Below are positions 1 to 64,000 of a DNA stretch of 64,000 bases, piece by piece. Each line of letters begins with the position of its first letter. Position 1 is the first letter of the stretch. The notes under the pieces were generated by a model, which ran no database searches, had not been told where the DNA came from, and worked only from the letters and a program-made list of their open reading frames with translations. Both the position numbers and the translations under genes were made by a program. Source of the DNA: a virus. Lineage: Duplodnaviria; Caudoviricetes. The stretch lies in the IMG/VR virus record IMGVR_UViG_3300009095_000014, positions 20,581 through 84,580 of that record. The stretch is one strand, 5' to 3'.

Positions 1-1082
1 CTGAAGGATTCCGCTTGCGTGCCCGTATGGTCCACCCGGAAGGAGACAAAGTCCCCACCGACCCGGCGAGTAGCGCGCAGGTAATCCTTAAAGCTGGTGG
101 CTCGGGAAGCGTCATCAGATTCGGGCAGACCCGGCTCAGGCTTGCTCACCGATTGCTCGGGGTCGTCACTCTCGGCAAGACCGTCCGGTGAGTTGAGGTA
201 CAACTCCATGTACTCTTCGATGCTGATGTTGGACAGTTTGCTCACTGCCTGCTTGGCATCCCACGACTGGATGTTTCGAATCACTTCACGCGCTGACACG
301 TTACGTTTGGACGCTTCGTTTTCGATGGATTCGTAGAACGAGTCTGCCAACCGCTGTGCGCGGGTGGAGAGGGAGAAGATGTCGATACCACCATCGGCAC
401 GGTAGATCGACGGGTCCATTTTGTGGAACAGAGCGGCTTCATCATAATCGGGACTTTCGCCATCGTAATACACCATCCCCAGTTCTTCGGTCATCACCCG
501 TGGTACCAACCCGAGGTTCACCCCGATGGCGTTACTCATGGTCGACACCGCTTGCCAGTACAGGAACATGGTCGGCTTGAGCGAGTAGTAGCGACTGGCT
601 GGGCGGTTGATCATAAAACGGATCAACTTGGCTACCGCTAGGATCGGTTGCAATCCCATCGACAGGATCGTACCAGTGGTCTTACCCAAATAGAAGAAAG
701 TCGACAGTCCCCGGCCCTCGTTGGCCAAGGTGGCAGCTTCCACGTTATAGAAGTCCCCGAAGAAGCGGGTCAGGCTGTTAAAGCGCGGGACACCCACGCG
801 GAAGTGCACCACTTGTTTGTTGTCGTCAATGACCTCGCTGTACCAGCGCCCCATGCCATCACCCGGCGTGTAACTACTCTTGTGGCGAATGTCAGTGTAG
901 CGACTGGGTTGTGGGAAGGGATTAAGGACGAAGTTACCACCCAAGGTGGTGTCGGTGAATTTCTGAGCCGAGGTGGTGTACAGGCGCCGCAGCACGTCGT
1001 ACTCCACATCGATCCCTTCGGTGGGCAGGAGGAACGATTGGCGAATCCAACTCGTGTCCTTGGGTTTCTTTTCCGTTGACAT
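1..1082 (-). CDS. Tail/baseplate structural protein (phiKZ gp182-like by position), truncated by window edge
   Basis: Hand-translated open frame from ATG at 1082 (MSTEKKPKDTSWIRQSFLLP...DTTLGGNFVLNP...) runs off the left edge; lies directly downstream of the tape-measure gene. Confidence 0.7.
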   Translation of the reverse strand, partial: MSTEKKPKDTSWIRQSFLLPTEGIDVEYDVLRRLYTTSAQKFTDTTLGGNFVLNPFPQPSRYTDIRHKSSYTPGDGMGRWYSEVIDDNKQVVHFRVGVPRFNSLTRFFGDFYNVEAATLANEGRGLSTFFYLGKTTGTILSMGLQPILAVAKLIRFMINRPASRYYSLKPTMFLYWQAVSTMSNAIGVNLGLVPRVMTEELGMVYYDGESPDYDEAALFHKMDPSIYRADGGIDIFSLSTRAQRLADSFYESIENEASKRNVSAREVIRNIQSWDAKQAVSKLSNISIEEYMELYLNSPDGLAESDDPEQSVSKPEPGLPESDDASRATSFKDYLRATRRVGGDFVSFRVDHTGTQAESF

Positions 1083-1094
1083 AACGTCCATCCG

Positions 1095-1121
1095 AATAAA
1101 GAGGGGGACCGAAGTCCCCCT
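1095..1121 (-). terminator. Intrinsic terminator after tape-measure gene
   Basis: Minus strand AGGGGGAC-TTCG-GTCCCCCT followed by CTTTATT. Confidence 0.7.
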
Positions 1122-1127
1122 ATCAAG

Positions 1128-4100
1128 TTACGCCCGGTTGCGGGACATGGCCACCGGAACTTGACGTTCCGATGCGGGTCGATTGGGTAGGTAGAGTTCG
1201 TCAGGCGAAGCGGCTTTAGCCACATCGCGATCCTTCTCCTTGCCAACGAACTGACCGATCAACTCGACCAGTTGCGCGAGGCGTGCATCCATCGACGTCT
1301 GCACACTGACAGACTTGCCAGTCTCGTCAACCACCGCTGACAGGTTTTCGTTCATAGCATCATTGTTCACCGCCAGTTGCTTCTCGACGGCTTCTCTGTG
1401 ACGCTGGTTTCCAGCAGCGGCCACCAGATCCGAACTGACCGCAGGGGCTGCCGAGGCGACGTCAGTGACCTGACTGCTCTGGGCATCTGCGGCTCCGGCT
1501 TTCTTCAACGCCAGCTTGGCTGCTTGGGCACGGTACATCGCCTTGTCAACGGCTGAGTTACTGCCGTTACGCGACTTGACCAGCAGGTCTTGGACTTCAG
1601 GGTCATTCGAATCTTCCGGACGAACATTCCCCGAGGTCACCACTGATGTAACCGAACCACCGTCCACCGTGGCACTGGTCGACTCCGTCACCGCCACATC
1701 GGCGCCAGTGCCCGCCGTCAAGTCGTGTTGCCGTGCGCCCTTGGCAAGCTTCTGGGCGAACAGCTCGTAGACCTGTGCAACGGTACGCGGCACCCCTGAA
1801 GAGGTGTAGAAGATCGACTGGTTAGCCTTGGCGGCACCCGGTGTGACGTGCTTGATCGCCGGATCATTGCTCGGGGCCTTGAGGAACCGCTTAGCCCCAG
1901 CTGGACCGAGGAAGTGCGCCAAGTACAGGTCGGTCTCGGTAACCGGGCGACCAATGCCCTTGAGCGCGTCGGCGTTTTCCTTCAGGTACTCCATGCCCAT
2001 CAACGATGAGGCCCGTGCGTCGGTCTGAGGCGTACCCGGATCAATCCCGTACTTCGCCCCGTACTTCTGCAACATGGTTTTCCACGTGCTGTCGATGAAC
2101 TGGAACAGGCCACTGGCACTGCTGGTCGCTGCCTTGATACCCGGACGGAACGCCGATTCCACCGCTGCGATGGTCGCTGCAATCGCCGGGTCAAACCCGA
2201 CCATCTTGGCTGCACCGACAATGGTGTCTTTCACCGCCGCCCAACCCGAACCGGCAGCATCGGGGATCTGGTCTATCAAACCACCAACCCCACGACCTAC
2301 CGCTCGGATCGCCTGACCGGCTCCGGAGATCACCCCAGCACCGACTGCACCGACGGCATTGGCCGCCATGCCCAGCCGACCTCCGGTCATGTCGTTCGCT
2401 GTCTGAGCAGCAGACTTGACCATGTCCATCCCGGCACTTGCTGTAGACTTCAACCAGTCCCAACCGGACTTGAGCTTATCCTTAGCTGTACCGGCGATGT
2501 CCTTCGCCTTGTCCCACGCATTTGCCAAACCTTCCTTGGAACGCTCGTACAGGGACTTCTCTGCCGGATCAGTGATCTTCTTATCCTTGGTATCGGTACC
2601 GATACTGTCAATGTTGGCCAGTGCACTTTCCCGCGTACTGGTTGCCACACTGTCCGCCCATGGGGAGAGCGGAATCGACCACACCGAAATGGACTTACCG
2701 TCCACGATACCTTGGGCTTCAATCACCGCCATCAGCACCGCCTTGAGCTTTTCATTGCTCAGCTTGGACTCGGCTTGGTAGACTTCAATGTCACCTTGTG
2801 CCTTCACCGCCGTGCAGTACGAGAGGAACACCGGAATGAACCGGGTGTTGAACCACGCCAGCCACTTGGACTTGCTCTCCGGAGAGATCAGTTCAAAGGT
2901 CCCGGCAAACCGATCCAACATCGTGACATCGCTGCCCTTGAACGTGGCCATGCCTTGCTGATACGTGACCAACTTGAGCACTTCCAATTCCAACTGCATC
3001 AGGGCGCGTATGCGACTCTGTTCCAGAACACCCAGGCCATACGCCTTGATCCGCACCAGCTGACCCACAGACAACTTGGAGTAGCTGTCCTTATCGCCAA
3101 GTAGCCAGTTCATGGCACTGGTACCCCAGCTCGAACCGAAGCCGAGGGTCACCGTACCGAGGGCCACATCCAACCCCTTGGCCGTCCATTTCTTCCAGCC
3201 TTGCAGGGTGGTCTCTTCTTTGAGGTTGAAGGTCCGACCCGACGGGTCCAGCACCGATTGGCTTTCCGTGATAACCTTGTTGCCTTGGATACCCGTCTTG
3301 CCATCGGCGGACACGGTGCCCTTCTGCTGGGGCTTTTCTTTGTCCTTGAACTCAGCGTAGGCTTCCTTGACCCACTTGGCAATCTGTTCCGGACCTTGGG
3401 TTAGCGGCTCGTCTTCAAGCGGACTGGTGAGGTCGGTAAAGTCATGCGGTCCCGTCAGTGTCTTCACCCGGTCAATGTAGTCCGAGGCTTTCTCTTTCGG
3501 GATCATCTTGTCCAGCTTCTTCAGGGTGCGTTCACCCGTAATGGAGTGGTAGACCGTGGCATGATGTTCGAAGGTCGGACGGAAACGGTTCTCGTACCAC
3601 TGGAGCCAGTTGCGCATGCGCAGTTCCGATTCCTCAGACTTGTCTTCCAGATTGATGTCGAAGATATCCAGGGCATCTTTAAGGTCGACTTTGCTGCCGG
3701 CAATGCGCGTGCCTTTGGCCGACCAGTGGGTTTCCTTTTCCACCATGGCTTCCAACTTGACCATCTTGTTGACCAGACCGGTGTCTTCAGGATCGACACC
3801 GTACTGAGCCATGCGGATGCAGGTCAATGGATCAGGTTTCCGGGTGAACCACTGGTAGACCTCGTACGCTGTGTAGGCTACGCCGGCCGCCGCCAGCATC
3901 GTACCGATCGCCGGTGCACCCAGTACCGTGGCCGCGCCACCGAGGACTGCGCCAGCACCCCTCATCAACAGCTTACCGCCGACGAAGCGTGCACCGTGTC
4001 CGAGCGCGGAGCCTGCACCACGGACCAAGCCTTTCTTACCGGCTTTCTTGGCCGCTTCCGCTGCGGCCTTTTTGGCGTTCTTTGCAGCTTGGTTGTTGAA

Positions 4101-7100
4101 CTTCGGCGACTTCAGCTTCTTCCCTTTCTTTTTATTTTTGCCGTCACGGTCCAGGTCCGGGACATCGCTGTTAGAGAAGATGTCCTTGATCGTCCCTGCT
4201 GCACTGGCCGCTGCCTTACCACCGGCCAGTGCCATCAGGAAGCCCTTGATCGCCGCAAAACCCGTCCCGATCGTCCCGATCAGTCCGGTGATGCCGGTAA
4301 TCGCCATCGGAAGCAAATTGGTCAGGAACCCCATGATGCTCCAATTGCGCTTCTTCCCATCCGGTCCCACGGTAGTGACTTTATCGTCCTTCTTGCGGTT
4401 GCGCTGTTCCATCCAGGAACCGATGCGGGTCTTCTTCACTTTGGCTTTTGGATCGAGGTACTTCAGGATCTGGGTCTGCACAGCCAGCTGCGAATGCAGC
4501 AGGGTGATGCCGTCTTCCCCAAAGTTACCGGTCAGTCGAACGGTTTCGATACCAAAGCCGCGCTTGATGAAGTTACCGATCGAACGGGACATCCGTGAGG
4601 CAATGGCGCCGCCAATTCGCATCGGAGCGGTGAGCATCCGCGCTGCACCCGCCGCCGCATCGAACAGGCTACCGACCATGTTACCACCGGCACCAAAGAT
4701 CTTGTCGGTGATGGTCGTCAGTCGTTCTTTGTTCAGGGCGCGCAGCCCACCGGCCGCTTTCAGTTCCTCGGCGGTCACCACCACCCGACCCCAACGGTCC
4801 GTTACCGTACCTTTGATGTCCTTGTAAGACTTGATGACCTTCCCGGTAGCCTGATCGAGGTAGCCACCATCACGCATGATGTTTGCCACGATACGCGGGG
4901 ACTTCTCGCCGACGAGGTAACCGTCTTTGAGCTTACGCCATTGCGTGGCGATACCACCGCCGACGTTACCTAGCAAGCCGCCCACTGCGCGGAATGGACT
5001 GGTGGTCACGTCCTTGGCGAACTGACCTGCAAAACTGGACATCTTCAACCACAGTGGTTTACCCTTGGAGTCACGCAATCCTTCGGCGTATTCCTTGGCC
5101 GTGATGATGATGTTGCCAGCCTTGTCACGGACTTCCCCGGTGATGTCTTCCCATCGCTCGATCCACTTGCCCGACTGGACATCGAAGTACTCTTTGGCTT
5201 TGAGCTTATTCGTTTCCAGCTTGGTCAACAGGTTTTCGCGCAGACGCTTGGCATTAGTCTTGGTCTCGGTCAGCTTCTTGCCAACCCAGCCAGTCAGGGT
5301 CGCCATCTTAGGCAGGGCAAACCCGGCCAGTTTGAACGAGCCGGTACCGAGCTTCTTGTAGAGACTCCCCATGCCTTTTATGTACCCTCCAGCACCCTTA
5401 ACCAATCCCTTTGCGCTGCCGGAGATCTCCTTGAACACCCCTCGGTCAAAGCGACCGAAGAAGCCGCTCATCTTTTCGCCGATCTTCTGGCGAATCGAAT
5501 CGGGAGCGCCAGCCCCAGCACCGAAGTTGGCACTGGTCAGGACATCACGGATGGCCATCAACAGCTGTGAATTCTCTTGACGGTACTCGGCGAAGTTGCC
5601 GGTACCGCTGAGGATGGCTTCCTTAATGGCCACCAGTTCCGCATGTACTGGCGACTGGAACGACAGGTACTTGTTCAGAGCACTGTCACTGATGTTCGCA
5701 CCACGGGCAGCTTTCTTGGTGTCGCGCATGTTCTCCATTTCCTTGAGAACCGCACGCATCTTGCCGGATATGCCATCGTCACGGCTGAACAACCCGCGCT
5801 TACCACCGGTAGCCGATGCTTGACTGGCAGTCACTTCATCGTCAACGTCATCCTCGTCATCCATGAAGCGTGCACCGGCCCGTTCCTTGTTCAGGGCCTG
5901 AATACGCATCATGTGCTCAGTGCGCGATTCACCCGGCAAGGCTTGGTTGCGGTTAGCCCAGCGGGACTTGAGGTCCATCTCTTCGTCGGTCAGCGCCCGT
6001 TCGTTGAGAATCAGGTTATCCAGCGCTTCCCGATCGATGACATCCTCACGACCCACCCGGCGGATCAACCCCATCTTACGCAAGGAGTCTTTACCAAACA
6101 CATCCACCACCGCACGAATACGGTCGTCAATGCCCGGCATGTAGTCCTTGAGCTTGGAGGCTTGCGCCTTGAGGTCAACGATCTTGGTGCGGTTCTCCGT
6201 GGTCTGGCTGGTGTGGAACTTGCCATCCGGGTCGAGATCGAATTCATCCGTGAAGAACTGAATGAGTTCGTTTTGCACCTCTTCACTGACCCCGGTCCAG
6301 GACTGACGCTGAGCGTAATCTTCCGGTGAGAAGTCAATGCCCGATTGGGTGTCACGCAACAGGCGCCGGCGGAAGGCCGCACGGGCTTCATCGGAAATGG
6401 GCTTACCGTTCAACGTCTTGTCAATGAAGGCATCCAGTTCCGACTTGGCGTTGATGTTTTCCTGACGGTCCGAGACGAACCGCTTCATGTCGTTGAGCAC
6501 CGACTTGGAGCCGGTCAACGTGCCGCGTTGCAGGTTGTATACCTGCATGTCGTCATCCACCTTCCCGGTGGCCGTGGCCTTGGTCCAGTGGGCGATGTGC
6601 GACAGGTAGGTTGGGATGACCTCAATGATCGACTTGCGGGTCAGGTTGTCGAAGATGGCCGGTTGGTCCATCTCCATCATGCCCTTACCACCGACCGAGT
6701 CATTCAGGCCGTAGCGCGGGATGGCGTCCTTGAACATCTGGGTAAAGAACGACCCGATACCCGTGCCTTTGGTTTCGCTGCGCGCATAGCGCATCATCCG
6801 CTCGGGGATGGCCGTGAACAGCTCACGCATTGCCAGGTTACCCTTGGCAATGTGCTTGTTCTTCCCGAGAATCGGCTTGAGCTTGTTGGCGCCCCATTGC
6901 GTGGCTTCGTCGAAGACCAAACTACCCAGCAGCGAACCGCTGTTGACCATCTTGTCACCGGGCATGCCGTTGTCCAACATCCCCGCCACCGAGTCCACAT
7001 GACCGAGGGCACCCTTAACCATGTTGGTCAGGTTACCCATCATGCGTTCACGGAAATCACGGGTGAAGTTGGCAATCGAGTTCAGGCCCGCTTCAGCCAT

Positions 7101-7925
7101 GCGCTGCTTGAGCAGCATACCGGCCATTTCGTGCTTCTGGATCTTGACCGCTTCCGGCAAGGCGGTGTTCTTTACCACCGACTCCAGCGCACCGATCATC
7201 TTCTCTTGGGCGACGTTGGTCACCGAGAGCAGGTCACGGGTAGCGAAGTAATGACGGAATTGCAGCTCCAGCGACTTCTGATGGTACTTCGACAGGATAC
7301 TGTCTTGGTAGCCCACCATCCGATCGATACCCTTGGCGATGACTTGCGCATTGCTGAGCAGGTCGTTTCGCTGTTTGGTTTCGATCTGGGTCTTGACCAT
7401 CTCCTCAGCCCGGTCTTGACTGCGCTGCTCTTGCTGCGCCTCCAGCTGGGTCTTGAAGATCTCACCGATCGCCGAGGTGATCTCGCTGTTTTCCGCTTCC
7501 TCTTTGCGGGCTTCTTCGGACTGATACCCGTCGTCACCCTGACCGAGGTTGTCAATCTTATTCTGCAACCAGCGCGGGAGCTTTTCCTTGGTCTTCGGGC
7601 TGATTTTACCAACGGCACCCTTAACCAGACCGGTCAGCGGTTTTAGTTCTTCGGCGGCGGTATTGTATAGCTCCTTGGCCGAAGACAGGGCGGTGTCCTT
7701 GGCGTTCAATGCCAAGGAATAACCCGGTGGCAGTGACAGACGTGCAATACGCTCCAGCTGCTTAGGGTTGGTCAGTTCGTCCTTTATACCTTCTTTAAAC
7801 CCTGCTGCCAGCTTGGTGGTAGGCTTGCGGTCATCGTTCTCGCCACCCCCATCAAAGTCGGGGATGTCGAAGTTTAAATCATCGTCAAAATCAAAATCGT
7901 CTAGGTCAAAACTATCATTGGCCAT
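1128..7925 (-). CDS. Tail tape-measure-like protein with C-terminal lytic transglycosylase domain (phiKZ gp181-like)
   Basis: 2265 aa; SLT motifs IAAVESAF and SASGLFQFIDSTW, plus YLAHFLG; central hydrophobic segments; divergent from the vRNAP genes. Confidence 0.9.
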   Translation of the reverse strand: MANDSFDLDDFDFDDDLNFDIPDFDGGGENDDRKPTTKLAAGFKEGIKDELTNPKQLERIARLSLPPGYSLALNAKDTALSSAKELYNTAAEELKPLTGLVKGAVGKISPKTKEKLPRWLQNKIDNLGQGDDGYQSEEARKEEAENSEITSAIGEIFKTQLEAQQEQRSQDRAEEMVKTQIETKQRNDLLSNAQVIAKGIDRMVGYQDSILSKYHQKSLELQFRHYFATRDLLSVTNVAQEKMIGALESVVKNTALPEAVKIQKHEMAGMLLKQRMAEAGLNSIANFTRDFRERMMGNLTNMVKGALGHVDSVAGMLDNGMPGDKMVNSGSLLGSLVFDEATQWGANKLKPILGKNKHIAKGNLAMRELFTAIPERMMRYARSETKGTGIGSFFTQMFKDAIPRYGLNDSVGGKGMMEMDQPAIFDNLTRKSIIEVIPTYLSHIAHWTKATATGKVDDDMQVYNLQRGTLTGSKSVLNDMKRFVSDRQENINAKSELDAFIDKTLNGKPISDEARAAFRRRLLRDTQSGIDFSPEDYAQRQSWTGVSEEVQNELIQFFTDEFDLDPDGKFHTSQTTENRTKIVDLKAQASKLKDYMPGIDDRIRAVVDVFGKDSLRKMGLIRRVGREDVIDREALDNLILNERALTDEEMDLKSRWANRNQALPGESRTEHMMRIQALNKERAGARFMDDEDDVDDEVTASQASATGGKRGLFSRDDGISGKMRAVLKEMENMRDTKKAARGANISDSALNKYLSFQSPVHAELVAIKEAILSGTGNFAEYRQENSQLLMAIRDVLTSANFGAGAGAPDSIRQKIGEKMSGFFGRFDRGVFKEISGSAKGLVKGAGGYIKGMGSLYKKLGTGSFKLAGFALPKMATLTGWVGKKLTETKTNAKRLRENLLTKLETNKLKAKEYFDVQSGKWIERWEDITGEVRDKAGNIIITAKEYAEGLRDSKGKPLWLKMSSFAGQFAKDVTTSPFRAVGGLLGNVGGGIATQWRKLKDGYLVGEKSPRIVANIMRDGGYLDQATGKVIKSYKDIKGTVTDRWGRVVVTAEELKAAGGLRALNKERLTTITDKIFGAGGNMVGSLFDAAAGAARMLTAPMRIGGAIASRMSRSIGNFIKRGFGIETVRLTGNFGEDGITLLHSQLAVQTQILKYLDPKAKVKKTRIGSWMEQRNRKKDDKVTTVGPDGKKRNWSIMGFLTNLLPMAITGITGLIGTIGTGFAAIKGFLMALAGGKAAASAAGTIKDIFSNSDVPDLDRDGKNKKKGKKLKSPKFNNQAAKNAKKAAAEAAKKAGKKGLVRGAGSALGHGARFVGGKLLMRGAGAVLGGAATVLGAPAIGTMLAAAGVAYTAYEVYQWFTRKPDPLTCIRMAQYGVDPEDTGLVNKMVKLEAMVEKETHWSAKGTRIAGSKVDLKDALDIFDINLEDKSEESELRMRNWLQWYENRFRPTFEHHATVYHSITGERTLKKLDKMIPKEKASDYIDRVKTLTGPHDFTDLTSPLEDEPLTQGPEQIAKWVKEAYAEFKDKEKPQQKGTVSADGKTGIQGNKVITESQSVLDPSGRTFNLKEETTLQGWKKWTAKGLDVALGTVTLGFGSSWGTSAMNWLLGDKDSYSKLSVGQLVRIKAYGLGVLEQSRIRALMQLELEVLKLVTYQQGMATFKGSDVTMLDRFAGTFELISPESKSKWLAWFNTRFIPVFLSYCTAVKAQGDIEVYQAESKLSNEKLKAVLMAVIEAQGIVDGKSISVWSIPLSPWADSVATSTRESALANIDSIGTDTKDKKITDPAEKSLYERSKEGLANAWDKAKDIAGTAKDKLKSGWDWLKSTASAGMDMVKSAAQTANDMTGGRLGMAANAVGAVGAGVISGAGQAIRAVGRGVGGLIDQIPDAAGSGWAAVKDTIVGAAKMVGFDPAIAATIAAVESAFRPGIKAATSSASGLFQFIDSTWKTMLQKYGAKYGIDPGTPQTDARASSLMGMEYLKENADALKGIGRPVTETDLYLAHFLGPAGAKRFLKAPSNDPAIKHVTPGAAKANQSIFYTSSGVPRTVAQVYELFAQKLAKGARQHDLTAGTGADVAVTESTSATVDGGSVTSVVTSGNVRPEDSNDPEVQDLLVKSRNGSNSAVDKAMYRAQAAKLALKKAGAADAQSSQVTDVASAAPAVSSDLVAAAGNQRHREAVEKQLAVNNDAMNENLSAVVDETGKSVSVQTSMDARLAQLVELIGQFVGKEKDRDVAKAASPDELYLPNRPASERQVPVAMSRNRA

Positions 7926-7989
7926 GACGTCCCCCTATTTATGGTGGGTAGAAGAGTTCATACCAACGTCGAGTAAAGCGGAGTTTGCC

Positions 7990-9615
7990 GTGAATAAGAA
8001 AATGCTACCAACCACTCTCGGTCTGTTGCAATTGACCGATGACGTGGTGCGGTATATGAAGCCTGTGTCCAGTCTTGACATCTATGACGGGGCCACAAAG
8101 AACTTCCATGAGGAGGGTCTTTTCTCGGTGAGCATCTTCGGTCGTACCGGGACGGAACAGCGGGATCAGAACTTCTCGTATATCGATATCAAAGTGGCCA
8201 TCTTGCATCCGAAGATCTACTTGGACCTGGTACGCCTGAAGGGCCTTTACGGCGGCATCCTGAGCGGTCGGGAAACGGCCATCTGGGACCCGGCTCTGAA
8301 GGACTTTGTGTCAGACAGTAGTCCGAATGCCGGGACCGGCTATTCGTTCTTCATGCAGCACTTCAAGGACCTGTACTTCAAGCCCAACAAGAGCCCGGCG
8401 CGTCAACAGCGTATCGAACTGCTCAACCGATTCCGTAACCAAGCGACCACGTCGCGTATTGCGGTGATTCCTGCGGGTTTGCGTGACTTGGAAGTCGGTG
8501 CCGACGGTCGGGAGACCAAGGATGAGATCAATGACCTTTATTACCGGATGATCTCGATCAGCAACACCATCGCCCGTGGTCGGGACATGGAATCGTCGGT
8601 TTACGATATCTCTCGCTACCACCTGACCATGACCATGGTGGAAATCTACAACCTGCTCAAGCGCATGCTCGAAGGCAAGAAGGGGATCATCCTCGACAAG
8701 TGGGCGGGGCGTAAGATCACCCACGGAACGCGAAACGTAATTGCGGCGATGGACACCAGTGCTGATGTACTGGGTGCCCCGAATGCGCCAAGTTACGATT
8801 CGACGGTGGTGGGGTTGTTCCAATGTATCAAAGCGCTAACGCCGTTGACCATGCACTTCCTGAAGAATGGTTACATGGCTAACATCTTCGATAAGGGTGA
8901 GTCCAAGGTTCAGCTGATCAATAAAAAGACACTGCGTCGTGAATTGGTAAGCATCTCCCCCTTGACCCGCGATCGCTGGACCACCAAGGAGGGATTGCTC
9001 TCGGTAATCAACGCCTTCGTGGATGAAGAGGCCAGGCATCGTCCGGTCACTGCGGAAGGCTATTACGTGGCGCTGGTCTATAAGGCCCCTGGGGTCTTTA
9101 AGGTGTTCTACGACATCGCCGACCTGCCCGATGGTTTCGACCGTCAATATGTGCACCCCATGACTTTGGCAGAGCTGCTTTACCTGTCCGGCTATCGCCG
9201 GTGGAACTCCTACTTCTGGTCGACCACCCGTTACCCGGTGGCCGGTGACGACTCGATCTATTCGTCGCGTATTTACCTGAAGACCACCACGGTGGGACAG
9301 ATCCGCAAGGAACTGGGGGATGACTGGCAGCCCTTGGGTGATGAGTACATTGCCTACGAGTATCCAGACAGCAACAGCAATGCCTGGGTCAATACGCAGA
9401 ACCCTCACTCCAGTCGCCTGAAAGGCATGCAGGCCGACTTCGACGGTGACACCGGTTCGGGGACAGCCCTGATGACCGATGAGGCTTTGGAGGAAAACCG
9501 TCGGTACTTGGGCACCAAACGTGCATGGGTATCGGCCGATGGCAAGATGCGTGCCAGTGCCAAATATGACACCGTAGAGCTGGTAGTCCACAACTTGACA
9601 AGACAGTTGGTTTAA
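7990..9615 (+). CDS. Virion RNA polymerase beta'-like catalytic subunit (phiKZ gp180-like)
   Basis: QADFDGD catalytic motif; GKKG...KWAGRK and TRYPV motifs; likely start GTG 7990 or ATG 8002 (track start 7768 overlaps the opposite gene). Confidence 0.92.
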   Translation: MNKKMLPTTLGLLQLTDDVVRYMKPVSSLDIYDGATKNFHEEGLFSVSIFGRTGTEQRDQNFSYIDIKVAILHPKIYLDLVRLKGLYGGILSGRETAIWDPALKDFVSDSSPNAGTGYSFFMQHFKDLYFKPNKSPARQQRIELLNRFRNQATTSRIAVIPAGLRDLEVGADGRETKDEINDLYYRMISISNTIARGRDMESSVYDISRYHLTMTMVEIYNLLKRMLEGKKGIILDKWAGRKITHGTRNVIAAMDTSADVLGAPNAPSYDSTVVGLFQCIKALTPLTMHFLKNGYMANIFDKGESKVQLINKKTLRRELVSISPLTRDRWTTKEGLLSVINAFVDEEARHRPVTAEGYYVALVYKAPGVFKVFYDIADLPDGFDRQYVHPMTLAELLYLSGYRRWNSYFWSTTRYPVAGDDSIYSSRIYLKTTTVGQIRKELGDDWQPLGDEYIAYEYPDSNSNAWVNTQNPHSSRLKGMQADFDGDTGSGTALMTDEALEENRRYLGTKRAWVSADGKMRASAKYDTVELVVHNLTRQLV

Positions 9616-9617
9616 CA

Positions 9618-12600
9618 ATGAAGATCATGCTCAAATACCCCCTCTACTTTCGCCGGTACGGCTTGCGTCTTCCGGCGCAGCTGATGACGCCGCGTGTCTT
9701 CCCGTTGACGACCCTAGGGCTGTCGCGGGAGTGCGTGCTACATTACCTGCCTGAAAGTGAAACCGAAGTGGGACCCAGTAGCGACCACCCGTTGCTGGCC
9801 TCGGCTACGCGCCTGATCTATATCAGCCACGTAACCGAGCTGACCAGTCGCGTGGGCAACCCGCGCAAGAGCTTCGTGCAACCCGGTCCGATGATCGAGG
9901 GTTATCGCCGTAAGTACCGTAAGATCCGTCCGATGTTGAAATTGGAAATGGTGACCCGTGACGATCAAAACGTCCTGGTGGTCAACTACGGTCTGCTGCC
10001 GAAACTGAACAGGTACATCCGCAGTGCGTTCACGGGGTATTACTCGTGGTTGAACATGCGGGTGACGGTGGTTGACAAGATGATCGAGATGATTGCGAAC
10101 ACCAAGCGCAATCAGTACCTCTCGATGGTCCTGCCCGATCGCATGCCGTCGCTGCAACAGCTGCGTAAAGCGGAAGTCAATCGCACTCGGGAAACCCTCA
10201 AACCGTTCGCCACGCGCGAGGCGTTGGATTTCCTCGACCTGTGGACGTGGCTCGGCAAACACCGCGCGTCCAGCAGCCAGCTGGGTAAGCTCAGTAAGGA
10301 AGACCTGCAACACGTCAACCTGCTGGTGCGTCTGAAAGGGAAGTGGATGCTGATCAACCTTGGCGTCCTCGACAGCTGGCGTGCCGACCCCACGGACAAG
10401 AAGTCAAAGGGCATGGAACCGGCTTCGTTCCAGTTGCGTTTCTTGAAGATGATGGCAGTGGTCTACGACGCAGCCAACCTGGGTGAAGAGAAGGCGCCGG
10501 TCGAAGCGGCTGGTGACAACATGGAAACCCCGGTGGTCGATGAAGTTGAGGCCAGCAAGCAAGAAGAGCAAGACGACGATAACAGCGACGAGGACATCCG
10601 TAAGCAGCTCGATGAGCTGGATGACAAGGGTGAAGTTCAGGAGATCGAAGACGAGCTGGCCGAACTGGACACGGTAGAAAAGGAAGAAAGCCTGTCCGAA
10701 GACATGTTCGACGAAGACGGTAACTACATTGGCACCCAAGTCATTGAACCGATGCCGCAAGCCGTGGGTTCGATCGGCATCCGTGACCGTCGACCGGAAG
10801 CGGCCATCATGCAGAAGGCCGATGAACTGCTCGACCGGGGACTGGTGTCTGCGGCGGAATACAAGCGCATGGAGAAGCTCTCTCGCGCGTACCGCGACAT
10901 CCCCAACCCGTACGGACAGGATGGCTTCTTGGTCGATGCCACGGTGATCACTGAAGACGAGATCAAGATCGAGAAGCGAGCACGTATCCCGGATCAGCCG
11001 CAGGTCTTGGACAAGTCGATGCTGGAATCGACCGTAGAAGACTTGGACCGCAAGTACATCGAGACCACCCTGCCCAAGGACATCGTGGCATCGGTGCTGA
11101 TGGTCCAGCAGGCGGGTATTGCGGTGACCGGGTACGATGTAGAACGGGTGAAGGACGCAGTCAGTGACTACGAAGTGCACCGGGTGCAATTGACCCCCGC
11201 AGTGGGTAAACAAAGCACCCTGACCTTCCGGGTTCCGAAGCTCCGTCCGAATGGCACCTACATGTCCAACGGCGTGACCTACCGGGCCCGCAAGCAGCGC
11301 GCTGACTTGCCGATCCGTAAAGTCTCCCCGGACCGGGTGGCACTGACCAGCTACTACTCGAAAGTGTTCGTCGACCGCTCGGAACGTTCGGTGTTCAACT
11401 ACGCCCGCTGGCTGGGGAATGCCGTAGTGGCCAAGGGACTCGATCCCGAGGACACGGTGATTACCGACCTGCGCGTGTCGAACGTGGCAGATGAACGGGT
11501 CAAGGTGCCGCCGGTGTACGCGATCCTGTCAGCACGGTGCAAGTCGCTGGTGTGCGAGGGATTCCAGTACTGGTTCGACTACAAGCATCGCTTTGAGCAC
11601 GGTCCTTTTACCGAAGGTGATCGCGCCTTGGAAAACCGGGGCATGGTCTTGGTGGCCAAGCGTGGTGAAGAAGTTCTGCTGATGGACCAGACCGATACCC
11701 TTTACCTGTCAACCGGGAAAGGCGATCTGTCGGTGCATGGCCGGGTCGAAGATGTCTTCGCCTTGGATGCCGGCAAAGCACCGATCGAGATGGCTGAAGT
11801 CAAGGTGTTCAGCAAGGTGATCCCGGCGGGTGTGGTGCTGGCGTATCTGGTGGGCTTTGACAACCTGCTCAAGCGCCTGGCCGTCACTCCGCGTCGCGTC
11901 GTCAACGGGGAGCGGATGAACCTCGCCTCGTTTGAGTTCGCCCTGCGCTTTTCGGATGAAAGCCTGATCTTCAATCGTGAAGACCCGGCCGTCAACCTGA
12001 TTCTCGCCGGCTTCAACCTGTACCGCAACGTGCTGCGCAACTACAGTGTCTACACCTTCGACAAGAAGGATGTGTACCTGAACCTGATGGAGCAGAACGG
12101 TATCACCGTGCGCTACCTGCGTGAACTGGACCTGATGGACGCCATGTTCGTCGACCCGGTGACCAAGGGTATCCTCGAATGGATGAAGGAACCGACCGAG
12201 TTTACCCGGTTGATCCTGCGGGCCGTGGCGATGCTCTGTGACCGCCATGTTCCTCAGCACATCAAGCACCCGGACGGGGCGAAGTACTCGCTGGAACGCG
12301 CCAAGGGTTACGAGCGTTTTGCCGGTGCCGTTTACAGCGAACTGGTAAAGGCCATCCGCCTGTACAACGCACGGACGGTGACGGCTAAGGCCACGGTGTC
12401 GATGAACCCGCACGCGGTATGGACCACCATCGTGCAGGACTCCTCGGCCTCGCCTATCGAAGAAGCCAACCCGATTCACAACCTGAAGGAAAAGGAAGTC
12501 ATCACCTTTGGTGGTACCGGGGGTCGCAGCCGTCGGTCGATGGTAGCGGACACGCGTCTGTTCAAGGAAGAAGACATGGGCTTCATCTCTGAGGCCACCG

Positions 12601-12769
12601 TGGACTCCGGTGACGTGGCGATCATTACCTACATGTCCCCCAATGCCAACTTGGTGAACACCCGTGGCGTGGTGCGCATGTACGACAAGGAACAGGACGG
12701 TACGTCCAGTTTGCTGTCGACCGCTGCTCTGCTGGCACCGGGGGCGGATCGGGATGACCCGAAACGAGT
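9618..12769 (+). CDS. Virion RNA polymerase beta-like subunit, exon 1 (phiKZ gp178-like)
   Basis: Beta-like motifs (TFGGTGGRS, EATVDSGDV); ends DDPKR-V at a group I 5' splice site; joins 14131 in frame to give about 1420 aa. Confidence 0.9.
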
Positions 12770-14130
12770 TAACATTAGCTCCCTTGCATCGTAAGGTGCA
12801 TTGCAAACTTCCCTAAAACGGGGAACTCTTAATTCTGAACTGTAGTAAAGTAGTTTGACATCCTATGCATTAGTTATCGAGATGCTAGCGATGTTGGAAC
12901 CAAAACCGATACCCGGATATAGTCGTTACGGGATTACCGAAGACGGCCGATTGTTCAATTTGCAATCGGGCGAAGAACTTCGGACGAGCAAAAATGCCAG
13001 AGGCTACCATGTAACCATTCTCGTAAATGACAATGGTGAACGTAAAGGCGTAAAGCGCCATCGGTTACTCGCACTGGCTCATTTAGATCTTCCCGAAGGG
13101 GACTTGGATGACTTCGTTGTCAACCATAAAGACTTAATCCCCGGTAACGACACCAAAGACAATCTTGAGTGGTGTACCCAAAAGCACAATGTTGAACACT
13201 GGGTGAAGCTCGACGGAAAGCGCCGCAGCACCGCCCTTGAAACACTTGATGTAGCCGACGATACGGTCACTCGATACAATTCAATTGCCGAGTGTTCCAA
13301 TGCACTTGGACTTGAACGGTATTCTATCCAGCTTCGTCTGGATAGAGGTCCGCAGTATGTTTGGCCCGAAGGTTTTCGGTACCGCATCGGGCACAGTGAC
13401 AGCCCTTGGCCACCAATTGAAAAGTTGGAATACGGTCGGTCTCGGGAAGTTCTGCTTAAAAGTCTACGTACCGGAAAAGTGTTTCTGTTCAATAAGCTCA
13501 CAGACACCTTGCATCTTACGGGCTACAAGCTCGCGGCAATGTGGAAGTGGGCCAGTGATCCTGCACAGCCCGTAATTCCGGGCTTGTACCAGATTCAATT
13601 TGTCGATGGGTGTAAACCTTGGCGTGAAGTCGAGGATGTTTTCTTAGATCTGCAAGATGGCATGCGAAATAAGGTCGTCTTTAGGTTTGATGAAGACTGG
13701 AGCAATCCCATCTGGTACGAGTCCGCGAGAGTTTGCGCAGAGATCAATGGGTTGAAAACCACCGCTCTGAATTATCGGTTAAAATCGAGAGGTCAAGTAG
13801 TGTATAGTGACGGGAAACGGTACTGTTACTACGAAGACCTTTCTACAGATCAGAAAAAGACAATCCGTTACGAAATCCCTCCAGAGGGACGTGTTCAACG
13901 GCCATCGAACGCTACAGTTGCAGCAGATGCAACTCAATGACACCTGTGTAAAGTCAGGTGGTTGTCAGTTAGGCAATTAAAGCTAGTAGAGTAGGGTACC
14001 AAGCGGGCCCGAAACGGGAAGCTCCCGACCACGTAAAGGTGAGGGAGATGAGATGGTCTGACCCTTGGAGAAATCCAAGGCAGGTGTCTACGCACACCGG
14101 GTCGAGGGTAGCGCCTCGACTGGACAAGTG
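12770..14130 (+). mobile_element. Group I self-splicing intron with homing endonuclease
   Basis: P1 GAGU|UAACAUUAGCUC with U.G at the splice site; terminal G14130; P3 CTTCCC 12808/GGGAAG 14016; P4 AACGGG 12817/TCCGTT 13864; P7 from GTTCAACGGCCATC 13893 and GATGGTCT 14052; splicing restores ...DDPKRVNFINIQ... Confidence 0.92.
12882..13940 (+). CDS. Intron-encoded NUMOD4-HNH homing endonuclease
   Basis: KPIPGYSRYGITEDGRL (NUMOD4); VNHKDLIPGNDTKDNLEWCTQKHNVEH (HNH); repeated C-terminal helical modules; lower GC than flanks; start ATG 12882 or 12891. Confidence 0.9.
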   Translation: MLAMLEPKPIPGYSRYGITEDGRLFNLQSGEELRTSKNARGYHVTILVNDNGERKGVKRHRLLALAHLDLPEGDLDDFVVNHKDLIPGNDTKDNLEWCTQKHNVEHWVKLDGKRRSTALETLDVADDTVTRYNSIAECSNALGLERYSIQLRLDRGPQYVWPEGFRYRIGHSDSPWPPIEKLEYGRSREVLLKSLRTGKVFLFNKLTDTLHLTGYKLAAMWKWASDPAQPVIPGLYQIQFVDGCKPWREVEDVFLDLQDGMRNKVVFRFDEDWSNPIWYESARVCAEINGLKTTALNYRLKSRGQVVYSDGKRYCYYEDLSTDQKKTIRYEIPPEGRVQRPSNATVAADATQ

Positions 14131-15241
14131 TAACTTCATCAACATCCAACAATCGCACGGTATCGCTGCCAAGGGCTATCAGGTCACCGGTCTGCGTACA
14201 GGTTACGAAGGGGTCTTGGCACACCGGACCGATGACTTGTTTGCCTCCTCGGCACGGGCTAACGGTAAGGTGGTGGGACTGGATGAGAAGTCCATTCGCA
14301 TCGAGTACGAAGACGGTAAAGTGGAGTCCATCGAACTGGGTCGCCGTTTTGGGACCTCGGGTGGTCTGACGCTGCCCCACAGCTTGGTCACGCAGTTCAA
14401 GCAGGGTGACGAGATCAAACAGGGTGACATCGTGGCGTACAACGATGGCTTCTTTGCTCCGTCCTTCTTCAACCCGAAGCAGGTCAACTGGAAGGCCGGT
14501 GTCATGGCCACCACGGCGCTGATGGAAGCGGTGTACACCCTGGAAGACAGCTCGGCCATCACGGAAGAACTGGCCGCTGAACTCGGGACCACCACCACCA
14601 AAGTCAAGGTGGTGACCGTGGCGTTCAACCAAGCGGTGCGTGGATTAGTTAAGCCCGGTGATAAGGTAGATCTGGAATCCATCCTATGTACCATTGAGGA
14701 TGAGGTTACTGCCCGTAACGACCTCTTCGATGATCAGAGCTTGGATACGCTGCGGATGCTTTCGGCAATGACGCCGCGTGCCAAGTGCGTAGGGGTGGTG
14801 GAGAAGGTGGAAATCTTCTACCACGGTGATACGGATGACATGAGCGACAGTCTGCGTGCCATCGCCCGTCAGGGTGACTTGGAACGTAAGAAGATGAGCG
14901 CGCGGATGGGTGAACCGGCCATCACGGGTGCCGTCGATCAGTCCTTCCGTATCGAAGGGGACGGCTTGAACCAGAACCACATGGCGATTCGGATCTACAT
15001 CAGCCACAACGTAGGGACTGGCGTGGGTGACAAGGCGGTCTTTGCCAACCAGATGAAGACAGTCTTTGGTCACATCCTCAAAGGGCCCCATGAAACGCAA
15101 ACGGGTGTCAAGCTCGATGCGATCTTCGGCTTTAAGTCGGTGCAGGATCGTATCGTCTTGTCACCGATGTTGATCGGAACCACCAACACCCTGCTGCGGG
15201 TCATCGGTGAGAAGGCTGCGCAGATTTACTTCGAGAACTAA
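14131..15241 (+). CDS. Virion RNA polymerase beta-like subunit, exon 2
   Basis: Begins (T)AAC TTC ATC = NFINIQQSH; GDKAVFANQMK beta motif; no credible independent start. Confidence 0.9.
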
Positions 15242-15249
15242 ACCCCTTG

Positions 15250-15277
15250 AGGGACACCCGGTCGACCGGGTGTCCCT
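15250..15277. repeat. Perfect 28-bp intergenic palindrome
   Basis: AGGGACACCCGGTC|GACCGGGTGTCCCT. Confidence 0.85.
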
Positions 15278-15295
15278 TTGCCGATGGAGTCTTCC

Positions 15296-15490
15296 ATGTC
15301 AAAGATGAATGAAATCGCCACTGCGGTAACGCTGGCGAATGGCTGTGACCTCGTGGCTGAAGTGATCCAAGAGATTGCTGGCAACGAGATTTCCACTCAC
15401 CTCAACGGTAGCGCGATTACCCGTGACACCATCAACGGTCTTTCGATGGCTACCTTCAACCAAGAGCTGGAGACGCGTCATGCTGAATAA
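15296..15490 (+). CDS. Small hypothetical protein (64 aa)
   Basis: GGAG RBS before ATG 15296; overlaps start of next gene. Confidence 0.7.
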   Translation: MSKMNEIATAVTLANGCDLVAEVIQEIAGNEISTHLNGSAITRDTINGLSMATFNQELETRHAE

Positions 15491-16868
15491 CCGTACGCTG
15501 GTACAAGTCCTGCCGCTGGCGCAGAAGCTGGTGGCGGCCGGTAAGACTGTCACCGCTTTGGAAAATACCCCGCTGGCCCTGATCAACGATTGTGCCAGTG
15601 TCCACTCGCTGTTTGTCGATGGCAAAACCATCGACGACTACAGTCACGAACAAATCTTCGAAACCCTGGTCAACTCCACCCGCTCCACCGGCGAAGACGG
15701 CATCAACGAACATGCTGCCCTGCGTCAGACCGTGGTGACCAATGCGGCGCGCGCCGTGAACCAAGCCATGAGCATGGCCCGCAACATGGTCGTGCCGGAT
15801 ATCAACCGCGTCCTGAAGACCGTGCAGGAACTGACCGATGGTTTCGTCAGCACCCTGCTGGAACCGTTCGTAGTGGTATCCGAAGAACAGTCGCCACTGT
15901 TCACTGACCCGCTGCTGCTGGAACTGGTTGAGCGTTTCTCGGAAACACCGGCCCGTGCCGTGGTTGCCCGCAGTCTGCCGGCTATCGACGTTGAAACCGT
16001 CAAGACCAAGATCGCCACCGGTAGCCAGTCCTTCGACGATGCCGTGCTCGCTTTCCTAGGCGACGCCGGTCTGATGGCGGTAGCTGAAGCGTTCAGCGGT
16101 AACATGCATTTGGACAACCTGCGTCCCGAGTTCCACTTGGGTCTTCACCTCCTGGCCAAGGCCATGGTGGATGATCCGCTGGACGGGACCCCGATGGGTC
16201 TGACCGATTACAACTTCTACCTGTCGCAGATCGTTGAGCAAACCGGTCGGACGGTGCTGCAAGTGATCGAACAGACCATGCGTCGTCGCAAGCTCGGTCT
16301 GCTCTACACCTCGCCCACCGTTGCCAACCAAGGCTTCCGTGAAATCCGTGTGGACAACGCGGTCTACGTGAAGATGCTCAAGGAAGGTCTGAGTCCCGAA
16401 GCGCTGTTCGGTAACGAACTGCTGGGCCGTCGGTACATGGCCACCCAGTTGCTCGAACACAAAGAGGAACTGGAGCTGACGTACGCGCGTGAAATGCGTC
16501 TGCGTCAAGCTCGCCACGGGGTGGAAGCGGCACAGCGCACGCGCGACTATGTGGTCTCGGCTATCACGCTGATGATCAACGAGCGTGAAGAAGACATGCT
16601 GCCCGCCCCGCGTAGCGAACTGCACGTGCGACTGCACAAGTTCTTCTCGGGTATGGTGGAGCGTGACTTCGCACCTGAAAACCTGGCCGTGATTTGCCGC
16701 AATGCTGTGACTCATGTGTTCTACGCGCACACCCCTGCGCGTCGCATCCTCGAAATCATTGACAGTGTTGGCAAGCAGAACCCCGACATAGATCCTCGTG
16801 AAGCTGCGTTGATCGCAGCTGCGAAGTACGTGTCCCAGTGGGTGGCTGCGCTGATGAAAGTCAACTAA
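15480..16868 (+). CDS. Conserved virion protein (phiKZ gp177-like by position)
   Basis: 462 aa from MLNNRTLV; strong codon bias; lies between vRNAP beta and protease genes. Confidence 0.7.
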   Translation: MLNNRTLVQVLPLAQKLVAAGKTVTALENTPLALINDCASVHSLFVDGKTIDDYSHEQIFETLVNSTRSTGEDGINEHAALRQTVVTNAARAVNQAMSMARNMVVPDINRVLKTVQELTDGFVSTLLEPFVVVSEEQSPLFTDPLLLELVERFSETPARAVVARSLPAIDVETVKTKIATGSQSFDDAVLAFLGDAGLMAVAEAFSGNMHLDNLRPEFHLGLHLLAKAMVDDPLDGTPMGLTDYNFYLSQIVEQTGRTVLQVIEQTMRRRKLGLLYTSPTVANQGFREIRVDNAVYVKMLKEGLSPEALFGNELLGRRYMATQLLEHKEELELTYAREMRLRQARHGVEAAQRTRDYVVSAITLMINEREEDMLPAPRSELHVRLHKFFSGMVERDFAPENLAVICRNAVTHVFYAHTPARRILEIIDSVGKQNPDIDPREAALIAAAKYVSQWVAALMKVN

Positions 16869-16879
16869 TTCGACAGCGC

Positions 16880-16913
16880 CATAACCGGGAGGGTCAGCGC
16901 CCTCCCGGTTATG
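16880..16913. repeat. CATA/TATG-flanked intergenic hairpin
   Basis: CATAACCGGGAGGG-TCAGCG-CCCTCCCGGTTATG, 14-bp stem. Confidence 0.8.
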
Positions 16914-16936
16914 CGGTCAACTAAAGGAAAACCACA

Positions 16937-17656
16937 ATGGCCAACGTCAAATACACCCGCGATGCTGCACGGGTTTACAAAGCCATCCAAGAGGTGGACA
17001 ACCAACTGATTGCCGTGAAGACAGTCAAGGTTCATATCCCGGCACGTTTCCCCGGTCGGGACTTGGCCCTCTTTGAAGAAGAGAGCATGTTCACGGGCAT
17101 CTGTGCCTTTATCGTTGACGATGCCTACGCCGTCTCGACCGTACCGGCCATGATGCGTACCGAACCGACCCTGACCAACACTGTCACCGTAGGCGACGAG
17201 GACTACCTCGAACTGACCTACGAACCCGGTGCACGGATCGTTACCAACCTCAATCTGGTGAAGGTCGACAGTCTGTTGTACAAAATCTATGACGAGATCA
17301 TCGCAAAAGGTCGGGTACCGTGGTACCTCGGATACGAAGACCTAGGTCGGATATTCGAGCATAGCGTGTATCACGCCGGGGAATCGGTAGGTCCCAACCC
17401 AGCGATCATGGAAATGATCGCCGCAGCCATTGTCCGTGATCCCGAGGATGTTAAGAAGTATTACCGGCAGACCATCCGGGGTTACGATGATTTGATTAGC
17501 CGTCCGCCGACGGTCATTCCGCTGCGGGCCGTCAGCTACGGTGCGACCAACGTCATTGCCAAACTCTCGGGTAGTCACTTTGAAGAAAACGTCACCAGTG
17601 CCCTTGTCTCCGCCGGTGAACGGGTGGAGCGGGTCGAAGAACTCCTAAGGATGTAA
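16937..17656 (+). CDS. Probable virion RNAP beta' C-terminal subunit (phiKZ gp176 / SPN3US gp244-like)
   Basis: 239 aa immediately upstream of the protease; C-terminus VSYGATNVIAKLSGSHFEENVTSALV loosely resembles the beta' C-terminal region; assignment mainly by synteny. Confidence 0.6.
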   Translation: MANVKYTRDAARVYKAIQEVDNQLIAVKTVKVHIPARFPGRDLALFEEESMFTGICAFIVDDAYAVSTVPAMMRTEPTLTNTVTVGDEDYLELTYEPGARIVTNLNLVKVDSLLYKIYDEIIAKGRVPWYLGYEDLGRIFEHSVYHAGESVGPNPAIMEMIAAAIVRDPEDVKKYYRQTIRGYDDLISRPPTVIPLRAVSYGATNVIAKLSGSHFEENVTSALVSAGERVERVEELLRM

Positions 17657-17661
17657 CCTTC

Positions 17662-18432
17662 ATGCAACAGTCTATTACTTACAACTGTACGGCCTTGGTG
17701 GGTACCAACAAGGTTGGTGAACTGACCAAAAGTGCCGATGGCTATTACGAGATGGTCCTCGGTGCGCTGCAAGCGTACAACAGTGCTGGGGCTTTCTATC
17801 CGCTGCAAGATGCCAAGGCGCTGTTCGAAAGCACGGCTCCGCTGATGCGGCGCATCGGCGCCGGCGCGCTGCGTGGTGAAGTCGGCCACCCTCGGTACCA
17901 AGAAGGCATGAGTGAACGGGCATGGTTCGCCCGTGTCAACGACATCTTCGAACCGAACTGCTGTGTACATTTTGCCAGCGTTTCCTTGTCCTATGACTCG
18001 ATGAAGGACAAGAAGGGTCGGCCAGTGGTGGCCATGATCGGTAAGATCAAGCCGTCCGGTGCCAACGAACGCTTCCTCGAACGTCAGTTGGAAAATCCCA
18101 AGGAGAACGTGTGCTTCTCTATCCGCTGCTTCACGCACGATACCCCGGAACGTGGGGTGATGATGAAGCGGATCAAGCACATCGTGACGTGGGACTATGT
18201 GAACGAACCCGGCATCGACATCGCCAACAAGTACAGTGCCCCGGCACTGGAGTCCTATCAGGAAGCCAGCCTGGACGATTACCGCTTCGACCTCAGCACT
18301 GTGGCTGAAGTGGCCAAGGCCGACCAAGTCAACAACGTAGGCATGGAATCGGCCGCGTCCAACATCCTGCAAATGGTCGGCTACGTCGAACCGAAAATCC
18401 AAGTCTTTGTCCCCAAAAGTTTGCAATGGTGA
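17662..18432 (+). CDS. Prohead maturation protease (phiKZ gp175-like)
   Basis: GYYEMVLGAL, GEVGHP (His), CFSIR (Ser), VTWDYVNEPG motifs; C-terminal ALES/GMES candidate self-cleavage sites. Confidence 0.88.
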   Translation: MQQSITYNCTALVGTNKVGELTKSADGYYEMVLGALQAYNSAGAFYPLQDAKALFESTAPLMRRIGAGALRGEVGHPRYQEGMSERAWFARVNDIFEPNCCVHFASVSLSYDSMKDKKGRPVVAMIGKIKPSGANERFLERQLENPKENVCFSIRCFTHDTPERGVMMKRIKHIVTWDYVNEPGIDIANKYSAPALESYQEASLDDYRFDLSTVAEVAKADQVNNVGMESAASNILQMVGYVEPKIQVFVPKSLQW

Positions 18433-19811
18433 ACCCCATGCGTGATCTACTGAAAAGCACGTTTGAAAACATCGAGGAACCGAATGACGTCGTCGAGATC
18501 GATGACGAGACCCCGATGGTCGATGCGCCGCAACCTGCGGCCATTCGCGATGACATTATTCAAGCCGAAGATACTTCGGCGGGGTTGACCGAACTGAGCG
18601 AAGCGGCTAAAGAAGTCGCCGAGAACGGTGAGGTTTCGACCGCTACGCTGGAATCGCTCCACCGCAACCTACGGCACCTGATGATCCCTTTTGGTGGCAT
18701 CCCGGCTAAGTTGTCACTGGAAAGCCTCGAAGAGGGTCAGGAAGGCGCTCTGCAAATTGCCGAGCAGGCCGAAACCCTGGCTGCTGCGGTTGACCAGACT
18801 GTAGAGGAAGAACTGGAACCGGCGCTGGAGAACGCGATCACCTACATGTTCAAGGGTCGCGCCGGTCAGTTGAAAGAGCACCGCGAGATGCTCGACGACG
18901 CCTCGGTGAAGCTTCGTCGACTGGGTAGTAAGGTTGACGAGAACCCGATGGTGTTCCGCCAGAAAGGTCTGTTCCACATGCTCACGGTGGATGATAAGGC
19001 ACTCAAGGATATCAAGGGCCATTTCAAGGAAGAGTTCGGATACCTGGTGGGTCTTATCGACTTCATCACGGATGACGTGATGCCGACTGTTGAGAAGATC
19101 TCCCAGTTGGCGCGCAGAGCGAAGACTCCCGAAGACACGGTTGAAGTGTGGGAGCAGGTTAAGAAGATGTCGAACCCCGGCCTCAAGCTCAGTAAGCTGA
19201 GCAACGGTTCGAAAGGGGTCTACATCATGTTTAACCGTCGCTTCTTTGTTTCCGACGATTCCCGCGGCGCTGGTCGTGACTCCGGGGAATGGGAAACCGA
19301 ACACTACCTGAACTTCGATGGTGGCGGTGCGGGTGATCACATCAACGAAAAGGTCAGTAAGATCTGGGGTCTGGGTGGTTTGGCCGCCGGTGCGGTGCTG
19401 GCGGCGAAAGCAGGTGCGACGCTTGTTCCTGGCATCTGGATCGCAGTAGGTGCTGGCATTATGGCCAATGGTGTTGCCACTCGCATCGAAGGTGGTAAGA
19501 TTGCTGGCGTGATCACGTCGAAAGACCTGATGGAATGCCTCGAAATGGCCAGCGATGCCAACGAGAAGCTGCTGAAGGAAGTTGCTGCCGAAAAGGGGCG
19601 TGATGGCGAGGTCAGTATGCTACTCGCCCATATCGACGATCTACCACGTGGCACGCCTGAAGCAAAAGCAGCCCGGAAGGCTTTGCTCGCGGTTGGTCGG
19701 ATGCTGTCTGGAATGCAGTGGAACACCTTCGAAGGTGTGTTTACCCAGTTGCATGCAGTAACTTACCAGACCTCCAAACTGGCACAGTCTGTGATCAAGC
19801 AAAACTCCTAA
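18426..19811 (+). CDS. Head/ejection protein with acidic propeptide, paralog 1
   Basis: Acidic N-terminus with S/A-x-E sites (LSLE, SLE, PALE); Gly/Ala hydrophobic segment; shares GRAG and PxVxxxGLxxxLT motifs with next gene. Confidence 0.7.
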   Translation: MVNPMRDLLKSTFENIEEPNDVVEIDDETPMVDAPQPAAIRDDIIQAEDTSAGLTELSEAAKEVAENGEVSTATLESLHRNLRHLMIPFGGIPAKLSLESLEEGQEGALQIAEQAETLAAAVDQTVEEELEPALENAITYMFKGRAGQLKEHREMLDDASVKLRRLGSKVDENPMVFRQKGLFHMLTVDDKALKDIKGHFKEEFGYLVGLIDFITDDVMPTVEKISQLARRAKTPEDTVEVWEQVKKMSNPGLKLSKLSNGSKGVYIMFNRRFFVSDDSRGAGRDSGEWETEHYLNFDGGGAGDHINEKVSKIWGLGGLAAGAVLAAKAGATLVPGIWIAVGAGIMANGVATRIEGGKIAGVITSKDLMECLEMASDANEKLLKEVAAEKGRDGEVSMLLAHIDDLPRGTPEAKAARKALLAVGRMLSGMQWNTFEGVFTQLHAVTYQTSKLAQSVIKQNS

Positions 19812-19823
19812 GCGAGGTTAGTC

Positions 19824-21182
19824 ATGCGCGATGCATTAGCAAGCGCATTTGAGGACATCGATCCGGTGGAAACCCCACCGGACGATTTCTCTGATGAGCT
19901 GATGAATCCTGATACGAGTGAGCGGGAAGTCGACGAAGGTGGGAAGGAACTGCTGGCAGCGGTGGAATCCCTGATCGCCACAACCGAACATCTACTCACC
20001 AGCAACCAAGCCTCCACCGGTTCGGCCCTGATGCTGACCACCGCCCTGGAAAGCCTCCAGGATCGCTATGGCGTGGTGTTGATGCACACCTCCATGGAAG
20101 CCAGCGCTTCGGTAGAAGCGTATCACCAAGCGACGCTGGAGAGCTTGGAGGGCTTGAAGAACAAACTGCTCGACCGTGTCGTGAAGAACTTCAAGGAACT
20201 GGTCTACGGCCTTCGCGGTCGGGCGGGTAAAGCCCGTCAGGCTACCGGCGAACTGCAAGGACTGAAGCGCAAGTTTGAATCCCTGCAAAGGACATTGAAC
20301 GATAAGCCGGTGGTGCTCAACCACGGCGGGCTGGCACGGTTCCTGACCACCGAACACGGACCGGTCAAGGACATCCCGAAACAGATCCGTCACGACTTTG
20401 AAATCTGCGGCTACTTCACGGAGGAGTTCTGTGGGCTGTATCAGAAGTACTTGAGTGCCGTGGGTCGGGTCATTCCGGGCAAGCTGTACACGGTCACTGA
20501 TGTTGATCAGATGTTCGAAAAGCTCGCCGAACTGGACGTGCCCACCGAACAGATCAAGCGCGACTACACCGGTGGAAAAGACATGTTCTGGGCCAGTGGC
20601 TTCCATCTCACCGAAGTCAGGGCGCGCAGCAAGTCAGCCTTGGGTAAGATGGCCGAGTACCACAAGGTTACTTTCCAGCGGGGTAACACGCTTACCAATG
20701 ACAGTACCGTTAAGACCGCTGGCGCTGCCGGTGCAGCGATTGGTTTTGTCATCGGTGGTGCAAACCTCGGAGCAGCGGCCTTGGCCGGTGCGATTGCCGC
20801 TGGGATCGCCAACAAAGCCAAAGGGCTGCTGACCAAGGAACCCTTCTCGGTTGACCAGATCCACGATGCCATCGACCTGTGCCTGGGTGAGATGGACCGT
20901 GCTACGGTGGCGATTCAGAACCTAGAGGGAATCCAACGTGAACTCACTGGGATCGAGAAGAAGCTCACCCGAATCAACTGGGGGACGGGGTTGCCCAAGA
21001 GTGAACTGGCGCGGGTGGAAGCTGTTTACGGGTTATTCTGCGAACATGCCGAGAACCTGTGCCGGACAGTGGAAGATGCCTTGGATCATGTCCTTGCTAT
21101 CACCGGTTCGATCATGACGATCCTGAACAAGCTGGAAAGCAGGTACAAGAACCACGAACCCGCTGCCAACAGCGAGTACTAA
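19824..21182 (+). CDS. Head/ejection protein with acidic propeptide, paralog 2
   Basis: ALE, SME, SVE, SLE sites in the N-terminal region; Gly/Ala hydrophobic segment. Confidence 0.7.
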   Translation: MRDALASAFEDIDPVETPPDDFSDELMNPDTSEREVDEGGKELLAAVESLIATTEHLLTSNQASTGSALMLTTALESLQDRYGVVLMHTSMEASASVEAYHQATLESLEGLKNKLLDRVVKNFKELVYGLRGRAGKARQATGELQGLKRKFESLQRTLNDKPVVLNHGGLARFLTTEHGPVKDIPKQIRHDFEICGYFTEEFCGLYQKYLSAVGRVIPGKLYTVTDVDQMFEKLAELDVPTEQIKRDYTGGKDMFWASGFHLTEVRARSKSALGKMAEYHKVTFQRGNTLTNDSTVKTAGAAGAAIGFVIGGANLGAAALAGAIAAGIANKAKGLLTKEPFSVDQIHDAIDLCLGEMDRATVAIQNLEGIQRELTGIEKKLTRINWGTGLPKSELARVEAVYGLFCEHAENLCRTVEDALDHVLAITGSIMTILNKLESRYKNHEPAANSEY

Positions 21183-21186
21183 GCGC

Positions 21187-21217
21187 ATAGGGGAGGGACC
21201 TATGGTCCCTCCCCTAT
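21187..21217. terminator. Intergenic hairpin ending the late operon
   Basis: ATAGGGGAGGGACC-TAT-GGTCCCTCCCCTAT followed by ATGCCGTT. Confidence 0.7.
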
Positions 21218-21250
21218 ATGCCGTTGGCGAATAAAAGTCGATCCCAAAAA

Positions 21251-21277
21251 ATCTCAACCATACATTGTAGTTGTGAC
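21251..21277 (+). promoter_or_regulatory. Candidate early (vRNAP) promoter
   Basis: ATCTCAACCA-TACATTGT-AGTTGTGAC; motif recurs upstream of several accessory genes. Confidence 0.65.
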
Positions 21278-21334
21278 AAGGAGCATTAAAGCTCTTACCC
21301 CAAAGCTTTATAACCACAAAAGAGGAAACACACT

Positions 21335-21598
21335 ATGTTCAACATGATCGCTCGCATCGCTGAAGCTGCTTCTGAAACCGCTGCCGATGTCGCCACCGAC
21401 AGCGCTGTCGACACCGCCACTTCTGCTGCTGCGGAAACCGCCGCCTCTGTGGCCGGCGGATTCTTCGGCGCCGCCAAAGAGGCGGTAATCACCTGGGTTG
21501 GCAACAACCCGGTTACCGCGGGGGTCGTCGGTGGCGTCGCTGCCACCGGCGCCATCTACGGAACTTGGAAGCTGATCAAGAAGGTCCGCTCCAAGTAA
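21335..21598 (+). CDS. Small Ala/Thr-rich protein with C-terminal membrane segment
   Basis: 87 aa; GAGG RBS; PVTAGVVGGVAATGAIYGTW followed by basic tail. Confidence 0.85.
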   Translation: MFNMIARIAEAASETAADVATDSAVDTATSAAAETAASVAGGFFGAAKEAVITWVGNNPVTAGVVGGVAATGAIYGTWKLIKKVRSK

Positions 21599-21605
21599 GT
21601 GGCAC

Positions 21606-21644
21606 GGGGGAGCTTCGGCTCCCCCTGCTACACTCTTTTTCTTT
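21606..21644 (+). terminator. Intrinsic terminator
   Basis: GGGGGAGC-TTCG-GCTCCCCC followed by a T-rich tract. Confidence 0.75.
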
Positions 21645-21657
21645 TCGATTCGAGCGG

Positions 21658-21684
21658 TTTTCAACCCGACATTATAGAGGTGAG
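21658..21684 (+). promoter_or_regulatory. Candidate early promoter (variant)
   Basis: TTTTCAACCC-GACATTAT-AGAGGTGAG. Confidence 0.5.
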
Positions 21685-21783
21685 AATCTATCCTAAACCA
21701 GTAGATTTTTACAAACCCTTTATCTAATGTGAGCGAACGAAACCGTCCGCGCACAAATTCAAAACCAATAGGAGCAAGACACC

Positions 21784-22251
21784 ATGGCCCTCGACAAAAT
21801 CAAACCTTCCGTCCTGAAGCTGGCCGAGAAATTCGAAACCGCCCTGACCATCAACGGCGATAAAGCCGAGCTGGACAAGAAGGCGTTCAACGAAGCCTAT
21901 AGCGAAACCCTGCCGGAAGGTCTGAACATCGATCTGGTCAAAGCCACCCAGAACCACAACCTGGACGTCGCCGACGCTCTGACCCTGGTCCTCGGTCGCA
22001 AAGCCGGTCCGCACATGAAGGACAACAAAGACGTCAATGTCCTGAGCGTCACTGCTCCGCTGGCCCTGGATCGTGTCGCGGTGGAATACCATCGCGAGAA
22101 GAGCTACCGCAACCCGTCCAACGGCGAGACCTTCACCAAGAAGGGCGTCACCAAGGTCCAGTACCTGAGCGGTATCGGTGGCAAGCGTGACAGCCTGAAG
22201 CAGGTCCAGGACTACCTGGCCGCTGAAGCCGAGTCGCTGTTCAACAACTGA
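21784..22251 (+). CDS. Hypothetical protein with strong codon bias
   Basis: 155 aa; AGGAG RBS; contains YRNPSNGET. Confidence 0.85.
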   Translation: MALDKIKPSVLKLAEKFETALTINGDKAELDKKAFNEAYSETLPEGLNIDLVKATQNHNLDVADALTLVLGRKAGPHMKDNKDVNVLSVTAPLALDRVAVEYHREKSYRNPSNGETFTKKGVTKVQYLSGIGGKRDSLKQVQDYLAAEAESLFNN

Positions 22252-22260
22252 TCCTGGTCT

Positions 22261-22286
22261 AGCGAGGAGTCTTCGGACTCCTCGCT
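22261..22286 (+). terminator. UUCG hairpin followed by TTTATGCCG
   Basis: AGCGAGGAGTC-TTCG-GACTCCTCGCT. Confidence 0.75.
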
Positions 22287-22327
22287 TTATGCCGTATCCA
22301 TCGTTGCTTTATTTTTGAGGCGAAACC

Positions 22328-22696
22328 ATGAACAAGAAGTCTAAGGCGTCACGTCGACAGATTCGTAAACGTAAGCTCACCTACGAGGACATTAGTCGTG
22401 CGGCTGGTGTCACGTTCGACGACTATGTTCTCACTATCGTAACATCGTATCATCGTTCTCAGAATCGTAAGCGCCTCCCCAAGTCGAAGGCCCGTCGATA
22501 TCGTTACCATCTTACCGAAACCCTTACCTACCTCATCGATCCTTTTCTTGACCGGAACTGGCGATGTGATACGTATCGAAAACCAGCAGCATTGAAACGG
22601 GAGGCGAAGCTACACCGTTACCTTTCCATTGCGTACTGGGGTAAACCAATTGTTTCGGGGGGTCGACTGATCACCCCGCTAGCGAACCTGTCTTGA
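22328..22696 (+). CDS. Arg/Lys-rich hypothetical protein, paralog A
   Basis: 122 aa; GAGG RBS; SRRQIRKRK and KLHRYLS motifs shared with next ORF. Confidence 0.7.
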   Translation: MNKKSKASRRQIRKRKLTYEDISRAAGVTFDDYVLTIVTSYHRSQNRKRLPKSKARRYRYHLTETLTYLIDPFLDRNWRCDTYRKPAALKREAKLHRYLSIAYWGKPIVSGGRLITPLANLS

Positions 22697-22791
22697 TTCC
22701 TGCACCGCACCGGCAGGAGAGGGAGCCAATACAGGAATTCTTTTTGGGCCAACACACGAACCGCCACTCTTTTTCACTTTGGTAACATGCC

Positions 22792-23160
22792 ATGTCTAAT
22801 AAAACTAAGATCATGATGCGACGCGATGATGGTAAGCTGGTGCCTATGTCTCGACGCCAGCTGCGCAAACGTAAGGTAATGAAAAGGTTGGACGGTGTCT
22901 TACCTGATAATTGCGACTTCATCGATACACGTAAAGGAAACGCTCGGTCAAAAGATCGAATTCGAATGCTCGATGATCGACACTCGGTCGCAATCCGTTA
23001 TTACCTCAATCTCAGCAATGTGTTGAATACGCTCGAACCTTTGATCGAAGACAGGAAGCAAGTGCCTATTGCTAAACCTCGGTCCTCGAAGGCTAAACTC
23101 ATTAATAAACTCTATCGTTATCTGTCGATGACCAGACGGCAGTTCTTAACAATTCGTTAA
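22792..23160 (+). CDS. Arg/Lys-rich hypothetical protein, paralog B
   Basis: 122 aa; SRRQLRKRK and KLYRYLS motifs. Confidence 0.7.
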   Translation: MSNKTKIMMRRDDGKLVPMSRRQLRKRKVMKRLDGVLPDNCDFIDTRKGNARSKDRIRMLDDRHSVAIRYYLNLSNVLNTLEPLIEDRKQVPIAKPRSSKAKLINKLYRYLSMTRRQFLTIR

Positions 23161-23181
23161 GCCAGCAGTCGATTCCACATT

Positions 23182-23208
23182 TTTTCAAACCTACATTGTA
23201 GTTGTGAC
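23182..23208 (+). promoter_or_regulatory. Candidate early promoter
   Basis: TTTTCAAACC-TACATTGT-AGTTGTGAC; 17 nt identical to the 21261 copy. Confidence 0.65.
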
Positions 23209-23255
23209 CAGAAGCGTAACGCTTCTACTGTTAACCGCCACAAAGGAGATACACC

Positions 23256-23420
23256 ATGCTTCGTTCGTTTCTTATTGGCGCCGTCATCGGCGGCAGTATC
23301 CAAGGAGTTCAAATCTACCGGAACATCCGGCAGATGGAACGGACCCTGGGGTGCGAGGTAAAGCTCGGACTCAAGAACCCTTTCCAGAACAATCAGAAGG
23401 AGGAGGACAAACAATGTTAA
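23256..23420 (+). CDS. Small protein with hydrophobic N-terminus (54 aa, not in ORF track)
   Basis: AAGGAG RBS; MLRSFLIGAVIGGSIQGVQIYRNIRQMERTLGCEVKLGLKNPFQNNQKEEDKQC. Confidence 0.75.
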   Translation: MLRSFLIGAVIGGSIQGVQIYRNIRQMERTLGCEVKLGLKNPFQNNQKEEDKQC

Positions 23421-23593
23421 GGGCAGTTGCTTTTCTCACCGGCACTGTCGCCGGCGCTCTGGGTGTCAACAAGGCTTTCGAAACCCTTGTCGAGGTCAAG
23501 AAGATCGGCGACCTCGACCTCGCCGACATGACCGCCGAATTGGAGAAATCGTTAGCGGAGGCTCTCTCTCCGCAGCCTGCGAAGCAGCGATAG
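23414..23593 (+). CDS. Small protein with hydrophobic N-terminus (59 aa)
   Basis: AGGAGG RBS; MLRAVAFLTGTVAGALGVNKAFE... Confidence 0.8.
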   Translation: MLRAVAFLTGTVAGALGVNKAFETLVEVKKIGDLDLADMTAELEKSLAEALSPQPAKQR

Positions 23594-23599
23594 GAATAA

Positions 23600-23636
23600 T
23601 GGCTGGGGGTGATCCCCCCAGCCATATTCTTTTTTC
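23600..23636 (+). terminator. Intrinsic terminator
   Basis: TGGCTGGGGG-TGATC-CCCCCAGCCA followed by a T tract. Confidence 0.8.
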
Positions 23637-23684
23637 TTTGTAAAATCCTATAACTAAAGGCTACCGAGACCGTGAGACATTGTC

Positions 23685-24368
23685 ATGTTCGAAGCACTCT
23701 TTTCAAGGCGCCAATTAAGTGACATTCCCGATGATGCGATTCTGTTTATCGACCCTAGTGACCAGCCTGTTGGCAGCGAGAATATCTTAGACCATTCTAA
23801 ACTGAAAAACACGTTGACCAATTACAATAATGTCACTGTTAGCGATGAAGGTCCTAGCCTAGGTATCAAATCGCTCTACTTTGACGGAGCCCTTTACCGT
23901 TACCTTGTTATTGGTTGGAATGGCTATACCCCGAACCTACTCACGGGCGATTTTACCATTGACTTTTGGTTCAAGCCTAAAGCCATTGTCAACGGGTTTG
24001 GAACTCTGCTGGGTCAATGGAAACAGGTAGAAAATCTTGGTGGGTTTATCGTGTGCACCAAGGGGGATTCCGTTCAATTCCACATCAGTCCGCACTCCGA
24101 AGTCCATGCCCTCCTAGAGACTGCGGGTGCGAATTCACAAGGCTGGCATCGGCAGACAGTAGTAAGAGATGGCAATGTGTTCACCCACTATCTCGATGGT
24201 GTCCCTGTAAGCACACGCACCTTCGCTGGCACCAAAGGACCGATCGATATTCCAATGATCATTGGCGGGTATATCAATAATTCTGGTGCTGTGGCCCCCA
24301 CGCTCGGATCGCCTTTAAACGGCTGGTTAACCCGATTGGGAGTATGGCAGAAAGCGGTCCATCCATAA
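23685..24368 (+). CDS. LamG/concanavalin A-like domain protein
   Basis: DFTIDFWFKP and WHRQTVVRDGNVFTHYLDG motifs typical of LamG-like domains; lower GC than core genes. Confidence 0.8.
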   Translation: MFEALFSRRQLSDIPDDAILFIDPSDQPVGSENILDHSKLKNTLTNYNNVTVSDEGPSLGIKSLYFDGALYRYLVIGWNGYTPNLLTGDFTIDFWFKPKAIVNGFGTLLGQWKQVENLGGFIVCTKGDSVQFHISPHSEVHALLETAGANSQGWHRQTVVRDGNVFTHYLDGVPVSTRTFAGTKGPIDIPMIIGGYINNSGAVAPTLGSPLNGWLTRLGVWQKAVHP

Positions 24369-24378
24369 CGGCATAAAA

Positions 24379-24396
24379 GGGAGCCCGAAGGCTCCC
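24379..24396. terminator. Hairpin between convergent genes
   Basis: GGGAGCC-CGAA-GGCTCCC flanked by CGGCATA and ATATGCC. Confidence 0.7.
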
Positions 24397-24412
24397 CGAT
24401 ATGCCCATCGCC

Positions 24413-25282
24413 TTACGGCTTGATGAAGGTCCGACTGGCCTCGGCAATGGCTTCGGTGTAACCGTTGGTCACACGCGCCACGTTCTTGTCGATGGTATCG
24501 ACGAAGGCCGGAGCAAAGTTCGGGTTGGTGCCGGTCAGGTTCATGGAGTCCATGATCTTCTGGGCGAAGCGGTTGACGGCCAAGCCGACCTGCTGGATGC
24601 CGGTGTACTCGATGGTCAGTGTGACGTTTTCACCGTCGCTGCTCTTGTCGCGGCGACCGGTATCTTCACCCGCACTGGTCGGGTACATGTTACCGATCAG
24701 CCATGCCCGGTTGACCTTGGTGAAGGTCGGGTCCGGTTCGAAGAACAGCACGGTCATCGCGTAGACATCCGGCAGCAAGTCGGTCGGCTTCTGACCGGTC
24801 TTGGTGACGATACCCGGAGCCTTGGTGTCAGGGTCCATGATCAGCTGAGTGATCCACTGTTCATGGAGGGCCGCAACCGGACGACCATACTTTTCCGGAA
24901 TGGTCAGGCTCGGGGTCGAACGCGCGCGGGTCACGTTCGACGGGGTTTGTTGCATTTCACCCGCGCCGCCTACGGCACTTTCCACGCTGTTCACGGTGAG
25001 GGTCTTGTTCAGACCGTCCCACGTTTGGGCGTGAAGTTCCACGATGGCCTTGAGGGCCTCGATGTACTTCTGGCCATTGTCCAGCAGCAGGAAGCCCGAG
25101 GGGGCTTCGATCAGCTTGGCAATGACGTTACGCCGCACGTAGTCCGTGTTGGCATGGAAGTAACGCAGGTCGGTTTGGTAACCGTTCTGACCACCAATCG
25201 TCAGGTTCACCATCGGTGCATCCTGATTCTGGTTGTAGACACGGTTGACGTTGCTCAGAAGCGAGTCCTTATGCCGCGCCAT
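24413..25282 (-). CDS. Tail tube protein (phiKZ gp30-like)
   Basis: 289 aa directly downstream of sheath; FFEPDPTF and IEYTGIQQ-type motifs; strong codon bias. Confidence 0.85.
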   Translation of the reverse strand: MARHKDSLLSNVNRVYNQNQDAPMVNLTIGGQNGYQTDLRYFHANTDYVRRNVIAKLIEAPSGFLLLDNGQKYIEALKAIVELHAQTWDGLNKTLTVNSVESAVGGAGEMQQTPSNVTRARSTPSLTIPEKYGRPVAALHEQWITQLIMDPDTKAPGIVTKTGQKPTDLLPDVYAMTVLFFEPDPTFTKVNRAWLIGNMYPTSAGEDTGRRDKSSDGENVTLTIEYTGIQQVGLAVNRFAQKIMDSMNLTGTNPNFAPAFVDTIDKNVARVTNGYTEAIAEASRTFIKP

Positions 25283-27326
25283 CTTCGTTACCTCGACGTT
25301 CGCTGATGATGGTCAGAGTTTCGACAGTCTTGATACCTTGACCACTGAAGGTAATGTCGGTGTGCCAGCTGTAACCACGCTGCTCATCGGCGGCAGTGTA
25401 GTACGAACGCGGGGTCACATCCACACGGTCATGGTAACGACCGTTGGTCTGCTCCACGATGTACTCGTCGATCAGCGCGAGGAATTCGCTGTTCTCGGAT
25501 TGGCTGTCACCCACGAAGACTCGCCATGCACGCTCACCGATACGGGTCAGGTTGCAGGCGATGACCATGTTGAAGAAGCTGTTCAGCACGGAGGTGTTGT
25601 CGTCGTAGATGGTCTGCAAGCCCGGCCAGTGGATCGACTTGCGGTCGAAGTTCTGGGCAAAGATCAGGCCGTTATTCCAGTCGCGGTTCTTCGCGATGAC
25701 CGGCTTGAACTTGGCGTTGTGACGGATGAAGCCCGACACGGTGCTACCCGGTGCCCGCTCGAAGTTGGCGTTCGGGTTCATGTAGCCAGTGGCGGCACCC
25801 ATATAGCGAGCGCACTTCTCACCGAAGGCGACCACGAACGGCAGGATACCCTTGTAGCGGGAACCCACCAGGTTACCGGCGTGACCGACGATGACCACGC
25901 GGCAGGTCTGGGTACCGTAGTACTCCGATTCCGGCACGCTGCGGAAATGGGCACGCAGGGCCACCGCCATGGACGACTCTTCCGAGGCGCTGTTCAGCGG
26001 ACGGTTGGCGTCTTGGGTGCAGATGGCCAGCCACACGTCACGGCGTTGCAACACGTTGGAGAACTTCTTCTTGGTCTCCATGCTGAAGCCGGTGTCGTAC
26101 ATGCAGGAGAACGGGTACATGGCGGTGTCGAAATACGGGATCTCACCTTCGCCGAAGTATTCCAGTTCGGTGGCCACTGCTTGGTCGTACGCTTCTGCGC
26201 CGAGGGTACCGTCGGAGCCACCTTGCGCAAAGTGGTTGGACGACTCGGAGAACAGCAGACCACCTTCACCCGGACCGTCAACGATCAGAGCGTAGTAGGG
26301 CACGCCGCTGGCAGCCACGCCGGTCAGCAGGTTGATGCAGTGCTCGGGCGTTTCGACTTGCGGCAGCAGGCCGTATTCTTCTTCGACTTCCAGGGCGGCA
26401 CTGAGGACCTCTTGGAGGTTCTCATGGTACAGCTTGATGCGGGCGAAGTGACCGTAACCGGCGAACTCTTCCGGGTCTTCGGATTCGTACGCTTGCAGGA
26501 TCACGTCATCGGCAAAGTACTCTTGGCCGGTGGAACGGTCCTTGCTGTTCGGCTTGAAGGTGAACGGAACGTACTGCTCACCGAACATGGTGTTGGCAAT
26601 CACCGCAGTGGAGGCGGCATCGGCACGACGCACCACGTAGAAGCGGTAGATGAACGCACCCAGTTCCTCGATCAGGTCGAGGTTGGCCGGTTCACTGGAC
26701 AGGCTGGTCGGAGCGACCATACGGAAACCGATGTTGTTACCGCGTTCACCGGGGAAACGGGCTTCCAGATCGGCGATCGGGTACAGCTCGGACGGAGTGC
26801 CGTCGGCGGCCTGTTGGGTACCTTCGAGCACTTCGGCGATACCGAAGTCTTCATCGATGGGCAGGGCGATCCACTTGACCTTCAGACCTTGGATGGTGCT
26901 GCCGGTGGGGATCGGTTGACCGCTTTCATCCAAGCGATACTTACCGTCGTCTCGACGCTCATACGCCGGAACTTCGGTCTTCAGGACGTCCATGCACAGA
27001 CGCAGGCGAGCGGTTGCCGCATCTTCAGGAACCAGACGGCGAATGAACGCCAGGTTAGCAGCCGAGAGCACTCGACTGGCCAGTTCCGTTTGGTGAGTAC
27101 CATACTTGGTACCGCCATCAAACGAGTTGGCGCCATAAATGGCGTTTGCACCACCGCCACCAACGAGCAGAGCATCGTCGGCGGGGCCCCACTCGGTAAA
27201 GAGCGGGAACAGCGGCAGGTGGATAGGAAGACTTTCTTCTTCCAGAACCTGCGGGGTGCCGCTGTTGTCTTTGAAGCCACGGATGACCGTGCGCGGCAAA
27301 GAACTGGACATGCTGACAGTCGACAT
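25269..27326 (-). CDS. Tail sheath protein (phiKZ gp29-like)
   Basis: 685 aa from ATG 27326 (AGGGAG RBS); PIHLPLFPLFTEWGP, GGSDGT, YDTGF motifs. Confidence 0.88.
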   Translation of the reverse strand: MSTVSMSSSLPRTVIRGFKDNSGTPQVLEEESLPIHLPLFPLFTEWGPADDALLVGGGGANAIYGANSFDGGTKYGTHQTELASRVLSAANLAFIRRLVPEDAATARLRLCMDVLKTEVPAYERRDDGKYRLDESGQPIPTGSTIQGLKVKWIALPIDEDFGIAEVLEGTQQAADGTPSELYPIADLEARFPGERGNNIGFRMVAPTSLSSEPANLDLIEELGAFIYRFYVVRRADAASTAVIANTMFGEQYVPFTFKPNSKDRSTGQEYFADDVILQAYESEDPEEFAGYGHFARIKLYHENLQEVLSAALEVEEEYGLLPQVETPEHCINLLTGVAASGVPYYALIVDGPGEGGLLFSESSNHFAQGGSDGTLGAEAYDQAVATELEYFGEGEIPYFDTAMYPFSCMYDTGFSMETKKKFSNVLQRRDVWLAICTQDANRPLNSASEESSMAVALRAHFRSVPESEYYGTQTCRVVIVGHAGNLVGSRYKGILPFVVAFGEKCARYMGAATGYMNPNANFERAPGSTVSGFIRHNAKFKPVIAKNRDWNNGLIFAQNFDRKSIHWPGLQTIYDDNTSVLNSFFNMVIACNLTRIGERAWRVFVGDSQSENSEFLALIDEYIVEQTNGRYHDRVDVTPRSYYTAADEQRGYSWHTDITFSGQGIKTVETLTIISERRGNEDGAA

Positions 27327-27485
27327 AATTGTCTCCCTAGGGGTTTTTACTTCTTGCGCAAGAAGTCTCGTTAAAACGAATGGTATGGCAGCCGTCTTTG
27401 CACCAATGGTCTTTTTAAACCTTTTATGCAAAATAAGGCGGCATCACACATAGTATTTTTAAATTTTTAATGTGAGGTTATCAAA

Positions 27486-28391
27486 ATGTTCGTTACGCCC
27501 TACCAAACGACACCGTGCAAGGATTATAACCTCAAGAATATCCTTGCCGAAGTGATCACCGAAAAGAACATGGGAAACCTGATTCAACTGGAACGAGGCA
27601 TCGCCATGGTAGGGTCGGGATCGACCAATATCCCGATCTTTACCCAGCCGTTGTCGTGGGTGGACTTCGATCGCAGCGACGTGCCGAACGTGTTGTTCGA
27701 TGCCCGTGGCTTCATGTCCATGACCCGTGGTGAAGCCACACCATGGCGGATCACCAACCACACCGAGTACGAGTTCCAGATGCTGCGTGCCAAGATTCAG
27801 AACGAATGGCAGTCCGGTACCTTTGACCGACTGGACTACCTGCGCTGTGGCGACATCGCACCGCAAGTGTTCATCAATTGGATCAGCAAGAACATCGGTA
27901 CGCGCCTGGGCCTGGACCCGCTGCAAGTCTCCGAGATCATGACGCTGGTGGGTCTGTACTACATCGCTCTCTTCTACCAAGCTGACGAGTTCGACGAAAC
28001 CGTCAAGATGAAGGCTGTCGGTCAAATCAACCGCTGGACCAAGATTCCGACGCAGATCATCATGCCGCTGGTTGATGGGCAAGAGTACATCGCCGACCTG
28101 CCAGGTCTGGTGGCAGCGCTGAAGAAGACAGTCCAGTCGCCGCGTATGGAACAGGTCAGCGTGGGCTTGCTCTATGCCATGCTGGGTGGTAGCTGGTTCG
28201 GTGCCAACAGCAAGGAAACCGTAGCGGTGGCACTGGAACACCCGCCTACTTTTATTACTCTCCTGTATTCGGCGATCAATGCTCGAAGCTACCGGAACAC
28301 GGTACTGGGTAAGGTCAGTCAACTGGCCACGCGCGCTGGGAACGATCGGGAGTTCACCAAGAACCTTACGTTCTTGATTAACAAGCGCTAA
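27486..28391 (+). CDS. Conserved virion structural protein (phiKZ gp28-like by position)
   Basis: 301 aa; divergent from sheath; conserved gene order toward terminase. Confidence 0.65.
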   Translation: MFVTPYQTTPCKDYNLKNILAEVITEKNMGNLIQLERGIAMVGSGSTNIPIFTQPLSWVDFDRSDVPNVLFDARGFMSMTRGEATPWRITNHTEYEFQMLRAKIQNEWQSGTFDRLDYLRCGDIAPQVFINWISKNIGTRLGLDPLQVSEIMTLVGLYYIALFYQADEFDETVKMKAVGQINRWTKIPTQIIMPLVDGQEYIADLPGLVAALKKTVQSPRMEQVSVGLLYAMLGGSWFGANSKETVAVALEHPPTFITLLYSAINARSYRNTVLGKVSQLATRAGNDREFTKNLTFLINKR

Positions 28392-28404
28392 ACACGGAGC
28401 CACC

Positions 28405-31005
28405 ATGTCTACGTTCGACTATATCGTCAACCATGCGTTGAAGAACGTATGGTGCACTCCCGAACAAGACCGGCAAGTGATCCTCGCTCCGGCGAGGATC
28501 AGTCCCTTCACTGGGGTCGTCAACCAGATGCGGATTCTCTGGACCCAGTATCCCTTGCCAACCAGCAAAGAATGGTACCACGTTTTTCAGATTGGTGAGA
28601 TCACTCCCGAACTGCTCGGGTTGCTGAGCACTTATAACCAGTGGTTGTCGCTGGACAAGCATTGTCAGCAAAGCGATCTGCTGGTCAATGTGTACCTGAA
28701 AAACGGGGTGGAGTTCCCCCGTCACACGTCGTACATCCTGCGCACCATGGATGACAACGTCATCCTAGCGGTAAAGGACCATCCCTCCATCGGTGACGCC
28801 GGGAACAATCCAGTGTACCTGCGGGTGTATTCCAATGCCTACTTCCAGCGTTCAACGGACACGGGGGAGGGGATTGAAGTCCACGGGGCAACCTTGAGGA
28901 CCACCGCCGACCTGACCAACATGCAAAGTCGCTGGCAAGCTGCCAAGAACCGCAAAGGTCATTGCGTGGCGTACGTCAACGGGCGACGGGTACAGAACCT
29001 GTCCCCGCAGACCATGACAGTGGGCAATGTAGTGGAGTTCTTCCGTGACAGCAGCATCCGGGAGATCGTCGAGTTCAAAGTCAGTGAATTGCCCAGCTTC
29101 CTGAGCACCTTGGATCGTCAGCAGAAATACCTGTTGCATCCACGAGGCTACGACCGGGGCACCATCGACTACCTGGACGATCTGGACTTCTACCTGATCA
29201 AACGCCGGTCCGATCACTTGCTCGATGGAGTCTACTACCACAAGAACGCCGAGAACGCTGTGCGCATGGTGACTCACCGTGACTACAGCATCCCGGTAGA
29301 CTTCGTAGCGGCGTACGTGGATGATCATCCGGACTGGTACGACATCAATACGCTGTCGGTGCAGGTCTATGTGCGTGACAGCGGTTACGAACGGGAACTG
29401 GTGGACGAGCATCACCGGATCAAGGAACTTTATCGTCTAGAGGACGATGAAATCCTCGAAGCTATGGTGGGGCAAGATTCCACAGTGGACGTGTGGCAGG
29501 CCGCCAATCTGGAGGCCAGTGCATACCCGGCACTGATGCGCGCACCCATGGGTACCATCGATCATGATACGGTTCGGGATGCCTACGGGTACAACGCCAT
29601 CAGTAAGCTGTTGGCCGATACCCCGTTGAAGATTGATCCGGTGTCCAAAGGGGTAGACTTGCCTGTGGGGCTGTGGGAAGACAGTACCATCTACGAGTAC
29701 CGCGCCGATGGCACCCTGATCAATTGGCACTACCACGCCAAAGGCAGCTATTACCCGGCACGCAGTGACGAGTGCGCAATGATCGAAGGGGTGGTCGGTC
29801 GAGGTGGACAACGCCTGGATACGGTCTACGGACAACAAGAACAGGATGTCAACCCGGACGCCAGTTACCGGTTCTACATCAAGGACGTCTTCTTCGACGA
29901 GCCCGTAGGCGAGTGGCGGGATGTCACCGGTAGCGAAATGTACGAGATCAGCGATGGGCGGATCTACTGGAACTCGTCACCCAGTGCGACCTTTACCATG
30001 GTACGCAGCAACCTCAGCTTCCTTGCGTATGACCTGAACCTCAGCTACCAGGATCAGCTGCTGCGCTTTACCGTCAACGCCGTAGAACTGCGGCAGAACG
30101 GTGAGCTGCTCAATGACCGGGTCGATGTCCCGTTTGGTCAGTTCGACCTGTGGCTCAATGGTCATCCGCTGATCGAGAATCTGGACTACTTTGCCCAGTG
30201 GCCCGAGGTGGTGATCGTCAACAAGTTGCACTACAAACCGGAACTCGATGCACAACGAGTCAGCATCCGAGCGCTAGGGTTCTGCAACCAAGATCTGTCG
30301 CGCCCGGAACCGGCGGAGTTTGGCTTTGTGCAACATGGCCTGCTCAGCGTCAACGGTCGGTACGATGTACGGGATGACAAAGTGGTGCGTATTGTCGGCG
30401 ACGGTAAGTTGCTCGACCGCTCAGCGCTGAACTTCTCGGAGAATGACTCCGGCGTTAGGACCAGCGTTCTGCGCAACGGCGCACCGTATCAGATCACCCA
30501 TCCGGTAATCCCCCTGCGGACCTTCAGTTCGGAGGAGACGTATCGGTTGCGTGAGAAGTCCTTGGAAGTGGATCGTCAGGTGGCCAACTACCTGTCGACA
30601 AAACTTCCTGAGCCTGAGCTGCCCGTGCCAAACCCGATCTCGGGACTGTACCCGATTCACAGTCCGTTCGTGTGCAAGATCATGAATGACATGAAGAACG
30701 GGTTCTTGGATATGCGTAACTACCAAGGGCACTACACCGACGTACAGGTACGCAATGAACTGACCGAGTACGAATGGCTGCTGGACTTTGAGCCGACCCG
30801 CAAGGACATCGACTTCCGGTACGTCTCCGTGCACCCGCACAACCTGATGACCGAAGTGACGCTGAACGTCTACCAGTACCGGTTCCTGCTTCGGGTGATC
30901 CGCATTTACCTGAATGATAAGGTAGATATTACCCGGTTCATTCGGATCGAGTCCGGGTTTGAGCATGAAACCCCCGATCACAAACACCCCAACCTCAACG
31001 GCTAA
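28405..31005 (+). CDS. Conserved virion structural protein (phiKZ gp27-like by position)
   Basis: 866 aa; NVWCTPEQDRQ N-terminal motif; synteny. Confidence 0.7.
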   Translation: MSTFDYIVNHALKNVWCTPEQDRQVILAPARISPFTGVVNQMRILWTQYPLPTSKEWYHVFQIGEITPELLGLLSTYNQWLSLDKHCQQSDLLVNVYLKNGVEFPRHTSYILRTMDDNVILAVKDHPSIGDAGNNPVYLRVYSNAYFQRSTDTGEGIEVHGATLRTTADLTNMQSRWQAAKNRKGHCVAYVNGRRVQNLSPQTMTVGNVVEFFRDSSIREIVEFKVSELPSFLSTLDRQQKYLLHPRGYDRGTIDYLDDLDFYLIKRRSDHLLDGVYYHKNAENAVRMVTHRDYSIPVDFVAAYVDDHPDWYDINTLSVQVYVRDSGYERELVDEHHRIKELYRLEDDEILEAMVGQDSTVDVWQAANLEASAYPALMRAPMGTIDHDTVRDAYGYNAISKLLADTPLKIDPVSKGVDLPVGLWEDSTIYEYRADGTLINWHYHAKGSYYPARSDECAMIEGVVGRGGQRLDTVYGQQEQDVNPDASYRFYIKDVFFDEPVGEWRDVTGSEMYEISDGRIYWNSSPSATFTMVRSNLSFLAYDLNLSYQDQLLRFTVNAVELRQNGELLNDRVDVPFGQFDLWLNGHPLIENLDYFAQWPEVVIVNKLHYKPELDAQRVSIRALGFCNQDLSRPEPAEFGFVQHGLLSVNGRYDVRDDKVVRIVGDGKLLDRSALNFSENDSGVRTSVLRNGAPYQITHPVIPLRTFSSEETYRLREKSLEVDRQVANYLSTKLPEPELPVPNPISGLYPIHSPFVCKIMNDMKNGFLDMRNYQGHYTDVQVRNELTEYEWLLDFEPTRKDIDFRYVSVHPHNLMTEVTLNVYQYRFLLRVIRIYLNDKVDITRFIRIESGFEHETPDHKHPNLNG

Positions 31006-31018
31006 GTGAGTAAAAGAC

Positions 31019-32686
31019 ATGAGTGATGCTCCTGGCAGATATATTGTCGACCCGGACCGAGGGTACCGGGAATTTGCCATTTGGGAGATCTACACCGGTC
31101 CTGACGGGACCGGTGTCTACGTCCCGAATGTCAACGACGCGGTACGCGACTGGAAGGTCGGCTGGTATCGCGTCAAGTCGGTGGACTACACTACCGGTCT
31201 GTCGCAACTTGAACTGTGGGAAACCCCCAGTACCAACACCGACGTGGACCAGAGCGAGCTGCTGCTCGGCGTAGGACCGGGTTACCAGTCCGAAACGTGG
31301 CGAGTGTACGTGGATACCCGTAAGATCCCCTACACGCTGGAGATCGACCGTCGACTGCACCTGTACGGCACCGAGGTCACCCACCTCAAGCTGTTCAAGG
31401 GTGTGGACGTCAGCGAGACCGGTCAGGTGATCTCGGCCCACTACGACCAAGCGGGTAACCTGCTGGGTGAAAACATCCCCCTGCAATTGGTAGCCACCAC
31501 GGACCGTACCAACACCGCCATCAAGTGCCCGACCAGTTCCTTCACCAGCGTCCCGCTGGTCGATGGTGAAGTGGTCAGTTACGTGGCCTACGCGGCGAAC
31601 GGAACGCCGGTTTCCAAAGGCAAGCTGCTGGTGGAAAATACCTCGCTGGCTCGTCGCTCTGAATCCAACCTGCGTTACATCACCGGCATCCGCTTGGAAA
31701 GCCCGTTCCTCAGTGCCAGCGATCCGCAGGTCATCGAGTTCCCGATCAACCTCAACGTCGATTCGATCACCCTGCAAGGGGTGGTGGAATACAGCAACGG
31801 CGATATCGTCAAGCTGCCGATCACCGGAGACGTGAGTGATAAGTTCTCGCTCTTTGGTCTGCGTCATTACGTGCCGACTATTGAAGGTCAGCCGGTACCG
31901 CTGACCCTGAACTATCGCCTGTCGGACACCGAGTACTCTTACGTGCAAGGACCGACGGCCAACGGGTCTATCGCTGAAGCCTATCGGGGTATCACCGTCC
32001 GGGCGGATAACAGCTACAGCGTCAAGCTGTTTGCCTATCCGAACTGGAAGGGCGAGGTCAATGGCTACGAGCTGGACTTCTGGCTGTACAGCCTGGATCG
32101 CGATCAGTACTACCGCGTTCCCAAGGGATTGGTGGAACTGCACCAGAACTCCCCGGCCTTCGATGGTCTCAACTATATCTCCACGCAGAAGATCGCCTTT
32201 GCGATCAACCTCAAGGACGTCGACCCGAGCTACAACTCGTACCGTCACGTTCAGACGCTGGCGATCCACTTGAAGACCCGTGGCACGCTCGACCAGACCA
32301 ACTGGACGGTGGCCTTCGACCCGAACAGCACCGAAGTCTTCGGTGACAACCTGAAGGCAGCGGTGACGTTCATCAACACCAACAACTGGCGAGTGAACAT
32401 CGGCAACGGTTTCCCCACGGTGGAAACCTGGCTGCGCGCCCTGTACTACGGCGTCAAGCCGCTGTACGACACGCAGACCGAAGCCGAGGCCCCTCTGCCG
32501 AACATGTTCGCTATCACGACGGCGCGTCGTCGTACCGAGTTCATGCTGGATCAGTGGAACCAAGAGCTGCCGATCTACTACGACCTGAACGAAGGGGAGA
32601 CCCTGTTCGTCGAGTGGATTTACAGAACACCGGTTACCGACCTGTATCTGGGTGTCACCGGTCTATCGTGCCATCAGATCAACTAA
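31019..32686 (+). CDS. Conserved virion structural protein (phiKZ gp26-like by position)
   Basis: 555 aa, beta-rich; immediately upstream of terminase. Confidence 0.7.
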   Translation: MSDAPGRYIVDPDRGYREFAIWEIYTGPDGTGVYVPNVNDAVRDWKVGWYRVKSVDYTTGLSQLELWETPSTNTDVDQSELLLGVGPGYQSETWRVYVDTRKIPYTLEIDRRLHLYGTEVTHLKLFKGVDVSETGQVISAHYDQAGNLLGENIPLQLVATTDRTNTAIKCPTSSFTSVPLVDGEVVSYVAYAANGTPVSKGKLLVENTSLARRSESNLRYITGIRLESPFLSASDPQVIEFPINLNVDSITLQGVVEYSNGDIVKLPITGDVSDKFSLFGLRHYVPTIEGQPVPLTLNYRLSDTEYSYVQGPTANGSIAEAYRGITVRADNSYSVKLFAYPNWKGEVNGYELDFWLYSLDRDQYYRVPKGLVELHQNSPAFDGLNYISTQKIAFAINLKDVDPSYNSYRHVQTLAIHLKTRGTLDQTNWTVAFDPNSTEVFGDNLKAAVTFINTNNWRVNIGNGFPTVETWLRALYYGVKPLYDTQTEAEAPLPNMFAITTARRRTEFMLDQWNQELPIYYDLNEGETLFVEWIYRTPVTDLYLGVTGLSCHQIN

Positions 32687-32692
32687 CCAACG

Positions 32693-32726
32693 GCATACGG
32701 AGGAGGGGTACCCCTCCTCCGTATGC
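32693..32726. repeat. Perfect 34-bp palindrome
   Basis: GCATACGGAGGAGGGGT|ACCCCTCCTCCGTATGC, no T tract on either side. Confidence 0.9.
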
Positions 32727-32740
32727 TAAGTGAGCGTTGT

Positions 32741-34978
32741 ATGATTTTGTTTGAAAAGGATTGGGCACGGTTTCCGCGTGCCATTGCTGACTTCAAAACC
32801 AGCAACCAGAGTTTCATCGATCTGGTGATGTTGTATCGGCACATGGGCGTCAAGAACTGCCTGTTTCCTTTGGCGTTGATGCAACCGGAGCTACAAGGGG
32901 TGGACCCCCATGATCCAAACTTGGATGAGGTGACCCAAACCCGCATCAAGATTGAATGCAAATTCAACCCGTGGTACTACCTGCGTGAAGTGGTACGCGT
33001 ACCGCCGGTCTCGGGTGACACACCGGTGCAGCTGCGGGCTAACCGCGCCAACATCTCCCTGTGGTGGTGCTTCCTCAACCACATCGACTATTTCCTCGTC
33101 CAGATCCGTCAGACGGGTAAGTCGCTGAACACTGACGTACTGCACAACTGGTACCAAATTTTCGGAACGGAAAACACCCGTGCCAACCTCTTCACCAAAG
33201 ACGCTGACCTTATTAAAGAAAACATCGCGCGTCTGAAGAAGATCCGTAAGCTGCTGCCGCCCTATCTGGTTAACATCGTCCGTTCGGACACCGACAACCA
33301 GAAAGAGTTCACCAACTACGGTCAAGGCAACCGTTTGGTGGCTGTACAGGCTCAAGCCAACGAAGACGCGGCACTGAACATCGGTCGTGGATTGACCGCT
33401 GCCATGAACCATATCGACGAAGTGGCATTCCTGCGCTTTGTTCAGATCTCCGTGCCGGCGATGCTGGCAGGTTCGGGTGCAGCGCGTGAAGAAGCGGCTC
33501 GTAACGGCTTGCCCTACGGTAACATCTTCACGTCAACGGCCGGTAAGCTTGACAGTGAAGAAGGTTCCTTTGCCTACAAGCTGCTCAGTGATTCGATGGT
33601 CTGGGACGAATGCGTACTGGACTGCGAAGATCAGAAGGCCCTGTACAAGGTGGTCAGTGCACGTTGCAAGACAGACTCCTTGATGGTCAACGGGACCTTC
33701 AGCCACCGTCAGCTGGGCTTTACGGATGAATGGCTCCGCAAGCGCATCGCCGATTCTAAGCAGTCCGGTGACGATGCCCGTCGCGACTTCTTGAACGAAT
33801 GGACGGCCGGTAGTCTTTCTAACCCGCTGCCCACCTCGGTGCTGGAAACCATTCGCAAGCATGTAATCGACGCACCGTACAGTCAGGTGTTCAGTAGTCT
33901 TGGCTACATCATCCGCTGGTATGTGCCCAAGGAAGAAGTCGAGAACAAGTTGAGTGGTCGACAGCTGGTCATGGGGGTCGATACCTCCAACGCCACGGGT
34001 CGAGACAGTATCACTGGGGTGATCACTGACGTCAGTACACTGGAAACCGTCGGGGTTTGGTCGATCAATGAAACCAACCTGCAACTGTTCTCGGGTTGGC
34101 TGGCGCGTTTGATCGCTAATTTCAAGGGGCTGACAGTTGTACCGGAAAACAAGTCAACTTGGATTGCCATCTTGGACTACTTGCTGATTCACTTGCCCAC
34201 CGTGGGCATTGATCCGGGACGGCGGATCTACAGTCAGTTCATCGACCACATCAACGACGGTGACCGAGAAAAGCTGGAGTACAAAGAGTACCTGCGCAAT
34301 CCCATGTCACCTAACCACTACAACCGCTGGCGCCGGTACTTCGGGTTCCCCACCAACGGACCGCTACGTGAACTGCTCTATGGCAGCGTGATTCAAGAAG
34401 CGGGTAAGTTGGCAGGTGCGATGGTACGAGACAAGGACTTGGCCGCTGAGATCTCGGGACTGGTGGTGAAGAACGGTCGGATTGACCACCGCAATGGTTT
34501 CCATGACGACCATGTCATCTCGTGGCTGTTGACGCACTGGTTCCTGACCTACGCCAAGAACTTGGAACACTACGGGATCGACAAGACCTTGGTCAAACGC
34601 AAGCTGCGCGAAATGGCGGTGGAGACCACCGACTGGCGAGCGGCACGGGAAGCAGAACTGCAAAAACAACTCCGGAATGAGTTGGAAGAAGTCTTGGATA
34701 AGATCAAGGTCGCACGAGACGAATACCAGATCATGCGACTGGAACACCGACTGAACTCCATCTACGCCCGCTTGGATGTGGGTGGCTTGGGTATGGACGC
34801 CGGCAGCATCGACGCCCTGATTGAAGAAGCCCGTGATCGCCGTGCGATCGGTAACCGGCAGAAACAACAAGGCGCGCGACAAACCGCTGAACCGGAACGC
34901 TATGCGTCGATCAACGGAACCGGACGCTTTGGGGGACGGGGCGGATACCAACCGTCCTCTTCGGTGGTGATGTGCTGA
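32741..34978 (+). CDS. terL: Terminase large subunit
   Basis: Walker A RQTGKS, Walker B HIDEVAF, nuclease GVDTS and HDDHVIS; likely start MILFEKDW at 32741. Confidence 0.93.
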   Translation: MILFEKDWARFPRAIADFKTSNQSFIDLVMLYRHMGVKNCLFPLALMQPELQGVDPHDPNLDEVTQTRIKIECKFNPWYYLREVVRVPPVSGDTPVQLRANRANISLWWCFLNHIDYFLVQIRQTGKSLNTDVLHNWYQIFGTENTRANLFTKDADLIKENIARLKKIRKLLPPYLVNIVRSDTDNQKEFTNYGQGNRLVAVQAQANEDAALNIGRGLTAAMNHIDEVAFLRFVQISVPAMLAGSGAAREEAARNGLPYGNIFTSTAGKLDSEEGSFAYKLLSDSMVWDECVLDCEDQKALYKVVSARCKTDSLMVNGTFSHRQLGFTDEWLRKRIADSKQSGDDARRDFLNEWTAGSLSNPLPTSVLETIRKHVIDAPYSQVFSSLGYIIRWYVPKEEVENKLSGRQLVMGVDTSNATGRDSITGVITDVSTLETVGVWSINETNLQLFSGWLARLIANFKGLTVVPENKSTWIAILDYLLIHLPTVGIDPGRRIYSQFIDHINDGDREKLEYKEYLRNPMSPNHYNRWRRYFGFPTNGPLRELLYGSVIQEAGKLAGAMVRDKDLAAEISGLVVKNGRIDHRNGFHDDHVISWLLTHWFLTYAKNLEHYGIDKTLVKRKLREMAVETTDWRAAREAELQKQLRNELEEVLDKIKVARDEYQIMRLEHRLNSIYARLDVGGLGMDAGSIDALIEEARDRRAIGNRQKQQGARQTAEPERYASINGTGRFGGRGGYQPSSSVVMC

Positions 34979-35021
34979 CGGCATACAGGGGAGGGCACGA
35001 AGCCCTCCCCTGTATGCCGTC
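34977..35021. repeat. 20-bp-stem inverted repeat after terL
   Basis: GACGGCATACAGGGGAGGGC-ACGAA-GCCCTCCCCTGTATGCCGTC. Confidence 0.9.
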
Positions 35022-35040
35022 TAGGATTAGATCCCAATTC

Positions 35041-35067
35041 TTTTCGATCATACATTGTTCGAGTGAC
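35041..35067 (+). promoter_or_regulatory. Candidate early promoter
   Basis: TTTTCGATCA-TACATTGT-TCGAGTGAC followed by a short leader hairpin GGTAC/GTACC. Confidence 0.65.
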
Positions 35068-35115
35068 AGGGTACACTCAAGTACCTAATAACCCTTTTAG
35101 ACTAAGGAGTCTAAT

Positions 35116-35280
35116 ATGTTCCGTGAGATCAATGAAGTGCACGAAATCCGCGAAAGAATCGAACGCCGTAAGCGAAAAGAGTTGGAGAACACCAACCTCT
35201 TTCGACTTGCTCAACGTGCTGTTGAGCAGAAACAGCTCCAAGACCTCCAAAACCTTGACGCACCGATGCGCGTCAAGTAA
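35116..35280 (+). CDS. Small charged helical protein (54 aa, not in ORF track)
   Basis: TAAGGAG RBS; MFREINEVHEIRERIERRKRKELENTNLFRLAQRAVEQKQLQDLQNLDAPMRVK. Confidence 0.75.
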   Translation: MFREINEVHEIRERIERRKRKELENTNLFRLAQRAVEQKQLQDLQNLDAPMRVK

Positions 35281-35357
35281 GTAACACCCACCCCCGCCTA
35301 TAGGGGATTAACGAGGGTGACAATCCGGTCGCCCCGCACGTCCTAGGAGGACACAGC

Positions 35358-35720
35358 ATGAACAAGATCGCCAACCTGACCCAGCACAATGCTACTGAAG
35401 AGCAAGTGGCAGCGGGCGTATTCGACCTCGTCGGCGAGGATCGAAAGATGTTGGTGAAGCTTCTCACCTTCGCCACCCTCCCCACCAAGGAGGAAATCGA
35501 AGAGCGCGCCAAAGCCATCGCCATGTTGGTGATGGGATGCCGCGCCGCCATGATCGGCGGCGCCCCGTACCTCATGCCCGCTCTCGAGCGTGCACTGAAG
35601 GAAGAGGGGGTTATGCCCCTCTACGCGTTCTCGGAACGCGTGTCGGTCGAGGAACTGTTGGCAGATGGCAGTATACGGAAAATCAACGTGTTCAAACATG
35701 TGGGATGGGTCGAGGCGTAA
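35358..35720 (+). CDS. Csx20-like protein, candidate viral ring nuclease
   Basis: AGGAGG RBS; QHNATEEQ, AMIGG, GVMPLYAFSERVSVEE and DGSIRKINVFKH match my recalled Csx20 pattern (SHxLTxEQ, LIQGD, GLIPVYATTxRxxxEE, KxSxFKH); no HMM run. Confidence 0.6.
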   Translation: MNKIANLTQHNATEEQVAAGVFDLVGEDRKMLVKLLTFATLPTKEEIEERAKAIAMLVMGCRAAMIGGAPYLMPALERALKEEGVMPLYAFSERVSVEELLADGSIRKINVFKHVGWVEA

Positions 35721-35806
35721 GTCTCGACCTAGGGCAAAGGAATGTCCAGCTCCCTCGTAAGAGGGAGTATCCCATTGAAGATCTAGACTGGTCTTCAATG
35801 GGATAC
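35708..35806 (+). ncRNA. Structured intergenic RNA (four tandem hairpins)
   Basis: Two GUAA-capped stems, a 5-bp stem and a 17-bp stem (35767-35806); function unknown. Confidence 0.45.
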
Positions 35807-35833
35807 ACTTAACCTGAGCACTAGGGGTTCAAT

Positions 35834-36148
35834 ATGGAATTCGTCAAAGTAAACTCTCAAGATCTGCAAATCGTTTTTTCGGCAGTGGTCGAACTGATCA
35901 CCGCCATGGATGTTGCGTTTGATGTAGTAAAACAGGATTACAAGGTGGCATCCTTGCAATCTGAGCCGATAAAGAACTACTTCGAGGCAATTGCCTCGAT
36001 CAGTTCTGCAAGTAAATTATCGGCAGAACAAACTGCCGATACCATCATGCGCATCAAGGATGCGCAGATTAAGAAGATCACCAGCGAAGGGGTCTACTAC
36101 CCCCTTCTGCATCGGGAGATCAAGGCTTGGCTTGCCAAGCGCTCCTGA
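35834..36148 (+). CDS. Hypothetical protein (104 aa)
   Basis: AGGGG RBS; followed by a terminator. Confidence 0.75.
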   Translation: MEFVKVNSQDLQIVFSAVVELITAMDVAFDVVKQDYKVASLQSEPIKNYFEAIASISSASKLSAEQTADTIMRIKDAQIKKITSEGVYYPLLHREIKAWLAKRS

Positions 36149-36152
36149 CAGC

Positions 36153-36195
36153 ATAGAGAGGAGCCTTCGGGCTCCTCTCTATCTTTTTTATTTTC
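36153..36195 (+). terminator. Intrinsic terminator
   Basis: ATAGAGAGGAGCC-TTCG-GGCTCCTCTCTAT followed by a T tract. Confidence 0.85.
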
Positions 36196-36281
36196 CTACC
36201 GACCGTTTCAACCAGATAAACAATGCACTGCGCAGATTCCATACGTGCGCGGCGATAACGCTTCGGATTTAACGGACATGG

Positions 36282-37538
36282 TTACCTCGAATAGAAATTC
36301 ATGGAGAAGGTACGCAGGACGATGTACAGGCAAAGGCCCGTACGCACGGCAGCGATCACGGCATCGTTCTTGGATTTCACGCACCGACGAACGATCTTCT
36401 CGGACAGGGTACGCATTCCAAGCACCAGCGGATCAGACGACCTAGAGGCCATATACAGCGAACGCAACTTGGCGATCACGGCACCAACGTCAAGGTTACT
36501 GCCCATCAACGACCGGTTGGCGGCGATGGTGTCAAACGCATGGGTCAGTACATCGTCGACCAAGGTTTCAATCTCCTTGTCGCCGCGCGGACCGTAGTTG
36601 ACCGAAGTGTAGTCCAACGCGTCACGAAGCAGCTTCTCCGGCATGACTGGCATGGCGTTGGAAACGATCTTCACCAACTCTTCGCGGATGTAGGAGGGCT
36701 TATCGCTGATGACGGTGTGGATGTAACGACGGTACGTCTGAAACTGTCGCTGCTTATCACGGGCACTGGTCACCCCGTCGAACGTCACCATGGAACTGGT
36801 GGAACGGATCGATGCCTTGGGGTTCAGGCGGATGGTCTCGAACACATCACGGATGTTGTTGATGATGCTCTTGATCCTACCCTGGATGTCGTTGCACATG
36901 TAGACGATCTTGAAGTCATCGTCAAAATGCGTGATCGTCTTGTAATGGATGCTGTTCTTGGCCAGGATGTCCTTGGTACGGGCATCCAGAAGGGCACCCC
37001 ATGAACCGTAGACCTTCAGGCCGTACTTCTTGGTCAGCGCGGCGTAGGTGGCCACGGCGACCGCTTCGTCAGCCGGATGACGGAAATAGAAGGCCAGAAT
37101 GCTGGTGATGAACTTGTACTGCATCATCAGGATGGTGTCATGCATCCCAGCTTCTTTTTCACTGGCACTCAAGTGAGGGCTGCTGTAGATGGCATGGGTC
37201 AGCCACAGGAACGACATGTTCATGATGTCACCGGAAACCTTACGCACTTCCTTTCCGGCCGCTCGGTCTTCCGGCGGATACACGGCATCGACGGTGTGCA
37301 GGTCTTCTTCCAGAGCAGCCTCGTCAGCAATGAGGATATCGTCGAACCACCGGTTGCGATCCTCGGGACGGAACCGAACCGGGTGAACCCCCATGAGGTT
37401 ACCGCCGAAGAAGGCGATGTGGTCTTCGTTCTTATTGGCGAAGTTCTGGGTGTACTGGCTCAACCGCCGGATAAACGCACGGTCGATCTTCAGGTCGGCA
37501 CAGCCTTTGGCAAAGACCTGTTTAACGGAGGGAGACAT
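36282..37538 (-). CDS. Conserved jumbo-phage protein
   Basis: 418 aa; GAGG RBS; HIAFFGGNLMGV motif recalled from phiKZ-like phages. Confidence 0.75.
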   Translation of the reverse strand: MSPSVKQVFAKGCADLKIDRAFIRRLSQYTQNFANKNEDHIAFFGGNLMGVHPVRFRPEDRNRWFDDILIADEAALEEDLHTVDAVYPPEDRAAGKEVRKVSGDIMNMSFLWLTHAIYSSPHLSASEKEAGMHDTILMMQYKFITSILAFYFRHPADEAVAVATYAALTKKYGLKVYGSWGALLDARTKDILAKNSIHYKTITHFDDDFKIVYMCNDIQGRIKSIINNIRDVFETIRLNPKASIRSTSSMVTFDGVTSARDKQRQFQTYRRYIHTVISDKPSYIREELVKIVSNAMPVMPEKLLRDALDYTSVNYGPRGDKEIETLVDDVLTHAFDTIAANRSLMGSNLDVGAVIAKLRSLYMASRSSDPLVLGMRTLSEKIVRRCVKSKNDAVIAAVRTGLCLYIVLRTFSMNFYSR

Positions 37539-37612
37539 AAAACGTCCTCGGTGGAATGTGGTTCATATCACACCATTTGATATAGACCTTTCAATAACAA
37601 CGGAGTACTCGC

Positions 37613-38077
37613 GTGAGTTATCAATCGAAATTCGGATCGCTCTTTGGTGGCGCTGCCAGTCATCTGGAAAGCAAGGGCGAAGGTCCCGTGATTGGCGTCT
37701 ACATCCCTGAAGGCGCTACGGTGAGCCACATCCCCAGTGTGGAAGGTTACACGGTGGTTGGTCGCGATTGGTGTGGAACGGCTTCTATGGAAGCCCGTGA
37801 GGCCATCCTGCACCATGTACGCAAGATGATCGAAAAGGAAGAAGAGGAAGAACGCGAAGAAGAAGATTTCTACGACGACTATTCGCTCTTTGCTATCGTT
37901 CCGGAAATCGATCCGTACATGATCGACTCGCTGGGTGAGCTGCCCCGTCAAACCGGTGCATGGTTGACCGACAGTGTGGAGAACTACTCCGGCGAAGTAC
38001 TGGAGAGGGTGCGTCAATCCTTCGACGTGGATCGGATCTTCCTCAGTTACGAGGAATTCCAAGAAAGCCTGCGTTAA
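37613..38077 (+). CDS. Acidic hypothetical protein
   Basis: 154 aa; GTG start with GGAG RBS; poly-Glu tract. Confidence 0.7.
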   Translation: MSYQSKFGSLFGGAASHLESKGEGPVIGVYIPEGATVSHIPSVEGYTVVGRDWCGTASMEAREAILHHVRKMIEKEEEEEREEEDFYDDYSLFAIVPEIDPYMIDSLGELPRQTGAWLTDSVENYSGEVLERVRQSFDVDRIFLSYEEFQESLR

Positions 38078-38083
38078 ACGCAT

Positions 38084-38113
38084 ATAGAGGGAGGGCACGT
38101 GCCCTCCCTCTAT
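38084..38113. repeat. Perfect 30-bp palindrome between convergent genes
   Basis: ATAGAGGGAGGGCAC|GTGCCCTCCCTCTAT then GCCG. Confidence 0.85.
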
Positions 38114-38119
38114 GCCGCA

Positions 38120-39034
38120 TCACTTCACCAAGGCGGTGGTCACACGATACAGGGCGTCTTCCACGTAACGGTCCATCAGGGTTTGACGGAGAGGGACGTT
38201 ACGCTCGAAGAGTACCTTGAGGACTTCGGCGTAACGCTTGACGTCGTAGTCGAACGTCTTGGCCAGTTCACCGGTCAGACCCAGGGATTCTGCCTTCGGG
38301 ATACTACGATCGAACGCATCGGCGATGATCTCGCGGACCTGGAGTTCTTCCGGGGGCAGTTGCACTTGGTCAGTAAAGGTGAAGGTGTCCAGTTCTTCCA
38401 GTTGGACCTGTTCCTCGACCTTGACCGACGGGGCGAACGATTGGTTCATTTCGGCGCGGTCATCACTGACATCCAGCGTCAACATACCGGTCGGACCACG
38501 CAGCACCAGAATGCCCGTGTGCGGGTCGTAGGTGGCACCCAGACGGATACCGGTGGGAGCGGGAGCGGGAGTGGGGTTCAGGTCCCACGACCGGCAATTG
38601 TGGTTGAGCTTCTCGTAGCTCTCGAAGAGCTTGTCGAAGTCGGGTTCAGGAATGGAGGCATCCACCCCGGCCAGGAACTTCACCGGGTCGGCGAGGTACT
38701 CCATTGCGGCCATGAACTTGGTATCGGGGTTGGCGGATGCCCGCAGGGACAGCTGCTCGTACTGATGTCGGCGATCGTACTTGCTGTAGGCCAGTAGGTC
38801 ACCGACTTTGCGGTACAGGTCCTTGATGGCTTCTTCTTCACCGATCTTCGAGTTGTACTTGGCGGGGTTGACCGCACCCGATTGACCCACGGTGACGTAG
38901 CCGTTGACCAGATGGCCCACGGCCAAGGTAGTCGTGGTCAGTTCAATGAACTGGATGTCGATGGACTTGATGGTATCCTTGATCTGGTCAAGGGTGATGT
39001 CATGTAGGTTGAAATGGGGGAATTGTGCTTTCAT
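38120..39034 (-). CDS. N4 Gp49/Sf6 gene 66-like (Acb4-like) domain fused to a C-terminal region of unknown function
   Basis: 304 aa from ATG 39034 (AGGA RBS); TTTTLAVGHLVNGYVTVGQSGAVNPAKYNSKIGEEEA fits the recalled PF13876 pattern TxCxLxLxNGFxVxGxSACxxPxNFDxEIG. Confidence 0.65.
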   Translation of the reverse strand: MKAQFPHFNLHDITLDQIKDTIKSIDIQFIELTTTTLAVGHLVNGYVTVGQSGAVNPAKYNSKIGEEEAIKDLYRKVGDLLAYSKYDRRHQYEQLSLRASANPDTKFMAAMEYLADPVKFLAGVDASIPEPDFDKLFESYEKLNHNCRSWDLNPTPAPAPTGIRLGATYDPHTGILVLRGPTGMLTLDVSDDRAEMNQSFAPSVKVEEQVQLEELDTFTFTDQVQLPPEELQVREIIADAFDRSIPKAESLGLTGELAKTFDYDVKRYAEVLKVLFERNVPLRQTLMDRYVEDALYRVTTALVK

Positions 39035-39422
39035 GGTAATGCTTCCTGTGTAGGGCTGATGTGATAATCTCATCTGATCCTGACATGGAATTTTCTTTTA
39101 CGGGAAGGTCTGTTATTTTATGTCTTCACCACTTCGGTTTTTGGGAAGGGGGGAGACATTTTGATTGCGAGGAACGAGTAATCAAAATGGCGGGGGATGG
39201 GTAAGATAATAGCTCTATCTTCGGCGGAATCTGGAATGGAACGGTAGTGGAATGTAAGATGACAGAGAAGATAGATTCCTACTGTAGGCGCGAAGCGCCT
39301 ACTTTATGCCGTCTTTTTTACGCATCATTTAATCTCACCTTACTGTAAAAAAATACAACATTAAAGAAATACAAACACAGTGAGTGATATGAATCGAGCT
39401 ATATCGCAAGGGGGTTACAGAC

Positions 39423-39545
39423 GTGGGTGAGTTAGAGCGAGAGAACGATGATGAATGGATCGGAGAGATCATCTGGTCACTGGTAGGGCTACTGGTGCTG
39501 TTTGTAGGGACGGGGATGTTTACGCTCAATGCTTTTCTGAGGTAG
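39423..39545 (+). CDS. Tiny membrane protein 1 (40 aa)
   Basis: GTG start; MGELERENDDEWIGEIIWSLVGLLVLFVGTGMFTLNAFLR. Confidence 0.55.
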   Translation: MGELERENDDEWIGEIIWSLVGLLVLFVGTGMFTLNAFLR

Positions 39546-39548
39546 TAT

Positions 39549-39686
39549 ATGAAGCGATGGTGGAACTCCATGTCCCCTAGCGAACGGTTGGCCACTACGA
39601 CTCTGATCGTGCTGGCTACCGGTGCAATCGTGCAGATCGTCATGGTTTTCTGCATGTTCTACAACCACTTTCAAGGTGCGCAGTAA
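39549..39686 (+). CDS. Tiny membrane protein 2 (45 aa)
   Basis: MKRWWNSMSPSERLATTTLIVLATGAIVQIVMVFCMFYNHFQGAQ; TAATG-coupled to next ORF. Confidence 0.6.
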   Translation: MKRWWNSMSPSERLATTTLIVLATGAIVQIVMVFCMFYNHFQGAQ

Positions 39687-39826
39687 TGAAGACGCTTGTT
39701 TTCCGTACACTGTCGGGGATGTGTTTCATGTTGATGATCGCGGGTGTACTGTGCTCGATCGTACCGCTGATGGTAACGAGTGCGCTGAGCGCTGCACGCG
39801 ACTGGCTGGAGGCTAGGGCGATCTGA
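39686..39826 (+). CDS. Tiny membrane protein 3 (46 aa)
   Basis: MKTLVFRTLSGMCFMLMIAGVLCSIVPLMVTSALSAARDWLEARAI. Confidence 0.6.
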   Translation: MKTLVFRTLSGMCFMLMIAGVLCSIVPLMVTSALSAARDWLEARAI

Positions 39827-39835
39827 TTCTAGATT

Positions 39836-39862
39836 TTTTCAATGATACATCACCCTAGTGTA
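39836..39862 (+). promoter_or_regulatory. Candidate early promoter (variant)
   Basis: TTTTCAATGA-TACATCAC-CCTAGTGTA. Confidence 0.45.
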
Positions 39863-39912
39863 GGGGCGTCTCTCATTTGCCCTTATTTTGATAACCAGTT
39901 GGAGTAATAACC

Positions 39913-40071
39913 ATGCTGATTCTTATCTCGGGTGTGATTGCAGTTCTGGCACTTGGTGCAAAGCTGGTGGTCAGTTCTGGTAACTTTACCGAAACCGTGA
40001 TTAACACGGTAGACGGTATCTTCGGCTTGTCTGTGGCTGTATTCACCTTCATAGGGGCAACCGTATCATGA
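39913..40071 (+). CDS. Tiny two-helix membrane protein 4 (52 aa)
   Basis: GGAG RBS; MLILISGVIAVLALGAKLVVSSGNFTETVINTVDGIFGLSVAVFTFIGATVS; ATGA overlap with next ORF. Confidence 0.7.
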   Translation: MLILISGVIAVLALGAKLVVSSGNFTETVINTVDGIFGLSVAVFTFIGATVS

Positions 40072-40166
40072 AAGATCTATTGAAACCTCTGATCGCGTTG
40101 GTGGGCATCCCTTGGGTTATCATCATCGCGATCATCGTCCTAGCCGTTGGCTTCGCCAGCATCTAA
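40068..40166 (+). CDS. Tiny membrane protein 5 (32 aa)
   Basis: MKDLLKPLIALVGIPWVIIIAIIVLAVGFASI; followed by hairpin GGGAGGGTCA-TT-TGACCCTCCC. Confidence 0.65.
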   Translation: MKDLLKPLIALVGIPWVIIIAIIVLAVGFASI

Positions 40167-40234
40167 CCGGTATAAAACGGGAGGGTCATTTGACCCTCCC
40201 TTTATGCAGTAAATTCAAAATAGGAGCAATAACC

Positions 40235-40969
40235 GTGAGTAAACAAAAGCCGAGCAACGTCAAGCTGTTGGAACCAGTACGGCACGGCATGAATGACATA
40301 CCTAACAATGCAGTTTGCGCACTCCACAATTGGAAGCGCTACGCTGTCAATTGGGGTAACTTGGTCTACGATGCCATTTTGCCGGACGACATCGATGATG
40401 TAACCATCCCTATCAATGCCGTGAAACTGGTGGTCAAGTCATACGACAACAAAGACACCTGCCTGACAACGCATTACGTGTCATCGAACTTACCCGAAAT
40501 CGCATGGTCTCGGGTGTTTACACAACTGGCCGATTCCTTGGCATACTACGGCATCGTCCCATTGGAAGCAGTGCGCATCGTCGCTGAATTCAATGTAGAA
40601 CACGCCAGCGGTTCGCTCAGCCTTTGGTTGCAGCCGAATATCAACGCTTTCAGAGTTGAAGTGGATGGCGGCACGGTGGAGGTACAAGACCGTTCCGTTA
40701 CACCTACCCCTGTCGAAGCTAACCAATTGGTGCTGCTCCAGTGTCAATCGGTCACGGGTGTTATTAAAACCTTGTGGCTGTCGCCGAGGGTGAAAGATAC
40801 CCGCCCCGGTCCCATTACCACCACGTTACTGAACGTCATGCGTCAGATCGAAGGTCACGAGTGGCTCAAGAACAGTCATAAACTGGTGGCCTTCTACTCG
40901 CCCCTTGAAAACGTGAATCTGACAATCCAGTATGTTTGTAAAGGGATAGGTAACATTAGAAAAGTCTAG
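40235..40969 (+). CDS. Hypothetical protein (244 aa), lower GC
   Basis: GTG start with AGGAG RBS. Confidence 0.75.
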   Translation: MSKQKPSNVKLLEPVRHGMNDIPNNAVCALHNWKRYAVNWGNLVYDAILPDDIDDVTIPINAVKLVVKSYDNKDTCLTTHYVSSNLPEIAWSRVFTQLADSLAYYGIVPLEAVRIVAEFNVEHASGSLSLWLQPNINAFRVEVDGGTVEVQDRSVTPTPVEANQLVLLQCQSVTGVIKTLWLSPRVKDTRPGPITTTLLNVMRQIEGHEWLKNSHKLVAFYSPLENVNLTIQYVCKGIGNIRKV

Positions 40970-41071
40970 GTATTACCCATCCCAGTTCCGGGAGAGTATC
41001 CGTACGAGTGAAGTGCATACAGGGGAGGCTTCGGTCTCCCCACGTATGTTTCTTTTTTTTGATTCTAAACT

Positions 41072-41098
41072 ATTTCAAACCTACATTGTTCTGGTGTC
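41072..41098 (+). promoter_or_regulatory. Candidate early promoter
   Basis: ATTTCAAACC-TACATTGT-TCTGGTGTC, downstream of a terminator hairpin. Confidence 0.65.
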
Positions 41099-41161
41099 AA
41101 GGAGTAGTCCTCGACAATAACCCGTGGCACTGTCGCCACTCACGTCCTAGGAGGACACGCT

Positions 41162-41818
41162 ATGAACAGTTACACTCAACAGATCGAAGCCGCCGCTGCG
41201 TACATCGCCCGCCGGGGCTCGTTGGATACGCTGGAAATGCGTATCATGCGGGAGCTGGATAATCGGTCCAGAAATGTCTTAACCAGCTTCATGGGTGAAG
41301 ACGCCAACGAAGTCATCGCCGCCGCTAACCGCGGTGACTTCCTGGCAATCCTCTGGATGACGACCTACGGGTCAGATCCTGCCCGCGTGCAGGAGGGCAT
41401 CTACCTGAAAACGGATTCGATAGCCAAGTACGTGCAGCTGGTCATCGAATCCGACGGGTCCAGTCAAGGCGAGTTGTATAAACTCGCCAAGGCCCTGAAC
41501 AAGGACGAGGAGGAGGACGGCTTCCTGCGCTTCTATGCGGAAGCACGCCGCCGTGTCGAGGATCTCCTCATCCGCGACACCAACGCGGAACTCAACCACA
41601 TCCGCGAAGGGGAAGAAGGGGAGCGCGCCCTTCTGAACTGGCTGAGGGACCTGTCCGAGGACCAGATCTTTGATCTGAAGACCACTGCAGGGCTCACGGT
41701 AGGGCCGTTCCAGTACTACTGGAACTCCGTCGATTGCCCCGACCGGTGGTCCTTCTTCCTCGAAAGGGGAGGCAGGCTGTTGGAATGGGAGATCCATGGA
41801 TCTTTCATCCGACAGTGA
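41162..41818 (+). CDS. Hypothetical early protein (218 aa)
   Basis: AGGAGG RBS within a leader shared with 35358. Confidence 0.85.
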   Translation: MNSYTQQIEAAAAYIARRGSLDTLEMRIMRELDNRSRNVLTSFMGEDANEVIAAANRGDFLAILWMTTYGSDPARVQEGIYLKTDSIAKYVQLVIESDGSSQGELYKLAKALNKDEEEDGFLRFYAEARRRVEDLLIRDTNAELNHIREGEEGERALLNWLRDLSEDQIFDLKTTAGLTVGPFQYYWNSVDCPDRWSFFLERGGRLLEWEIHGSFIRQ

Positions 41819-41826
41819 TGGATCGG

Positions 41827-41868
41827 CAGGTAGGGGATATCCCCTACCTGTCTTTCTTTTTTTCTTTT
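41827..41868 (+). terminator. Intrinsic terminator
   Basis: CAGGTAGGGGAT|ATCCCCTACCTG followed by a long T tract. Confidence 0.8.
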
Positions 41869-41909
41869 GTAAGCGGCATAAAGAGGAGCCCGAAGGCTCC
41901 TCGATGTAC

Positions 41910-42221
41910 TTACAGGTCGAAGTAGTACTTGCCCGTGAAGCCTTCTTCCTCGACGGTGATCTTGGCTTCCTTGGCCGTCTTCGGCACCAGACCTTCGGCG
42001 CGCAGGACCTCCAGCACCTTACGGTAGCGAGTGGATTCACGCACGATGTACGGTGACTTACCCGTAAAGTAGAACGCAACGACGGCTTTCATTTCCTTGC
42101 CGGACTTGCCGACGAAGGTCACGGTGTGCAGAGGTTTGTTTTCCGGAATCAGGTCAGACGGATGGTCTACATCGACGACGTTGATGATGGCGTTGTTAGT
42201 GCCCAGCGGAAACGATTTCAT
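41910..42221 (-). CDS. Hypothetical protein (103 aa)
   Basis: GAGG RBS; co-oriented with the upstream minus-strand gene. Confidence 0.75.
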   Translation of the reverse strand: MKSFPLGTNNAIINVVDVDHPSDLIPENKPLHTVTFVGKSGKEMKAVVAFYFTGKSPYIVRESTRYRKVLEVLRAEGLVPKTAKEAKITVEEEGFTGKYYFDL

Positions 42222-42240
42222 GCTACTTCCTCTTATGCAA

Positions 42241-43068
42241 TCAATGACGACCGCCGATGATCACGTTCTGAATTCGGCGGTACTTGGTGGTATCCATCAT
42301 GACAGAAGACACACGCCAGTGCTCGCGCATGTGGTCTTTGTACATCTGATTGGCGTCGGCGTATGAATCTACGATTTCCCGGAAGCGACCGATGTTCACG
42401 CCGGCTCGTAGTTGACCTTCGTCGAGGGCGATGATCAGCTTGTTGTAAATATGGGCCTTGGTAGCCAAGACCACCAGTTCGCTGAACACGTCGTAATAGG
42501 CCGGAGGGACGTTGGCGAAGTTCGGCTCGTGACTGATCATACAGCGCAGGTACACTTCGTTGCCCATGGCTTGTGCATCACTGACCATTACGGTGTTATC
42601 ACCGATAAGGGTCACGTACGCCGAACTGATCGCCGGAATCGGAGCACTGGCTTGGAAAATCCCATTGGCTACATCCAGTAGCGGCGACGCGCCATAGGTG
42701 GGCAAGTAGGTGGTCCCGTAGACATTACCCCGGTTGAAGCTGACCGAGTACACTGCCGTGATCGATCGCCCACCCGTGAGTTCCTTAGGGATTCGGTAGA
42801 TGAAGTTATACGGGTCGATACGTTCCTGCACCAGCCCGACCAAGGGAATGACCGTCTCGATACCCGAGCACAGGTTGACATCAATGGACACCCGCGCATC
42901 GACCACTTCCTTGCGGATGATCGAATCCACGGATACCCCCAGTTGGTTATCGAGGCTGTACTCTCGACGACTGGGATTATAACGACGCGGCATGAAGGCT
43001 TCTTGTAGAACCTCCGCCGGGATTTCAAACTTCACCCGCTGGATGCAGATGGGGATAAGGTTCATCAC
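42241..43068 (-). CDS. Conserved phiKZ-like protein, possibly virion-associated
   Basis: 275 aa; RVKFEIPxEVL and LATKAHIYN motifs recalled from the family; divergent from phuZ. Confidence 0.65.
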   Translation of the reverse strand: MMNLIPICIQRVKFEIPAEVLQEAFMPRRYNPSRREYSLDNQLGVSVDSIIRKEVVDARVSIDVNLCSGIETVIPLVGLVQERIDPYNFIYRIPKELTGGRSITAVYSVSFNRGNVYGTTYLPTYGASPLLDVANGIFQASAPIPAISSAYVTLIGDNTVMVSDAQAMGNEVYLRCMISHEPNFANVPPAYYDVFSELVVLATKAHIYNKLIIALDEGQLRAGVNIGRFREIVDSYADANQMYKDHMREHWRVSSVMMDTTKYRRIQNVIIGGRH

Positions 43069-43140
43069 AGGTCTCCTTTTAGGGGTGTGGCCTTACATGA
43101 TTTTAGCAATATGAATGTTGATCCTAAAAAATAACAGTTC

Positions 43141-43148
43141 TATATTAC
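43141..43148 (+). promoter_or_regulatory. Early promoter core upstream of phuZ
   Basis: TATATTAC, the reported phiKZ early consensus, in an AT-rich context. Confidence 0.55.
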
Positions 43149-43244
43149 GTATTTGCTCTCACAGCCTGAAGTCTCTTTAAGACATCAGTAAATCTTAACT
43201 AGCTCTGCAATGACTATGCAGAGATCCAACCCTGGAGTATAACC

Positions 43245-44243
43245 ATGTCGTCCAATGATCTGATCGTTTCCTACAATGGCCCCGTGGGCACCATGCGTCT
43301 GTATGGCTGCGGCGGCGGTGGTGTGAACATCGCCAAGAACTACGTCAACGCCAAGAAGCCCCGTCCGGGCATCGCCGAGATCTTCACCAGCTTCATCGAC
43401 ACCAGTCGCAGCAACACCGTCGATGTGCCGAATCAGGATGACGTGTTCGTCCTGCCCGACCTCGACGGCTCTGGTAAGATCCGCGCCGAGAACCACGAGG
43501 CCATCGCTATGATGGTTCCGAAGATCCTCAAGGACCACGCTCCCTGTGATCTGAACGTGGTAATCTTCACCGGTGCCGGTGGCACCGGTTCCGTGGCCGG
43601 TCCGCTGATCATGGCGGAACTGCTGCGCCGTGGTCAGAACGCTGTAGCCGTGGTTATCGGTTCGCAAGAATCGGCGATCACCTCGGACAATACCTTCAAG
43701 ACCCTCAAGTCCCTCGACCACATCAGCCGTGTCGGCGAGCATCCGGTAGTCATGTACTACCTGAACAACGACCGGGACGTGAAGCGCTCCGATGTGGACA
43801 AGGAAGCGACCTTCGTGATCTCTTCCCTCGCCGTGCTGGGCTCTCGCCAGAACCGTGAGATGGACTCCAAGGACCTCTCCCACTGGATCAACTTCAGCAA
43901 GTCGACTTCCGTGAGCAGCCAACTGGCCATGCTCAAGGTGTTCGATTCCGCCGATCAGGTGGACGCCGAAGCCCCGGAATGCTTCAGCATGGCCAGCCTG
44001 CTGGTCAATGAAGATGAAACCCAACCGAAGACCATGCCCCAGTACAGCTCCGCTGGCTACTACCGACCCGGTACCGATATCGAGAACAATCTGTTCTTCT
44101 GTATCGAAACCGATTCGCTGAAGCCGATCATGGCGAAGCTGGGCAAGATCTCCGAGCAGGTCGAGGAAAGCAAGAACGCCCGTGTGGAAGGGCCGTCGAT
44201 CGTGTCCAGCAAGGACAAGGTCACCGGCATGCTGGTTCTGTAA
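43245..44243 (+). CDS. phuZ: Phage tubulin PhuZ
   Basis: GCGGGGVNI, IDTS, GSGK and GAGGTGSVAGP tubulin/FtsZ GTPase motifs; 332 aa. Confidence 0.95.
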   Translation: MSSNDLIVSYNGPVGTMRLYGCGGGGVNIAKNYVNAKKPRPGIAEIFTSFIDTSRSNTVDVPNQDDVFVLPDLDGSGKIRAENHEAIAMMVPKILKDHAPCDLNVVIFTGAGGTGSVAGPLIMAELLRRGQNAVAVVIGSQESAITSDNTFKTLKSLDHISRVGEHPVVMYYLNNDRDVKRSDVDKEATFVISSLAVLGSRQNREMDSKDLSHWINFSKSTSVSSQLAMLKVFDSADQVDAEAPECFSMASLLVNEDETQPKTMPQYSSAGYYRPGTDIENNLFFCIETDSLKPIMAKLGKISEQVEESKNARVEGPSIVSSKDKVTGMLVL

Positions 44244-44313
44244 GTGACCAAAGACTGGGGGACTTCGGTCCCCCAGTCTTATGCCCTTCCTTTTTGTTTG
44301 TAAGGTGTGAACT

Positions 44314-44814
44314 ATGGCCGCTGCCAAAAGTCTTTTCGATAACTTCATCCTCGCCGCCTTTCGCCTCTGGCTTCCGGTCCAACACTTCTACCGCTACACG
44401 TGGAAGATCTGGCTGTTGGCTATCCGCTACAAGGGCAAGAAGAACATTCCCGCTGAAAAGATGGAGGAAGTCTTCAGTAACTTGGATTTCACTGGGTTCA
44501 TTCGCACCAGCGACGTAGTGATGACTATTCGCGGTGCAGCCATTCTCTGCAATCGCAACGAACTGGACCTCAAACTGTACCTGATTGCAGCGGGTTACAT
44601 AAACCACACTTGCACGTTCGAGGAGATGGCGATCTTCCATGCGCTGCGTGAAGCGGAAAACCCGCGACAAGCTACGCTGGATGCCATGCTCGAAAATGGA
44701 GACCTGACCCAGTCCATGATTAACTTCTACTTCACCGGTGAGCGAGGCGAAAAGTTCAAGACGTTCGTCGCCACCGGCAATCCCCTTGAAATCAAGGAAA
44801 TTCTCGACAAATGA
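44314..44814 (+). CDS. Hypothetical protein (166 aa)
   Basis: ORF downstream of phuZ; ATGA-coupled to next ORF. Confidence 0.8.
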   Translation: MAAAKSLFDNFILAAFRLWLPVQHFYRYTWKIWLLAIRYKGKKNIPAEKMEEVFSNLDFTGFIRTSDVVMTIRGAAILCNRNELDLKLYLIAAGYINHTCTFEEMAIFHALREAENPRQATLDAMLENGDLTQSMINFYFTGERGEKFKTFVATGNPLEIKEILDK

Positions 44815-45017
44815 CTGACTCCTTTGTATGCGACCAGTGTGGTTGCGTCGACAACATCTTTGCCACCCAGCAACGTACCGCCGGCCGTTATCTGTGCAGC
44901 GAATGCCAAGACGGTCACTGGCACGGGAATTTCCCCAAGGAAGCGTACGATCCGGAGGTGGATGGTCCCATGCTGAACCGCGCCTTCTTCGGTGACGGTA
45001 CCAGTACCTCGTTCTAA
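44811..45017 (+). CDS. Small zinc-finger protein
   Basis: CDQC...CSEC plus HWH. Confidence 0.75.
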   Translation: MTDSFVCDQCGCVDNIFATQQRTAGRYLCSECQDGHWHGNFPKEAYDPEVDGPMLNRAFFGDGTSTSF

Positions 45018-45022
45018 CCGGA

Positions 45023-45054
45023 CATACAGAGGGAGCAGCTGCTCCCTCTGTATG
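45023..45054. repeat. Perfect 32-bp palindrome
   Basis: CATACAGAGGGAGCAG|CTGCTCCCTCTGTATG. Confidence 0.9.
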
Positions 45055-45184
45055 CTCTTTTATTTTGTCCCCGTAGGTAGCCACTGGGTATCGCCGATCT
45101 CTTCACCTAGGCCCGTTTCCGTGGCGTACAGACGGTACTTTAAAACACAACCTAGGAATACTATATGGAGCAAAGGCTAACGGT

Positions 45185-45211
45185 TTTTTAATCGTACATT
45201 ATCTACCTGAA
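45185..45211 (+). promoter_or_regulatory. Candidate early/middle promoter
   Basis: TTTTTAATCG-TACATTAT-CTACCTGAA. Confidence 0.5.
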
Positions 45212-45233
45212 TTGAAACTTGGGATGCAGTACA

Positions 45234-45587
45234 ATGCAAACTTACCTGATCAGTGTCTCTGAGGTGTTGGACAATCTGGAGTCGGCCACTGCATTGGCTC
45301 GCTTCCGACTTGCAAACGGACTTGAGAAATGGCTGGACTATCGCCTCGCTCAGGACGAGGGCGTCGTCATTGGTTCCATCACCCCGATGCACATGTTCTA
45401 CATTGGGGTCGGTTACAGTATCGCCAGCATCCCAGACGATCGCTCGGAGCACTTCGTGGTCAACGGTTACCTCGAAGAATTCTACCGTGATATCAAAGTG
45501 AACTTCTTGCAGGACCATCGTCTTCTTGAGCTGATCTACCGAAAAGAAAACCTCGGTTTCAAAGTTCGCCCCCGCAGTACTATCTAA
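45234..45587 (+). CDS. Acidic hypothetical protein, array member 1
   Basis: 117 aa from MQTYLISV. Confidence 0.75.
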   Translation: MQTYLISVSEVLDNLESATALARFRLANGLEKWLDYRLAQDEGVVIGSITPMHMFYIGVGYSIASIPDDRSEHFVVNGYLEEFYRDIKVNFLQDHRLLELIYRKENLGFKVRPRSTI

Positions 45588-45590
45588 GAG

Positions 45591-46076
45591 GTGTTTCGAA
45601 TGCAAGCCCAGTCCATCCTGTTGGAATTCCCGTACGAAGATATCGACCTCTACGTCGACCGGGTCCTGAAACTTACCCAGCAAACCAACCAAGCGCCACT
45701 CCCGGTAGATCTACCGTGGGACCCGGAAGTGTCTACTGAAGAAACCTACCCGGTCGATAAACCCTTTGCGGTCGAATGGCTGAATGAAGTCACCCGTGGC
45801 ACCTTCACCCACTTGGTCACCGGCTCCCATGCCCCCCTCAAGGAACTGGTCCAGCGCTACCAGATCTACCTCGACAGCCAGGACATGACCGAACAGCAGT
45901 GGATCGAAGCCTTGGAAGACTTCATCGATTGCATGCGGGAAATTGTCGACATGGTGAAACAGCACTATAGCGAGATGACCGCCACCATGATTAAAAAGTA
46001 TGGCAAGCAGATATCAGTTAAAGAGTGCCGTGTCGACCCGGTTCGGGAAACACTGCTTTTGAAAGTAAATCTGTAG
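45591..46076 (+). CDS. Acidic hypothetical protein, array member 2
   Basis: 161 aa; GAGG RBS. Confidence 0.8.
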   Translation: MFRMQAQSILLEFPYEDIDLYVDRVLKLTQQTNQAPLPVDLPWDPEVSTEETYPVDKPFAVEWLNEVTRGTFTHLVTGSHAPLKELVQRYQIYLDSQDMTEQQWIEALEDFIDCMREIVDMVKQHYSEMTATMIKKYGKQISVKECRVDPVRETLLLKVNL

Positions 46077-46088
46077 TAAGGGCTGACC

Positions 46089-46424
46089 ATGGTTTCCGTT
46101 ACCTATACCTTCGATGTCTCCGAGATGATGGAGCATGTTAACCAAACCCTGAGTGCTGAACTGGGCACGGCATGGGGTTACGTAACGGAAACCGTCGCCG
46201 GTCTGATGTTGGACAGTCAACTGATCATGCACCCGATGGAAGCGGAGCGCAAGATCGAAGAAGTGTTGCTGCGCCAGCAGTTCCGTCACTACGACGCGAT
46301 CATCACGGCGCGGCAACTGGTGGCGTATGCCAAGCAACTGTTCAACGGTCAGCAGTTCAAGTCGATTGGTGCCTACCACTTTAATAAGCAAAACGGAACC
46401 TTGTTCCTGACTGCATTTATCTAG
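46089..46424 (+). CDS. Hypothetical protein, array member 3
   Basis: 111 aa; tight spacing. Confidence 0.8.
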   Translation: MVSVTYTFDVSEMMEHVNQTLSAELGTAWGYVTETVAGLMLDSQLIMHPMEAERKIEEVLLRQQFRHYDAIITARQLVAYAKQLFNGQQFKSIGAYHFNKQNGTLFLTAFI

Positions 46425-46432
46425 GAGGGCGA

Positions 46433-46792
46433 ATGCACATTGTATTCCCGTGGCGTGATGAAGACTCCAAGGTCTATCACCGACTCAAGGAAGAGTGTCG
46501 GGTACTGGGGGCGTATTACCCGGCCACCCCGCAATTTCTGATGACCCGTGCATTGCAAGGGTTGCTCAAGCGCGAGAGTTTGACCAAGTGTGCGTTTCAT
46601 ACGTACGATGCGATGCTCCCCGACCTGCATCCGCGTCACGACCCGGAACTGATCATGATCTTCCTGTACGAGTTGATGGGTGTGCTCTACAAAGAACTGG
46701 GTATCGCGATCCGAACCTTATCCCGCCGGAAAGCGGATAAGATCCGGGTCAAGTGGGTCAGAGAAGATGCGTACTTGGTGTCCGTGCCATGA
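46433..46792 (+). CDS. Hypothetical protein, array member 4
   Basis: 119 aa; GGAGG RBS. Confidence 0.8.
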   Translation: MHIVFPWRDEDSKVYHRLKEECRVLGAYYPATPQFLMTRALQGLLKRESLTKCAFHTYDAMLPDLHPRHDPELIMIFLYELMGVLYKELGIAIRTLSRRKADKIRVKWVREDAYLVSVP

Positions 46793-47121
46793 AAGTAGTG
46801 TTCGAACTCCCAGAGGAGCTGCAAGATGAAAACTGGATCTGTTTGACCGATCGGGTCGGACAGACCAGTTTGCTTTATGCGGTCCTCTTCTACTTTATCG
46901 AATGTGACAGTTTCTACCTCGATCACCTAACCGAACAAATAAACGAACAGAACTTTAACCGGATCTTGGGTAATTGGATCGACGAACATGCAAACTTCTT
47001 CGAAGCCATTAACTTGGGCATGGTGAACGTAAAGGACAGTCTGCTTTACGTTGACATGGTAAACGCATCCAAAGACTTTATGCTGGTATTAGGCGACCCT
47101 AACGATGAACGACACGGTTAA
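46789..47121 (+). CDS. Acidic hypothetical protein, array member 5
   Basis: 110 aa; ATGA overlap with previous stop. Confidence 0.8.
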   Translation: MKVVFELPEELQDENWICLTDRVGQTSLLYAVLFYFIECDSFYLDHLTEQINEQNFNRILGNWIDEHANFFEAINLGMVNVKDSLLYVDMVNASKDFMLVLGDPNDERHG

Positions 47122-47500
47122 TATCCTTGTTGACCTTTACGAACATATTCCTGAGGAACTAATAGATGAAATCGACAATTACGTCTATCTAGGGACCTTA
47201 CTTAATGCGGTTCTCGACGCACGTGCCATGGGTGATGACCAAGTGCTGTATGACATGCTGGAGTCGTTGGCCACGGGGTTCATTGATGCCAACGACATTC
47301 GACAAGAGGAAGCTGCCATGGCCGCCGAGCGCGCTATCCATGTGTGCTTGTCTAGCTTCTACGACATCATCGTCGATCATTACTACGGGATGGTTGAGAT
47401 GACCGTTAACCTTGCCAACCAAGGGTACTACATGTATGGATGTGAATTTAACCGGGCTACAGGCAATGCCCTGCTTAACTTCCACAGGGTCGATAGCTAA
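47105..47500 (+). CDS. Acidic hypothetical protein, array member 6
   Basis: 131 aa. Confidence 0.8.
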   Translation: MNDTVNILVDLYEHIPEELIDEIDNYVYLGTLLNAVLDARAMGDDQVLYDMLESLATGFIDANDIRQEEAAMAAERAIHVCLSSFYDIIVDHYYGMVEMTVNLANQGYYMYGCEFNRATGNALLNFHRVDS

Positions 47501-47891
47501 TGTAAGGACGGTCAACCTACTGGTCACCTTTGATGAGATCCTCGACCCCATTGATCATCTGCTTACGGCTCTTCATGAGCTGAACTTCTGTCGCCGTAAA
47601 GTCGTTGAACTGGCAGTACAGACCGCCTTCTCGGCAATCGGCCAAGCTCCCGATCAACAACTGATCCGTGCGTTCATGTCGATGGGGATCAACTTTTACA
47701 CTGGCATCACGTCTGACCAGCTGGTGCTCATCATGGAGATCTGTTCTGTAATTCAAAACGAGTTGTACCGTTGTATGAAAGGTCTTAACGCTACCGGCGA
47801 TCGGGTTAACTCCGCAATGGTACTGGAATGGATCAACAATGACTGTCTGATTGCTTTAAGGGTTTACTCTGATGATCACCGTAGTATTTGA
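47466..47891 (+). CDS. Hypothetical protein, array member 7 (start ambiguous)
   Basis: Nearest in-frame ATG is 47466; the coupled ATG at 47500 is out of frame by one base. Confidence 0.6.
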   Translation: MPCLTSTGSIANVRTVNLLVTFDEILDPIDHLLTALHELNFCRRKVVELAVQTAFSAIGQAPDQQLIRAFMSMGINFYTGITSDQLVLIMEICSVIQNELYRCMKGLNATGDRVNSAMVLEWINNDCLIALRVYSDDHRSI

Positions 47892-48279
47892 TATCAGTGA
47901 CGATATCCAAGAGCTGGTCACCACGTTGTCCTCGATGTACAATGCAGATTACGACTTGGATGAGGTGTTTAACCAGTACATGGTTTATCGCCAAACCGGT
48001 CGTAATCCGTTCGCCGCCAATGAAGCGTGGCGGTCACCGAAAAGGACTCGTTATGAAAACCCGGCAAATACAGTGTACCGCTGGGGACAGACGGCAGAGG
48101 AGGTACTGCGTGACCCCGAGGAAATCGCCGAGGAGATGAACCACGATTCGAAGTTGCTGGCGCTCGCGGTAGATTGGCTGTATAAAAGAATTGATCTTAT
48201 GCTCGGTACTACCTGCCGCAAATTGTTAAATCTGCGTCTGAGTACCGATAATCTCTGGCTAATCGTGAGCGTAGAATGA
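47872..48279 (+). CDS. Hypothetical protein, array member 8
   Basis: 135 aa. Confidence 0.8.
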   Translation: MITVVFDISDDIQELVTTLSSMYNADYDLDEVFNQYMVYRQTGRNPFAANEAWRSPKRTRYENPANTVYRWGQTAEEVLRDPEEIAEEMNHDSKLLALAVDWLYKRIDLMLGTTCRKLLNLRLSTDNLWLIVSVE

Positions 48280-48578
48280 AGATCATCGTCGAAGAGTCTG
48301 AAGTTTTGGGGTTGATTGTTGGTGAAATTCTGGCGGAAACCGATCCCGATTTTCCGATGACTATCGACTCGGGGATCTCGCACTCCATGAGCCGTCGAAT
48401 CAAGAACATTGTGGCGGCGGCCTTGTCGCCAACCCCGGCGTTCCGCAATCCGACGTTACAGCGGCATGTGGATCTGATCCGTCAGTCGCCGCTGCTCAAC
48501 CACTTGTTCATCTTGCCGTGGGAGGATATTCGCGTTATGGATGCGGAAGGAACTCTCCACCTTTATATCGAGGAATGA
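48276..48578 (+). CDS. Hypothetical protein, array member 9
   Basis: 100 aa; ATGA overlap. Confidence 0.8.
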   Translation: MKIIVEESEVLGLIVGEILAETDPDFPMTIDSGISHSMSRRIKNIVAAALSPTPAFRNPTLQRHVDLIRQSPLLNHLFILPWEDIRVMDAEGTLHLYIEE

Positions 48579-48579
48579 C

Positions 48580-48984
48580 ATGCCCGCCATCACGTCCGCG
48601 TTGATCGGCAAGACGATCAACTTCCAAACCAACGCCCCGTCGATTCTCGGGGCGCGTTTCCAAGTGACCAAGGTCTTGTCGATCTTGGACCCTGATACGG
48701 CCCGTCTTTTCGCTGACATTGTATCCCAACACATCGCTGTCTACCCTCATCTGCCGGAAGGGACAGTAGACGATGCGTTCGGATACAGTTATGTGAAGCT
48801 TCGGCTGCCGGATGATCAGATCGTGGTCCTCGGCCTACCGTGGATCGACGAGAACAGTGTTGAGGTGGTGAATCACACCACCTTGACGGTGAAGATCAAC
48901 AGTACGTCGCAGGAAGACATCAACCGGGTCCGACAGGCCCTGTTGGCGAATGGCTTCGAAGACTTCACGATCACGCCCAGTTAA
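48580..48984 (+). CDS. Conserved phiKZ-like protein upstream of DNA polymerase
   Basis: 134 aa from MPAITSALIG (GAGG RBS); GLPWIDE motif. Confidence 0.8.
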   Translation: MPAITSALIGKTINFQTNAPSILGARFQVTKVLSILDPDTARLFADIVSQHIAVYPHLPEGTVDDAFGYSYVKLRLPDDQIVVLGLPWIDENSVEVVNHTTLTVKINSTSQEDINRVRQALLANGFEDFTITPS

Positions 48985-49146
48985 TTTTTTACCAGATAGT
49001 TAATGATATGCAATTGAACACTCCGTTACAGTTGCAGGGTTATTGGCATCTTGCAAAAGGAGGGGGCTTCGGCCCCCTCTCTTTTTTGCCGTCGTGGTGT
49101 TTTTAGACGCCACCGACCTATGCGATGAAGGATTAGGAGTACTGCA

Positions 49147-51294
49147 ATGCAAAACCCGTTTGTTCTCAAACCTAACGAATATATTCGCGATTTGAATATC
49201 GCCAAGGGCTACATTGTTCAGAATGCTGCCTACCTGAACAAGATGACTGGAAAGCCGATGGATGTCTGCATGGACTTTGTCAAGCGTTCGGTATCCAGTA
49301 AAGGCAAGTTGCCCATCAAAGACCCCCAAGTGGTGGCCCTCAAACAAGTGAGCCCCGGTAACCGGGAGAAGGTGGAAGAAACCTTTCTCGGTTACGTCCA
49401 AGAGGTGGTCGCCACCAACCGTATTCTTTCGCCGTCGCTGACGTGCTACGAACGTCCCGAAGTGATCAAGTCCACCTCGGCTGACTTTGTTGAAGGGGGC
49501 ATCGCTGGTCGTAAGAAGGCCAAGAACGAAATGTTCCAAGCCCGTATCGCAGGTAACCCGGTACTGGAATACATCAAGGACTGCGAGCAGAACGCCAAGA
49601 AGATCGGCATCAACTCGATCTCCGGTATGCATGGTTTCTCAGGCAACATCCTCTATGTTCGCTCGGGCCACAGTTCGCTGACCTCGATGTGCCGTACGGC
49701 CACCGGTTACGGGAACGCCACCAACGAGAAGTTCCTGACCGGCAGTCGACACTACTGGAACGCGGACATCGCCATGGCCAACATCCTGGCCATCATCACC
49801 AACACCGACTATGCGCAGTTGGAAGCCTGTCTCCAGCAGTACAACATCGTCATTCCCACGGTAGAACAAACCATGGAATGCGTGGTACGCTCGACCGAGT
49901 TGTATTTCCGCAACCCAACGGAACTCGCGCGCATCGGTCAGCTGGTTGAGAAGCTGAACGACTTGGAGCGGGCCGCCTTTGTTTACATTGGCGACATGTA
50001 TCACTTGGCCAAGTACAATGATGCACTGGTACGGGAGTTCATGCGGCGCTTTGTGGAACCGGACCTGGATGCGATTGAAATCGGCGACCCCGATGAAGCG
50101 CTGGCGCCGGGGATCAAGGACACGGACATCAGCTACTTTGTGAATCTGTTGTCGGCCAATGAGATTCAAGGGATCGACCGGGAGAAACTCAAAGAGCGTA
50201 ACCCGGAAGGCTACCGCAAGTTGGCCAAGACCTACGTGGCCGTGGCCAAAACGCTGGAAGACTACACCCCGTTGATCAAAGCCTTGTGGGTTCCCAAGAC
50301 CCTGCCGCCGACCGTGGCCAACATCAAGTCAATCGTCCGGCGGACCGTACTGGCGTCCGACACTGACTCGACCATCTTTACCACGCAGGATTGGGTGAAG
50401 TGGTACACGGGCAGCTACAAGCGCACCACGGTAGGCGATGGTGTCTGGTACACGATGACCTACTTGGCCACCCAGTGTATCATTCACGTACTGGCGCAGT
50501 TCTCCGCCAACATGGGGGTGAGTCCGAAAGACCTGCACCGCCTGTCCATGAAGAACGAGTATGCGTTTCCGGTGTTTGCTTTGACGGCACGGGCCAAGCA
50601 TTACTTTGCGTTCCGCTCGGCGCGTGAAGGTAACGTCTACGTGAAACCGGACATGGAGATCAAGGGCGTTGCGTTGCGTTCATCGATCGTCCCGATTGAC
50701 GTGATCGCACGGGCCAAGGACTTGATGGAGGAGATCCTCGAAACCATCAACCAAGGTAAGCAGTTCAAGGTCTCCTACCTCTACGACATTATCTACGGTC
50801 TGGAGAAGGACATCGAAAACTCGATCGCCAAGGGCGAGTCGCGCTTCCTCAAAACCGGTCAGATCAAGGAAACCTACAAGAACATGGCCACTTCGGCCTA
50901 CCAGCAATACCTCTTGTGGGAAGAAGTCTTTGCGCCCAAGTACGGCATCACCCCACCGCCCCCGTATTCGGTGATCAAAGCACCCTTGGAAATCCGAAAT
51001 AAGACCGATATGAAGAACTGGCTCGACGGGATGGAGGATCGTGACCTGGCCAAGCGTCTGGAGATCTGGTGTAAGCGTGCCGGTCGGGACAAGATCACCA
51101 CCTTGCTTCTGCCCACCAGTCTGATGTCGGAGAAGGGTATGCCGAAGGAAGTCCTGCAAGGGATGAACATCCGCAAGCTCACCTACGAGACCTTGGAGTC
51201 GTTCTACATGCTGCTGGAAGTGGTCGGTATGTATCACGTCCATTCCAGTCAAGTGCGTCTGGTCAGTGACATTTATACACCCGCCGCGTCTTGA
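49147..51294 (+). CDS. Family B DNA polymerase, polymerase-domain subunit (phiKZ gp50-like)
   Basis: QNAKKIGINSISG (motif B) and SDTDST (motif C); no N-terminal exonuclease domain recognised, consistent with the split polymerase of this family. Confidence 0.88.
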   Translation: MQNPFVLKPNEYIRDLNIAKGYIVQNAAYLNKMTGKPMDVCMDFVKRSVSSKGKLPIKDPQVVALKQVSPGNREKVEETFLGYVQEVVATNRILSPSLTCYERPEVIKSTSADFVEGGIAGRKKAKNEMFQARIAGNPVLEYIKDCEQNAKKIGINSISGMHGFSGNILYVRSGHSSLTSMCRTATGYGNATNEKFLTGSRHYWNADIAMANILAIITNTDYAQLEACLQQYNIVIPTVEQTMECVVRSTELYFRNPTELARIGQLVEKLNDLERAAFVYIGDMYHLAKYNDALVREFMRRFVEPDLDAIEIGDPDEALAPGIKDTDISYFVNLLSANEIQGIDREKLKERNPEGYRKLAKTYVAVAKTLEDYTPLIKALWVPKTLPPTVANIKSIVRRTVLASDTDSTIFTTQDWVKWYTGSYKRTTVGDGVWYTMTYLATQCIIHVLAQFSANMGVSPKDLHRLSMKNEYAFPVFALTARAKHYFAFRSAREGNVYVKPDMEIKGVALRSSIVPIDVIARAKDLMEEILETINQGKQFKVSYLYDIIYGLEKDIENSIAKGESRFLKTGQIKETYKNMATSAYQQYLLWEEVFAPKYGITPPPPYSVIKAPLEIRNKTDMKNWLDGMEDRDLAKRLEIWCKRAGRDKITTLLLPTSLMSEKGMPKEVLQGMNIRKLTYETLESFYMLLEVVGMYHVHSSQVRLVSDIYTPAAS

Positions 51295-51340
51295 CGGCAT
51301 AGAGGGAGGGACTTCGGTCCCTCCCTCTTTTCCTTTGCCG

Positions 51341-52429
51341 TTACAGGAACGGGGCGATCTGTTCGTTGACCACTTGACTAAAGTGCTCATGGACCTGGAC
51401 CGGTAAACCATTGACCAAGTACTTGCTGGATTCAGCTTCGATGATCGAGCGTTTTATCCGGTTCAACTCTGCCGTGTTCTTGGCGTTGTTGTTGATACGA
51501 CTAAAGTGCACCAAGAAGCGAATCAGGTTCAGCCGAGCTATGTACAGCCCCCAGAGAATCTGGTTACCATACGCCATACGCGGCAGCTGATGGACCCGCA
51601 GGGCATCTTTACGGTACAGGGCCGGAATCACCTTGAGCATGCCTTCCATGTCTAGCGACTGGGTCAACATGCGGTTGATCATGCTGCGCAGCGATTGATC
51701 TACCCGTACTCTCAGGTCCGTGGTATAGAACGGCAGGCGACGATAGCTCACCCCTGGCGACTCATCAAACCACAACCGGCTCAGGCGGTTAAACAAGGCG
51801 ACATCCAGATGCGAGCGCAAGGCATTGGTCAATGGGTACATCAGGACGAAGTGTTGCAGCAAGCGATTGCTGTCCCCGTCCTTGGATTCCGGCGATTCCC
51901 GCCACAGCTTATACTGGCAGGCCAGCATGGGAATATTGACTGTGATCACCGCAAACCCTTTCTCACGGGCGTTGGCTTGTCCATCCAAGGATTCATAGCC
52001 GAGGTCACTGCGTGGATGAGACAGCACTCGAACCGGTTCCCATTCCCGCCATGTATCCTTGGCATCACGCAACCAGAAGTCATCGTCGGTAGCGATGATG
52101 ATCTCCTGATACCCCTTGCCGTAGAAGACCCCCGGACTGTGGAGCTTTCCTTTATATAGGGGTGAGGTCAACCCCAGTACCCCAGAGACCTGCATCGTGC
52201 GCTGTTCGACGGCGCTGCGATAGATCTCAAGATTACCGGTGTAAGTTATGTTCAGTGATTGGAGGATGCGCACCAGCAAATGGTCACTCGCCACCCCAGC
52301 CACGTTTTCACGCCGGTATTCAATCCAGCGGTCAGCGTCCTTGCTCATCTGCTCTAATGCATAGTCAAGTCGCAGATCCCTGACACTGGTTCTGTCGAGT
52401 ACAGAACGATCATTAAACAGTGTGTACAT
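51341..52429 (-). CDS. Conserved protein (phiKZ gp52-like by position)
   Basis: 362 aa from MYTLF; lies between the polymerase and chmA, divergent from chmA. Confidence 0.65.
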   Translation of the reverse strand: MYTLFNDRSVLDRTSVRDLRLDYALEQMSKDADRWIEYRRENVAGVASDHLLVRILQSLNITYTGNLEIYRSAVEQRTMQVSGVLGLTSPLYKGKLHSPGVFYGKGYQEIIIATDDDFWLRDAKDTWREWEPVRVLSHPRSDLGYESLDGQANAREKGFAVITVNIPMLACQYKLWRESPESKDGDSNRLLQHFVLMYPLTNALRSHLDVALFNRLSRLWFDESPGVSYRRLPFYTTDLRVRVDQSLRSMINRMLTQSLDMEGMLKVIPALYRKDALRVHQLPRMAYGNQILWGLYIARLNLIRFLVHFSRINNNAKNTAELNRIKRSIIEAESSKYLVNGLPVQVHEHFSQVVNEQIAPFL

Positions 52430-52772
52430 GGAGGTATCCCCATTGGGGTAGGTGAAAGTCAAAGGATTGGTTTAAAAATAAAGGGCGGTACTATTAAATG
52501 CAGGACGCCGTCACCGCGACGGTGCGACCCTCGTGTTAGCATTCTCAAGTGGCTTAGTAATTTTTTACACAGTTGCACGTATGGTATAGAGGTGATATTA
52601 AGCATCTTGGACTGGCCTGCGCCGGTCCTACTACGACCGGTATGTGTTTCAAATCTGTTCGTAAATAATTTCACTTCCACATTATACATTTGAATCCAGA
52701 GCTGTATAGCTTGGTTCATTCGAATGCACCAACGCAACAAACCTTGAAGTAAACGTAACGGAGAGCAATACC

Positions 52773-54686
52773 ATGGCATTTAATGTCAACGAAAACAACG
52801 GCGCCGCCAAGGTCAACGAAGCTGTGCTGGGTCAGGGTAAGCCGGTCGAGCAACCGGCTCCGCAAACCCCGCCGCCCGGCAACCCTGGCGACGTCCGTAC
52901 CGGTTCCATCCGTGATCTGAACCGGACTCTGGCTCGTCCGATGGGTCGTACTTCGGCAGGCGAATATCTGGCCAAGTTCGTCAAGCACATGAACGAAATG
53001 TTCAGCCCTGATCAGGAAATCTCCAGCGATTCCCCGATCAGCCTCGACCAGTTCCGCGTTGTGGGTATCGATGCCCACGAAGCCAACCTGGCCACTTCGG
53101 CTGCCGTGATCCTGCTGCCGCTGGAACTGCCCGACCAGCCGAACGTCACCCAGGTCTTCGCCCACACCCTGCTGCTGGAAGCCAGCGCCGGTACTCTGGC
53201 CCCGCGCATCGGTGAGTGGAATGGTCGTCGCTTCGACATCGTCCAAACCGTGGGCGACGTCTGGGACCAGCGCTACCTGAACCGCGTTCAAGAATCCATC
53301 TCCAACCTGGTACAAGGCCAAGTGGTCTTCCACGACTGCGGTGTTTCCACCGTGCCGTCCGAAGTCGACCCGGAAAAGGACAGCGACAAGCTGCGCAACC
53401 TGGCGTTCTACGCTTCGGCTGCCGTGACCACCCTGTCCGTCGAGAAGATCGGCTACCAGCCGCGCTTCGCTGCCGACTGGCTGTCGGCCGATGACCGTGT
53501 CGACGTCTCCATCGACTTCGGTGGTGACCCGATCAAGACTGCTTCCGGTCTGCCCAAGCGTACCGACGTGGCCCTGAACCTGACCGCCACCCTGCTGGAG
53601 AAGGAAGGCGGCAACCGTCGTCAGGGTCTGACCACCGTCGGCGGTCAGCTGGAGATGATCTACACCACCCCGCAGGCATCCCAGGACACCCTGAACTTCG
53701 GCCGTCGTCGTGATGGTGAGACCCAGCACTTCTACCCGGTCTTCAACATCACCACCCTGGATACTCAGGGCAAGCAGATCACCCTCGAACTGCTGACCCT
53801 GGGTCTGGCTTCGGTGTCCCTGCTCACCGACAACCTCTACTGGGTGAACGGCTTCCGCCCGAATCTCCTGAAGGCTGCTGGTGGCAAGTCCATCAACCTG
53901 CGTGATATCGGCAAGCTGAACCTGCTGGCCGGCGGCCAGGCAGTCGACGTCCTCGGTGGCAACTTCTCCGATGACGATCTGCTGGAATACCTCGGCACCC
54001 TGTGCCACCGCGATCTGGCCATCGGCATGCACGTCGAAGAGCGTGGCGAACTCACCTGGGTTCACCAAGTGATCCTCGACGCCGCTCTCGACCCGGCCGG
54101 TACCGGTGCGCAGATCCTGCGCAACTCCTTCGACCATGTGACTGGCAACCGTTTCACTACGGCCCACGAACAACTGGCCGGCGTTGGCGCACCGCTGGTG
54201 GTGAGCGGTCAGAACCGTATCATCCTCGGCACCTACGTCGACGATGCAGGTAACGTCAAGGACCTGCGTGATATCGACACCCTGGCCATGCTGAACCTCG
54301 CTCCGCAGGACCCGGAGCAGGCCCTGCTGTGGCAGGACACCTACGACCAAACCGATCTCCCGATGGACTACCGTCTGGAGCGTCGTATCTCCATGCTGAC
54401 CAACCGTTTCGGTGGTGGCGTGAAGGTCAAGGGCTTCGCCCAGCAGGTGTTCTTCCCGAAGGAAGTCATCGCCGCTCTCGCCGCCGCCATCCGTGGTTGC
54501 GGTATCGTGATCAACCGCGTCAGCGCGGGTGTTCAGATGGGCAGCATGCGTCAGCGCGGCAACACCATGATCGGCGGTCTGGCCGGTCACAACCTGGGCG
54601 GCAGCCTGTTTGGTTTCGCGACCAGCCAGGGTACCCAAACCCAGGACTACACTCGTCCCTTCATGGGTCGCGTGCGTCAGTGGTAA
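52773..54686 (+). CDS. chmA: Chimallin, major phage nuclear shell protein
   Basis: 637 aa; DIGKL, RTDVAL and KDLRDIDTLAMLN match recalled chimallin motifs; extreme codon bias; immediately upstream of nvRNAP beta'. Confidence 0.9.
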   Translation: MAFNVNENNGAAKVNEAVLGQGKPVEQPAPQTPPPGNPGDVRTGSIRDLNRTLARPMGRTSAGEYLAKFVKHMNEMFSPDQEISSDSPISLDQFRVVGIDAHEANLATSAAVILLPLELPDQPNVTQVFAHTLLLEASAGTLAPRIGEWNGRRFDIVQTVGDVWDQRYLNRVQESISNLVQGQVVFHDCGVSTVPSEVDPEKDSDKLRNLAFYASAAVTTLSVEKIGYQPRFAADWLSADDRVDVSIDFGGDPIKTASGLPKRTDVALNLTATLLEKEGGNRRQGLTTVGGQLEMIYTTPQASQDTLNFGRRRDGETQHFYPVFNITTLDTQGKQITLELLTLGLASVSLLTDNLYWVNGFRPNLLKAAGGKSINLRDIGKLNLLAGGQAVDVLGGNFSDDDLLEYLGTLCHRDLAIGMHVEERGELTWVHQVILDAALDPAGTGAQILRNSFDHVTGNRFTTAHEQLAGVGAPLVVSGQNRIILGTYVDDAGNVKDLRDIDTLAMLNLAPQDPEQALLWQDTYDQTDLPMDYRLERRISMLTNRFGGGVKVKGFAQQVFFPKEVIAALAAAIRGCGIVINRVSAGVQMGSMRQRGNTMIGGLAGHNLGGSLFGFATSQGTQTQDYTRPFMGRVRQW

Positions 54687-54761
54687 ACTGACGGTAGGGT
54701 AACATGGAGGAGGGGTTCGCCCCTCCTCTATGCCCTTTCTTTTTAAGCGTAAGGAGCAGCA

Positions 54762-56210
54762 ATGCAAAAAGGTGTCTATCTCGAAACCGTTGACTACGAT
54801 CAGATGTTTCGTAGCCTCAGCCAACCTGCGGTCATCGTTAACAACATCGATTTGCGGTCCGAGCAAGCTCGTGAGCACCTGAACTCGCTCATCTACACCC
54901 ACTACAACGGCGACACCCTGAGCAACGTTCCTCAGTGTGACGGCGGGCATTTGAAAGGCGAATACAACCGTGGGCTGATGTGCAAGATCTGTAACACCTT
55001 GGTGGAACCGATCACCGAGAAACCGCTGGAATCCCTGTTGTGGCTGGAAGCGCCCCCTGGCGTCCCGGCATTCCTGCACCTGACGGTGTTCCGCATCCTG
55101 TCCAACTACCTGACCTACTCGGGGTACAACATCCTCGAATGGTTGACCGACCCGTTCTATCGACCGACTACCAAGATCCCACCGATCATGCTCAAGGTTC
55201 AGACCTTGAACCTGCCACGTGGTCTGCGGAACTTCCACGACCACTACGACCAGATCATGGAGTCCCTGTTCAAGAACAAGATCATCAAGGCCCGCCCGGC
55301 GGAGCGCAACAAGTTGCGTGCGTACTTGGACAAAGTCCGTCCGGTGATGTTCCCGAAACGTCTACCGTTCCCCAGTCGCCTGGCCTTCATTACCGAGGAG
55401 AACAACGGCACCCTCTACACCGACCACAAGATGCAACCGGCCATCGACGCTATCCTGGCGATCGCTTCGATGTACTCCACCCACGGGGAGCCTTCGCAAG
55501 AACTGAAGGAAGCCCGCTGTATCCGCAGTATCGTCAAGCTGAACTCCTATTACCGGGACTTCGAGAAGTTCACCGCCTTTAAGAAGGAAGGGATTTTCCG
55601 TAAGTTGATTTACGGGACCCGTCCCCACTTCACCTACCGGGCGGTAATCGGTTCCAATCACAAACCCCACGACTACAACACGATCGAGTTGCCATGGTCC
55701 CTGTCGGTGCTGCTGTTCAAGTCCCACTTGGACAACAAGTTGCTGAAGCAGGATCTCACCCCCAACGAGATCCGGACGTTGCAGTACAAGAACACCCTTT
55801 GCTACCATCCGATGATCGACGGTCTCTTCCAAGAGCTGATCGCCGAGGCACCTGGAGGCAAGGGGATTCCGACCACCTTTGCACGTAACCCGACCCTGAA
55901 GCGTGGTTCCATTCAACGATTCGACATCCCGAAGATCAAGACCGACCCGAACGACAATACCGTGAGCTTCTCGGTGCTGACCCTCAAAGCCCCCAACGCC
56001 GACTTCGACGGCGATGCTTTGAACGGTCAGTTGTGTCTGGATAAGGAAACGGCTGATAAACTGGAGCGGTTGCGCCCGCACACTGGGGTGATGAACCTCA
56101 ACCGACCCTTCCGGGTCAGTGCGAACGTGGCTTTCCCAACGCCGTTCCTCTCGACCAGTCAGGCGTGGTTGAAAGAGGGGGATGAAATCAGTCCTGTACC
56201 GGAGCAATAA
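54762..56210 (+). CDS. Non-virion RNA polymerase beta'-like catalytic subunit (phiKZ gp55-like)
   Basis: NADFDGD, RNPTL and a Cys zinc-ribbon-like region (C...CKIC); uninterrupted. Confidence 0.93.
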   Translation: MQKGVYLETVDYDQMFRSLSQPAVIVNNIDLRSEQAREHLNSLIYTHYNGDTLSNVPQCDGGHLKGEYNRGLMCKICNTLVEPITEKPLESLLWLEAPPGVPAFLHLTVFRILSNYLTYSGYNILEWLTDPFYRPTTKIPPIMLKVQTLNLPRGLRNFHDHYDQIMESLFKNKIIKARPAERNKLRAYLDKVRPVMFPKRLPFPSRLAFITEENNGTLYTDHKMQPAIDAILAIASMYSTHGEPSQELKEARCIRSIVKLNSYYRDFEKFTAFKKEGIFRKLIYGTRPHFTYRAVIGSNHKPHDYNTIELPWSLSVLLFKSHLDNKLLKQDLTPNEIRTLQYKNTLCYHPMIDGLFQELIAEAPGGKGIPTTFARNPTLKRGSIQRFDIPKIKTDPNDNTVSFSVLTLKAPNADFDGDALNGQLCLDKETADKLERLRPHTGVMNLNRPFRVSANVAFPTPFLSTSQAWLKEGDEISPVPEQ

Positions 56211-56828
56211 ATGGCAAACGTAGCATTCGGGTGTTTCGACACCTTTAACATGCTGTTGTCCGGCTCGCCTTCCCTAGAAAACCGTTCCTTCCTGCAACGG
56301 CATGTGCAGGACGTGGGGCAGCGGTTGGGGAGCGCTGGGCAGCGGTTTGCTCAACGGGCCCGTGAGATGTACGATAGTTTCGACTTCGATGGCATCGCAC
56401 GGAATGTAACCGCCATCAAGCGGCGTTTCGAGAACCGCTGGCAACCGGATGAAATCCGTACCTTGCGGACCATCGGCGAAATGCAGCATGCTGGCCCGAC
56501 CCTCCAGCGCCAGATCATGGCTAACCCTGTGATCCGGAACGCATGGATGAAAGGTCGTTGCGATGGATGGAGCCGTACGTACGTGGATCTGGAGCCAGGG
56601 GCAATTGGCAACGATCACACTGAGTACCGCGAAATCACCAACGGCTTTGCGGTGTTTGACGAGGAGGGGCATTCGCACTTTGTATCGAACCTGGATTTGA
56701 TGCATGATGGCTTGACCAAGTACTCCTTTGAAGAGCAATCTATCGCCCAAGACAACTGGGCCTTGGCTGAAATGTTCTACGCACTGGGTCGTGATGACAT
56801 GACCAGTGTAGAGAACAACGCGCTCTAA
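56211..56828 (+). CDS. Conserved core protein
   Basis: 205 aa abutting RNAP stop; IMANP and YREITNG motifs. Confidence 0.8.
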   Translation: MANVAFGCFDTFNMLLSGSPSLENRSFLQRHVQDVGQRLGSAGQRFAQRAREMYDSFDFDGIARNVTAIKRRFENRWQPDEIRTLRTIGEMQHAGPTLQRQIMANPVIRNAWMKGRCDGWSRTYVDLEPGAIGNDHTEYREITNGFAVFDEEGHSHFVSNLDLMHDGLTKYSFEEQSIAQDNWALAEMFYALGRDDMTSVENNAL

Positions 56829-56878
56829 TGGGTATGGGGGAGCTTCGGCTCCCCCATTTCTTTTTTGAGAGGTAAGCC

Positions 56879-57289
56879 ATGACAGTTAAAATCCCCACCC
56901 TGACTGCCAAGGGGTTCGTGGAATCGATCGAGGACAAGATCGAACGGGCCATGCTGTACTTCTGCACCTCAGAATACAGCCAGTCGGACATGTATCGAGG
57001 AAACGTCGCCTCCTTGCCGTGGCTGGTCTACCGCTATGGCAACAACGCCAACGACATTCGACAAGAAGTCGAAGGGACACTAAGCGGCTACCTACACCGG
57101 GTATTCGATGAAGCGATTGTAACCTGTGTCACCGAAGAGAAGCATGATCGTATTAACTTACAGATCAATGCTATCGTAAGAGACAATGGCGAAACCCGAA
57201 ACGTCGGCTACGTCATTGGCACCACGAACAATAAGGTCATCGACGTGTTTGATATCAACAACGATGGCTATATTGGTAAACGCAGTTAA
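56879..57289 (+). CDS. Conserved core protein
   Basis: 136 aa; GAGG RBS; IPTLTAKGFV N-terminus. Confidence 0.8.
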   Translation: MTVKIPTLTAKGFVESIEDKIERAMLYFCTSEYSQSDMYRGNVASLPWLVYRYGNNANDIRQEVEGTLSGYLHRVFDEAIVTCVTEEKHDRINLQINAIVRDNGETRNVGYVIGTTNNKVIDVFDINNDGYIGKRS

Positions 57290-57306
57290 TAATGGAAGTT
57301 AAAAAG

Positions 57307-57969
57307 ATGAGCCAAGCTGACAACCCGTCCGAAGTTACCATCGAATCTCTGCAGGCGCGCATCGAAGCGCTGGAGGCCGCTCTGGAGCGCATCGAAGCGC
57401 TGGAGGCCAGTCTGGCCAACCAGAAGAAGATCATCGTCGAGGCCACTCGCGATGCGGTGCACGAGTACATCCACGGCATGTTCAAGAATGAAGTGTTCCT
57501 GGACAGCCTCGCCGCGCAGATCGTCAACCGTCTGCAAAATGCCCTGCTGTTCAAGGCCCAGCACAGCGAGCAGCGCGTACCGGAGCTGATCTGCACCGAG
57601 ATCTACGTGCCGGGTTGCCAGCGCATCAGCATCGACGAAGCCGGTGTGGTTACCCTGGAATCTCAGGAACCGAATGCCACCCAGCCCAGTGACGCCTGGG
57701 CCCGCAGTGACGTGTTCGACCAGCACCCCGAAGCCCTGGAGCCGATCCGCGACCTGGCCCTGTCCTACGGCCTGACTGCGGAGAAGTCGATGTACGTGAT
57801 GGACGACATCAGCCTGAAGGAATACCGCAAGGGCGTCCTAGCGAAGATCAAGGCCAGTGAACTCCAGGCAGCCGAACACAACAACCCGCACAACGTGACC
57901 GCCGACCAAGTGGGCGCCGAAGCGCCCGCAGAAGACCTCACCGCTGGTGAGCCGATCTTCATCGCCTGA
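57307..57969 (+). CDS. Hypothetical protein with N-terminal coiled coil
   Basis: 220 aa; strong codon bias. Confidence 0.8.
   Translation: MSQADNPSEVTIESLQARIEALEAALERIEALEASLANQKKIIVEATRDAVHEYIHGMFKNEVFLDSLAAQIVNRLQNALLFKAQHSEQRVPELICTEIYVPGCQRISIDEAGVVTLESQEPNATQPSDAWARSDVFDQHPEALEPIRDLALSYGLTAEKSMYVMDDISLKEYRKGVLAKIKASELQAAEHNNPHNVTADQVGAEAPAEDLTAGEPIFIA
57357..57416 (+). repeat. 30-nt in-frame tandem duplication
   Basis: GCGCATCGAAGCGCTGGAGGCC at 57357 and 57387 (RIEALEA twice). Confidence 0.9.
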
Positions 57970-58032
57970 TCCCCCGCAACATAGACCCCTCCCGCGTGGG
58001 AGGGGTTTTATCCACATTCCGAGGTAGTACCC

Positions 58033-58629
58033 ATGGAAACCATCGATATGGAAGAAATGTTCGAGGAACTGGCACGTGTCAGCAAAGCCGACCGTCCTCG
58101 ACTGCCCGAAGCTGTCTTTGTGCGAAGTCTACTGCCCCTGTTGATCAACTCCGAAGGTCACCGTAAGGTGGATCTGAGCGTGTGGTCGGACATTGCCGGT
58201 AACCCACACCGGGAGATCGATGTCATCGGTGCCAACAACGAAGTGCTGTTCTCCGTTCCCCCGCTGTTACAACGACTTCCGACCATTGCACCGGACCTGC
58301 AACGCAAGGGTGCCAGTGTCAGTGAGATCGCCTATATCTACGGGCAGAAGGTGGTCAATGAACACGCCATAGTGGCTGATGCGTACCTGGAAACCCAGCT
58401 GCGTAACCAGCCCATGACCGCTGATGAAGAGACCCTGCTTAACCATTTCAAGGCGTGGGTCGGCATCTACACTCGTTACAAGCTGCCGCTGGATAAGCTG
58501 ATCAAGACCGACGACGGTAAACTGCTGTCCACCGTGGAACTTGCCACCGAGAAAGGCACCGATAAAAAGGACACCCCGTCTTCAGGCAGTGGTCAAGACC
58601 AACTCTCCGGCGAATTCGATGAATTCTAA
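58033..58629 (+). CDS. Conserved core protein
   Basis: 198 aa; GAGG RBS; WSDIAG and VLFSVPPL motifs. Confidence 0.8.
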   Translation: METIDMEEMFEELARVSKADRPRLPEAVFVRSLLPLLINSEGHRKVDLSVWSDIAGNPHREIDVIGANNEVLFSVPPLLQRLPTIAPDLQRKGASVSEIAYIYGQKVVNEHAIVADAYLETQLRNQPMTADEETLLNHFKAWVGIYTRYKLPLDKLIKTDDGKLLSTVELATEKGTDKKDTPSSGSGQDQLSGEFDEF

Positions 58630-59722
58630 ACCCATCAAACTCGCTTCGATCTCTGACATCCATCTGGGGCACCACCGAACCACCACTGGTTTCATTGTCG
58701 AAAACCTGCGCAAAGCGTTTCCCGACACCGATGAAACCGGGGAACTGGACCTGATCCTGTTTGCCGGTGACGTATTCGACCGGCTGCTGTCTTTCCCGTC
58801 GACGGAAGCCTCGGAAGCGGCGGATTGGTTCATGGACTTCTTGGCCATGTGTCAACGCCGGGATATCGTGGTACGGGTTTTGGAGGGAACACCCTCGCAC
58901 GACTGGAAACAGAGCAGCTTCTTCGTGGGGCTCAATCGCAATCTGCTCAAGCCCGCCGATTTCAAGTATGTACCGACCTTGTCGATCGAGTACTTGGACC
59001 GGTTTGACCTCACGATTCTCTATGTTCCAGATGAGTGGTCGCCCGAAGCCGACGATACGTGGCGGCAAACCACGGAACTGCTGGCTGCACATGGCCTAGA
59101 GAAGGTAGACATTGCCTGCATGCACGGAGCATTCGACTACCAGATCCCCATGAGCCATAACACCCACCGTCCCGACCGCTGGTTGTCGATCGTTAAGCAC
59201 TACATCTTTATTGGCCACGTGCACTTGCACAGTGTCAATGACCGCATCCTGGCACAAGGTTCGTTTGACCGCCTGTGTCACGGTGAGGAAGCACCCAAGG
59301 GGCATATCCGGGCGGTGATCCGGGGTGAGCAGGGTGATCAGTTCGAGTTCGTGGAAAACAAAGGGGCTAAGCTCTACCTGACCTTGGAGCTTCAGGGTCG
59401 CAGCCTGACAGAATGCCTCGACGCCCTTAAAGGGTTCGAGCATTTCCCCGATGGCAGCAATTTTCGTCTGAAGATGCAACGCGAAGACGAGATGCTGGGG
59501 GCCATTCAGGCAGTCCGTGAACTCTACCCGCAATTTGTGTTCACCACTCAGCTGGATGAACTGGAAGTCAAGAGTGCCTTGATCGAAGAGGACGACAATA
59601 TCCCCCAGCCGATCACGATCACCCGCGATAACCTGGCCAGTCTGCTCAAAGAACGCATGCCCGAGGTCGCCGAAGACGTAGAAAAGGAAATGTTCCGCAT
59701 TTTAGATGAGCTAACGAAGTAA
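58619..59722 (+). CDS. Mre11/SbcD-like metallophosphoesterase nuclease
   Basis: SDIHLG, AGDVFD, GTPSHD, MHG and GHVH motifs. Confidence 0.9.
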   Translation: MNSKPIKLASISDIHLGHHRTTTGFIVENLRKAFPDTDETGELDLILFAGDVFDRLLSFPSTEASEAADWFMDFLAMCQRRDIVVRVLEGTPSHDWKQSSFFVGLNRNLLKPADFKYVPTLSIEYLDRFDLTILYVPDEWSPEADDTWRQTTELLAAHGLEKVDIACMHGAFDYQIPMSHNTHRPDRWLSIVKHYIFIGHVHLHSVNDRILAQGSFDRLCHGEEAPKGHIRAVIRGEQGDQFEFVENKGAKLYLTLELQGRSLTECLDALKGFEHFPDGSNFRLKMQREDEMLGAIQAVRELYPQFVFTTQLDELEVKSALIEEDDNIPQPITITRDNLASLLKERMPEVAEDVEKEMFRILDELTK

Positions 59723-59731
59723 GGACTTCTC

Positions 59732-60574
59732 ATGAGAGCCCGCCAAATTCTGATCGATCGTGAAAAAGGCGCCTTACCGATTTCCATCGGGACGAGCTTG
59801 GCTATCGAATCCGCTCAAGGGGTGTTACCGGAAAAGGAAGTTCAGGTACCCCCGATTCTGTCCTACGATGCCCTGTATGTGAACCTGCGTACACTGTATC
59901 GCAATATCCTCGGGTCCATCCCCACGGAAGAACGGACCGGGATGTCACCGGATTTGATCGCGGAAACCATCAGCAACGAGATGCAGGTCATCGAAGGCGC
60001 CATCCGACAAACCACCAATGGCAAAGTCAAGGTAGTCTTCTATCTGTGTACCTTCGCCTCGTTGAACCGCAAGTTTCCGCACGCCCTGCACAAGAACGCC
60101 ACCACTGAAAACCAGAAGTTCGTCCAAGCGCTGGAGGGAAACACCTTTAAGGAGTTCCAACAGTTGCAACCGGACGCCGACCTGAGGGTCTTCGACATGG
60201 ACTTCGAGCAAGACCAACGGAAGGTGCTGATCATCACGCACTTCCCTGTGGATTTGCTCAATCGCTACAAGTTCAGTCGTTTGGTATTGCTTGAAACCCA
60301 CACCGGGGCCATGAAACCACACACCCTCTGGTACACGAAGTTGTATAACGGCAAAGAGCTGAACATGATTCCGTTTGACCGGATGACCGTGCAGTTGTTT
60401 GGCGATGGCAACCTGTTCACGCCGGCTCCCATCAAGTTACGCCGCCATATCCTTGATCTGGCCAAGCGTTACAAGTGGACCAGCGTGACTACCAAAGACA
60501 TGGTCTTGCGTCATGTGTCCAATGAACACGACCCAGTCCTTGAAGGGTACATTCGAAAGCTGTACAGCACTTAA
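59732..60574 (+). CDS. Conserved core protein, possibly PIN/5'-nuclease-like fold
   Basis: 280 aa; GALPISIGTSLA and YVNLRTLYRN motifs; conserved position upstream of chmC. Confidence 0.6.
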   Translation: MRARQILIDREKGALPISIGTSLAIESAQGVLPEKEVQVPPILSYDALYVNLRTLYRNILGSIPTEERTGMSPDLIAETISNEMQVIEGAIRQTTNGKVKVVFYLCTFASLNRKFPHALHKNATTENQKFVQALEGNTFKEFQQLQPDADLRVFDMDFEQDQRKVLIITHFPVDLLNRYKFSRLVLLETHTGAMKPHTLWYTKLYNGKELNMIPFDRMTVQLFGDGNLFTPAPIKLRRHILDLAKRYKWTSVTTKDMVLRHVSNEHDPVLEGYIRKLYST

Positions 60575-60678
60575 AATAAGAAAGAGTGTGCCCATTATTT
60601 GACGACCTATAACGACCATGACCTGATAAGCCTTTCATCATGGGACGTTATGTTCTTCTTGCACAACGGAGAGTATCA

Positions 60679-61446
60679 ATGAGCGAACAACAGCGCAAGC
60701 AGCCTATCGAAAACCTGCTGGATGAATTCAAGCTGGCTTTGAAGGCCCCGCGCACGGCCGAGACTGACAAGGAACCTACCCTGCGTGTCAGTCTCTATGA
60801 AAACAATCCCCGTCTGCGCGTTAAGACCAACATGCCGATGGACAAGGGCAACAACAACGGTTACATCGACGCCGCTATGAACTCCCATGGCTTCTACGGC
60901 CTGATGGAAATGATCCGCGAAGTGGCCCGTGCCCGTGAACCGGTTGGCTACGTCATCGGTGTGGACGGTCACCCGTTCATCCGGGGTCAGCGTTCCAAGG
61001 AAAAGCTGCCCATGGGTGCCATCTGTGTCGAGCGTTACGAAGACGGTCGAATCACCATCTGTGTGACCGGTGGCAAGAACCGCCCGCTGATCGAGTTCGA
61101 CCTGATGCTCGACGAATACCATCACTTCCGTAACAAAGACGGACAGCCGATGGACAAGCGTCTGGCTTACAAAATCGGCGCGGTCAGCTGGGCCAACATG
61201 ATGGAAAAGATCGTGGCGGAAGCGCTGGCGATTACCTATGCCAAGCCGGCCTGGATGACCCGTAACGACAACCAGCAGCGCGGCGGCTACAACGGCGGCG
61301 GTAACAACAACTACGGCAACCGTGGCGGTAATGGCGGCGGTTACGGTGGTGGTTACGGTGGTGGCAATAATGGTGGTGGTCAACAGCAGCAACGCTCCGG
61401 CGGCGGCGGCGGTGACTACGACTTCGATGACGACGTGCCTCTCTAA
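60679..61446 (+). CDS. chmC: ChmC-like single-stranded nucleic-acid-binding protein (phiKZ gp67-like)
   Basis: 255 aa; position just upstream of the sigma-like nvRNAP subunit and picA; Gly/Asn/Tyr/Gln low-complexity tail ending DFDDDVPL. Confidence 0.7.
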   Translation: MSEQQRKQPIENLLDEFKLALKAPRTAETDKEPTLRVSLYENNPRLRVKTNMPMDKGNNNGYIDAAMNSHGFYGLMEMIREVARAREPVGYVIGVDGHPFIRGQRSKEKLPMGAICVERYEDGRITICVTGGKNRPLIEFDLMLDEYHHFRNKDGQPMDKRLAYKIGAVSWANMMEKIVAEALAITYAKPAWMTRNDNQQRGGYNGGGNNNYGNRGGNGGGYGGGYGGGNNGGGQQQQRSGGGGGDYDFDDDVPL

Positions 61447-61540
61447 GGCCAATCCCAATAGCTAATCCATTAGCGTTGTGACGGTAAGGCTCCCCGGTCC
61501 TTGTTTGGGACCGGGGAGTGCCTTATGCCGTTTCATCAAT

Positions 61541-61567
61541 TTTACAGTTGTACATTATCTAAGGGAT
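61541..61567 (+). promoter_or_regulatory. Candidate early/middle promoter
   Basis: TTTACAGTTG-TACATTAT-CTAAGG; another TACATTAT at 61947. Confidence 0.45.
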
Positions 61568-61591
61568 AACCACCCTCAAAGGTATTCTTCC

Positions 61592-61804
61592 ATGACGTAC
61601 ACCAAGCTCAATATCCGTCGCAAGCCGTTTCAGGTCACGTCCTACATGCGCCAGCTGGAAAAGGAAGTGGGTTACTACTGGGAACTGGGCTGGATGCCCA
61701 TGCGCGCATCGCGTCGTAAGCACGCCATCAAGTTGAACCGTTACCTGCAACGCACGTACGGCCCGCCGGCGATCCGTAATAAGGAGATCTCCAATGGCAA
61801 ATAA
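61592..61804 (+). CDS. Small basic hypothetical protein (70 aa)
   Basis: MTYTKLNIRRKPFQ...; codon usage like core genes; weak RBS. Confidence 0.65.
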   Translation: MTYTKLNIRRKPFQVTSYMRQLEKEVGYYWELGWMPMRASRRKHAIKLNRYLQRTYGPPAIRNKEISNGK

Positions 61805-61987
61805 CGCTGGTTAAATAAAACTGGCAAATGATATTTATTATAGAAGGAAGGGACCCATGAAGCGCCCATCGTAGCGCCTGGCTTGGCTCCAGCGGTACAT
61901 GAACATGGCGTTTAACATCTGACTGGAATAAAAGAGCGTACAGAGATACATTATCCTAACGCAACCCTGTAACCTAGGAGCAATACC

Positions 61988-63526
61988 ATGGAATTTGCGA
62001 TTGAAGAGTACTCGGTGAGGACCGGCTTCAACATCGTAAGTATCAAGTACAAAGGTCAAGTGCAGATGTGGCCTACGGCGGGCTACAAGAACGCCAGCGC
62101 CCCGGATCGCGAGAACATCTTCACCGACCTGAACAAGCTGTTGACTCGGTTGGCTCCCGAGAAGATCGACCGCCTGTGGAACATTTATCTGGAATCGCGG
62201 GAAACGCTGGACACGGTGCGCGACCCGATGGTACTGCACAGCGACATGGCGAAGCATGTCAAAGAAATCTACGACATCATCGATTACGAGACCGTTCGTC
62301 AGTACGTGTACGTCTGGGGTGACATGACCTTCCCGTCGTCCCTGAAGAACACCTACGAGGAAAGTGGCCTTCGGGGGCCGATCTACGTAGATCGGACCTA
62401 CCTCAAGGACGATTACATCGACCTGGTCATTCTGGCGCTGGGCTTGCGTCCGATGATCCCGATCTGGGGCGACTACATCGCCAAGATCAGCTCGGCTTGG
62501 ACGGCCAGCAAGTTCAAGGAGAAGACCGCGTACGAACTGATCAACAATTCGGCGATCACCAAGTGGCCAGGGCTGTCGCGGTTGCAAGCCTACGTGGAAG
62601 CCAGTGTGGATGGGGGCAAGGCTGGTATCGGTACTCTGCTCGGCGGGTTAAGTTCTACCGAGATTCCCTATTACTTGATGGCGCTCTCGATCCTGCGTAA
62701 GCTGGCCATCGGTCCGCTGTACCCCCGATCGGACGATGACAACCTCATTCGTCTGATCTTCAACTTCCTGGACGGTACCTTCAAACGTTTGGACAGTCGC
62801 TTCTCACCGAACAACATTCGCAAGAAGGAACTGATCAAGGAATCGGCCGAAGACGACAACTCCTCAGTGTGGGACATGTACAAGATGAATCAGGGTATCC
62901 CCGACGGGGACAAGATCCTGATTGAGAAGTACACCGAACGCCCGCACGTGTTGATCAAACGCATTGATCCCAACTACGATCCGGTAAAACTGGATCAGTG
63001 CTTGGCGTCGGTGCAGGGTTTCGCCGAGGTCGCGGTTGAGGAACATCATGTCGCGTTGGTGAAATGGATCATGGGTCCGGTGCTACCGCCCAAGTCCATC
63101 CACTCTCTGCCTAAAAAGGCACTGATGCGAATCATTGCCGTTTCCCAAGCAGTGCTTTGGCACTGGGGTTACAAGGAACTTGCTCTCTTGGTTGCTGCCG
63201 AACGCGTAGTCGTCGATGCCGACGGCATGTTCAGCCAGCGAGAAGGGTTGGGCAAGATCCCCAAGCAAGCCATGGAAAAGCTTCACGAGATCTACCCGTA
63301 CTACCGGCGGACCTCGCGTAAGCATGACCCGGCGAAACCCAATAACTTGGCGGCCAATGCCATCAACCAAGTGTGTTCAACTATTATTAATGACGAATGG
63401 CGGGTCCATGCGCCGGAAGAACTGATCCGTGAGATTGACAATCTTCACGTGACGCGGGTTTTCTCGACCAGCCCAGACATTCGCAGCCAGATGGCTGACC
63501 TGATCATCCGTCTAAACGCTCAATAA
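61988..63526 (+). CDS. Non-virion RNAP promoter-specificity subunit (phiKZ gp68-like)
   Basis: 512 aa; AGGAG RBS; conserved position between chmC and picA. Confidence 0.75.
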   Translation: MEFAIEEYSVRTGFNIVSIKYKGQVQMWPTAGYKNASAPDRENIFTDLNKLLTRLAPEKIDRLWNIYLESRETLDTVRDPMVLHSDMAKHVKEIYDIIDYETVRQYVYVWGDMTFPSSLKNTYEESGLRGPIYVDRTYLKDDYIDLVILALGLRPMIPIWGDYIAKISSAWTASKFKEKTAYELINNSAITKWPGLSRLQAYVEASVDGGKAGIGTLLGGLSSTEIPYYLMALSILRKLAIGPLYPRSDDDNLIRLIFNFLDGTFKRLDSRFSPNNIRKKELIKESAEDDNSSVWDMYKMNQGIPDGDKILIEKYTERPHVLIKRIDPNYDPVKLDQCLASVQGFAEVAVEEHHVALVKWIMGPVLPPKSIHSLPKKALMRIIAVSQAVLWHWGYKELALLVAAERVVVDADGMFSQREGLGKIPKQAMEKLHEIYPYYRRTSRKHDPAKPNNLAANAINQVCSTIINDEWRVHAPEELIREIDNLHVTRVFSTSPDIRSQMADLIIRLNAQ

Positions 63527-63547
63527 CCCTCAAAGGTAGCTGTAACG

Positions 63548-64000
63548 ATGAAAGTTCTCAATCTTGCCTTCCGCGAAATGGGTAGCTACTCCGACATGCC
63601 CATTCGTCCGTTCGTAAGCAGCATCTCCGACCGGGATGTGGGAGTGCTGGCTGAGCTGACTGACGCCGGCCGCGACTTCAGTGTTGGTGCAGTGGCCGGG
63701 TTTGCCGGACGCGTCATCCGTCCGGCATCCGAGACCCAAGGGATCGTGAGTATCGACAACGGTTGGGGTACCAGCCGTTTCATGTTCATCATGGAAGTGG
63801 AAGTCCGGAAGACCTCGACCAGTGTGATGCGTCAGCTGATCGTGGGCATGACGGACAACGTGGAGCGCATCAGTCGGAACACCGGTAACATCGACCAAAA
63901 TACCGTGATGCACTTCATGTCGAGCTTTACCCTGAACTCGATGCTGGTCATGGACTCGCGTGGCGCCAACTACACCACCCAAATCCGCGATCAGGTGCAG
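63548..64000 (+). CDS. picA: PicA/Imp1 nuclear import protein (phiKZ gp69-like), truncated by window edge
   Basis: Open frame from ATG 63548 (MKVLNLAFREMGSY...IDNGWGTSRFMFIMEVEV); synteny after gp68-like gene. Confidence 0.7.
   Translation, partial: MKVLNLAFREMGSYSDMPIRPFVSSISDRDVGVLAELTDAGRDFSVGAVAGFAGRVIRPASETQGIVSIDNGWGTSRFMFIMEVEVRKTSTSVMRQLIVGMTDNVERISRNTGNIDQNTVMHFMSSFTLNSMLVMDSRGANYTTQIRDQVQ

Follow-up and report, generated by a model that had tools for sequence, protein, structure and literature searches.

A Csx20-like gene downstream of the terminase gene of a likely nucleus-forming phage: a candidate viral ring nuclease against type III CRISPR

The stretch of DNA analysed here, called the window (64,000 nucleotides), belongs to a viral contig of IMG/VR that is 84.6 kb long and estimated to be 30% complete; the virus is uncultured, and its DNA occurs in one soil metagenome run. 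A preliminary description of this window, made from the letters alone, had singled out a 120-aa ORF with a strong ribosome binding site, placed in an operon behind a candidate early promoter. The ORF and its AGGAGG sequence are indeed present (Table 1), and the operon holds in the form of a cassette of three ORFs, bounded by a hairpin that follows the large terminase gene (terL) and by an intrinsic terminator.

Table 1. Coordinates, in the window, of the features discussed in the text.
Feature	Position	Strand	Detail
Large terminase gene (terL), directly upstream of the cassette	32723..34978	+	phrog_2 terminase large subunit
22-bp terminator-like hairpin straight after the terL stop, bounding the cassette upstream	34975..35025	+	dG -46.5 kcal/mol
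Promoter-like motif TACATTGT-N4-GTG	35051..35065	+	51 nt before the 54-aa ORF
54-aa ORF, first cassette gene	35116..35280	+	TAAGGAG upstream
Shine-Dalgarno AGGAGG	35345..35350	+	7 nt before the ATG of the Csx20-like gene
Csx20-like (MJ1673/PF27247 family) gene	35358..35720	+	120 aa; candidate viral cyclic-oligoadenylate ring nuclease
104-aa ORF, last cassette gene	35834..36148	+	no Pfam match
Intrinsic terminator closing the cassette	36153..36192	+	13-bp stem, 7 GC pairs, 4-nt loop, tail CTTTTTTATT
Acb4-family (PF13876) domain gene	38120..39073	-	PF13876 E 9.7e-10, 39.3 bits vs cut-off 27
Chimallin (phage nuclear shell protein) gene	52773..54686	+	E 9.8e-27 to phiKZ gp54, residues 3-611 of 626

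The hairpin that separates terL from the cassette is a perfect 22-bp stem, and none of 200 shuffles folded as RNA was equally stable (z -11.2). It has no T-run, hence its absence from the list given by the consensus terminator scan; for the same reason it may serve the phage's own polymerase as a factor-independent terminator, or else be a processing site. Beyond this hairpin lies the motif TACATTGT-N4-GTG, of which the window holds four exact copies, all on the + strand (21261, 23192, 35051 and 41082). With at most one mismatch allowed there are 5 matches for 0.81 expected, a number that none of 100 shuffles reached. The copies at 35051 and 41082 stand just upstream of the two accessory units that we inspected, and the motif is a plausible candidate for a promoter element of the phage.

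The starts of the genes at 35358 and 41162 are preceded by one and the same 18-nt leader, CACGTCCTAGGAGGACAC, that spans the Shine-Dalgarno sequence. The two leader regions (35331-35364 and 41135-41168) serve unrelated accessory genes, both of which start with ATGAACA; hairpins that would occlude the Shine-Dalgarno sequence are at neither leader more stable than those of shuffles (z -1.4 and -1.0). As to the partners within the cassette, the 54-aa ORF has no match in Pfam or PADLOC, and the 104-aa ORF has a GC content of about 0.47-0.49, vs 0.53-0.59 around it. We considered that the 54-aa ORF could be a conserved partner, and rejected this: a 54-aa ORF that precedes a homologue on another viral contig (L004) is unrelated to the one here.

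The claim that the phage is nucleus-forming is borne out at the level of genes. The chimallin gene matches Pfam PF25677 at 112.7 bits (cut-off 27) over residues 23-606, and a beta subunit of the phiKZ-type multisubunit RNA polymerase is present (phrog_3148, 1082.9 bits). The terminase is nearest to that of Pseudomonas phage pPa_SNUABM_DT01 (54.7% identity) and of other phiKZ-like jumbo phages, which make up most of the 314 phage records that terL matches. With such a gene content, the phage is likely to be a nucleus former.

Another gene of the region deserves attention. On the opposite strand, beginning 2.4 kb downstream of the Csx20-like gene, a PF13876 domain occupies residues 25-95 of a 317-aa product and is followed by about 200 aa belonging to no recognised family. 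Proteins of PF13876 (the N4 Gp49/Sf6 gp66 family) usually stand alone and measure roughly 100 aa, and the 317-aa protein is an unusual fused form of this family. PF13876 was founded by Acb4, an anti-CBASS sponge (PMC11722364); the proximity of this Acb4-family gene to the Csx20-like gene makes the region look like an anti-signalling accessory block. The known viral ring nuclease AcrIII-1 (DUF1874, PF08960) has no match in the 120-aa protein nor in the whole 84.6-kb record, in line with the earlier statement that it belongs to a different family.

The sequence motifs first noticed in the 120-aa protein are all found: QH-NA-TEEQ at residues 9-16, AMIGG at 64-68, GVMPLYAFSERVSVEE at 84-99 and DGSIRKINVFKH at 103-114. 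AlphaFold2 predicts a confidently folded alpha/beta domain (pLDDT 94.5). A predicted homodimer with two AMP scored 0.40, for a mark of 0.42, and the controls 0.00, which speaks neither for nor against a dimer. General searches gave nothing: the protein has no match at E<=10 in Pfam (in a copy that lacked the PF27247 model) and none in PHROGs, a PDB sequence search returned no relative, and the 5 kb around the gene had no megablast match among cultured phages.

More specific collections do recognise the protein, and always as Csx20. In NCBIfam it is matched by CAS_Csx20 NF040559 (E 1.6e-7, 31.7 bits), in PADLOC by five Csx20-type models, the best of which (E 9.1e-8) aligns residues 3-116 with model positions 3-122 of 128; all NCBIfam and PADLOC matches are to Csx20 models. 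The 31.7 bits stand below the curated cut-off of the NF040559 equivalog, 70 bits, and canonical Csx20 proteins score 138-166 bits. We built a subfamily profile (A1) from 38 relatives, and took as canonical set the 18 Csx20 proteins that reach 138-166 bits in 401 genomes of one bacterial phylum. For all 38 subfamily members NF040559 is the sole NCBIfam family, with a best E of 5.9e-11 and no score near the curated cut-off. Compared by hhalign, the two sets align nearly end to end (97.0% probability, E 8.6e-11, 109 columns). The invariant residues of canonical Csx20 are H7, Q13, P42, Q71-G72-D73, G75-A76, Y93, R98, F116 and H118; of these the H, Q, G-A, Y, R, F and H are kept in the 120-aa protein, where they coincide as H10/H7, Q16/Q13, G68-A69/G75-A76, Y89/Y93, R94/R98, F112/F116 and H114/H118, while Q71-G72-D73 and W37 are absent. 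The profile-profile match, the coinciding invariant residues and the exclusively Csx20 NCBIfam matches establish the homology, and the protein almost certainly belongs to the Csx20/MJ1673 superfamily. The Csx20 pattern given in the preliminary description was thus accurate, and reflects true homology. That the ORF might be non-functional and its resemblance to Csx20 due to chance is a notion of negligible probability, already refuted by the thousands of conserved homologues, the strong ribosome binding site, the high pLDDT and the hhalign result.

Being homologous to Csx20 is not being Csx20. Relatives at E<=1e-3 form 1453 clusters at 90% identity, and the precomputed annotation PF27247, named MJ1673, is carried by every listed homologue at 53-96% identity. 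A search with profile A1 reached 2628 clusters at 50% identity, and for 918 of these the match had E<=1e-30. A tree of 141 sequences has a branch, supported at 99% SH-aLRT, that separates canonical Csx20 from the 120-aa protein, with which the homologues of the phages RM378 and JD-Fnp4 are placed; the same tree supports neither a single nor a multiple origin of the chimallivirus copies. The genomic setting differs as well: the gene is surrounded by terL, virion genes and phiKZ-like genes on an IMG/VR viral contig, and does not lie at a type III CRISPR locus. By its sequence the 120-aa protein is a member of a distinct, non-CRISPR clade and not a canonical Csx20. Its description as a "host-type" ring nuclease has to be qualified, given this clade, the 31.7 bits and the well supported branch.

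Within the clade, T8, H10, R94 and H114 are near-invariant in 123 single-domain representatives, H10 being kept in 120 of them. Besides, 18-19 of the best 148 representatives are natural tandem fusions that contain two full domains. In many of these fusions one repeat has F or W in place of H10: the histidine persists in 8 of the 18 first repeats and 13 of the 18 second ones. The existence of such fusions independently supports the idea of a two-fold unit. For one of them (P0122, alignment A3) AlphaFold2 folded both domains, but at a pTM (0.49) too low to define how they pack.

Several published data allow a function to be proposed. Purified Csx20 degrades cA4, and cA3 with tenfold more enzyme (PMC12409355); for its catalysis a set made up of His, Arg and acidic residues has been proposed (PMC8284326). 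On the side of the host, protection against nucleus-forming phages is afforded by type III CRISPR, which senses the mRNA that is exported (10.1101/2022.06.20.496707). The reading that we favour, with a confidence only somewhat better than even, is that the 120-aa protein could be a dimeric ring nuclease for cA4, possibly also for cA3, acting against type III CRISPR. The protein would be a small stand-alone CARF-like ring nuclease of the Csx20/MJ1673 superfamily, made in the cytoplasm from the short three-gene cassette downstream of terL. As a homodimer it would have a composite site, formed by the loop after strand 1 (T8-Q9-H10), the Gly-rich loop after the central strand (G67-G68-A69-P70), R94, K108 and H114 of the C-terminal beta-hairpin, and would bind there cA4 and perhaps also cA3. 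The ring would then be cut without metal into linear products with 2',3'-cyclic phosphate ends, as the tested Csx20 does; we infer a dimeric and metal-independent enzyme because the His/His/Arg core is kept and because of the evidence for a two-fold unit. The cyclic oligoadenylate removed would be that synthesised by the host type III CRISPR complex upon recognising exported phage mRNA, and effectors such as Csx1/Csm6, Can1/2 or NucC would stay off.

The same signal might be blunted by sequestering it instead of cutting it. Sponges are a common strategy of phages (PMC11722364; 10.1101/2025.07.12.664507), and some members of Csx15 are non-enzymatic binders of cA4 (PMC13148439). Nevertheless the near-invariance of two His and one Arg in more than 120 diverse members, aligned with invariant residues of Csx20, fits catalysis better, and we regard a non-catalytic sponge as improbable.

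The distribution of the clade bears on another alternative, namely a role outside immune signalling. Among cultured phages the only matches are in Rhodothermus phage RM378 (44.5% identity over the full length), Pasteurella phage Pm86 and Fusobacterium phage JD-Fnp4; those of RM378 and JD-Fnp4 are annotated as hypothetical proteins, and no cultured phiKZ-like phage is among these matches. Complete phages of 149-170 kb without chimallin carry a Csx20-like gene, and so do many viral contigs of ordinary size. On the chimallivirus-like contigs L004-006 the gene occupies a different position, adjoining phiKZ_IP, gp29PR and VTX genes; it is also present at loci L080 and L085, again at a different position, in a record whose chimallin scores 140 bits. 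In viral loci the sole recurrent neighbour is the large terminase gene, as here, and in the 142 loci searched for a conserved neighbour none occurs in more than 12.

The clade also exists on chromosomes of Patescibacteria, where its members adjoin a gene for a TrmB-family wHTH protein (about 264 aa) with RNase Y nearby. This synteny was seen on the contigs L090, L102, L108, L120-L122, L131, L135, L137 and L143 and is common to Saccharibacteria, Paceibacteria, Nomurabacteria and Parcubacteria, thus to several classes; the partner is an ordinary TrmB-family regulator that has no PADLOC match and gives no clue to the chemistry. A chromosomal subgroup with a shared synteny shows that the clade is more than a weapon of phages. 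The clade might serve, for example, to process the 2',3'-cyclic phosphate ends of RNA or nucleotides, and the phage copy would work in nucleotide or RNA metabolism. The conserved proximity to RNase Y and the TrmB-family regulator in several classes of Patescibacteria speaks for such a role, as do the lack of a conserved partner in phages (no neighbour is common to more than 12 of 142 loci) and a predicted fold that appears generic, Rossmann-like. On the other hand, the characterised relatives are cyclic-oligoadenylate ring nucleases only, and the phage gene lies at accessory, variable positions, often beside terL, where anti-defence genes typically sit, with in the present case an Acb4-family gene nearby, which is also typical of them; phage homologues have moreover been found in acr operons (PMC13551039). 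We judge a non-immune role unlikely.

The distribution also qualifies the link that had been drawn with the phage nucleus. One part of it stands, chimallin being encoded by the same phage; the other is weakened by a clade that is distinct, common in phages without chimallin and present on Patescibacteria chromosomes, which leaves the link circumstantial.

Even for an enzyme or binder directed at immunity, the main target may be another nucleotide signal, such as the cA3 or cAAG of CBASS or other cyclic oligonucleotides, in which case the protein would be an anti-CBASS or broad anti-signalling factor. Several observations go this way: the degradation of cA3 by Csx20 at higher enzyme concentration (PMC12409355), the proposal that viral cA3 nucleases could hit both type III and CBASS (PMC12830947), the neighbour belonging to a family of anti-CBASS sponges, the abundance of the clade in phages, far beyond what is expected for a factor restricted to cA4, and the changed QGD loop, which could alter the specificity. 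However, all the relatives tested prefer cA4. We rate another main target as unlikely, barely less so than a non-immune role; it overlaps with the type III reading, since the fold and the chemistry would be the same.

A comparison with known systems helps to situate the protein. Canonical Csx20 (NF040559; Hoikkala et al. 2025, PMC12409355), of about 124 aa vs 120 here, is homologous over nearly its full length, and shares the motifs [ST]-x-H-x-x-[TS]-x-x-Q, a glycine-rich loop, P-[IL]-Y-A-x-[ST]-x-R and F-[KR]-H, with both His and the Arg kept. The differences are the replacement of QGD here, by way of a 3-residue deletion, the absence of W37, another C-terminal tail, and the location: canonical Csx20 belongs to type III CRISPR loci, whereas the 120-aa protein is encoded by a phage. 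Csx20 has been reported in four phage genomes (PMC12409355), and in csx20-aca14 operons of Pasteurella; these csx20 homologues, which lie in acr operons regulated by Aca14, were presented as a cas gene that had likely been co-opted (PMC13551039). These phage homologues belong to the same clade as ours, with the same counter-defence co-option proposed, but the carrier here is a chimallin-encoding phiKZ-like jumbo phage; and, unlike in the Pasteurella operons, no RHH regulator of the Aca14 type is recognised beside the gene, whose 54-aa and 104-aa partners have no family match. AcrIII-1/Crn2 (DUF1874, PF08960) would have the same job, that of a small dimeric viral enzyme destroying cA4 to blunt type III CRISPR, but it is unrelated in family and in fold. 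As for Crn1 (Sso2081/Sis0455), the CARF-type ring nucleases of solved structure, the match of the 120-aa protein to it is weak, and Crn1 uses a Ser/Lys chemistry whereas the present clade conserves His/His/Arg.

The novelty first suggested for this gene was overstated, phage Csx20 and its co-option for counter-defence being already published (PMC12409355, PMC13551039), and because of this the value of the present analysis lies in confirmation and scope, not in a new principle. Our search of the literature found no paper that links the Csx20 family to chimalliviruses, and none that tests a phage Csx20. The analysis adds two points: the non-CRISPR clade is large and distinct, and it is present in chimallin-encoding phages, next to a gene of the Acb4 family. 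What is called "phage Csx20" appears as a large, distinct and strongly conserved clade, not as a handful of stray cas genes, which makes a biochemical characterisation worthwhile: a single one would provide an annotation for thousands of viral genes.

The resistance of nucleus-forming jumbo phages to DNA-targeting defences makes them appealing for therapy, and type III CRISPR is the exception that has been reported. Were such a phage to possess a ring nuclease, this would illustrate how the exception can be closed, and would warn that sensitivity to type III is not universal among nucleus-forming phages. A bolder proposal, which we put forward tentatively and hold to be less likely than the type III role itself, is that the non-CRISPR clade (at least 918 clusters at 50% identity and E<=1e-30, mostly viral) might constitute a major viral family of cyclic-oligoadenylate nucleases, far more abundant than AcrIII-1, in which the loss of QGD would broaden the specificity to cA3 plus cA4. 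If this were true, chimallin-encoding phages would neutralise the type III responses of both the Csm6/Csx1 and the NucC types as well as cA3 CBASS, and the sole known CRISPR gap of the phage nucleus would be closed.

Some members of the clade have further peculiarities. The tandem fusions are found among P0122-P0141 and contain three domains in one case; some of them have long extra regions that contain no Pfam domain (P0127, 668 aa; P0130, 613 aa; P0136, 650 aa). Pfam searches with ten fused or long members gave no domain for nine, and DUF4116 for one (P0137). An N-terminal extension of about 110-160 aa, related from one protein to another and belonging to no known family, is common to P0144, P0164, P0168, P0206, P0224 and P0259; we rejected the idea that it is a degenerate copy of the domain, no such copy being detectable. 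Finally, one genome of Thermoanaerobacter sp. (G001; loci L147 and L150) has a canonical Csx20 scoring 157 bits and, on a 1.7-kb contig, a phage-type gene scoring 36 bits: this could be a host ring nuclease and a prophage or phage copy within one assembly.

Follow-up and report, generated by a model that had tools for sequence, protein, structure and literature searches.

The PF13876 family is that of the Acb4 sponges, in which SPO1 Acb4 is a 96-aa tetramer with four molecules of 3'3'-cGAMP bound, and the same dinucleotide was bound by all eight of the family members tested (10.1101/2024.12.30.630793). Several Acb4 homologues with extensions were reported by Chang et al. (10.1101/2024.12.30.630793), and Acb4 is often found fused to Tad2 (PF11195) or to Sequestin (PF21825), an arrangement that provides for a dual-pathway block (10.1101/2025.07.12.664507; 10.64898/2026.06.04.730250). 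Sequestin was itself discovered through an uncharacterised partner fused to Acb4 (10.1101/2025.07.12.664507), and the Acb4-Sequestin fusion gp59 of phage Ab09 is active against Thoeris I as well as CBASS (10.64898/2026.06.04.730250).

Here we examine a gene in a 64,000-nucleotide stretch of phage DNA (the window; positions 20,581 to 84,580 of IMG/VR record IMGVR_UViG_3300009095_000014), the product of which probably represents an Acb4-family cyclic-dinucleotide sponge carrying an orphan module, encoded by a real accessory gene of a jumbo phage. The initial annotation of this locus had described Acb4 as a cGAMP sponge of the PF13876 family, as the literature confirms (10.1101/2024.12.30.630793), and as a normally short, stand-alone protein, which proved only half right given the published Tad2 and Sequestin fusions and the lengths of the relatives recovered here, 17 of 45 being longer than 150 aa. 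Among these 17 longer relatives, Sequestin is found in three, Tad2 in two and uncharacterised extensions in the remaining 12; the Acb4 domain of a validated Acb4-Tad2 fusion, that of Pasteurella phage Pm86, was also matched by tblastn at 38.6% identity. A claim of rarity for an Acb4 fusion as such is overstated.

An intact gene in a variable slot of a jumbo phage genome

The gene occupies positions 38120..39034 on the minus strand, with 304 codons followed by a TGA stop at 38120-38122. Its protein begins at 39034 (MKAQFPHF), the second ATG of an open reading frame spanning 38120-39073 on the minus strand that would yield 317 aa if counted from its first ATG, at 39073. A Shine-Dalgarno-like AGGAAG (39042..39047, minus strand) can be read from the sequence 7 nt before the ATG at 39034, and the identical protein is recorded in public collections with the same 304-aa start; the ATG at 39073 is a possible alternative, and no conclusion drawn here hinges on the choice. 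A codon score specific to reading frame, for which ten confident genes of the window served as the training set, gave 0.63, 0.56 and 0.71 for residues 1-95, 96-195 and 196-304, respectively, compared with 0.43-0.56 for confident core genes, and the gene is phage-typical in this respect along its full length. The other two frames of the same strand scored between -0.6 and -0.9, while an opposite-strand open reading frame at 38099-38797 reached 0.13, the level of a shadow ORF. Directly 3' of the stop codon lies a perfect palindromic hairpin (38077..38121, with a 13-bp G+C-rich core stem at 38084-38113), common to the gene and to a convergent 154-aa gene at 37613-38077, which was detected from the sequence and by RNA folding (-32.3 kcal/mol, z -6.5; none of 200 shuffles was equally stable) and is probably a two-way transcription terminator. 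The uniform coding signal, together with a hairpin placed right after the stop, argues that the whole 304-aa frame is one real gene. Upstream of it we found no sigma-70-like promoter, nor any copy of the early-promoter motif TACATTGT, which occurs five times, each time on the plus strand.

Two other contigs, one of 12.4 kb from Logan and one of 138 kb, encode the identical 304-aa product. A 267-aa fragment (P0002) preserves the same uninterrupted frame with two residue differences, and a further catalogue fragment (P0003) is frameshifted after residue 79. One sequencing run was found to contain the stretch, a DNA run from a 2017 soil metagenome that may be where the DNA came from, and no RNA run was listed; all copies trace to catalogues that include this same run, such that they represent separate assemblies rather than independent samples. 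No source of the gene other than this soil metagenome is known. Within that scope the coordinates given in the initial annotation are confirmed as those of a single intact 304-aa reading frame, its coding score being uniform and its frame uninterrupted in other assemblies.

The window belongs to an 84.6-kb record with an estimated completeness of 30%. The large terminase encoded there shares 54.7% identity with its counterpart in Pseudomonas phage pPa_SNUABM_DT01 (265 kb; hereafter DT01) and about 40-44% with those of many 220-320 kb phages of Xanthomonas, Erwinia, Ralstonia, Burkholderia and Salmonella, and a tubulin/TubZ-type PhuZ gene, common to DT01, lies 4 kb from the Acb4-like gene. The source is an uncultivated phiKZ-like, PhuZ-encoding jumbo phage. 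The Acb4-like gene lies between the terminase and PhuZ genes, in the structural and packaging part of the genome, and its flanks are conserved relative to DT01, with 49% identity for a 418-aa PHROG 2921 protein and 45% for a DUF7484 protein. For the genes between these flanks (the 154-aa gene, the Acb4-like gene, small hydrophobic ORFs and genes of 285 and 218 aa) no counterparts were found in DT01, and the same applies to the pair of genes separating the terminase from the 418-aa gene; a DT01 gene at a nearby position, PA10_00114 (291 aa), was considered as a counterpart and is unrelated. Conserved flanks enclosing genes that have no DT01 counterpart indicate that the Acb4-like gene occupies a hypervariable slot. 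Since DT01, the closest sequenced phage, has no PF13876 gene, comparative support within the lineage is lacking.

A 120-aa neighbour at 35358-35717, 2.4 kb away, matches the NCBIfam model CAS_Csx20 over its C-terminal half only (E 1.6e-7, 31.7 bits against a cut-off of 70) and also has a precomputed match to Pfam PF27247 (MJ1673). Csx20 is a confirmed cA4 ring nuclease (10.1101/2024.09.24.614671), and this neighbour, on sequence similarity, is weakly consistent with a counter-signalling theme. More broadly, the 151 phage genome records with a detectable relative of the N-terminal domain are nearly all N4-like phages, 43-kb Vibrio phages or ~165-kb Bacillus phages. Two of 60 sampled exceed 200 kb, and the one inspected (SonariX) carries a 122-aa stand-alone form. 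Our literature search found no paper linking Acb4 with jumbo phages.

A divergent Acb4-family domain and its predicted pocket

The N-terminal PF13876 domain proposed by the initial annotation was borne out by the Pfam HMM, which matches residues 13-83 (38786-38998, minus strand) over profile positions 1-76 of 82, with an E-value of 9.8e-10 and a score of 39.3 bits against the curated cut-off of 27. Combining this match with profile, AlphaFold2 (AF2), Foldseek and VIA evidence, we place an Acb4-like domain of predicted helix-strand-strand-strand-long helix topology at residues 10-99 (38738..39007, minus strand). PHROGs 322, 3934 and 9467 likewise match the N-terminal stretch only, and when 1.84 billion representative proteins were searched exhaustively with phmmer, the approximately 45 PF13876 relatives recovered (27-45% identity) all aligned to residues ~5-100. 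In an alignment of the query with 25 of these relatives, the protein retains all positions that are invariant or nearly so in the family (T36, G45, G50, S52, G65 and A69). Typical members score 79-86 bits, roughly twice the 39 bits obtained here, which marks the domain as divergent.

Structural comparisons converge on the same family. A profile built from the 26 aligned members retrieved one solved structure, that of SPO1 Acb4 (9E4W; E 1e-12), which was reached by the family profile only, a phmmer search of the full protein against PDB sequences having returned no match. Using the 25-relative alignment, AF2 modelled the first 100 residues with a pLDDT of 91.3 (helix 15-21, strands 22-29, 35-42 and 47-53, and a long helix 62-99). 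Foldseek gave 13 matches for this model at E <= 0.001, the best 10 of the 13 all being 9E4W chains (TM 0.64/0.67), and VIA-align ranked 9E4W at Z 10.4 (rmsd 2.5 A, 74 residues aligned) with the next entry at Z 7.6, above a background of dsRBDs and ribosome hibernation factors at Z 5.5-6.9. Chang et al. report the same dsRBD and hibernation-factor background for Acb4 itself (10.1101/2024.12.30.630793). Together, the HMM match and the predicted fold give good support to the view that the first ~100 residues form a divergent member of the Acb4 family. An ESMFold2 complex of four copies of residues 1-100 (alignment A1) with four 3'3'-cGAMP molecules scored 0.03 against a mark of 0.42, which is evidence neither way.

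To compare the pockets, the ten contact residues of SPO1 Acb4 were mapped onto the protein through the HMM alignment, and only four of the ten are conserved. The stacking aromatic is kept as Y46 (F48 in SPO1), and the adenine pocket is kept throughout as Y60, N61 and I64 (F62, N63 and I66). The two guanine-edge readers of SPO1, K36 and E49, are replaced by T34 and V47; three backbone or phosphate contacts, Y57, T70 and K81, are replaced by V55, E68 and D79; and V56 is conservatively replaced by A54. The PF13876 family itself varies at the specificity positions of the pocket, as seen in the 25 relatives, so the substitutions weigh neither for nor against ligand binding. Eight of the ten contact positions are in the commonest or second commonest state among these relatives, so the domain looks like a typical, if divergent, Gram-negative-type phage member. 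The two minority states are E68 and A54, the latter an alanine in place of a near-universal family cysteine (22 of 25 relatives).

An orphan C-terminal extension

Beyond the Acb4-like domain, residues 96-304 form an extension of 209 residues with a pI of 4.6 and a net charge of -13. The initial annotation had described an uncharacterised C-terminal region of about 200 residues, a Pro-rich linker and an acidic helical C-terminus. The first two descriptions hold: the extension has no family, genome or protein-library relatives apart from a weak likeness to an adhesin repeat, and the sequence NPTPAPAPTG is present at residues 153-162 (38549..38578, minus strand). The third holds in part: the region as a whole is acidic, the acidity residing mostly in residues 196-235 (38330..38449, minus strand), a stretch with a net charge of -7 according to the charge table that AF2 predicts as coil and that contains a short internal duplication (QVQLEEL / QVQLPPEEL), while the last 69 residues have a net charge of 0. 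The helical assignment is that of low-confidence single-sequence models (pLDDT 36 for AF2; 0.53 for an ESM Atlas model).

In the single-sequence AF2 model of the full protein, the pLDDT of which is 35.9 overall and unusable for fold searching, helices are predicted at residues 103-148, short strands at 166-188 and coil to 227, followed by three helices within residues 228-303. The first part of the extension, residues 101-150 (38585..38734, minus strand), is covered by the low-confidence helices and has no family match; the last, residues 228-304 (38123..38353, minus strand), is a predicted helical C-terminal module with helices at 228-244, 256-277 and 283-303 (pLDDT up to 53). Taken together, these predictions suggest that the extension is probably composed of a beta-rich middle, an acidic linker and a small helical end domain.

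Searches for relatives of the extension were extensive. No family matched in Pfam (E <= 1), NCBIfam (E <= 0.1) or PHROGs (E <= 0.1). Across 50,697 phage genomes, tblastn returned no match for residues 96-304 (E <= 1) or for the full protein (1e-5), and megablast of the 5-kb neighbourhood returned none in the phage-genome search. A word-indexed search of 5.8 billion proteins found nothing beyond the 267-aa fragment of the same gene, and scans of IMG/VR and JGI metagenome contigs found no relatives. Feature searches of the ESM Atlas with residues 95-304 and 225-304 were likewise without a match, and structure searches there reached a TM of at most 0.26 with the extension as a whole, the last 80 residues yielding generic helical matches only. 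Comparison with the extensions of the 17 longer PF13876 relatives revealed no likeness. Both known fusion partners of Acb4 were considered and rejected. The Tad2 model (PF11195) did not match anywhere in the record at E <= 10, and residues 96-304 have no Pfam match at E <= 1. Sequestin (PF21825, crAss001_48) was suggested by the MAFFT placement of the C-terminal helices, but its HMM found nothing anywhere in the 84.6-kb record at E <= 10, a profile built from the ends of three Sequestins placed the real sequence at rank 462 among 614 scored shuffles, and hhalign returned a probability of 0.1%; a search for stand-alone Sequestins from which a better profile could be built returned none.

The one exception concerns three large, repeat-rich, adhesin-like bacterial proteins (P0004, P0005 and P0043), which were the only proteins among the 1.84 billion representatives that the exhaustive phmmer search aligned to the extension (residues ~101-186). 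Their tandem repeat of ~145 aa, the first two-thirds of which are weakly resembled here, has the pattern D-x-D...I-x-D-P-D ... Y-D-P-x-T-G-x-L-x-L-x-G and no convincing curated family, the proteins themselves reaching sub-cutoff scores only. The phmmer E-values (1.5e-6 to 5.8e-4 for the whole library) are inflated by the summing of near-identical repeats; BLASTP against P0005 gave 39% identity over 64 aa. A repeat profile built from ten units of the three proteins, with the query left out, scored 29.5 bits against at most 3.9 in 2000 shuffles, the proteins themselves having been picked by the query, and a single-repeat score is without significance against 1.84 billion proteins. Only the first ~65 of the ~145 repeat positions align, at residues 118-184 (38483..38683, minus strand), and we regard this likeness as a weak hint of an Ig-like beta element.

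A proposed role and its comparison with known systems

By homology, the first ~100 residues would most likely assemble into an Acb4-type homotetramer that sequesters 3'3'-cGAMP and related CBASS dinucleotides in the host cytoplasm. With the cyclic dinucleotides sequestered, CBASS effectors would not be switched on. The acidic 209-residue region, translated in the same protein, would be displayed in four copies, each projecting from the end of the long helix that lines the pocket. Our working guess is that this region supplies an accessory activity or a tether and leaves the dinucleotide pocket unaltered. The second function and the possibly altered ligand specificity or localisation put forward in the initial annotation are not directly supported by the results obtained here.

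What such an activity might be can be framed in several ways. The extension may constitute a second, undescribed signal-binding or anti-defence module, which would add to the sponge reading by blocking another pathway alongside CBASS (Thoeris, type III CRISPR cOA, Pycsar or other). Precedent comes from the fusions of Acb4 to Tad2 and PF21825, from the discovery of Sequestin as a fusion partner (10.1101/2025.07.12.664507) and from the dual activity of Ab09 gp59 (10.64898/2026.06.04.730250), and the longer relatives (five with Tad2 or Sequestin, 12 with uncharacterised extensions), a coding constraint on the extension equal to that on the rest of the gene, the variable slot and the weakly Csx20-like neighbour all point the same way. 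However, known sponge modules are 60-100 aa, oligomeric and mostly equipped with positively charged pockets, whereas this region has 209 residues, a net charge of -13 and no confident fold, and is neither Tad2 nor Sequestin; nor was any homologue found, be it as an independent protein or joined to a different sponge, which leaves one protein as the whole basis for an argument from fusion. Analogy with the known fusions makes a second anti-defence function plausible; overall we consider it unlikely. Alternatively, the extension may position or multimerise the sponge with no ligand of its own, for instance by anchoring it on some structure of the phage or the host, or by loading it into the virion for delivery with the DNA. 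The placement of the gene within the structural and packaging part of the genome, its core-like codon usage, the weak likeness of residues 118-184 to an Ig-like adhesin repeat and the succession of an acidic linker and a small helical end domain, a common tether layout, are consistent with this idea, but there is no homology to any virion protein family, the slot is variable and non-structural in DT01, and the adhesin likeness is selection-biased and, for a single repeat, not significant at library scale. We judge a tether or scaffold of this kind to be unlikely.

Two further readings would remove the sponge or the fusion itself. The PF13876/dsRBD-like domain could have lost dinucleotide binding and been co-opted for oligomerisation or RNA binding, with the activity residing in the C-terminal region. 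Its low family score, the non-consensus A54, E68 and D79 at pocket positions, and the dsRBDs and ribosome hibernation factors that form the next-best structural matches (Z 5.5-7.6), as reported for Acb4 itself (10.1101/2024.12.30.630793), would fit this scenario, but 9E4W stands clearly above these matches (Z 10.4 against at most 7.6), the family-invariant residues and the aromatic, Asn and Ile contacts are all kept, and every family member tested so far binds 3'3'-cGAMP (10.1101/2024.12.30.630793). We regard such a loss of binding as distinctly improbable. That two adjoining genes were joined through an assembly or sequencing error, or that the C-terminal part is non-coding read-through, would find some encouragement in the frameshifted fragment P0003 and in the derivation of all known copies from one soil metagenome study; against this, all three thirds of the gene score 0.56-0.71 in frame 0 compared with -0.6 to -0.9 in the other frames, the same uninterrupted frame recurs in the IMG/VR record, the Logan contig and P0002, and a strong hairpin follows the stop codon directly. 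An artefact is in our estimation extremely improbable.

Returning to an Acb4-family sponge with an orphan module, the protein would be an early example of the family in a phiKZ-like, PhuZ-encoding phage, and it fits the idea that phages with shielded DNA still face cytoplasmic nucleotide signalling. Given that the fusion partners of sponges have already yielded the Sequestin family, an Acb4 protein joined to 209 residues of unmatched sequence offers a concrete candidate for this strategy. There is a small chance that the extension, riding on the Acb4 tetramer, represents a previously undescribed type of anti-defence module that either sponges up a second signal or binds a defence protein. If true, a nucleus-forming jumbo phage would possess one cytoplasmic protein that disarms both CBASS and a second pathway and, with the weakly Csx20-like neighbour, a counter-signalling island in phages already shielded from DNA-targeting defences. 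The scope of these considerations is a single protein from one soil metagenome with an uncultured host, the new part of which has no relatives.

Relative to SPO1 Acb4 (9E4W), the protein shares the Pfam family, the helix/three-strand/long-helix fold (TM about 0.65), the stacking aromatic, the adenine-pocket residues and all family-invariant Gly, Ser and Ala positions. It differs in its identity of about 20-22%, in its length (304 against 96 aa), and in the replacement of the guanine-reading K36 and E49 and the backbone contacts Y57, T70 and K81. The carriers also differ, SPO1 being a Bacillus myophage and the carrier here a Gram-negative-type phiKZ-like jumbo phage. Similar in architecture are PHROG 322 (profile length 239) and PHROG 3934 (336), which combine an N-terminal PF13876 domain with an uncharacterised C-terminal region; with these, and with the 12 long relatives, only the N-terminal domain aligns, and the C-terminal part described here has nothing in common. 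The Acb4-Tad2 fusion of Pm86 and the Acb4-Sequestin fusions of Pseudomonas phages YH6 and Ab09 (gp59) resemble it in having the Acb4 domain first with an added C-terminal module, and in their location within variable anti-defence regions of phage genomes, whereas the module added here exceeds Tad2 or Sequestin two- to three-fold in length, is acidic and has no relatives. The fusion of Acb4 to a second module is already known from these systems, and this locus represents a further variation on them rather than a category of its own, with a partner that matches nothing known.

Genes and palindromes flanking the Acb4-like gene

The minus-strand Acb4-like gene (38120-39034) converges with a plus-strand gene of 154 aa (37613-38077), which has a good coding score of 0.43 (a frame-specific codon score; confident core genes range from 0.43 to 0.56) and contains a glutamate run, EKEEEEEREEEDFYDDY, and for which no family match was found. 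A palindromic hairpin at 38077-38121 is common to the two genes. Upstream of the Acb4-like gene, a 350-nt non-coding region holds a second perfect palindrome (39284-39302; GTAGGCGC-GAA-GCGCCTAC), which is followed 3' on the plus-strand reading by a T-rich tract and could therefore act as a stop for plus-strand transcription running antisense through the gene, ahead of an array of small ORFs.

This array (39423-40071, plus strand) is divergent from the Acb4-like gene and comprises very hydrophobic ORFs of 38-52 aa each, which are also gene calls on the Logan contig (a 12.4-kb public contig carrying the identical 304-aa product) and have low to modest coding scores of 0.09-0.2. An ORF of 285 aa lies at 40112-40969 on the same strand; because its coding score is weak (0.13) and the gene called on the Logan contig is shorter, at 244 aa, its real start is probably further downstream. 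No family match was found for this ORF, which is possibly a recent acquisition.

A weakly Csx20-like gene and a promoter-like motif

A 120-aa plus-strand gene (35358-35717) gave a sub-threshold match to the NCBIfam model CAS_Csx20 (E 1.6e-7; 31.7 bits, cut-off 70), with the alignment limited to residues 63-117. The identical gene on the Logan contig has a precomputed Pfam match to PF27247 'MJ1673', and our own Pfam search of the gene returned no match at E <= 1. The product is possibly a phage-carried ring nuclease.

The motif TACATTGT occurs five times in the window, exclusively on the plus strand (21261, 23192, 35051, 41082 and 49210), relative to an expectation of 1.07, and this count was reached in 1 of 100 shuffles. 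Such a distribution fits a phage promoter-like motif; in the window searched, no copy precedes the minus-strand Acb4-like gene.

Conserved neighbours and the variable slot

Two matches mark the minus-strand gene at 43185-44348 as a PhuZ-type tubulin: the Logan contig carries a precomputed Tubulin/TubZ_C_2 hit, and tblastn aligned the gene at E 1.5e-15 with the PhuZ region of Pseudomonas phage pPa_SNUABM_DT01, the closest sequenced phage. Its gene call is 332 aa versus a reading of 387 aa, and PHROGs and Pfam searches with the latter gave no match at E 0.001. Two further minus-strand genes, the PHROG 2921 gene (36282-37538; 49% identity to DT01) and the DUF7484/PHROG 3179 gene (42241-43068; 45% identity), are conserved jumbo-phage core genes of unknown function, and between them lies a variable slot whose content is wholly different in DT01 and the window phage.
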